Source: Candidatus Odinarchaeota archaeon (GTDB lineage Archaea > Asgardarchaeota > Odinarchaeia > Odinarchaeales > Odinarchaeaceae). Taken from it: 25,885 nucleotides of DNA. The DNA is taken from NCBI GenBank assembly GCA_038826135.1, contig JAWBON010000014.1, forward strand, positions 1-25,885. The letters are read 5' to 3'. A program made the position numbers and the translations under genes. The notes under the pieces are model-generated. The model had not been told where the DNA came from, made no database searches, and worked only from the letters and a program-made list of their open reading frames with translations. Each line of letters opens with the position of its first letter. Within the stretch, counting starts at the first letter, position 1. Below, in pieces: positions 1 through 25,885 of this stretch.

Positions 1-265
1 GCAGTTTAGCGATCTTTTTTATAATCGTAGACTTGGATTCAACTCTCTTAATTAAAAGTCTACCAGATTCGCTCCACCAGCACGCCGGATACCGCGCATC
101 CCTGTCAACTTCAAAAGAGTACTTAAGAGCACCAGCCGCCTTGATCAAATCATTAAGAGAGGGGGATTCAACAGCGTGTTTTAAAGAAACTCTTCTACCC
201 ATCCCCCTAGAAACAGACTTATCAAAGTACTGAGGCCAGATAATAACGAAGTCTTTCCGCTTCAT
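1..265 (-). CDS. srp19: Signal recognition particle 19 kDa protein (3' end runs off the window; absent from the ORF track)
   Basis: Manual minus-strand translation from ATG at 265: MKRKDFVIIWPQYFDKSVSRGMGRRVSLKHAVESPSLNDLIKAAGALKYSFEVDRDARYPACWWSESGRLLIKRVESKSTIIKKIAKL. It has the SRP19 motifs IWPxYFD..SR..GRRV and YP..WW...GR. AGGTG lies just upstream. No stop before the window edge. Confidence 0.93.
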   Translation of the reverse strand, partial: MKRKDFVIIWPQYFDKSVSRGMGRRVSLKHAVESPSLNDLIKAAGALKYSFEVDRDARYPACWWSESGRLLIKRVESKSTIIKKIAKL

Positions 266-329
266 CTCAACACCTTTAAAACTTAATTGGTATAAGCATA
301 TATTCATAAGTTTTATAAGGTTGATTACA

Positions 330-713
330 TTGCATGAGTTTTCAACAGCGCAAGCGATAATAAATACAGTAATGGATGCTGTGAAAAAGTATTCGTTTGA
401 AAAAATACTTGAAATAAACCTGGAAATAGGCGAATTCACATTATTAAATTACTCCCAGCTGCGTTTCGCTTTGAAAACACTCTCAAAAGACACAGTTGTT
501 GAAGGGGCTAAAATTATAATAAAAACATTACATGGCGCGTTGAAATGCGCTGAGTGCGGTTATGAGGGGAGATTAAATAAGCGAGTATCTAAAACCCACT
601 ATTCTACACTACTACCGCAATTTCAATGTCCAAACTGTCAATCAATGAAAACTGATATTATAGGCGGCAGAGAAATGAATATAAAAAATATAAAGCTTAA
701 ATTAAAAACCTAA
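330..713 (+). CDS. hypA: Hydrogenase maturation nickel metallochaperone HypA
   Basis: TTG at 330 gives the canonical N-terminal M-H-E (MHEFSTAQAI); the track starts at 321. Also LEIGEFT, two Zn-binding CxxC (CAEC, CPNC) and a C-terminal GGREMNIKNI. Confidence 0.92.
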   Translation: MHEFSTAQAIINTVMDAVKKYSFEKILEINLEIGEFTLLNYSQLRFALKTLSKDTVVEGAKIIIKTLHGALKCAECGYEGRLNKRVSKTHYSTLLPQFQCPNCQSMKTDIIGGREMNIKNIKLKLKT

Positions 714-797
714 AGAACAGCAACTTTACCTGTTCATCATTACGTTTTTTTCAAAATCGGCGACCGACTCTCTATAATTTAAAACAATTTTCACTGA

Positions 798-1184
798 TTA
801 CGCAGCTACAATCACACCGTTAAGGGTTCCGTGCTGACCTGGTCTGCTTGTTATTCTCACATTACCCTTCTCTGTTTTTACAATTGCACCTCTAGTTATT
901 ATACGCTTCCTGTGCAAATCTAAAGAAGCATTATTAGATACAACATCTAAAATTTTAAGTTTGAATGTTTTTTTAGTCTGAGGATCTGTCACGTTTACAT
1001 AAATATCTTTTATAAGCTTCACTTTCTCAGAGCCGCCGCGAACACGAATCATCTTTCTCAAAGGCTCAGCGCCCAGTGTTGTCGAAGCCGGAGTTCTACC
1101 CATCTCATATCTTCTCTTACCTCTGAAAGATTTTAATTTAGCTCCTGAAGCCTTCCGAGTAGAACGCCCTTGCCAGTTTACCAA
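798..1184 (-). CDS. rps8e: 30S ribosomal protein S8e
   Basis: WQGRSTRKASGAK..RGKRRYEMGR, RVRGG, N..L.RKRIITRGAIV.TEKG.VRITSRPGQHGTLNGV. TTG start with GGAGGT upstream. Confidence 0.97.
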   Translation of the reverse strand: MVNWQGRSTRKASGAKLKSFRGKRRYEMGRTPASTTLGAEPLRKMIRVRGGSEKVKLIKDIYVNVTDPQTKKTFKLKILDVVSNNASLDLHRKRIITRGAIVKTEKGNVRITSRPGQHGTLNGVIVAA

Positions 1185-1433
1185 TTCACATTAACCTCCA
1201 TCATTTTATTATTGGTTGAAACGCCTATTAAATTATAGTAATAATTAAGGCAGTATATTAACTGTTTAAATATTATTAAACTTTACTACTAAAAAGATGA
1301 AAAGTGAAAGTTATTTAGGATGGTAATAGTATAATTTAAAAATCTTAAAAACAAGATTATTAACTAAATAAGATTTAAATCGCTTTATTTAAAAAAACAA
1401 AGTTTAAAATCGTTAAATAACCGGTGTATAGTA

Positions 1434-4400
1434 ATGGTTTACATAAAGAAGCTGGAAATGAAAGGGTTTAAATCATTCGGCGGCGAGAAAGTATCTTTAA
1501 ATTTTGAAAAAGGCTTCACCGCGATTGTAGGACCTAACGGAAGCGGCAAGTGTGTTACAGGGGAGACTCGAATATATTTAGCGAGCGGAGAGATTGTTAA
1601 AATATCAAAACTTGTAAACAGTAAACTTAATGCGGGTTACAAAATTAAATTAAAAGACGGATACATGAGTTATGGTGACGGGCAAGAAATTTTATGCTTG
1701 GATTTAAACGATTTAAGAATCATAAAAAAACCAGTCGCCGCTTATATTAAACGAAGATCCCCGGCAAAGCTTATAAAAATTAAAACACGGTCAGGGAAAA
1801 GTATAACCGCTACACCGTACCATCCTTTCTTTACATATAAAAACGGTTATATTGAAACTATAAGCGCTGAGGATTTGAAAACGGGCGCCTTCATAATAGT
1901 TACGGATGTTATTTCACTCTATGATTGCCCTTTACGGGTGGCGGGAAAATCAGCTGATTCAAGGGGTTTTTTTAATAAATTAAACCAGTTAACGCTCACA
2001 GTAAACGACAGTGAAAAACTAATAAATTCAGACATATATCTAGATGAAGTCACCTATCTTGAAGTTTCACCTTCGAGGGAGCGCTGGGTATACGACCTGT
2101 GTATAGCGGAACACCATAATTTTATCGCGAATAATATTATAATTCACAATAGCAATATTCTTGACGCTTTATGCTTTGTATTAGGTCATTTAAGCGCTAA
2201 AACATTGAGGGCGGGTGCATTCTCGGATTTAATCTACATTGATAAAAAAAATCAGAGCGCGGCTAAAGCAGCCACAGTAACCCTTCACCTAGACAACTCA
2301 GACCAAGGTATACAGGTTGAATCGAAAAACGTAGTTATAACTAGAAGCATCGATGTTGACGGTAATGGAACCTACCAGTTAAACGGTCAACGCGTGACAA
2401 GAGGGCAGATTATAGACATACTTAATTTAGCTGGCATAACACCGGATGGGTATAATATAGTTTTCCAAGGGCAATTAGCGCAAATGGTTTCAATGACACC
2501 TCTTGAAAGACGTTTACTAATAGAGAAAATAGCGGGTATAGCAGCATACGATGAAAAAAAGGAGAAGGCTAAAGAAGAGCTTGAAAAAGCTGAGAATAAT
2601 CTTAACCAAATTAATATTCTTTTAGATGAAATTAAAAACACGAAAGATAAATTATTAAAAGATAAGCAGGATGCTGAAAAATGGCTGAGCATAAACAGTG
2701 AAATAGAGAAACTAGAAGCCAGTATAATTTTCTACGAGATAAGAGAGTTAAACAAGAAAATAGAGGATTCTAAAAAAAGACTGGAAGAAAAAAAGATACA
2801 ATTAGAAGAAGTTGAGAAAAAACAGAAAGATTACAGCGATGAGAGAAGCCGTGCTCAGAAAAGAATTAACGAGATTGAAGAAGAGATAAGAAGCATACAA
2901 GAGAATCAGCTGAATATAATACATCAGTCTATTACTGAAAATAAATCCGAGCAGGCTAGAATAACCCAGGAATTAATCTATAACGATGAGGCTTTCAACT
3001 CAGCTAAAAAAGAATATGAAAGAATGAAACAAGAATTATCAAACTATGAGATAACCCGTGAAGAATCATATAACAAATTACAGGAAAACCGTGAACTTAA
3101 AAAAACATTAGATAATGAAATTTTCAATTTAAACAATGAAATAAACCAGATCACCAATTATATAGCTAATATTGATGCCAGCTTCGAAGATTATACTAAC
3201 AAGTTTAGGGATATAAGAAGTAAACTAAGCTTGAAAGAGGATGAATTGAAAAAACTACTTTTAGAAAACGAGAAAATAGACGGTGAAATCAACGCCCTCA
3301 ATGATAAATTAAAATATTATAATGAAATGTTGTTGAAAAATAGGGAAGGCCCGGATAGCCTCGCAAGTAGGAAAAAAGAGTTTGATGAAAAACTAGCTGC
3401 ACTTCAAAAAGAGAACAGCGTTTTAAACTTAGAGAAAGAGAAAATGGAGAATAAAATAACCCAGTTAAATGAGGAGAGTAAAAATCTCAGCTCAGAGATT
3501 CAAGCCAGAAAAGAAATGCTTATAGAGATTCGAACACGAGTGAACGCTGTTAGAGAGACAGCTAGTAGAGAACCGCTGAGAAACAGGGCTGTTGAAGCAA
3601 TACTGGAATTGAAGAAAAACATGGTAAACGGGATATTCGGAACAATAGCGGAGCTGGGCGCGGTTAGCTCTGAATATGTTAAAGCTATAGAAGTAGCAGC
3701 CGGAGGAAGATTAGACTACATAATTGTGAAAGATGATGAAACAGCAGCGAAATGTATTTCATATTTAAAAAATAAACGCATAGGGCGGGCTTCATTCCTA
3801 CCTTTAAATAAAATAAAACCCAACACTGTGAGAATTAATAATGAAAAAATAAAAGCCATACACGCTTTAGACGTGGTAAAATTCAAGGATGAGTTTAAAA
3901 CAGCTTTCGAATACGTGTTCGGGAGATCATACATTTTTAATAATTTACAAGAGGCTAGGGCTGTTGAAGAGGATAAAATCCAGAAAGTCACATTAGACGG
4001 TGACCTGATCACTCCATCAGGGCTAATGGTAGGCGGATACTACCAAACACCTGTCAAATTCACTTTAGAAGAGGAGCGGAGAATACCCGTTATAGAGAAG
4101 GAGATCCACGAGTTAAACACTAAACTTAACGATTTAAAGGAGCAGAGAGATAGAGAAATCGAAAAAAGTAATCGAATTAACATTAAACTCAGAGAATTAG
4201 ATAAAGAATATAATCTATTACTAGGCCAGAGCACAAGTCTCAACATAAGACTCAGCGAGTTAGATGCTTCAATTCAAGAGTTTCAAAAACAGATAGAAGA
4301 AGTTGAAAAACAACTCGCTGATAAAAATAGTGTTAAACAAGATTATGGGAGAAGACTTGAATTATTAAACAGGGAGATTAATAATCTTAAAAACGAGTAC

Positions 4401-5594
4401 GAGGAGATCAGCCAAATACTTGAGAGAAGCGAGGTTTCAAAAGTTAACAGAAGGCTTAAATCATTAGATGAGGAGAGAAATAGAAAAATTTCAACTCTAC
4501 GAGAAATAGATAATCAAATCACAAAGTTAGAAACAGAGGTACACGCTCAAATAGAACCTAAAATAAACGAATTAAAACAATCAATCTTAAACTTAGAGGA
4601 TAAAATACCGGGACTTGAAAAAACCATCCGAGAGAGAAAAGAGACTTTATCTGAACTAGAAAAGAGATTAAAAACATTAGACGAGGAAAAAACTAATGTT
4701 AGTAAAGAAGTTGAATTATTACAAGAAGAGAAAAAAGAACTGATTAAAAAACTAACGCTAATAGATGAAAAATTAGTAAATCTAGATAAGGAGAGAAACT
4801 CTTTAAACCTTGGAATTGCGAGAATGACCGCGAACCAAGAGACATACACATCACAGATGAATGATTTAAAAACCCGGGCTAAAAACTATCCCACTGATGA
4901 AATAAGGCTAGCAGATAACTTGGATGTTGAAAACATAAAGGTTAAAATCTCAGAACTGAAACAGGAGAAAAACCTCTTAGAACCTGTAAACCAGAAGGCG
5001 ATACAGGAATACGAGGGCGTGGAGAAAAGATTCGAAGAGCTTAACAGTAGAAGAATGAAGTTAATCGTTGAGAGAGATACTATACTTAAATTCATGGATG
5101 AGTTGGAAAGCGAGAAGACGAAAGTCTTCATGAACACCTACAGGGCGGTTGATGAAAACTTTAACAGAATATTCTCCCAACTTTCACCAAACGGTGAAGC
5201 GCATCTAGAATTAGAAGACAAACTACACCCGCTGCTCGGAGGGGTTAGAATAAAAGCTAAACCAGCTGGAAGAGAGATAGGCTATCTGGAGTCTATGTCA
5301 GGCGGGGAGAAATCGCTAACCGCATTAGCATTAATTTTCGCAATACAGCAATATCAACCAGCTCCATTCTACATATTCGACGAGATAGATTCCGCTTTAG
5401 ATAATGCTAATGTTGTAAAAGTGGCTGACCTAATAAAAGAGTTCTCAAAATACTCACAATTTATTGTAATAACATTAAGGGATATTATGATGGCTAGAGC
5501 TGAGAACCTGTTCGGCGTCACTAAAAGTAACAATATTTCTAAAATAGTGTCAGTGAAATTAGAGGAGGGAGTAAAATATGCAGAACGACAATGA
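1434..5594 (+). CDS. smc: Chromosome segregation ATPase SMC (intein-containing precursor, 1386 aa)
   Basis: Walker A GPNGSGK|S split by an insertion, Q-loop IVFQG, long coiled coils, hinge (GIFGTIAELG, AAGGRLDYIIV, GRASFLPL, TLDGDLITPSGLMVGG), signature MSGGE, Walker B FYIFDEIDSALD. Followed by scpA and scpB. Confidence 0.97.
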   Translation: MVYIKKLEMKGFKSFGGEKVSLNFEKGFTAIVGPNGSGKCVTGETRIYLASGEIVKISKLVNSKLNAGYKIKLKDGYMSYGDGQEILCLDLNDLRIIKKPVAAYIKRRSPAKLIKIKTRSGKSITATPYHPFFTYKNGYIETISAEDLKTGAFIIVTDVISLYDCPLRVAGKSADSRGFFNKLNQLTLTVNDSEKLINSDIYLDEVTYLEVSPSRERWVYDLCIAEHHNFIANNIIIHNSNILDALCFVLGHLSAKTLRAGAFSDLIYIDKKNQSAAKAATVTLHLDNSDQGIQVESKNVVITRSIDVDGNGTYQLNGQRVTRGQIIDILNLAGITPDGYNIVFQGQLAQMVSMTPLERRLLIEKIAGIAAYDEKKEKAKEELEKAENNLNQINILLDEIKNTKDKLLKDKQDAEKWLSINSEIEKLEASIIFYEIRELNKKIEDSKKRLEEKKIQLEEVEKKQKDYSDERSRAQKRINEIEEEIRSIQENQLNIIHQSITENKSEQARITQELIYNDEAFNSAKKEYERMKQELSNYEITREESYNKLQENRELKKTLDNEIFNLNNEINQITNYIANIDASFEDYTNKFRDIRSKLSLKEDELKKLLLENEKIDGEINALNDKLKYYNEMLLKNREGPDSLASRKKEFDEKLAALQKENSVLNLEKEKMENKITQLNEESKNLSSEIQARKEMLIEIRTRVNAVRETASREPLRNRAVEAILELKKNMVNGIFGTIAELGAVSSEYVKAIEVAAGGRLDYIIVKDDETAAKCISYLKNKRIGRASFLPLNKIKPNTVRINNEKIKAIHALDVVKFKDEFKTAFEYVFGRSYIFNNLQEARAVEEDKIQKVTLDGDLITPSGLMVGGYYQTPVKFTLEEERRIPVIEKEIHELNTKLNDLKEQRDREIEKSNRINIKLRELDKEYNLLLGQSTSLNIRLSELDASIQEFQKQIEEVEKQLADKNSVKQDYGRRLELLNREINNLKNEYEEISQILERSEVSKVNRRLKSLDEERNRKISTLREIDNQITKLETEVHAQIEPKINELKQSILNLEDKIPGLEKTIRERKETLSELEKRLKTLDEEKTNVSKEVELLQEEKKELIKKLTLIDEKLVNLDKERNSLNLGIARMTANQETYTSQMNDLKTRAKNYPTDEIRLADNLDVENIKVKISELKQEKNLLEPVNQKAIQEYEGVEKRFEELNSRRMKLIVERDTILKFMDELESEKTKVFMNTYRAVDENFNRIFSQLSPNGEAHLELEDKLHPLLGGVRIKAKPAGREIGYLESMSGGEKSLTALALIFAIQQYQPAPFYIFDEIDSALDNANVVKVADLIKEFSKYSQFIVITLRDIMMARAENLFGVTKSNNISKIVSVKLEEGVKYAERQ
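1551..2150 (+). mobile_element. Mini-intein (200 aa) in the SMC Walker A motif
   Basis: The in-frame insert starts with Cys (CVTGETRI, block A), has block B ITATPYHPFF and block F VYDLCI, ends NFIANNIIIHN (block G) and is followed by Ser +1. Removing it restores GPNGSGKSNILDAL. No LAGLIDADG motif visible. Confidence 0.95.
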
Positions 5595-6303
5595 CAGTGA
5601 ACCCTTCTGGCTTCAACCCCCCTGGATAATATTAACAGACACTTTAAAACTTAAAAAAATAAATCTTTGGAATATTGAAATAGATTACTTAGTTAAAGGC
5701 TTCTTAGAAAAAATGTTACTTCAAGATATGGTGAACTTCAGAGTATCAGGTTTAGCGCTTTTCTCAGCTTCATTACTATACCGGTGGAAGACTGAAACCC
5801 TATTAAAAAAAGATGAAGAGCAAGATTTAGAGCAAACCCCGATAGACGAGGAGTTTAAACTGTTACCACCGATAATCCCACCATTCCGACAGACTGCTAG
5901 AGGAATATCAATAGGAGAACTTTTAGTAGCTTTAGAGAAAGTATTGAAAGAGGAGGCTTCAGGTAAGCGGAGAACTTTGTTGAAAAAAAACATTTTAGAA
6001 AATATTCAACCACTTATATACGCTATAGACCCTGATAAAACACAGATTGAGAAGACTCTAAAAAATATTTATGAATTAATTAAGAAAAAAGCCGCTACTG
6101 ACAGGGTTGTTAAATTTTCAGATATATTACCTAGTAGGGAGAAAATGGAGATCGTGAAAACGTTTTTCTGTATTCTGATACTCGGATTTAGAGGTTACAT
6201 TGACGTCTGGCAGGAGGAGGAGTTCAGTGAAATATTCATAGAACTATTAAGAAATGAGGATGAGATAATACTCGGTGAGAGAAATGCCAGAACTGAAACT
6301 TAA
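5578..6303 (+). CDS. scpA: Segregation and condensation protein A (kleisin)
   Basis: N-terminal kleisin pattern (INLWNIEIDYLVKGFL..NFRVSGLALFSASLLYRWKTETLL) and C-terminal winged helix (IVKTFFCILILG..IDVWQEEEFSEI). Overlaps the smc stop by 17 nt. Confidence 0.88.
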   Translation: MQNDNDSEPFWLQPPWIILTDTLKLKKINLWNIEIDYLVKGFLEKMLLQDMVNFRVSGLALFSASLLYRWKTETLLKKDEEQDLEQTPIDEEFKLLPPIIPPFRQTARGISIGELLVALEKVLKEEASGKRRTLLKKNILENIQPLIYAIDPDKTQIEKTLKNIYELIKKKAATDRVVKFSDILPSREKMEIVKTFFCILILGFRGYIDVWQEEEFSEIFIELLRNEDEIILGERNARTET

Positions 6304-6844
6304 ATCAAAGGTTGAAGCAGCGTTATTTGTAGCGGGAAGACCTTTGAGTCTAACTGATATTTGCAGAGCGGTTAATTTTGAAGACGAGAAAGAGATAGCG
6401 AGAATAATCGAAGAGCTTAGATTAGAGTACCAGAATAGGGAGAGTGCGCTTGAGATCACTTTAACTTCAAATAATAAATACGTTCTTCAACTTAGAGCCG
6501 TATTCCCAGATATTGTCTCTAAGCTAGCACCACCAGGGCTTTTAACACTCGGCGCTTTAAAAACACTCTCTCTTATAGCTTTAAAACAGCCTGTAAGACA
6601 GAATGAAGTGATTAAAATAAGGGGAAGCCACGCCTACAAGTATATACATCAACTTGAAGAGAAGGGATTTGTAGAAGGCACGCCTGACGGCCGTTCAAAA
6701 ATTCTTAGAACCAGCACTACATTTGCAGATTACTTCGGGCTTGATTATGATTTAAAAAAATTAAAAATGCAGCTTAGATGGAAAATGAAGAAAGAGGGGA
6801 TATCACCGGAGTTAGTTAATACTTCTGAAGTGGATGAAGGTTAA
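6284..6844 (+). CDS. scpB: Segregation and condensation protein B (kite subunit)
   Basis: VEAALFVAGRPLS, LKTLSLIALKQPV, IRGSHAYKYIHQLEEKGFV, TSTTFADYFGL. ATG 6284 follows GGTGA; the track starts at GTG 6275. Overlaps scpA. Confidence 0.93.
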   Translation: MPELKLKSKVEAALFVAGRPLSLTDICRAVNFEDEKEIARIIEELRLEYQNRESALEITLTSNNKYVLQLRAVFPDIVSKLAPPGLLTLGALKTLSLIALKQPVRQNEVIKIRGSHAYKYIHQLEEKGFVEGTPDGRSKILRTSTTFADYFGLDYDLKKLKMQLRWKMKKEGISPELVNTSEVDEG

Positions 6845-6885
6845 CGAATTTAAACTTTTAGCTTTTTAATCAAGTAACCGATAGG

Positions 6886-6893
6886 TTTAAATA
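6886..6893 (+). promoter_or_regulatory. Putative TATA box of the ECF S-component/DUF4430 unit
   Basis: TTTAAATA about 50 nt upstream of ATG 6945. The surrounding DNA is AT-rich, so specificity is limited. Confidence 0.45.
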
Positions 6894-6914
6894 CTATTTA
6901 CCATTATTTACGTG

Positions 6915-6936
6915 TAGTAGGAAAATTTTCCTACTA
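6915..6936. promoter_or_regulatory. Perfect 22-bp palindrome, candidate operator or 5'-leader hairpin
   Basis: TAGTAGGAAAATTTTCCTACTA equals its own reverse complement. It lies between the putative TATA box and ATG 6945. Confidence 0.6.
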
Positions 6937-6944
6937 GTGACGAC

Positions 6945-7526
6945 ATGACAATTGAAAAAACAAGCGCACTAAAAATAGAGGATTTAAAAATAAATAAAAC
7001 GTTAGAGTTAACTATAACCGCCCTCCTATCAGCACTAGCAATAGCTCTCAGACTATTCAAACATTTGATATTGGGCCCAATACAGGTCATAAATATACCA
7101 GCCGCTATAAGCATAGTTACTGCGTTAATTCTCGGCGGGATAGCCGGCGCAAGCGTTGGTTTAATATCAATAATCGGCTCGGATCTAATTCTAGGATTCG
7201 GATTGTGGACAATAGTTACATCACTATTCTTAGTAGCCATAAGTATCTTAATAAGTACACTAAGAAATAAGTTAGCAGACCGCACCCAACTTTTCTCAAT
7301 ACTCATAGTGATATTATTTATAAATGACGTGTTCACGTCAACAATACTTTACATGATTTTAGGCTTTGAATTCAACACCGCTTTAATTACTAGTATAATC
7401 GGTTTATTCCTTCCTGCCGGAGGCGGGTATATGATAGCTCCAGGGCCTATAACAGAGATCTCAACATCATTACTAGTCGTCACTATTAAGCCTGTAATAA
7501 AAAAAGCAATATTAGAGGTGACCTGA
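6945..7526 (+). CDS. ECF-transporter S-component-like integral membrane protein
   Basis: About 190 aa with roughly six hydrophobic segments. The pattern ALLSALAIALRL...INIPAAISIVTALILGGIAGASVGLISIIGSDLILGFGLWT resembles S components. Substrate not established. Confidence 0.7.
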   Translation: MTIEKTSALKIEDLKINKTLELTITALLSALAIALRLFKHLILGPIQVINIPAAISIVTALILGGIAGASVGLISIIGSDLILGFGLWTIVTSLFLVAISILISTLRNKLADRTQLFSILIVILFINDVFTSTILYMILGFEFNTALITSIIGLFLPAGGGYMIAPGPITEISTSLLVVTIKPVIKKAILEVT

Positions 7527-7528
7527 AA

Positions 7529-7951
7529 ATGAATAAACAACAAACCAATTTTTTAACCGCTTTGTTATTAATTCTATCTTTAGGCTTAGCTTCCACAACA
7601 ACCTACTTTTATTTTCAATCAGAGCAGTATAAAAATTCATACAATAATTTAGTTGGGGAAACCATCCGGATAAACATTGGAATAGACTATGCAAACGGAA
7701 CTGTTGAATGGCATAATAATACACTTGCACCAAAAAATATAACCGCGCTTCAAGCTACCATACTAGTTGCCGAAGTAAACTACACTATGTATTCATTCGG
7801 CCCTTTTGTAACAGGAATAAATGGTGTTGAAGCAGCAGGTACCATGTACTGGGCTCTCTATTATAATGGGGAGTATTCGATGATTGGCGCAGGCGACCTC
7901 TATCTTCTATTCGGGGACACTGTCAAATGGGTGTTTGAGAGCTGGGCTTAA
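7529..7951 (+). CDS. Membrane-anchored DUF4430/transcobalamin-C-terminal-like protein
   Basis: An N-terminal hydrophobic anchor, then FVTGINGV...YWALYYNGEYSMIGAGDLYL..GDTVKW, the typical DUF4430 pattern. Starts 2 nt after the S-component stop. Confidence 0.75.
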   Translation: MNKQQTNFLTALLLILSLGLASTTTYFYFQSEQYKNSYNNLVGETIRINIGIDYANGTVEWHNNTLAPKNITALQATILVAEVNYTMYSFGPFVTGINGVEAAGTMYWALYYNGEYSMIGAGDLYLLFGDTVKWVFESWA

Positions 7952-8056
7952 AGCCGGTCATTATGCATAACATAAATTATAAAATACTTATTTTTTTAAC
8001 TTAAATAAAACTTTATTATCATAAAATTTCAGATAATTATAAAGTAAGAATTAAAG

Positions 8057-8638
8057 GTGACTTTTTTGGATATACTTGACGTTATGGAATTAATTATAAT
8101 AAAAGAATCAGGGCGAATAGGCAGATACACATTAAAAGACGCTCTTGGAATTTCAGAGGGGAAAACCCGCAGCATGCTCAAAAAACTTTTAAATGAAGGT
8201 TTAATAAGCGCGGGACCGTTAGGCGCATCTTTAACCAGTAAAGGAGAAAAAGAGTTGAATCAAAAACTCAGAGAATTAAATATTAAAAAATATCTTTTTT
8301 CACCGCAAACGATACTTGATACAAGTTTAAACCATTATATTTTCCAAATGGTGAACTTTCAAATTGAAAACACGAAATTAATCCAGCTGAGAGATGAGGC
8401 GATAAGAGGGGGGGCTTCAAGCGCAATATTCATATTATATAATCAGGGTAAACTAACGGTCCCGGGCGTCTACAATAATTTAGCTGAAGTTGATGAAAAA
8501 ACATGTTTACTGTTAAAAAATAATTTTGAACTATCTGAGGGCGATCTTTTAATAGCAGCGTCGTCAAAAAACCGCTGGCTAGCTTTAAAAGGATGCCTCC
8601 ACACAATTCAGGCTTTAACCAAAAATACATTAAGATGA
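8057..8638 (+). CDS. Winged-HTH protein with DUF4443-like C-terminal domain, putative regulator
   Basis: N-terminal GRIGRYTLKDALGISEGKTRSMLKKL (wHTH-like). The C-terminal QLRDEAIRGGASSAIFILY..GKLTVPG and L.EGDLLIAASS recall archaeal DUF4443 proteins. Confidence 0.6.
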   Translation: MTFLDILDVMELIIIKESGRIGRYTLKDALGISEGKTRSMLKKLLNEGLISAGPLGASLTSKGEKELNQKLRELNIKKYLFSPQTILDTSLNHYIFQMVNFQIENTKLIQLRDEAIRGGASSAIFILYNQGKLTVPGVYNNLAEVDEKTCLLLKNNFELSEGDLLIAASSKNRWLALKGCLHTIQALTKNTLR

Positions 8639-8656
8639 AGTTGCGACTTAAATAAA

Positions 8657-8669
8657 TTTTTTAAAAAAA
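8657..8669. terminator. Possible bidirectional oligo(T) terminator
   Basis: T6 directly followed by A7, between convergent stops at 8638 and 8691. Confidence 0.35.
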
Positions 8670-8690
8670 TAGAGAACAGCGTTAACAGTA

Positions 8691-9035
8691 TTAGAAAATA
8701 GTTTTCAGCGCTCTTATAACTAAGCTTAAACTAGATGATGCCTCCTTACCAAGCAATGCTAAAATACTGAATCCGCTTTTCGTTTCAATAACCAAGTAAC
8801 CTTTCTCAGTGGTTAAGCTTATAGTGGAGGCGGAGCCCTTATCCGAGGCTGAGGCTATTTCAGAAGATTTTTTTAAAAGCTCTATCGAAAGCGCCGTAAG
8901 CTTTTTCTTATCCAGTTCTGTTAAAGTCTGGCCGCAAATAACTTTCCCATTATTTTCAAAGGCGATTAAACCTTCTATTTCAGGTATCTCATCCATCATG
9001 GTGGCAAGTTTTTCCTCTATAACTTTAGGATCCAT
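8691..9035 (-). CDS. Roadblock/LC7 (MglB/longin-like fold) protein 1, divergent
   Basis: 114 aa with helix-IEGLIAFENNGKVI-helix-ISLTTEKGYLVI..ILALLG-helix layout. Confidence 0.72.
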   Translation of the reverse strand: MDPKVIEEKLATMMDEIPEIEGLIAFENNGKVICGQTLTELDKKKLTALSIELLKKSSEIASASDKGSASTISLTTEKGYLVIETKSGFSILALLGKEASSSLSLVIRALKTIF

Positions 9036-9239
9036 AACTTCATCCTCACAGGCAACGTTACCGAATCGATTATATTTATATTAAACAGTATTTATTATTT
9101 AAGCATTGTTAGAAATGTATTTCAACTACAAAATTAATAAATAAGCGAGAAAACTGTCATATTTATAATAAATAAAAACCATATATATTACTAATCAGCC
9201 TTAATATTAAAGTGGAAAAATCATTAAATAAATATTTAA

Positions 9240-9536
<297 letters not shown>

Positions 9537-9540
9537 TAGA

Positions 9541-9550
9541 TTTATATAAA
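9541..9550 (+). promoter_or_regulatory. Putative TATA box for Roadblock protein 3
   Basis: TTTATATAAA about 50 nt upstream of TTG 9599, which has GAGGGA as a possible RBS. Confidence 0.4.
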
Positions 9551-9598
9551 TTTAAAAATACTATAATGTTAAAATAATTATAGTCATGAGGGATCAGC

Positions 9599-10072
9599 TT
9601 GATCAACATTAAAACCTTCGATGAGATACTAAGTAAGATTATTAAAAGCGAATCTGGCATAAAAAAAGTCATTCTAGTTGATAGAACAGGCCTTACAATA
9701 GCTCATGTATCTAAGTTTTCATATTATCCAGTCGACATAGATGGGATAGGAGCTATCGCAAGCGCTGTGTTCAGTGCAAGCGAGGAGCAGGGGAAAAATC
9801 TAGAGATCGGAGACTTAGATCTGTTAAGCTCAGAGTTTAGCGACGGGAAAATATTCGCGGCAAGCTGCGGTAAAGGAGTTTTAAGCGTGATCACAGATAA
9901 GGATGTAAATATAGGTATGGTCCGCCTTTTAATTAAAAAAACAAGCGAACAGTTAAAGGAAGTATTAGATGAGTTCCTAGCTGAAAAACCAGCGAGTAAA
10001 TTAAGCCTAGATAAGAAGGAAACATCCACCGAGGATTTGAAAGCTGCTCTAGGGGAACTTGAAAAAAGCTAG
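9599..10072 (+). CDS. Roadblock protein 3, LAMTOR2/MglB-like with C-terminal extension
   Basis: VILVDRTGLTIA, IGAIASAVFSASEEQGKNL, GKIFAA, VNIGMVRLLIKKTSEQL, plus a tail of about 30 aa ending in a likely helix. Confidence 0.85.
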   Translation: MINIKTFDEILSKIIKSESGIKKVILVDRTGLTIAHVSKFSYYPVDIDGIGAIASAVFSASEEQGKNLEIGDLDLLSSEFSDGKIFAASCGKGVLSVITDKDVNIGMVRLLIKKTSEQLKEVLDEFLAEKPASKLSLDKKETSTEDLKAALGELEKS

Positions 10073-10100
10073 TAAACAGAATTTACAGGTGCGCCTCTAA

Positions 10101-10469
10101 ATGACACAGAAAGCTGAAACACTAGATAGCGTTCTTAGAGATTTAGAAGCGGCTGTTCCACAGATACAGGCTGCTGCAATAGTTAGCGTGGAAGGTTTAC
10201 CTATAGCATCTATACTGCCGTCAAAAGTGGATGAAACAATGATAGCTGCGATGACGGCTGCAATGCTATCGCTGGGGGAGAGAGCTGCAGCTGAACTGGA
10301 TAAAGGCGAGCTTGAACAAGTATATGTGAAAGGCAAGGACGGTTACATAATCGTTATGGGCGCCGGTGCGAACGCTGTATTAACATTAAGCGCAACGAAG
10401 GATGTTAAACTAGGCTTGATATTTCTAGAAATGGAGCGCGCTGCTAAAAAAATCGCTAAACTAGTTTAG
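10101..10469 (+). CDS. Roadblock protein 4, classical prokaryotic MglB-like type
   Basis: AAAIVSVEGLPIAS, IAAMTAAMLSLGERAAAELDKGELEQVYVKGKDGYII, KLGLIFLEM. Confidence 0.92.
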   Translation: MTQKAETLDSVLRDLEAAVPQIQAAAIVSVEGLPIASILPSKVDETMIAAMTAAMLSLGERAAAELDKGELEQVYVKGKDGYIIVMGAGANAVLTLSATKDVKLGLIFLEMERAAKKIAKLV

Positions 10470-10580
10470 AGAATTCTACATGCTCACCATTTCCTTCAAA
10501 CATATTTATGAAGCTGCGATTAAACACAATTACTCGGATTTAAATAATATAAAGTGATATATCGTTTTGAAGTGATTCCT

Positions 10581-11114
10581 ATGGAGCAGATCATTTCATA
10601 TAAGGGTATCACTCCTAAAATAGGTAAGGATACTATTATCAGTAGCACTGCGAGAATAATCGGGGATGTGAATATAGGAGATAAGTGCTATATAGGAGCT
10701 AATGTAACTGTGAGAGGGGATTTAGCCCACATAGTTATCGGCAACTATAATATAATAGAAGATGACACACTTATTTACCCCGGTGAAGAGTACTCTGATG
10801 GTGTTCTATCACACTCAGAGATATTAATCGGCAACTATGGTGTTATTGAAAAAAAATGTGTCATCCAAGCCAGCTACTTAGGAGACTATTTTAAAATATG
10901 TAACGGCTCTATAGTTGAAAAAGGCGTCCAGTTAAATGAAGGTGTTTTTATATTATCAGGATCTGTAGTAGCTAGTGGCTCCATCATACCACCTATGAGT
11001 GTTCTAATAGGTAACCCGGCGCATATACTTAGAAAACTCAGCTTCGGTGAAAAAGAGAGGCATGAATCATATATTGAATCCTACTATGAGCTTATGAAGA
11101 GAATCACCCAGTAA
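10581..11114 (+). CDS. Left-handed beta-helix protein, gamma-carbonic-anhydrase-like fold without Zn ligands; dynactin p25 (DCTN5)-like
   Basis: Hexapeptide repeats, VRGDLAH, IPPMSVLIGNPA and a C-terminal helix. The expected gamma-CA His positions read LIY, IEK and IQA. ATG 10581 follows GTGA; the track starts at GTG 10554. Confidence 0.8.
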   Translation: MEQIISYKGITPKIGKDTIISSTARIIGDVNIGDKCYIGANVTVRGDLAHIVIGNYNIIEDDTLIYPGEEYSDGVLSHSEILIGNYGVIEKKCVIQASYLGDYFKICNGSIVEKGVQLNEGVFILSGSVVASGSIIPPMSVLIGNPAHILRKLSFGEKERHESYIESYYELMKRITQ

Positions 11115-11117
11115 CAG

Positions 11118-12248
11118 GTGCGGGAGTTGACTATAAAATATCAGTGTTCAATATGTAAAAATTATACAACAGCGTACGAAGCTTATTTTTGCCCACTCTG
11201 CCAGGAAATAATATGCTATAACTGCACTAATCCTGAACCTGTATTGTATAAGTGCTTCAGATGCGGTAGAGTTTATAGTATTAAAGAAGCTAGAGAAAAT
11301 TTTACAGAGTGTAAAGATTGTTATAAGTGTCATTACTGTGGTGGTGATTTAAAAATTAAATATGCTAATAACAGGTATTTTTTCGAGTGCTTTCATTGCC
11401 TGTGGAGTTCTGAAAACCAGGAGCCTATAATCACTAGCCCGGATAAGTTAAATGTGATAAGAGAGGCGGGAAATATTTTACAAAACGATAGATTATATGA
11501 GGATTACGCCGTGTACTGCCCGAAATGTAAAAGCACATTGATTAACACAAAAAATAGGGTGGTGAATAGTTTAGCAAGTGTTTTCCCGAAAATCATGTTT
11601 AACACGAAATCAATACCTGTTAATACAAGGATAGATATATTCTACTGGGTTAAAAACACGAGGCCTGAAGGCTCATTTTTCCGTTTAGACTGGGAGGCTG
11701 GAAATAACTTTCAGATTATGCAGCTTAGTAGGGCTGCAGAGTTTGACTTCCACTCACCGTTTATTAAAACTCAGAAAACAAGTAAACTATCGATAAAAGC
11801 GGATAATACAGGGGAGCTGAATATATACGCGGATCTAAGCTATAAGTTTGATGAAATAAAGTATGGAGCGGGTAAAACAAAGATTAAATTGGGACCCATA
11901 ATCGCGTATCCTAGAATAGAGATCACCAGGATTTTAGAGTCACCACCCACATCCACAAAAGAGAACACTGTGAAAATATGTGTTAAAAACGAGGCTGAAC
12001 AGGAACTCCAGCGATTAATAGTTTCAGATATGATATTAGAGGGGGCCTTAGATTTTAAAAGAAGATACTGGGATATAAAAAATTTAGAGAAAGGAGGGGA
12101 GCTGCAATTAGCTTACAGTTTTAAAGCTGATCCTGCTGCAACCAGAATAAGATTCGATGTTTTACGCGGCAAGATCAGATTTTCAAGCTTCATGCCGCAA
12201 ATATTCTTCGATTATGTAGGAGCGTCTGAAATAGTTGAAATAGGTTGA
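11118..12248 (+). CDS. Multi-zinc-finger protein with beta-sandwich C-terminus; dynactin p62 (DCTN4)-like
   Basis: Eight CxxC pairs (Cys 10/13, 25/28, 33/36, 46/49, 65/68, 71/74, 91/94, 134/137), with YFCPLCQE, EAR....CKDCYKCHYC and YFFECFHCLWSS, then a beta-rich region. Starts 3 nt after the previous stop. Confidence 0.75.
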   Translation: MRELTIKYQCSICKNYTTAYEAYFCPLCQEIICYNCTNPEPVLYKCFRCGRVYSIKEARENFTECKDCYKCHYCGGDLKIKYANNRYFFECFHCLWSSENQEPIITSPDKLNVIREAGNILQNDRLYEDYAVYCPKCKSTLINTKNRVVNSLASVFPKIMFNTKSIPVNTRIDIFYWVKNTRPEGSFFRLDWEAGNNFQIMQLSRAAEFDFHSPFIKTQKTSKLSIKADNTGELNIYADLSYKFDEIKYGAGKTKIKLGPIIAYPRIEITRILESPPTSTKENTVKICVKNEAEQELQRLIVSDMILEGALDFKRRYWDIKNLEKGGELQLAYSFKADPAATRIRFDVLRGKIRFSSFMPQIFFDYVGASEIVEIG

Positions 12249-12937
12249 AAACAGAGGCGAATGATTTGATTAAGGCGGTTATATTCGACTTAGATGGGAC
12301 ACTCGTACATTTTAAAATAGATTATAAAAATGCCAGGGAACAGGTTAAAAATTACTTAACAAGGCTAGGTGTTCCCGAAGAGTATATGTTAAATCAACCT
12401 ATATTCACAGCCTTAGAGCAGGCAATCCGCTACTTAAAATCTAGAAAAACCAGTGAAAGTGAAGTTAACAGGATAAAAGAAGATATCAATAAAATTGTCT
12501 CCCAGTTCGAGTTGAAAGCGGCTAATGAAACATTTTTAACACCTAACGCTAAGGAAACCCTCAGCGAGGTAAAAAGATTAGGGGTTAAAATAGGTTTATT
12601 CACAATTAATAACAGGCAGGTTACAGAGATTGTGCTAAATAAAACTGGTATAAAAAAATTTTTTAACATTATTGTAAGCAGGGATGATACGAGCGCGATT
12701 AAACCTGATGATGAACACTTATTAACAGTTACTAGGAAGCTTGGTGTGGAGCCAGAGCAGAGTGTTGTTGTAGGTGACACGGTTTATGATTTTCAAGCGG
12801 CTAAGAGATTAGGGGCTTTAACTATAGGCGTTGAAGGATTATATGACGCTACATACCTAAAGAATGAGGGTAAAGTAGACTATGTTGTAAAAGATCTGTC
12901 AGAGATAATTAATATTATAAACAGATTTATTATTTAA
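12245..12937 (+). CDS. HAD-superfamily hydrolase (phosphoglycolate phosphatase-like)
   Basis: Motif I IFDLDGTL, motif II FTINN, motif III KP, motif IV VVGDTVYD. 4-nt TTGA overlap with the upstream gene. Confidence 0.92.
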   Translation: MKTEANDLIKAVIFDLDGTLVHFKIDYKNAREQVKNYLTRLGVPEEYMLNQPIFTALEQAIRYLKSRKTSESEVNRIKEDINKIVSQFELKAANETFLTPNAKETLSEVKRLGVKIGLFTINNRQVTEIVLNKTGIKKFFNIIVSRDDTSAIKPDDEHLLTVTRKLGVEPEQSVVVGDTVYDFQAAKRLGALTIGVEGLYDATYLKNEGKVDYVVKDLSEIINIINRFII

Positions 12938-13015
12938 AAAAGAGGTTCAAGCATTCAAAGAAGATAATAAAACTTAAATATTAATTTTAAATGTGTATTC
13001 ACGGAGTGTTAAAAA

Positions 13016-13342
13016 ATGGTTGAGTGCAAAAACGGCGAGATTGCTGAAACAGGCAGTAAAGGTATTAAGAGAATTGTCTTAGACGTTTTGAAACCTCACA
13101 ATCCACATCTAGTTGAATTAGCAAGTATTATTTCAAAAATAGATGGGGTTTGCGGTGTGAACATTTCACTAGTCGAAGTTGACGCCGACACTGAGAGCGT
13201 TAAAGTAACCATATTAGGGTCGAATCTAAATTATAAGCTTATAAAGGAGAGGCTGGAAAGCTACGGCGCCGCTATCCACAGCATAGATCAAGTTGTTGCA
13301 GGTCAAATGGTTGTGGAGGAACCCTACACGTACCAGCGATAA
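13016..13342 (+). CDS. DUF211-family conserved archaeal protein
   Basis: [39 protein letters not shown]. Confidence 0.85.
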
Positions 13343-13373
13343 AATTTAACTTAATATTATAGAATTTCAAAAA

Positions 13374-13928
13374 TTAAGATTCTTCTTTAAACAGGCTGGT
13401 AATAAGTTTTGAACATGATTTATCAAACTCTGGTGGGAGAAGTTTAAGATTTTCAATCAAATACTTTGTAAGCTCCTCAGCCAAGCCCTCTAAATCTAGT
13501 GGCTTTAACCCTAGAAATTGTTCAAGAACAGTTTTTCTAAGAGCTGCACGCGCTGCAGATCTAACCACATTATATACTATATCATCCCTATCTAAATAGA
13601 AAATATTATTATCGTTATCGGGGAAAATGATTAACTCCAGTTTATCAACGTATTCTTGTAAAGCGTCCTCCAACCTCCTTCTATCAATATTAGTGTCCGC
13701 ACAGAAGCTGTCAAAGTTCTTCGCATATATACGGTTATTAGGTTTATGAGATGCGATATAGGCTGCAGCCCATATCACAGCATCATCTAAAACATCTGGA
13801 TTAGAAGCTTCTATTAGTCGGGCTAAAAGACTAAGAGAGTATAAAATAGTTCTAATGTTTAAACCTGATTTTGACAACAGATTATTATAAGCGCGAATAA
13901 TATCTTCTGCTTGACGTTTTCTCCCCAT
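13374..13928 (-). CDS. Hypothetical helical protein (possible cyclin/TFB-repeat-like segment)
   Basis: 184-aa ORF with AGGTG upstream of the ATG and a typical protein composition. Family not recognised with confidence. Confidence 0.6.
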   Translation of the reverse strand: MGRKRQAEDIIRAYNNLLSKSGLNIRTILYSLSLLARLIEASNPDVLDDAVIWAAAYIASHKPNNRIYAKNFDSFCADTNIDRRRLEDALQEYVDKLELIIFPDNDNNIFYLDRDDIVYNVVRSAARAALRKTVLEQFLGLKPLDLEGLAEELTKYLIENLKLLPPEFDKSCSKLITSLFKEES

Positions 13929-14249
13929 CAGAGCACCTTCCAGGGGTAAAGGCGACTTTCTAAGATTTTAAGCGAAAAGGGTGAACATGTAGAAGGGGTT
14001 TTAATCTCACCCTATCTACAGAGTTTATATTTAATCTCTTATATTTAAACGTGAACTACCTTCTTTAACAGGGGGGACTTGAATGGTTTAAATTATTAAT
14101 AACATAATTAATTTATAACTTAACGGTTAAGCGATATTTTTAAACAGAAAATTTATAAGCCATTAATTTTATTTTATAACGGTTTTAATCTTATTTATAT
14201 CCCGTAGCCTAAATAATATAAAATTTAAAATTTTAAAAATGCCGGAATA

Positions 14250-15458
14250 ATGTTTTTAAAAGAGGTTCAAGAATTGGTTAATCAGTTAAATAGTAAGGAT
14301 ACTGGTTTAAGAGGTGTTTATGTAGCTAATACTGGTATAAGTATGATCGACGAAGAGGCGGGTAAACTTTTCTATAGAGGTTATTTAGTTAACACGCTTA
14401 CAAATCATTCAAACTATGAGGAGACAGCGTATCTCATAATGCACGGGAAGTTACCTGTAAAAGAAGAATTAGAGAAGTTCAGCTTATCCTTAGCCTCTGA
14501 GAGATTTATACCTCAAGAGATTCTAGAATTCATGGAGGATATACCTAGAGAGTCCCCCCCTATGGATGTACTCCAATCAACGATTAGCATACTCGCACAC
14601 TATGACCCGGATATTTATGACCAGTCTAAAGCAGCGCATTATAGACAATCAATAAGAATCATAGCTAAAATCCCAACAATAGTAGCTGCATGGGATAGAA
14701 TACGGAAAAATATGAGCCCTGTTAAGCCTAATAAAGCGTTATCTCACACTGATAATTTTCTTTACATGCTCTTCGGTGAAAGAGTCCCCCCCAAAGTGGA
14801 GAGATGCTTCAACATATCTATGATAGCGCATGCGGAGCATTCATTTAACGCTTCAACTTTTGCAGCTAGAATAGTGGCTTCAACTAACGCTCATGTATAT
14901 TCATCAATAGTGGCGGCGATTGGAGCGTTATCTGGAGATCTTCACGGAGGCGCCTGCTACCAAGTCATGAGAAATCTTATAGAAATAGGCACACCGGAAA
15001 AAGTTAGTGAATGGGTGGTCAACCGGTTAGAAAACAATAAGAAGATAAGTGGAATGGGGCATGCCGTGTATAAAACAACAGACCCGCGGGTTAGAATACT
15101 TGATAAATGTATCCGTTCATTAATCGGCGAGAGCGGTGACAATAAGTATTATAAAATGATAAAGCTGATTGAAAAATATACGAAAAAAGAGTTTAAAAAG
15201 AGGAAGGGGATTGACATATATCCAAACGTTGACCTTTACAGCGCTGTTCTTTACAACATTATAGGGATCAACTACGATCTTTACCCACCTATTTTCGCCC
15301 TTTCTAGGAGTGTAGGCTGGTGCTCACATGTGATAGAGCAGAAGTACCCTGACCCGCCGCTTAAACCAGTCTTGTATAGACCGTTAGCAGATTATAAAGG
15401 GCTATATTATGGACCTAACGGTGGACGGTATATATCGATAGATAAAAGAAAATCTTAA
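14250..15458 (+). CDS. gltA: Citrate synthase (citrate/2-methylcitrate synthase family)
   Basis: GLRGV, KLFYRGY, HAEHSFNASTFAARIVAST, LHGGA, GMGHAVYKTTDPR, YPNVDLYS, IFALSRSVGW.SH. Citrate versus methylcitrate specificity not resolved. Confidence 0.92.
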   Translation: MFLKEVQELVNQLNSKDTGLRGVYVANTGISMIDEEAGKLFYRGYLVNTLTNHSNYEETAYLIMHGKLPVKEELEKFSLSLASERFIPQEILEFMEDIPRESPPMDVLQSTISILAHYDPDIYDQSKAAHYRQSIRIIAKIPTIVAAWDRIRKNMSPVKPNKALSHTDNFLYMLFGERVPPKVERCFNISMIAHAEHSFNASTFAARIVASTNAHVYSSIVAAIGALSGDLHGGACYQVMRNLIEIGTPEKVSEWVVNRLENNKKISGMGHAVYKTTDPRVRILDKCIRSLIGESGDNKYYKMIKLIEKYTKKEFKKRKGIDIYPNVDLYSAVLYNIIGINYDLYPPIFALSRSVGWCSHVIEQKYPDPPLKPVLYRPLADYKGLYYGPNGGRYISIDKRKS

Positions 15459-15979
15459 GTTAACGCTTTAATCACAGTCCATCTTAAAGCTCTCTCAATT
15501 TCTTTCAGCCGACTCTGATCCCGGTAATTTTCAATAAGAATCCTTTTAACCGTTGAATCTTTTTCTTCGATCAAGTAGCGGAAAACCGATTTCAGAACCG
15601 CACTTTTCTGTTTAATAATATTTTCATCCTCATTCTTGTATTTCTCTAACACTTTCGGTATGAAAAATGATTGAAGTGATGGTGACTTAACGCTTATCTT
15701 CACATCGCTGGCAGGTGTGAATATTATTTTATTCTCAGTAACTTCAAGCTCGCCTAAAATATTTCCAGCATTATCCTTGATCTCTCTAGCACCGCTAACC
15801 TTAACAGGCTTAGTAAGTTCATCAGCTGTTTTAAGACTGGTCTTAACAAGGAATAAGTCTATAGCTTTAACGAAGTCTTTATACTCAGCTAATTTAGCCT
15901 CTAAGTCATCAATTTGATCCTCTAAGAAGGCTTTCAACTTAGCTAATGCTTCAACCGGTTTATCATCTTTACCAGACAT
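15455..15979 (-). CDS. Hypothetical protein with N-terminal coiled coil
   Basis: 174-aa ORF with heptad-like LKAFLEDQIDDLEAKLAEYKDFVKAID. Its stop overlaps the citrate synthase stop (TTAA 15455-15458). Confidence 0.7.
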   Translation of the reverse strand: MSGKDDKPVEALAKLKAFLEDQIDDLEAKLAEYKDFVKAIDLFLVKTSLKTADELTKPVKVSGAREIKDNAGNILGELEVTENKIIFTPASDVKISVKSPSLQSFFIPKVLEKYKNEDENIIKQKSAVLKSVFRYLIEEKDSTVKRILIENYRDQSRLKEIERALRWTVIKALT

Positions 15980-16148
15980 TCAACCCGCCTACACCATTAA
16001 TTATAAGATAATTAATCAAACTAAAATATTAACATATTTTAATTAATAATTTAATGTTTAATGAAAAAATTTTCTACCAAGATACAAAACAATGAGAGAT
16101 TACAATGATTAACTTTAATATTTTGATGAGATAACCAGCGTTATAGAA

Positions 16149-16176
16149 TATTATCTGATATTATAATCAGATAATA
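16149..16176. promoter_or_regulatory. Inverted repeat (11-bp arms) around a TATA-like core
   Basis: TATTATCTGAT-ATTATA-ATCAGATAATA, with TTATAA at 16161-16166, in the divergent intergenic region upstream of 16207. Confidence 0.5.
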
Positions 16177-16206
16177 GCTACTAAGTAACGGTTTATTAAG
16201 TTCAGT

Positions 16207-16458
16207 GTGGTTAATATGGGTAAGGGGAATATTTATCTGGTAACTAGATGCGTGAACTGTAAGATACCGTTTTATTTTAAGGCTCCTCAGAAAACTAAGA
16301 GATGTACTAATTGCAACATGCTTCTTAAACTGGATAAGTTGAACATAATCTATAGAGCTGCCAGTGCTGAAGAGGCTTTAACAATAGTTTTAAAACTTAA
16401 ACAACCATCTTCACTGCAAGGTTTCATTGAAGCTTATAAAATAAAAGATGAAAACTAA
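16207..16458 (+). CDS. Small zinc-ribbon protein, DUF1922-like
   Basis: RCVNC...QKTKRCTNC..LKLDKLNII...SAEEA pattern. Confidence 0.7.
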   Translation: MVNMGKGNIYLVTRCVNCKIPFYFKAPQKTKRCTNCNMLLKLDKLNIIYRAASAEEALTIVLKLKQPSSLQGFIEAYKIKDEN

Positions 16459-16467
16459 AACTATTTT

Positions 16468-17778
16468 TCAGAATTCTATCATAACCGGGCTGAATCTTAT
16501 AGCGGTACCGTTTATTAAAACTTGCTCTTCTTTACCGCCTACGTTTACTATAGAATTTAACAGTGTTTGACATGAAGAGGCTATTAGAGGCCCGTATATA
16601 GGATATAATATTTCCCCGTTTTTAACTTCATACCCTCCTACCACGACGACGCCGAAGTCCCCTGTCACACTATTAGAAGTGTGAGCTCCAGTGATAGTAT
16701 CAATATAATAGCCGTGGCCTAATTCATTCAATAAGTTATCACCTGCAGTCGGTGGAATGTGAATTGTATTTAATCCTATAAATGGGGGGGTATAATAAGA
16801 TCTATGAGCGTTACCTGTACTTTTTTCCCCGCTCCTGTTCCCCCACTCGATATCATAGACAGCTTGCTTCAAAACACCGTGGTCGACGATCACATTTTTA
16901 CGTGTAGGGGTACCTTCGCAGTCAAATGGGCGGCCGCTTACAAAGTTGTTTGAATCACCCCAATCAATTATCGACAGGTTGTCTGAGGCTACCTGCTGAC
17001 CTATTTTATCAAATAGAAAACTTCTCCTGCGAAGCATGCTTTCTCCGGTGACTGCTTGTCCAATAGTGAAATATAATAATTCACCTAAAGCAGGAGGGCT
17101 TAAAATCAATTTACTATTTATTTTACTTCGCTTCCTAGGGTGTAGTGAAAGCATTAATTTATTGGTAAATTCATCGGATATCTTACCGGTAGTTTCACCT
17201 TCGGTTAAAAGTGTGAGGTCAGTTACTTGACACTCTAATGAAGGAGGGTTATTAGATTTACCGTAAATTGTCTTGCTTAGAATTGTCTTTTCATACCTGG
17301 ATTCGACGCCATTAGTGTTATACACACAGATTTCGATTAAAGACTTACTTACACCCCCGGAGAGCATAGGTTGAATACCAGCTTTCCTTGATTTTTCAAG
17401 AGTCTGGTTAAGTAGATCTGAAGACTCTTCTAGAATCCTAGAAGAGGGAATCTTCGCTATTTTATCAGATTTAAAACCCCCGCGGTCACGCGTAGCTGTC
17501 TTTTGGAATTCTATAAAAGGATTCGCATTATTAACTTTAGCTAGTTTAATAGCTTTCTCAAATAAGTTCTCCAAGTTTGCGGTATTAATATTACATGTCG
17601 ATGAAAAACCAAGTTTACCATCGTATTTAACTCTTATTCCCACACCCTCATCAAAGATGTCCTCTAAAAACTGTATTTTACTATTCTCGAAGCTGGATGA
17701 AGTGGAACGTATTTTAGAATGGTATATTTCAGTTTCAACCCCCAGTTTACAAGCCTTGGATAGAATTTTATCAATCAA
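16468..17778 (-). CDS. pmbA: TldD/PmbA family protein, PmbA (TldE) type
   Basis: GVGIRV..DGKLGFSST, RPFDCEGTPT, STGNAHR, GAHTSNSVTGDF. No HExxxH. Abuts tldD. Confidence 0.85.
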   Translation of the reverse strand: MIDKILSKACKLGVETEIYHSKIRSTSSSFENSKIQFLEDIFDEGVGIRVKYDGKLGFSSTCNINTANLENLFEKAIKLAKVNNANPFIEFQKTATRDRGGFKSDKIAKIPSSRILEESSDLLNQTLEKSRKAGIQPMLSGGVSKSLIEICVYNTNGVESRYEKTILSKTIYGKSNNPPSLECQVTDLTLLTEGETTGKISDEFTNKLMLSLHPRKRSKINSKLILSPPALGELLYFTIGQAVTGESMLRRRSFLFDKIGQQVASDNLSIIDWGDSNNFVSGRPFDCEGTPTRKNVIVDHGVLKQAVYDIEWGNRSGEKSTGNAHRSYYTPPFIGLNTIHIPPTAGDNLLNELGHGYYIDTITGAHTSNSVTGDFGVVVVGGYEVKNGEILYPIYGPLIASSCQTLLNSIVNVGGKEEQVLINGTAIRFSPVMIEF

Positions 17779-19170
17779 TTAAACCCCTCCCACTATTAAC
17801 CGGGGAACTCTCACAGCCGGCCCACCGTCTCCTACAATAACTAATTGACCTTTCCCGCATGTTCCTATATCTGTTTCAAAATTTTTTCCAACAGCATCCA
17901 TACTCATTAATGTTTCAAATGTGGAACCTGATATTGAAACATCCCGTAACGGGTTTTTTAGCTCCCCTCCTTCTATAAGCCAGCCTACTTGTGCTGCAAA
18001 CTGGAAGGTTCCTAAAAGAGATGCTTGACCGCCTATGAATTTTTCAACATAAACCCCTGTTTCAATATCCTCTATCATCTCTTCAAAGGAGTGGTCACCG
18101 CTTTTAAGATAAGTGTTCCTCATTCTAATAATAGGAGGATAACGGTAACTAGCAGCGCGGGCGTTACCTTTCGGCGGCTGATTGAATATCTTAGCGTATT
18201 CGCGGTTTACCATAAAATTTTTCAGTATACCTTTCTCGACGAGTATGGATTTATCCCCTCTAACACCTTCCTGATCGTATGGAACCCACCCGCCGTCGAT
18301 GTTTAAAGGCTCATCGGTAATCGTCACATTCTCGTGAGCGATTTTCTTACCGATCTGCTGCGGTGTGATTACACCGCCGGCCATAACCAAGTCTGCTTCA
18401 CATAAATGTCCAAACGCTTCATGGATGAGGGTCCCTGTCATAGAGGGATCCATCACCACCGGCTGAATTCCCTTAGGAGGCTGGCTGCCGTTAAGAATGT
18501 TTTTTACGCGGTTGATTGAGCGGGATAGTAGAGCAGATGAGGACCATTTCCCCCCGTCTTTAAAAGCCTCCAAGCCTCTTACACCGCCAACGGTTTCAGA
18601 CGCTCTGCCCTGCTTACCGTTCTTTAAACCTGTCAAATTTATATTCAGCCTGTTAAATGGGTATGATTGAATTATTTTAGAGCCTTGATTATTCGAATAA
18701 ATCGTTTGTTTATAAGTAGAGTTAAATAATATATTAAACGATCTGATAAAAGAGTACTCCCCATTCCTCAGAGAGTTCAGCTCTCTATAAACGGATAAAG
18801 GTATATCTGCAACATCATCTATGTTAACATTTAGAATGGTTTGAGAGGCTTTCACCTCTACATTATCAACATATCCTTTAGTATCGTATAGTTCAAGCCT
18901 TTTTATATAAGCAGGTTCTATTTTAAAAAAATCTTTTTCTAAAATATTTTCAAGAGAGGTTCTTGTAGGGTTAGTGATAAATGTGAAAAACCATAAACCG
19001 TTTTTCAGAAGCCGTACACTTAAACCATTATCTTCGTTAAAAACAAGGTCTTTAAGACCGTCCTCAGTGATGTTTACAGCGATTGTTTGAGCGCGCTCTT
19101 GCCTACATTCTATGAAATCAAAGTTTTTTAAAGCAGGCTGGTTTAACAGGTAATCGGTTAAGTCATCCAT
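17779..19170 (-). CDS. tldD: TldD metalloprotease
   Basis: IHEAFGHLCEAD metal-binding motif, YDQEGV, GNARAASY..PPIIRMRNTY, CGKGQ.V.VGDGGP. ATG 19170 follows AGGTG; the track starts at 19179. Confidence 0.92.
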   Translation of the reverse strand: MDDLTDYLLNQPALKNFDFIECRQERAQTIAVNITEDGLKDLVFNEDNGLSVRLLKNGLWFFTFITNPTRTSLENILEKDFFKIEPAYIKRLELYDTKGYVDNVEVKASQTILNVNIDDVADIPLSVYRELNSLRNGEYSFIRSFNILFNSTYKQTIYSNNQGSKIIQSYPFNRLNINLTGLKNGKQGRASETVGGVRGLEAFKDGGKWSSSALLSRSINRVKNILNGSQPPKGIQPVVMDPSMTGTLIHEAFGHLCEADLVMAGGVITPQQIGKKIAHENVTITDEPLNIDGGWVPYDQEGVRGDKSILVEKGILKNFMVNREYAKIFNQPPKGNARAASYRYPPIIRMRNTYLKSGDHSFEEMIEDIETGVYVEKFIGGQASLLGTFQFAAQVGWLIEGGELKNPLRDVSISGSTFETLMSMDAVGKNFETDIGTCGKGQLVIVGDGGPAVRVPRLIVGGV

Positions 19171-19196
19171 TTCTAACACACCTTTATGAATATCTA

Positions 19197-19730
19197 CTAA
19201 TCTTTTTGCACAAATCTGTCAAAGTGTATAATTTCACTTAAAGGTTTTCTTAAAGGTTTTCTAGGGCTTTCAGCAGGGTAACCTAGAGGTATTATCGCAA
19301 CCGGTCTTACATGGTCAGGTAGAAACAGTATTTTTCCAGCGGCTTTTTCAGAGAACGCTCCAACCCAGCATGATCCAATGCCTTTGAAGGAAGCGTATAA
19401 AAGCATGTTTTCAATAGCAGCCGCTGTGTCTTGAATACAGTAAAGACCACTACCACGTTCCCCATACGCTCTGGAGGCTTCCGCCAGATTCGCGCAGACG
19501 ACTATAACAACCGGGGCTTCAGCTATAAACACCTGTCCGTAAGCAGCTTTAGCGAGGGCTGCTTTAACATCTTTATCTTTAACTATTATAAATTCCCATG
19601 GTTGAACGTTACCAGCGGAGGGTGCTGAAACAGCGGCTCTAATAATTTCATAGAGGACATCCTCATTTAACACATCCGGCTTATATCTTCTAATACTTCT
19701 CCTATTATACATTAACTCCATCAGATTCAT
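19197..19730 (-). CDS. Nitroreductase family protein
   Basis: RRSIRRY, APSAGNVQPWEF, QDTAAAIENMLL, GIGSCWVGAF, LGYP. ATG 19730 follows GGTGA; the track starts at 19751. Confidence 0.92.
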   Translation of the reverse strand: MNLMELMYNRRSIRRYKPDVLNEDVLYEIIRAAVSAPSAGNVQPWEFIIVKDKDVKAALAKAAYGQVFIAEAPVVIVVCANLAEASRAYGERGSGLYCIQDTAAAIENMLLYASFKGIGSCWVGAFSEKAAGKILFLPDHVRPVAIIPLGYPAESPRKPLRKPLSEIIHFDRFVQKD

Positions 19731-19863
19731 ACAATCACCAGATGGTTTCAACTCTGTTAAAACAGGCGGCTTACAGGTTATATAGTTGAAAACATATTTT
19801 TAATATACACATCGTTTTATTAATGTTAGCGACAGTATTTTGAAAAAATATCAGGTGCTTTAA

Positions 19864-20226
19864 ATGACTGGTAAAAACTGGAGAAAAATATACTTTCAAA
19901 TATTCCATGAAGGGAGTGAAAAACCTGTATGTGTTTGTAGAGCGGATAGAATAAACGTCGACGATGTTAAAGGTTCTAATATCACCGGCAGCATAGAGAA
20001 TTTCTTTCCATTAATGGGTTCCATTATAGAACTCTTATCCGACGCGGGTTTTTCAGGAAGTACTAAAAAATATGTGATATGCTGGGCTGATGAGAGAATA
20101 GAAGATGAAGATAAGAAGTGGTTGAAGCTTGTGGGTGTTAGATTCTTAGAGGCGATTGATAGCATAGGAACATGTGATAAACAAAGATACAGGTGCAGAT
20201 TTATTGCTGAAAAATTTGTAGATTAA
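19864..20226 (+). CDS. Hypothetical protein
   Basis: 120-aa ORF with AGGTG upstream of the ATG, co-oriented with leuS. No family recognised. Confidence 0.6.
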   Translation: MTGKNWRKIYFQIFHEGSEKPVCVCRADRINVDDVKGSNITGSIENFFPLMGSIIELLSDAGFSGSTKKYVICWADERIEDEDKKWLKLVGVRFLEAIDSIGTCDKQRYRCRFIAEKFVD

Positions 20227-20357
20227 TAACGCTTTAATTTAAAATAAGTATTTTTAACGAATAGAAATGTCGGAGAGAGCTTGCCTTAAATATTATATAG
20301 TTGATTACAACTAATATATGATTCTCTTACTTGCTAGCTAGAAACGGAGTGTTTAAA

Positions 20358-23177
20358 ATGGATCGAACATGGTCGGCTATAGAGGAAAAATGGCAGAAGA
20401 GATGGCGGGAGGCTAAAATTTTCGAGGCGGATCCCGCGGATAAACCTAAAGTTTTTGTTACATTCCCTTACGCTTACTTAAACGGTCCACTCCACTTAGG
20501 TCACGCATATACATGTCTCCGTGTAGATGTTTACGCTCGTTTTAAACGGATGCAGGGCTATAATGTTTTGTTCCCGTTCGCCTTTCACGCTACCGGCGAG
20601 CCTATAGCTGGTGTGGCTGAGAGGGTTCGAAAAAACGATGATAAACAAATAAGCATATTACTGGCTAGTGGAGTTGCACCTGAAGATGTGAAAAAATTCA
20701 GAGACCCGGAGTACATAGTTGAATATTACAGGGTTGAAGGGATAAGAGCGTTTAACAGGATCGGTTTTTCAATAGATTGGCGGAGACAGTTTACAACAAT
20801 AACTAAAGAGTATAATAAATTCATAGAATGGCAGTATTATACACTGAGAGATAAAAACTATGTTCAGAAGGGGACACACCCAGTTGTATGGTGCCCTTCA
20901 TGTAAAAGCCCTACTGGTGATCACGATAGGCTAACAGGGGAAGGTGTGTCGCCGATTGACTATGTTTTATTAAAGTTTAGATTTGAGGATTCCTGGCTTG
21001 TAATGGCTACACTAAGACCTGAAACCATTTTCGGAGTTGTAAATGTTTGGGTTAACCCGGATGCTGATTATGTTAAAGCCGAGGTTAACGGTGAAAGATG
21101 GGTGATGAGCAAAGATGCTGTTGTAAAATTTGTGGAGCAGAAAAAGAATGTTAAAGTCATTGAAGAATTTAAAGGAAAGAGACTGCTAGGCCAATACTGT
21201 ATTGTACCGATTTCTAATGCCCGGGTACCAATCCTACCAGCGTATTTTGTTGACCCTAATAACGCATCCGGTATTGTTATGAGTGTACCTAGCCATGCAC
21301 CTTATGATTGGCTTGGGCTACTCGACTTGAAGAATAATCCTGGAATCCTTGAAAAGTTTGGGTTAAACCCTAAAATATTAGAAGATATTAAACCTATTTC
21401 ACTAATTGAAACACCCGGTTTCGGAGAGCATCCTGCTATAGAAATCGTTACAAAAATGAAGATTAAGGATCAAAAAGACCCTAAAGCTGAAGAGGCTACG
21501 AAACTAGTTTATAAAAAGGAATTTCATCAAGGAGTCCTCCGCGAGAACACTGGTAAGTATAAAGGTATACCTGTAAGGGAGATCAAAGAGAAGTTAACAG
21601 GCGATCTTGTTGCAAGCGGCGTAGCGGATATGATGTGGGAGACCGCGGACAGAGTGGTTTGCCGCTGTAATACACAGTGTATAGTAAAAATTTTAGAAGA
21701 CCAATGGTTTTTAACCTATTCAAATCCCGAGTGGAAGAGGATTGCTCATGAAGTCTTAGATAACGCTCTAGTATTACCGGAAGAGGCTAAAACAGCTTTC
21801 GAATACACTATTGATTGGTTAACAGATAAAGCATGTGCTAGAAGAACAGGTTTAGGAACTAGACTGCCCTGGGACAGGGACTGGATTGTTGAAACCTTAT
21901 CAGACTCTACTATTTACATGGCGTTTTATATAATAGCGAAATATGTTAACGCTGGCTGGCTTAGAGCAGAGCATATGAGTAAAGAGTTCTTTGACTATGT
22001 GTTTTTAGGGAATGGTGATTCATCTAAACTCGCTGACACTTTGAAGATAGATCGAAAACTAATAGAAGACGTGAAAAAAGAATTTGAATACTGGTATCCG
22101 GTTGACTTACGGAATTCAGCTAAGGAACTTGTTTACAACCATTTCACATTCTTTCTTTTCCATCATGGAGCGATTTTCCCGAGAAAACACTGGCCTAGGA
22201 TACTAGGAGTTAACGGAATGATTAACATAGAAGGCCAGAAAATGTCTAAATCTAAAGGAATATTCATCTCTATAAACGAGGCTGTTGACAGGTTTGGAGC
22301 AGATGCTACAAGACTTGAACTAGCTTACGCTTCAGAGGGGTTAGCTGACGCTGACTGGCGTACAAGCGACGTGATAGGATTGCGGAGCAGAATACTGTCA
22401 ACATTCAGCATGTTAAGAAATATTGACGGTGAGCTGGATGAAAATTACGGTCAGGTTGATAAGTGGCTGGAGAGTCGTATTAATTTAGCTGTTAAAAAAG
22501 TTACAGAACATTATGAGCGAATGGAGAATAGATCCGCCATCCAGGAGGGGTTCTTTAACTTACAAAACGACTTGAAATGGTATCTTAGAAGAAGAGTTAA
22601 ACCGTCAAAAATGTTTAGAAAAGCTGCCGAAGTGATGGTTAAACTTGTAGCACCTGTACTACCGCATTTCTCAGAGGAGCTTTGGTCTTGTTGGGGTAAA
22701 GAAGGATTCATATCCCTTGCAAAATGGCCTGAATTCGATGAGAGTAAAATAAATACAGAATACGATGTTTGGGAGGGTTTTCTCCAAAACATGCTAGCAG
22801 ATATTAGAGAGATAATGAAAGTGAATAAAATAAGTAAACCTGCTAAAATAAGCATATTCATAGCGCCTAAATGGAAATATGAGATTTACAGTGAAGCGCA
22901 GAAAAGCTTAGATAAAATATTTGAACGCGTTATGAAACAGGAGAAATTTAAAAAACTCGGTAAAGAAGTTTTAAATTACTTGAAAAAATTACAGAAAACT
23001 AATATTGTCAAAGCGAAAGTGGATCAGGATATCGAAGCGAAATTTTTAGAAGACTCAATATGGTTTATTAAAAAAGAGTTAGCTGTTGAAGAGATAAACA
23101 TAGTTTACTCTGAGAGAACTGAGCATCCGAAAAGTAAAGTATCTGAACCGTTGAAGCCGGGAATACTTATCGAGTAA
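20358..23177 (+). CDS. leuS: Leucine--tRNA ligase, archaeal type
   Basis: FPYAYLNGPLHLGH (HIGH), KMSKS, TLRPETIFG, GIVMSVPSHAPYD editing domain, IDWRRQFTT. Probable ATG at 20358; the track starts at 20331. Confidence 0.96.
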   Translation: MDRTWSAIEEKWQKRWREAKIFEADPADKPKVFVTFPYAYLNGPLHLGHAYTCLRVDVYARFKRMQGYNVLFPFAFHATGEPIAGVAERVRKNDDKQISILLASGVAPEDVKKFRDPEYIVEYYRVEGIRAFNRIGFSIDWRRQFTTITKEYNKFIEWQYYTLRDKNYVQKGTHPVVWCPSCKSPTGDHDRLTGEGVSPIDYVLLKFRFEDSWLVMATLRPETIFGVVNVWVNPDADYVKAEVNGERWVMSKDAVVKFVEQKKNVKVIEEFKGKRLLGQYCIVPISNARVPILPAYFVDPNNASGIVMSVPSHAPYDWLGLLDLKNNPGILEKFGLNPKILEDIKPISLIETPGFGEHPAIEIVTKMKIKDQKDPKAEEATKLVYKKEFHQGVLRENTGKYKGIPVREIKEKLTGDLVASGVADMMWETADRVVCRCNTQCIVKILEDQWFLTYSNPEWKRIAHEVLDNALVLPEEAKTAFEYTIDWLTDKACARRTGLGTRLPWDRDWIVETLSDSTIYMAFYIIAKYVNAGWLRAEHMSKEFFDYVFLGNGDSSKLADTLKIDRKLIEDVKKEFEYWYPVDLRNSAKELVYNHFTFFLFHHGAIFPRKHWPRILGVNGMINIEGQKMSKSKGIFISINEAVDRFGADATRLELAYASEGLADADWRTSDVIGLRSRILSTFSMLRNIDGELDENYGQVDKWLESRINLAVKKVTEHYERMENRSAIQEGFFNLQNDLKWYLRRRVKPSKMFRKAAEVMVKLVAPVLPHFSEELWSCWGKEGFISLAKWPEFDESKINTEYDVWEGFLQNMLADIREIMKVNKISKPAKISIFIAPKWKYEIYSEAQKSLDKIFERVMKQEKFKKLGKEVLNYLKKLQKTNIVKAKVDQDIEAKFLEDSIWFIKKELAVEEINIVYSERTEHPKSKVSEPLKPGILIE

Positions 23178-23191
23178 AATTTGAAGAATAT

Positions 23192-24271
23192 TTAGATAAA
23201 TTTTAAACCTATAGTAGGCTTCTTATATTTCCGTCCGATGTTTATTGCAAGAGACGTCAAGTATTCTAAGGTTTCAGCGTTTTTCAGAGATCCTCCGTCT
23301 AATGGTCGGAGATTAGGTATTTGAGATATAAGGCGCATTATTGTTTTCTTAGATTTTTCATCATTGCCAGCAACAACAACGTCGAAGCTGAGCGGAAACT
23401 CTATTCTCGATAAATTAGCAGCTGGAATGGTGTGGAAAGCCGCTACTGTTTCAGGACCTAGGGCTTTTGTCATCAAATACACTTTTTCAGCAGCAGATAT
23501 TCTATGGCGGTCTATGCCTATTTCACCTGTATCCCTTATTTTCAAAGGGACAATAGGGCTTAGAATTATCTGACCTTCATGTAATCCGTCTTTGATCGAT
23601 AAAATAAGATCTTCTATTGACTGATAAGGAATTGTTAAAACAATTATTTCAGCTTGTCTAACTATTTGCTGGTTTAATCCAGCCTCCACTTTCGGTTTAA
23701 CCCCTATAGAGATAAGATTAGTTCTAATCTGTTCAGCTATCTTCTCCGCGCTCTCCAGGTTTCTTGAACCCACCATAATATGATGACCGGTTTTACCCCA
23801 TCTTAAAGCCAGCCCGCGGCCTTGTTTACCTGTCCCACCGATAATAGCTATTTTATAACATCTATCTATCGTATGATAAGTTTTATTTTTTACAGAGCAT
23901 TCCTCACATTCAACAATCACTTTAGCGGATATTAAACCAATAACCCTCTGCCCTCTATCAACTACAATTATATTTTTAACCCTATTATTCAACATTAAAC
24001 TCATACTCTCCTCTACAGGACTGTCCGCTGATATTGTCACCACTGGAAAAGACATTATTTCCTCAACAGGGGTTTCATCAAAAGGATAGCCGAGAGATTT
24101 AGCCTTCACAAGATCCCATATTGTGATAACGCCGACACAGCTGCCTTTCTTATCTAGAACAATAGTGGTATCTATGTTAGACTGTTTCATTTTATTGTAA
24201 GCTGCGGAGACAGTGTCACCGACAGTGACCTCGTTAAAGTTTTTAATCATTATGTCACTAACTTTTTTCAT
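23192..24271 (-). CDS. npdG: Fusion of a CBS-domain pair with NADPH-dependent F420 reductase (F420H2:NADP+ oxidoreductase)
   Basis: The N-terminal ~120 aa are two CBS repeats (VSDIM, VGVITIWDL, PVEEIMSFPVVTISADSPV, IGLISAKVI). The rest has KIAIIGGTGKQGRGLALRW, VGSR, VAAFHTI, DVVVAGND, LRPLDGGSLKNAETLE. One uninterrupted frame. Confidence 0.85.
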   Translation of the reverse strand: MKKVSDIMIKNFNEVTVGDTVSAAYNKMKQSNIDTTIVLDKKGSCVGVITIWDLVKAKSLGYPFDETPVEEIMSFPVVTISADSPVEESMSLMLNNRVKNIIVVDRGQRVIGLISAKVIVECEECSVKNKTYHTIDRCYKIAIIGGTGKQGRGLALRWGKTGHHIMVGSRNLESAEKIAEQIRTNLISIGVKPKVEAGLNQQIVRQAEIIVLTIPYQSIEDLILSIKDGLHEGQIILSPIVPLKIRDTGEIGIDRHRISAAEKVYLMTKALGPETVAAFHTIPAANLSRIEFPLSFDVVVAGNDEKSKKTIMRLISQIPNLRPLDGGSLKNAETLEYLTSLAINIGRKYKKPTIGLKFI

Positions 24272-24457
24272 AAAATCCCCGTTTGACAGTGAAAAAATTT
24301 AGCAATTAATTAATATACCAGCTTATAGATTTTTTGCTTATATTAGCGTTTTTTTATTTTTTATAAAAAGGTATTTATATACATTAAACTATATTTTCAC
24401 TAAAGTTAAAACAACTGCATTTTTAAACCGTTAAAAAATATGTAATGGGATGATTAT

Positions 24458-24604
24458 ATGTCAACCCAGTTAAAATGTCGAAAATGCGGTAGCACAAACA
24501 TTACACAGCAATCTAATAAGACTAAAATACTAGGATACACTTCGCACACACCAATCTATGCTAAAAAATATATCTGTAATAACTGCGGAGCGGAATGGGA
24601 GTAA
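24458..24604 (+). CDS. 48-aa zinc-ribbon microprotein (absent from the ORF track)
   Basis: Manual translation: MSTQLKCRKCGSTNITQQSNKTKILGYTSHTPIYAKKYICNNCGAEWE*. Two CxxCG knuckles; purine-rich GGGATGA upstream. Confidence 0.75.
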   Translation: MSTQLKCRKCGSTNITQQSNKTKILGYTSHTPIYAKKYICNNCGAEWE

Positions 24605-24656
24605 AAATAACTCCACCAATTTTTTATTTTTCTAAAAACTTTGTGAAGGCGATTAG

Positions 24657-25885
24657 GTGGCGGGTAAACTTTTCGGAACCACGGGCGTGAGAGGTGTTTT
24701 CAACAAGACGTTCACAGCCGATACAGCTCTAAAACTCGGGCTCTCCTTAGGAACCTATATTAAAAATGGAAAAGTACTTGTAGGCAAAGATACTAGGGTA
24801 TGTGCGAATATAATAGAGTCAGCTTTCATAGCGGGTTTAGCAAGTTGCGGTTGCGATGTGTATAAGCTTGGGGTGGTCACAACACCAACCCTAGCATATC
24901 TCACAAAGAAATTCAAATGTAAAGCGGGTGTGATAATAACAGCTTCCCATAACCCGCCTGAATACATAGGGGTGAAATTCTGGTCTAATACAGGTCAAGG
25001 CTACAAGCGCGAAGAAGAGGAGGAGATTGAGAAAATATATGGCGGAGGTGAATTCAAAAAAGTTTCATGGGATAGTGTGGGGAAAATCTACACCGTTAAC
25101 AACCCGGAGAAGTATCATATTCAAGATATTATTAGATTAATCGATTATAAAAGAATTAGAGATAGAGAATTCAAGCTTGTCGTAGATATAGGTAACGGAG
25201 CCGCTTATTCAATAATACCTTTACTAACCAAGGAGTTAAACTGTGTGACAGTTACATTAAACAGTCAGCCAGATGGGTTTTTCCCAGGTAGGCAACCAGC
25301 GCCGAGTAAAAGCAATTTAACAACACTTATAAAACTAATGGAGGGAGGCGGCTACGATCTTGGAGTGGCTTTCGACGGCGACGCTGATCGAATAGCTTTC
25401 GTAGATAATGAAGGCTCATTCATACCCGGCGATGTTTTAATAATCGCGTTAAGCAGATATTTGTTGAAGAATAAACCTGGAAGAATCGTAACCACTATTG
25501 AAAGCAGCATCGCGGTCGAAGAATACGTTAAGCTGACAGGGGGAGAGGTTATCTGGACACCTGTCGGGGATATTAATATAAGCGCAGGGGTAAGCGAGCA
25601 TAATGCTGTTTTCGGCGGTGAAGAGTGCGGCGTTTTCATATGGCCTGAATTCCATCTAGGACCGGATAGTATGATGAGTTTAGCCCGGATTTTAGAGATT
25701 TTAGCGAAGGAAGATATAACTATGAAAAATTTTGTGAAGGGGATAACTATATACCCTGTTATAAGAGAGACAGTGGATTGCCCAGATGAAAAGAAGGAAC
25801 ATGTTATGGAGAAAGCTGGTAGAGAGATCTTGAAGATGAATGGTGTGATAAACGTTAACACCCTTGACGGCTTAAACGTTATCGC
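24657..25885 (+). CDS. Alpha-D-phosphohexomutase (phosphoglucosamine mutase/PMM-PGM family), runs off the window end
   Basis: From GTG 24657: MAGKLFGTTGVRG, GKDTR, TTPTL, ITASHNP (phospho-Ser), FDGDADR (metal loop), GGEECG. No stop before the window end. Confidence 0.93.
   Translation, partial: MAGKLFGTTGVRGVFNKTFTADTALKLGLSLGTYIKNGKVLVGKDTRVCANIIESAFIAGLASCGCDVYKLGVVTTPTLAYLTKKFKCKAGVIITASHNPPEYIGVKFWSNTGQGYKREEEEEIEKIYGGGEFKKVSWDSVGKIYTVNNPEKYHIQDIIRLIDYKRIRDREFKLVVDIGNGAAYSIIPLLTKELNCVTVTLNSQPDGFFPGRQPAPSKSNLTTLIKLMEGGGYDLGVAFDGDADRIAFVDNEGSFIPGDVLIIALSRYLLKNKPGRIVTTIESSIAVEEYVKLTGGEVIWTPVGDINISAGVSEHNAVFGGEECGVFIWPEFHLGPDSMMSLARILEILAKEDITMKNFVKGITIYPVIRETVDCPDEKKEHVMEKAGREILKMNGVINVNTLDGLNVI

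Follow-up and report, generated by a model that had tools for sequence, protein, structure and literature searches.

The window analyzed here, a stretch of 25,885 nucleotides from a Candidatus Odinarchaeota archaeon (contig JAWBON010000014.1), encodes a 177-residue left-handed beta-helix (LbH) protein of the gamma carbonic anhydrase (gamma-CA) superfamily, P0001, in which the zinc histidines have been replaced. Dynactin is regarded as a machine of eukaryotes only, and the question raised by this locus is whether P0001 is still an enzyme or instead a relative of the dynactin subunit p25 (DCTN5). A preliminary description, made by reading the letters, had proposed the latter, and its observation as a whole is confirmed by our analysis, with changes to its evolutionary reading that are set out below.

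The gene and its product

The LbH gene runs from an ATG to a TAA codon, and the start methionine of P0001 is also that of its orthologs (Table 1). An AT-rich stretch upstream is a candidate archaeal promoter of the TATA type, which would serve a unit made up of this gene, a p62-like gene and a HAD-family hydrolase gene. In the AF2 model of P0001 (pLDDT 79.9), a beta-helix is followed by a C-terminal helix (residues 155-176), with low confidence in segment 138-155. The top Foldseek matches of this model are all gamma-CAs, and since fold searches returned gamma-CA-fold chains only, p25 and gamma-CA are not separable in this way.

Table 1. Features of the locus, with positions counted from the first nucleotide of the window
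Feature	Position	Strand	Basis
LbH gene (P0001, His-less gamma-CA-derived p25 (DCTN5)-like)	10581..11114, stop codon included	+	ORF, translation, Pfam, AF2, trees
p62 (DCTN4)-like gene, P0041, 376 aa	11118..12248	+	conserved position, PDB profile match
HAD-family hydrolase gene, 4-nt overlap with the p62-like gene	12245..12937	+	Pfam HAD_2 2e-30
Three Roadblock/LC7 genes upstream, co-oriented	9252-9536, 9599-10072, 10101-10469	+	Pfam Robl_LC7
AT-rich stretch tttaaataatataaa, about 25-40 nt before the LbH ATG	10538..10556	+	sequence reading
Codon Y66, first Zn histidine position	10776..10778	+	alignment to 9qev; column counts
Codon K91, second Zn histidine position	10851..10853	+	alignment to 9qev; K in 13/14 family members
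Codon Q96, third Zn histidine position	10866..10868	+	alignment to 9qev; Q in 13/14 family members
17-residue loop P67-L83, first His position to next beta-helix turn, opening with an invariant Pro	10779..10829	+	alignments

Pfam assigns P0001 to DCTN5 (PF21711) at 53.9 bits, above the cut-off of 40, and to Hexapep. The PF21711 match covers model positions 33-181 only, such that the DCTN5-specific N-terminal segment (positions 1-32) is absent from P0001, and residues 1-30 instead line up with the N-terminus of gamma-CAs, in keeping with the gamma-CA-like N-terminus that had been described before. The expectation that automated annotation would call the protein a gamma-CA or an acetyltransferase was also right: the NCBI name of the orthologs is "gamma carbonic anhydrase family protein", and one of them is a "phenylacetic acid degradation protein" at JGI.

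Loss of the metal site

When P0001 was aligned with HMMER to the solved gamma-CA 9qev, Y66, K91 and Q96 fell opposite the three metal histidines. The strings on which the claim of a lost metal site had been built were located at residues 57-66 (NIIEDDTLIY), 89-91 (IEK) and 95-97 (IQA), and the catalytic Gln of the NIQD motif corresponds to E60. H/H/H fills the metal columns in 123 of the 189 relatives aligned with MAFFT, and the 8 Odin orthologs read YKQ, HKQ, IKQ or IYR. The first-histidine column holds His in all 96 canonical gamma-CAs, as opposed to Tyr in 10, His in 2 and Ile in 2 of the 14 members of the family to which P0001 belongs, referred to here as the His-less family. Similarly, the Gln of NIQD is present in 85 of the 96 canonical gamma-CAs, while its column is divided between Glu (8) and Gln (6) in the family. 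DCTN5 has R/K, E/K/R and R/Q/E at the three metal columns.

Since K91 and Q96 are each found in 13 of the 14 family members and P67 in all 14, the loss of the histidine triad is real, family-wide and conserved. The NCBIfam gamma-CA model (NF050158) scores P0001 at 81.8 bits, below its cut-off of 250, and judging from its residues P0001 would lack carbonic anhydrase activity. As a description of function, the present gamma carbonic anhydrase annotation of these genes is almost certainly mistaken. One to three of the histidines are also lost in a sister clade (Helarchaeota, Freyarchaeum and Ranarchaeia) and in several bacterial sequences.

Distribution of the family and the duplication question

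In a search of 400 Asgard genomes, members of the His-less family turned up in two families of Odinarchaeia, in Wukongarchaeota and in one other lineage, and nowhere else. The locus search with the family alignment, which worked from a generic pattern, returned mostly ordinary gamma-CAs. The source genome also encodes a canonical gamma-CA with all three histidines (contig C13, 21304-21732), and since an ordinary His-bearing enzyme is kept elsewhere in the genome, the P0001 gene is a specialized paralog.

With this second gene, the earlier idea that a single copy reflects a state before the duplication that gave rise to p25 and p27 (DCTN6) is not supported. DCTN6, of which our trees contain no sequence, scores 70 bits with a profile made from archaeal long-loop gamma-CAs that bear the histidines as opposed to 51 bits with the His-less family profile, and shows no specific closeness to the His-less family.

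Similarity to gamma-CA and to DCTN5

Whether P0001 resembles p25 depends on the side from which it is viewed. Searched alone against the PDB, P0001 matches gamma-CAs at 72-87 bits and DCTN5 at 51 bits; for the family profile, the corresponding scores are 95-127 and 82 bits, and mammalian DCTN5 does equally well, at 86 bits, with the profile of the archaeal long-loop gamma-CAs that bear the histidines. By raw scores, P0001 is more like gamma-CA than p25. Seen from DCTN5, on the other hand, the His-less family is the nearest prokaryotic group in the maximum likelihood (ML) trees, in hhalign comparisons, with a DCTN5 HMM and with PF21711. In hhalign, DCTN5 scored 258/247 against the His-less family compared to 185-213 against canonical, mitochondrial-type, TACK and other Asgard groups, while the best partner of the His-less family was canonical gamma-CA, at 317. 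When an HMM of 15 eukaryotic DCTN5 sequences was run against 288 LbH sequences, 15 family members came out on top (107-139 bits), with the best sequence outside the family at 104 bits. The best matches of PF21711 across the 400 Asgard genomes were likewise members of the His-less family, with no match in any of 14 control genomes. The scores were 46-58 bits for the orthologs, up to 65.7 bits for Odin family 2 and 116-219 bits for true DCTN5; the cut-off was also passed by some His-bearing gamma-CAs, among them P0054 (47.4 bits) and several of the Asgard paralogs (40-50 bits).

By plain similarity, the preliminary claim that the protein is closer to p25 is not supported. Its description as an intermediate fares better, as DCTN5 finds its best profile partner in the family and the family finds its own in canonical gamma-CA.

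The p25 motifs named in the preliminary description were checked against eukaryotic DCTN5 sequences taken from database searches (n=15). RGDLA occupies residues 45-49; its last two positions are Leu in 12 of 15 and Ala in 10 of 15 DCTN5 sequences, and canonical gamma-CAs have V/Y/I/F followed by G/N/H at these columns. The Pro directly after the first histidine position (P67) is found in 15/15 DCTN5 and 14/14 family members, and is not among the common residues there in canonical gamma-CAs. The loop opened by this Pro is 17 residues long in most eukaryotic DCTN5, as it is in the Odin/Wukong family, compared to 9-10 residues in ordinary gamma-CAs; TACK long-loop gamma-CAs that have kept their histidines have a loop of 17-18. 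P0001 and DCTN5 also have in common PP..V..G.P (PP at 137-138) and a C-terminal YY, which in P0001 is part of SYY (167-169). RGDLA, Pro67, the 17-residue loop and Y169 are derived characters held in common with DCTN5.

Phylogenetic placement

A careful ML tree (87 rows, LG+C20), with an outgroup sample picked by similarity to the query, joined DCTN5 to the Odin sequences with support of 100/99, to these plus Wukong with 95/65, and to the whole family including G309 with 100/87. The same grouping was recovered at 95/87 when the loop and metal-site columns were deleted, and in each data set, full or reduced, the sister of DCTN5 consisted of the His-less family only in 1000 of 1000 bootstrap trees. 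Adding 34 more archaeal gamma-CA-like sequences gave the same result. Eukaryotic DCTN5 is thus nested in or sister to the Asgard His-less family, and the phylogenetic check suggested at the outset places P0001 with DCTN5 and not inside ordinary prokaryotic gamma-CA clades.

AU tests gave p=0.21 for a tree in which the Asgard groups stand together without DCTN5, p=0.038 for DCTN5 with TACK gamma-CAs and p=0.07, at a cost of 37.8 lnL units, for DCTN5 with loop-15 gamma-CAs. These tests lack power on about 180 columns, and the placement of DCTN5 is favored but not statistically secured. The DCTN5 stem is also long (1.26 changes per column), and long-branch effects may bear on its placement.

It is against this background that a convergent origin has to be weighed. 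Here, P0001 would be a gamma-CA pseudoenzyme that degenerated independently in a few Asgard lineages, its p25 likeness (fold, loss of the same histidines, similar loop length) would be convergent and its tree grouping with the long DCTN5 branch an artefact, and its function would lie outside dynactin-like assemblies. The weak AU tests leave room for this, as does the raw similarity of P0001, which is highest to gamma-CA; erosion of the metal site has been repeated within the superfamily, in the Helarchaeota/Freyarchaeum/Ranarchaeia clade and in bacterial sequences, and long loops also occur in His-bearing TACK and haloarchaeal-type gamma-CAs. However, the grouping with DCTN5 persists without the loop and metal-site columns, the derived characters held in common extend beyond the metal site, and every profile test run from the DCTN5 side picks the His-less family first. 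A conserved DCTN4-like neighbor, moreover, is not predicted by LbH convergence alone. We consider a convergent origin unlikely.

The downstream p62-like gene

Directly 3' of the LbH gene, in the loci of Odin family 1, Odin family 2 and Wukong alike, lies a gene whose product resembles the dynactin subunit p62 (DCTN4). In the window, this gene (P0041) starts either at a GTG (11118), 3 nt after the LbH stop codon, or at a TTG (11127), 12 nt after it. Its layout comprises eight invariant CxxC pairs, a helix, a disordered stretch and two beta-sandwich domains, and its counterparts in Odin family 2 and Wukong are 39% and 29% identical to it, respectively. In Ca. Odinarchaeum yellowstonii, the orthologs of the LbH and p62-like genes are OdinLCB4_005360 and OdinLCB4_005355. 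A profile of nine P0041 sequences searched against the PDB found DCTN4 first (E=3e-07 over 80 positions), with the next match at E=0.017, and all aligned CxxC pairs of the P0041 family and DCTN4 are in register in this match. A seven-sequence profile limited to Odin members gave DCTN4 at just E=0.25-0.3, and the match became significant only once the Odin family 2 and Wukong members joined the profile. This conserved DCTN4-like neighbor is support that is independent of the LbH sequence.

Other searches with the p62-like protein were less specific. Pfam returned nothing significant, with Dynactin_p62 at E=0.79 in two of seven members. In an Atlas language-model search, the nearest named clusters were three labeled "Dynactin p62" (score 0.76), which is a lead only. 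The model of this protein, with a mean pLDDT of 63, matched nothing in fold searches beyond generic beta-sandwiches of the Ig-like kind (transglutaminase C-terminal domains, macroglobulin and CARDB-like); DCTN4 is absent among the listed matches, which carries little weight since the N-terminal zinc region is poorly modeled. Complex prediction for the p62-like and LbH families, run without controls, scored 0.01 and weighs neither for nor against binding.

The surroundings of the pair vary. The HAD gene follows it in Odinarchaeia only, in the same order in the Odin family 2 locus (L040), and the Wukong locus has a GNAT gene in its place. Upstream of the pair lie OMP decarboxylase in Odin family 2 and MtrH, on the other strand, in Wukong. 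We rejected the Roadblock/LC7 cluster as part of the unit, as it lies upstream of the LbH gene in this genus only.

These surroundings also bear on the possibility that P0001 is an enzyme of another chemistry, either a PaaY/CaiE-type acyl-CoA thioesterase or transferase or a hydratase with other ligands, with a new active site built from Lys91, Gln96 and Tyr66 where the subunits meet. The near invariance of K91, Q96 and P67 does indicate selection on the former active-site region, one ortholog carries the JGI name given above, and weak NCBIfam matches to PaaY (TIGR02287, 61.8 bits) and CaiE (NF010150, 48.8 bits) exist, but these scores fall far under the cut-offs of 319.6 and 305. Additionally, no paa or cai genes occur in the window, DCTN5, which is not an enzyme, has similar residues at the same positions (K/E/R at 91 and Q/R/E at 96), and the conserved partner is a zinc-ribbon/beta-sandwich protein and not a metabolic enzyme. 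We therefore regard another chemistry as decidedly improbable.

Proposed role and significance

We think it likely, though well short of certain, that P0001 is a catalytically dead descendant of an archaeal long-loop gamma-CA, the closest prokaryotic relative of DCTN5, and a scaffold that partners the p62-like protein. P0001 would probably act as a rigid scaffold rather than as an enzyme and would be made together with the zinc-ribbon/beta-sandwich protein whose gene starts 3-12 nt further on. The main hold on p25 within dynactin comes from p62: the beta-helix of p25 sits on the zinc "saddle" of p62, and its C-terminal helix on the p62 beta-sandwich (PMC8047447). By analogy, P0001 may bind the p62-like protein physically, and the two may form a stable heteromer.

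An order leading from gamma-CA through the Asgard family to DCTN5 fits these data, with the caveat that the tree is unrooted here and that the direction is argued from characters and not proven. That the p25 and p62 genes instead moved horizontally from an early eukaryote into the ancestors of Odin and Wukong is highly improbable, for although DCTN5 branches within the Asgard family and not outside it, and the family is patchy among Asgard lineages, the archaeal proteins are far more gamma-CA-like than any DCTN5 in their N-terminus and short branches, some members keep the first histidine and 6 of 14 the catalytic Gln, and the tree places them next to further gamma-CA-like proteins of Asgard and TACK archaea.

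The scaffold reading can be extended to a role of the pair at the end of an actin-family filament. The source genome encodes one actin, detected at 353.7 bits in an actin search of this genome. In its fullest form, the proposal is of an Asgard p62-p25 "pointed-end" module that would cap or decorate one end of an archaeal actin filament and recruit factors to it, would predate dynein, Arp1 and eukaryotes, and would later have been co-opted as the cargo-adaptor platform of dynactin. We offer this extension as a speculation that is unlikely to hold in full.

A survey of dynactin evolution contains the words "archaea" and "prokaryot" zero times and "bacteria" once (PMC3583065), and no paper on an archaeal p25 or p62 came up in our full-text literature search for dynactin combined with carbonic anhydrase, archaea, Asgard or Odinarchaeota. 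If the Odin/Wukong pair is an archaeal p62-p25 pointed-end core, a cytoskeleton-associated module would join the inventory of eukaryote-like proteins in Asgard archaea. It would also show concretely how an enzyme, here a long-loop archaeal gamma-CA, can turn into a structural subunit, and would provide two small thermophile proteins for direct tests of how the pointed-end complex arose and what it first did.

Comparison with known systems

Among known proteins, DCTN5 (p25; PF21711; PDB 6ZNL chain W) is like P0001 in combining an LbH with a C-terminal helix and in having no zinc histidines. It differs in its specific N-terminal segment of about 30 residues, in place of which P0001 has a gamma-CA-type N-terminus. 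In these archaea, a p62-like gene is the constant neighbor of the LbH gene. No dynein heavy chain, Arp1/Arp11, p150 or p50 is known to us from them, and the sites at which p25 binds cargo adaptors are without meaning in P0001. DCTN6 has the same fold and no zinc site; it is detected by the family profile at 51 bits and is much more distant.

CamH-type gamma-CAs (PDB 9QEV, 1V3W and 6SC4; NF050158) have the same fold, length and N-terminal sequence as P0001, which also has their conserved RGD. In P0001, however, their metal histidines and catalytic Gln are replaced, and the loop has 17 residues compared to 9-10 in most gamma-CAs. The His-bearing archaeal long-loop gamma-CAs, with representatives from Korarchaeota, Nezhaarchaeales and Bathyarchaeia (P0067, P0164 and P0091) and also P0087, have a loop of 17-18 residues similar in sequence to that of P0001 (xP.d.YSeGe.sY.P..IGD). 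They form the next outgroup in the trees and are the next-best matches of the DCTN5 HMM after the His-less family. Unlike P0001, they keep H/H/H and so presumably remain active as enzymes; RGDLA is absent from them, and those examined have no p62-like neighbor.

The CAL subunits of mitochondrial complex I in plants and protists have a gamma-CA fold with degenerate metal ligands and play a structural role in a larger complex. They belong to a different tree lineage from P0001 (the loop-15 group) and act as a heterotrimer on a membrane complex. CAL chains are among the PDB matches of P0001, and the CAL subunits (PDB 7AQQ chain x) provide a precedent for a gamma-CA-fold protein with a structural role.

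A histidine-less paralog of gamma-carbonic anhydrase

The left-handed beta-helix (LbH) protein P0001 has its nearest relatives among proteins of Odinarchaeia MAGs (63-89% identity), and OdinLCB4_005360 of Candidatus Odinarchaeum yellowstonii is 86% identical to it. Pfam assigned Hexapep repeats and the DCTN5 (dynactin p25) family PF21711 (53.9 bits, cut-off 40, model positions 33-181); the NCBIfam gamma-carbonic anhydrase (gamma-CA) equivalog scored 81.8 bits, below its cut-off of 250, and PaaY and CaiE both scored far under theirs. AlphaFold2, run on eight Odinarchaeia orthologs, predicted a left-handed beta-helix followed by a C-terminal helix (mean pLDDT 79.9), and Foldseek matched this model to gamma-CA-fold chains only. 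Since an AT-rich, TATA-like stretch precedes the start, the LbH unit may have its own promoter.

We confirm the preliminary description in that the zinc histidines are absent: in a HMMER alignment, Y66, K91 and Q96 lie opposite the three metal-binding histidines of the solved gamma-CA structure 9QEV, and the columns read H/H/H in 123 of 189 aligned relatives but YKQ, HKQ, IKQ or IYR in Odinarchaeia orthologs. P0001 also has Glu in place of the catalytic Gln of the NIQD motif. K91, Q96 and P67 are near-invariant in the 14-member LbH family (P0001 and its Asgard relatives). New enzyme chemistry is a less likely reading than a non-catalytic role. The p25 motifs named in the preliminary description (RGDLA, PP..V..G.P and a C-terminal YY) were also borne out in real DCTN5 sequences from a representative-sequence search, which have in common with P0001 a Pro after the first His position and a following loop of exactly 17 residues.

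The same assembly (93% complete) carries on another contig, C13, a second LbH gene, whose NIQD...H, GH and H motifs are all intact and which scores 28.8 bits against the DCTN5 model. This makes the P0001 gene a specialised paralog rather than a sole copy in decay. Across 400 genomes of the phylum, we found clear orthologs in the same genus (86-89% identity), in a second family of its order (47-49%, about 181 bits), in two genomes matching a cluster labelled Wukongarchaeota (38%, 142 bits) and in one further lineage, G309 (GCA_016292335.1; 42%, 115 bits), with all remaining matches at or below 90 bits, the range of ordinary gamma-CAs. G309 is the sole lineage with a histidine-less LbH gene that lacks a p62-like neighbour; a 178-aa uncharacterised ORF lies immediately upstream, and genes for an Arf/Ras-family small GTPase and two KaiC-like ATPases (PF06745) lie 3-5 kb away.

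Coordinates of the features discussed
Feature	Location	Position	Strand	Details
LbH ORF (P0001)	window	10581-11114	+	ATG-to-TAA, 177 aa, by translation
p62-like gene (P0041)	window	11118-12248	+	376 aa; start 3-12 nt past LbH stop
SMC gene	window	1434-5594	+	1386 aa
ScpA and ScpB genes	window	5578-6844		after SMC gene
Winged-helix/DUF4443 gene	window	8057-8638	+	193 aa
LbH gene without p62-like neighbour	G309, L128	9489-10076	-
Zinc-ribbon protein	G141, L047	1445-3391
p62-like profile match	G308, L045	748-1902	-	384 aa (open frame 458 aa)

Probable descent of DCTN5 from long-loop archaeal enzymes

The protein had been proposed to be closer to p25 than to gamma-CA, which fails for raw similarity but is favoured for descent. 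Against PDB, the single sequence scored 72-87 bits with gamma-CAs, 51 with DCTN5 and 34 with DCTN6, and the LbH family profile 95-127, 82 and 51 bits, respectively. A profile of histidine-bearing, long-loop archaeal gamma-CAs matched mammalian DCTN5 (86 bits) and DCTN6 (70 bits) at least as well as the LbH family profile did, and some histidine-bearing gamma-CAs also exceed the Pfam DCTN5 cut-off. The proposal that the protein reflects a state preceding the p25/p27 duplication is not supported: the HMM scores point to no particular tie of the LbH family to DCTN6. A canonical short-loop gamma-CA profile had neither dynactin subunit among its best 60 matches.

In a maximum-likelihood tree of 87 sequences (LG+C20+F+G4), including 15 eukaryotic DCTN5 representatives, DCTN5 grouped with the Odinarchaeia proteins (100/99), then with Wukong (95/65) and G309 (100/87). 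A short-loop, partly histidine-less clade of Helarchaeota, Freyarchaeum and Ranarchaeia followed (100/96), and one step further out stood histidine-keeping long-loop gamma-CAs of Korarchaeota, Nezhaarchaeales and Bathyarchaeia. DCTN5 and Odinarchaeia still grouped (95/87) when loop and metal-site columns were removed, and with or without these columns the sister group of DCTN5 consisted of LbH family members only in 1000/1000 bootstrap trees. Adding 34 archaeal gamma-CA-like sequences, including Asgard paralogs barely above the Pfam DCTN5 cut-off, left the placement unchanged.

Profiles built from the DCTN5 side agreed. With hhalign, DCTN5 scored 258/247 against the LbH family and 185-213 against other groups; an HMM built from the DCTN5 set of 15 ranked all 15 LbH family members first among 288; and the best matches of the curated Pfam DCTN5 model over 400 Asgard genomes were exactly the LbH family loci, with none in 14 control genomes. 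The tree was built from about 180 alignment columns, with DCTN5 at the end of a long stem. In AU tests on groups defined after the tree was known, a topology uniting the Asgard groups but not DCTN5 had p=0.21; placing DCTN5 with loop-15 gamma-CAs gave p=0.07, and placing it with TACK long-loop enzymes p=0.038. Together, these comparisons suggest, as the best-supported though not proven order, long-loop archaeal gamma-CA, then the histidine-less Asgard family, then DCTN5; transfer of the gene pair described below from a eukaryote is less likely.

The sister clade (P0064, P0062, P0176, P0061, P0074 and P0110, plus one Bacillota cluster) has a short loop and has lost one to three metal histidines; this is a second, separate case of the metal site eroding in Asgard archaea. 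The best PDB match is 9QEZ, an engineered "carbonic anhydrase mutant" of a Caloramator gamma-CA; compared with 9QEV, its 7-residue acidic insertion falls at the very loop that is long in the LbH family, DCTN5 and the haloarchaeal gamma-CA 6SC4, and we found no paper on this structure. In P0051 (514 aa) and P0053 (301 aa, Chloroflexota), complete gamma-CA domains with visible histidine motifs are fused in tandem, two or three to a polypeptide; such proteins may represent the trimer in a single chain.

A conserved p62-like neighbouring gene

Evidence independent of the LbH sequence comes from P0041, encoded directly downstream. This protein has eight CxxC pairs, all of them invariant, a helix leading into a disordered stretch, and a pair of beta-sandwich domains. 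Homologs lie directly 3' of the LbH gene in both Odinarchaeia families and Wukong (39% and 29% identity), and a phylum scan confined full-length members to these genomes, one of which lacks the LbH gene because a contig end truncates the locus. An Odinarchaeia-only profile matched dynactin subunit 4 (DCTN4, p62) at E=0.25-0.3. Once the second family and Wukong were included (9 sequences), DCTN4 was the top PDB match (E=3e-07 over 80 positions; runner-up E=0.017), and the cysteine pairs, like a number of further residues, aligned in register. An Atlas language-model search, whose score is a lead only, placed three "Dynactin p62" clusters as the nearest named ones.

About 25 other Asgard genomes besides G141 encode proteins of ~790-820 aa, from other families, whose N-terminal zinc-ribbon region matches p62-like profile positions ~10-145 (25-38 bits), including the C..C.W.S knuckle; the rest resembles, by eye, winged-helix repeats and a beta-sandwich, which makes this a different architecture around a shared zinc module. 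The G308 protein matches positions 5-180 (47.7 bits), has no adjoining LbH gene and has a beta-strand-rich C-terminal half that by eye recalls the p62-like beta-sandwiches; it may be a distant member from another Asgard lineage.

Three Roadblock genes upstream of the LbH gene adjoin it in the window's genus only, and we therefore ruled the cluster out as part of the unit; OMP decarboxylase takes this place in the second Odinarchaeia family and MtrH, on the other strand, in Wukong. The HAD gene 3' of the pair is retained in Odinarchaeia only. Just 5' of the Roadblock cluster is a gene joining a CggR_N/MarR-like winged-helix N-terminus to a C-terminal DUF4443 domain. Within the N-terminal ATPase head of the SMC protein sits an intein splicing domain (Pfam Intein_splicing, 86 bits, residues 53-239).

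Proposed role of the pair

P0001 is most likely a non-catalytic scaffold in a heteromer with the p62-like protein, both binding and inactivity being predicted from these comparisons. Since the genome encodes one actin, the end of an actin filament is the obvious candidate target, which is speculation. A pseudoenzyme that converged on p25 is less likely; LbH convergence alone would not predict a DCTN4-like neighbour. We found no report of archaeal p25 or p62 relatives in a full-text literature search, and a survey of dynactin evolution contains neither "archaea" nor "prokaryot" (PMC3583065). In dynactin, p25 is held chiefly by p62 (2746 A^2): the beta-helix of p25 rests on the p62 zinc "saddle", and the helix at its C-terminus lies on the p62 beta-sandwich (PMC8047447). 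An archaeal counterpart would be expected to show just such a pairing of LbH and p62-like genes, conserved and tightly coupled.

Follow-up and report, generated by a model that had tools for sequence, protein, structure and literature searches.

Does the genome of an Odinarchaeial archaeon encode a relative of dynactin subunit 4 (DCTN4, p62), and what might such a protein do in a cell of this kind? Dynactin has been treated as a complex of eukaryotes only, one that the last eukaryotic common ancestor already possessed in full (PMC3583065), and p62 was described, at the time its structure was solved, as having no structural homologues (PMC8047447). The gene that raises the question lies in a stretch of DNA of 25,885 nucleotides, which is called the window here. 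The window is archaeal, encoding ribosomal protein S8e, a DUF211 protein, an intein-bearing SMC protein with ScpA and ScpB, and LeuRS. Its closest relatives come from Odinarchaeia, among them OdinLCB4_005355 of "Candidatus Odinarchaeum yellowstonii," at 69% identity. The intein of the SMC gene (1434 to 5594, forward strand) occupies residues 53 to 239 (Intein_splicing), just past the region of the N-terminal ATPase P loop, and the genes for ScpA and ScpB come next. Three further ORFs of 120 to 184 amino acids (13374 to 13928 and 15455 to 15979 on the reverse strand and 19864 to 20226 on the forward strand) match no Pfam family at an E value of ≤0.001.

The p62-like gene (11118 to 12248, forward strand) is an ORF of 376 amino acids, counted from a GTG start, with the stop codon TGA at 12246 to 12248. 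The original prediction had let the gene end at 11906; the ORF actually reaches 12248, and position 11906 (residue 263) marks nearly exactly the end of the p62-like part, an extra domain beginning there (residues 263 to 265). All of the sequence strings that had been quoted for the protein are present in the translation of 11118 to 12248. The TTG codon at 11127 may be the true start rather than the GTG at 11118, since the relatives begin with M[TSP]V[KE]YQC at that position.

The cysteine signature of the protein is the first point of likeness to p62. A script-based count gives 17 cysteines and eight CxxC motifs (residues 10, 25, 33, 46, 65, 71, 91, and 134), and C68-Y-K-C71, between the fifth and sixth motifs, is the sole two-residue spacer. 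The rule described for DCTN4 comprises eight CxxC motifs, no histidine in place of a cysteine, a two-residue spacer between the fifth and sixth motifs only, and an eighth motif far downstream (PMC3583065; Hammesfahr and Kollmar), and the archaeal protein agrees with it at each point. The 16 cysteines of the motifs are invariant across 11 archaeal sequences, down to overall identities of 21 to 27%. The distance between the seventh and eighth motifs is 39 amino acids, compared with about 150 in eukaryotic p62. The eighth motif of the archaeal protein aligns with the eighth of p62, both in hhalign and in the comparison of the archaeal profile with PDB sequences, and by homology only this motif (C134/C137) would be expected to complete a Zn site with an N-terminal pair, as in p62. 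The human p62 strings used for the initial comparison agree with the DCTN4 chain sequences, both in the N-terminal zinc region and at the late RCRKCEHNL. The C-terminal "LGP," which had been presented as a further shared element, did not hold up as a family feature, since it is not conserved in eukaryotes, with only 4 of 29 eukaryotic p62 tails resembling it.

Single-model searches recover little of this relationship. The Pfam model Dynactin_p62 (PF05502) has no match to the window protein at an E value of ≤1, and two relatives, P0011 and P0013, score 18.4 and 24.0 bits, both under the cutoff of 25.3 bits. Pfam and NCBIfam searches with the p62-like protein alone gave nothing useful, and because these collections do not recognize it, public records label the protein hypothetical. 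A profile of seven Odinarchaeial sequences, searched against 1.84 billion representative proteins, retrieved 73 matches at the cutoff E value of ≤1e-3; past the archaeal family itself, nearly all of them pair query residues 1 to 100 with their own N termini. The Dynactin_p62 domain of Pfam is carried by 61 of the 71 sequences scanned, with a best E value of 2e-68. Among the matches are a nematode DCTN4 (Litomosoides) and a chytrid protein of the p62 family (Gorgonomyces), with further ones (EukProt) from Chromosphaera (an ichthyosporean), Squamamoeba (an amoebozoan), and Furgasonia (a ciliate), and several eukaryotic supergroups are therefore covered.

Profile-to-profile comparison of 11 archaeal with 29 eukaryotic p62 sequences by hhalign gave a probability of 99.8% and an E value of 2.3e-28 over 190 columns, in an alignment that passes through the eighth CxxC motif into the beta strands beyond. 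With all cysteines masked in both alignments, the match still has a probability of 96.4% and an E value of 1.4e-9. The cysteine-free beta part by itself matches p62 weakly (47%; E value, 2e-4), yet at the correct colinear position, and the last 111 residues have no match to p62 by hhalign. Against PDB sequences, the seven-sequence profile ranked RPB9 zinc ribbons first and DCTN4 at an E value of only 0.25; four diverged relatives had to be added for DCTN4 to come first, which it then did with an E value of 1.7e-8, the next match having 0.003. The original prediction had named the lack of a significant match to Dynactin_p62 as grounds for giving up the homology. Such a match is indeed lacking with the single Pfam HMM, whereas family profiles retrieve p62 at the values given above.

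The predicted fold extends the likeness beyond the cysteines. An AlphaFold2 model, computed from the eleven archaeal sequences only and without templates, has a mean pLDDT of 90 and a pTM of 0.73. In Foldseek, the top four PDB matches of this model are all DCTN4 chains (E values, 2.9e-12 to 9e-9; TM score, about 0.5), and DCTN4 also makes up all of the top five matches in the Swiss-Prot part of the AlphaFold database. VIA-align, applied to the Foldseek list, superposed model residues 1 to 265 onto residues 5 to 460 of the DCTN4 chain (Z score, 15.6; root mean square deviation [rmsd], 3.9 Å; 252 residues), and a wide VIA-align search of 48,161 representatives, independent of Foldseek, placed 6ZNL chain Y first (Z score, 13.6), the lower rows covering Ig-like domains only or having rmsd values above 10 Å. 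p62 consists of a beta-sandwich, formed by its N- and C-terminal sheets, and a central zinc saddle (PMC8047447; Lau et al.). The match of model residues 1 to 265 to the whole of p62 in these searches indicates that, in the predicted structure, the first 265 residues represent all of p62. The generic array of independent zinc ribbons that had been envisaged as the adverse outcome was not obtained; the predicted fold matches whole p62, saddle and beta-sandwich, and p62 is at the top in three independent structure searches.

In the model, residues 10 to 137 (11145 to 11528) would form the zinc saddle, held by the eight CxxC motifs in four predicted sites for up to four Zn ions, and the N-terminal strand together with the beta-rich residues 139 to 265 (11532 to 11912) would form the p62-type beta-sandwich, as judged from VIA-align and hhalign. 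As had been proposed from the sequence, the long central region of p62 is reduced to about 35 amino acids (hhalign). This short linker, residues 98 to 133 (11409 to 11516), with one short helix at residues 110 to 120, takes the place of two elements of eukaryotic p62, its long helix and its disordered loop for adaptor binding, according to the hhalign gap structure, the DSSP assignment of the model, and the anatomy of p62 (PMC8047447). Residues 266 to 376 (11913 to 12245) are an extra Ig-like beta-sandwich domain, without a counterpart in eukaryotic p62, whose best structural matches are TRAP-beta (Z score, 12) and macroglobulin MG domains (Z score, about 10). The original reading of the gene as DCTN4-like is thus borne out far above chance by hhalign (E value, 2.3e-28), by the profile comparison with the PDB (1.7e-8), and by Foldseek (2.9e-12), and we are highly confident that this archaeal gene encodes a genuine, if compact, homologue of DCTN4.

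Of 400 Asgard genomes sampled, 8 have full-length members of this family, namely, all 6 genomes of the Odinarchaeial order and 2 of a lineage designated f33. The distribution is patchy, comprising two Odinarchaeial families, one other lineage, and one divergent variant, and the p62-like proteins are 27 to 40% identical between lineages. The LeuRS identity of 45% shows only that f33 is a distant Asgard lineage. The labels given by the submitters ("Hodarchaeota" and "Promethearchaeota") disagree with the lineage grouping used here, and one genome so labeled belongs to the window's own order. The divergent variant, a 458-amino-acid protein (L040:3518-4891, reverse strand; genome G308, family f28), has a double zinc ribbon at its C terminus in addition to beta-rich domains and a p62-like zinc module (E value, 3.5e-12 over query residues 2 to 179), and its gene lacks a beta-helix gene as a neighbor. 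A tree built for the zinc module puts this variant on a long branch within the eukaryotic p62 sequences, a placement that is unreliable.

A partly degenerate zinc module of the p62 type also heads proteins of about 800 amino acids in many Lokiarchaeial-type genomes (L037:4911-7319 and L039:4558-6906, both on the reverse strand, and also L016 to L036). Past the module, these proteins have winged-helix, PCI, UFL1-like, and DDRGK-like repeats and a Vps28-like C terminus. By hhalign, their module matches the Odinarchaeial family with a probability of 98.3% and eukaryotic p62 with one of 97.3%. Since many Lokiarchaeial-type genomes encode such proteins, the module seems to be a building block used more widely in Asgard archaea.

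The constant companion of the full-length family is a gene for a left-handed beta-helix protein of the gamma-carbonic anhydrase fold with a C-terminal helix (10554 to 11114, forward strand; likely ATG start at 10581, giving 177 amino acids). It ends 3 nucleotides before the p62-like gene, and its product has 177 to 186 amino acids, according to the start (10581 or 10554). In 10 of 10 loci examined, from three Asgard lineages, the p62-like gene is immediately preceded by a beta-helix gene; the loci belong to the genus of the window, to another family in its order, to an additional Odinarchaeial-type lineage, and to the distant lineage f33, and their p62-like proteins are 27 to 70% identical across lineages. 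At the three positions of the histidine triad of gamma-carbonic anhydrases, the window's beta-helix protein has Y, K, and Q. The triad is lost in all 12 p62-linked beta-helix clusters, mostly to Y/K/Q, and HHH is kept in 105 of the 109 nearest other relatives. The genome that contains the window has a separate canonical gamma-carbonic anhydrase gene with an intact triad (L048:1414-1932, reverse strand, contig C13), which marks the p62-linked protein as a diverged, dead paralogue. Because the triad is lost in the p62-linked clusters and a canonical gene exists apart from them, the sequences point to the partner as a non-enzymatic offshoot of the gamma-carbonic anhydrase fold, the fold family of p25 and p27, that is co-inherited with the p62-like gene.

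The beta-helix protein is not closer to p25 than to gamma-carbonic anhydrases in comparisons with PDB sequences and structures. It scores 87 bits with gamma-carbonic anhydrase, 50 bits with DCTN5, and 34 bits with DCTN6; in structure, the gamma-carbonic anhydrases reach Z scores of 27 to 29 and DCTN5 25.6 (rmsd, 1.6; 162 residues), and its nearest relatives are prokaryotic. The Pfam model for DCTN5 (PF21711) does match the gene at 10554 to 11114 with 53.7 bits (cutoff, 40), but many gamma-carbonic anhydrases of bacteria and archaea are also hit by this model, whose cutoff is exceeded in one control genome as well. Owing to this lack of specificity, a DCTN5 match in a prokaryote is no evidence of a dynactin subunit, and the match was rejected as a sign of p25 identity.

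The overall explanation that we favor on balance is that an archaeal p62 homologue would form a complex with a dead beta-helix protein and set its saddle on the pointed end of actin. The p62-like protein would be made together with the beta-helix protein encoded upstream. The two would then make up a stable heterocomplex without enzymatic function, just as p62 holds p25 in dynactin, where p25 is held mainly by p62 (PMC8047447); a complex of the p62-p25 type is probable. A structure prediction of the p62-like protein with the beta-helix protein and four Zn ions had a score of 0.01, which counts neither for nor against binding. The saddle of the complex would dock on an actin-family protomer at its pointed-end face, the protomer in this case being the product of the genome's single actin gene. 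That the two proteins make up a pointed-end complex on Asgard actin filaments is a tentative part of this explanation, and the function that we infer for the p62-like protein does not extend to dynein-based transport, of which nothing here implies any.

The main rival explanation accepts the protein as a true p62 homologue and gives it an ancestral job unrelated to actin-family filaments, namely, that of a zinc-stabilized scaffold elsewhere, which eukaryotes later recruited into dynactin; we consider it possible, if rather doubtful. The processes that such a scaffold might serve include that of the translationally coupled HAD phosphatase or those of the neighboring Roadblock and small-GTPase signaling proteins. 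The gene for a HAD-family hydrolase (12245 to 12937, forward strand) begins with a TTG codon that overlaps the stop codon of the p62-like gene by 4 nucleotides, and it is kept downstream in the Odinarchaeial-type loci. Four Roadblock/LC7 genes lie in a row directly upstream of the beta-helix gene (8691 to 9035 on the reverse strand and 9252 to 9536, 9599 to 10072, and 10101 to 10469 on the forward strand). However, f33 loci lack the HAD gene, and loci of both f2 and f33 lack the Roadblock genes; only the beta-helix partner is constant. Since their adjacency is not conserved outside the window's genus, the Roadblock genes are treated as context only, and a link through them to the dynein light chain was rejected on the same observation.

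The same rival draws on the related zinc module of the Lokiarchaeial-type proteins, which would show the module in use in other contexts, and on the rest of the genome, in which no other dynactin part was detected. No dynamitin, CapZ-beta, CAP-Gly protein, or dynein heavy chain was found in this 93%-complete genome, in searches run without a positive control, and beside the one actin gene no second actin of the Arp1 or Arp11 type was found. In dynactin, p62 is seated on Arp11, where an Arp1 filament has its pointed end, and shoulder and barbed-end subunits complete the complex. The conservation of the whole p62 architecture, beyond the zinc module, stands against this rival. A tubulin-type gene is known for Odinarchaeota, and the genome has one (G000:C69:3717-4070, forward strand; Tubulin_C, 52.8 bits; 429-amino-acid ORF). 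Tubulin_C was found in f1 and f2, but the two f33 genomes with the p62-like gene pair gave no match to it, and a strict link between tubulin and the pair was therefore dismissed.

Horizontal transfer from a eukaryote to Odinarchaeia, which would be silent on the origin of dynactin, is very unlikely. The patchy distribution among Asgard genomes would fit it, as would the fact that the nearest non-archaeal relatives are eukaryotic p62 proteins. In the zinc-module tree, however, the eukaryotes form a starred clade (support, 99/99) and the Lokiarchaeial-type modules another (100/100), and the Odinarchaeial-type proteins lie between them on short branches, outside the eukaryotes, which argues against a recent transfer from a eukaryote; the tree has about 100 columns and unlabeled eukaryotes and is a rough test only. 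The family also appears to be old in archaea, given its low identity between lineages and conserved operon structure; the partner's nearest relatives are prokaryotic, other Asgard proteins widely contain a related module, and the locus is without compositional anomaly, the GC content of the window being about 36% with no local deviation. A chance resemblance of generic zinc ribbons and Ig-like domains to p62, to which the first ranking of RPB9 by the narrower profile and the many middling structural matches of Ig-like domains (Z scores, 10 to 12) would lend some color, is more improbable still and already largely refuted, as the matches are almost only p62 among the 1.84 billion proteins, the signal persists after cysteine masking, motif count and spacer rule match exactly, and no structure other than p62 covers residues 1 to 265 at a low rmsd.

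In the literature searched, no publication on an archaeal p62-like protein was found; the compact archaeal variant is new to the p62 family, which was found described only in eukaryotes. If Asgard archaea have a p62 relative of full architecture, accompanied by a beta-helix protein, the eukaryotic signature proteins would gain a cytoskeletal member, and the pointed-end complex a pre-eukaryotic origin. If the reading of the pair as a pointed-end complex is true, p62 bound the end of an actin-family filament before Arp1/Arp11, dynein, and the rest of dynactin existed. As a small system of two proteins from a thermophile, the archaeal pair lends itself to asking what role p62 had before dynein existed.

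Three known or related systems can be set beside the archaeal pair. The Lokiarchaeial-type proteins of about 800 amino acids (L037 and L039) share with p62 only their N-terminal 100 to 150 residues, which are homologous to the zinc module; several of their CxxC motifs are degenerate, they have neither the p62 beta-sandwich nor a beta-helix neighbor, and their downstream domains are wholly different. p25 and p27 of dynactin resemble the beta-helix partner in having a left-handed beta-helix and a packed C-terminal helix, and the likeness extends to the lack of the gamma-carbonic anhydrase metal triad in the archaeal protein and to the place of its gene beside the p62-like gene. The archaeal protein differs in being a single dead paralogue rather than one of a pair and in being nearer to prokaryotic gamma-carbonic anhydrases. 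DCTN4 itself (PF05502), known from the structures 6ZNL (chain Y), 9B7J (chain K), 7Z8F, and 8PR4, has about 460 amino acids compared with the 376 of the archaeal protein. Animal p62 has a long helix and a disordered loop that binds adaptors (site 1), both missing from the archaeal protein, as follows from the gap of 39 instead of about 150 amino acids between the seventh and eighth CxxC motifs; this element, which contacts beta-actin and cargo adaptors, is also missing in the p62 of Aspergillus (PMC8047447). The archaeal protein further differs in its extra C-terminal Ig-like domain, its scores under the Pfam threshold, and its place in an archaeal operon, and the host genome differs from a dynactin-bearing one in having no detectable Arp1/Arp11, shoulder subunits, or dynein. 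What DCTN4 and the archaeal protein have in common are the eight CxxC motifs with the two-residue spacer between the fifth and sixth; the late eighth motif followed by beta strands; the non-cysteine residues of YFC, the alanine of the "EA" motif, and the Y..C..C.W.S knuckle; the combination of a zinc saddle with a beta-sandwich (Z scores, 13.6 to 15.6 over about 250 residues of the predicted model); and a beta-helix companion, which in the archaeon is known as the product of the neighboring gene.
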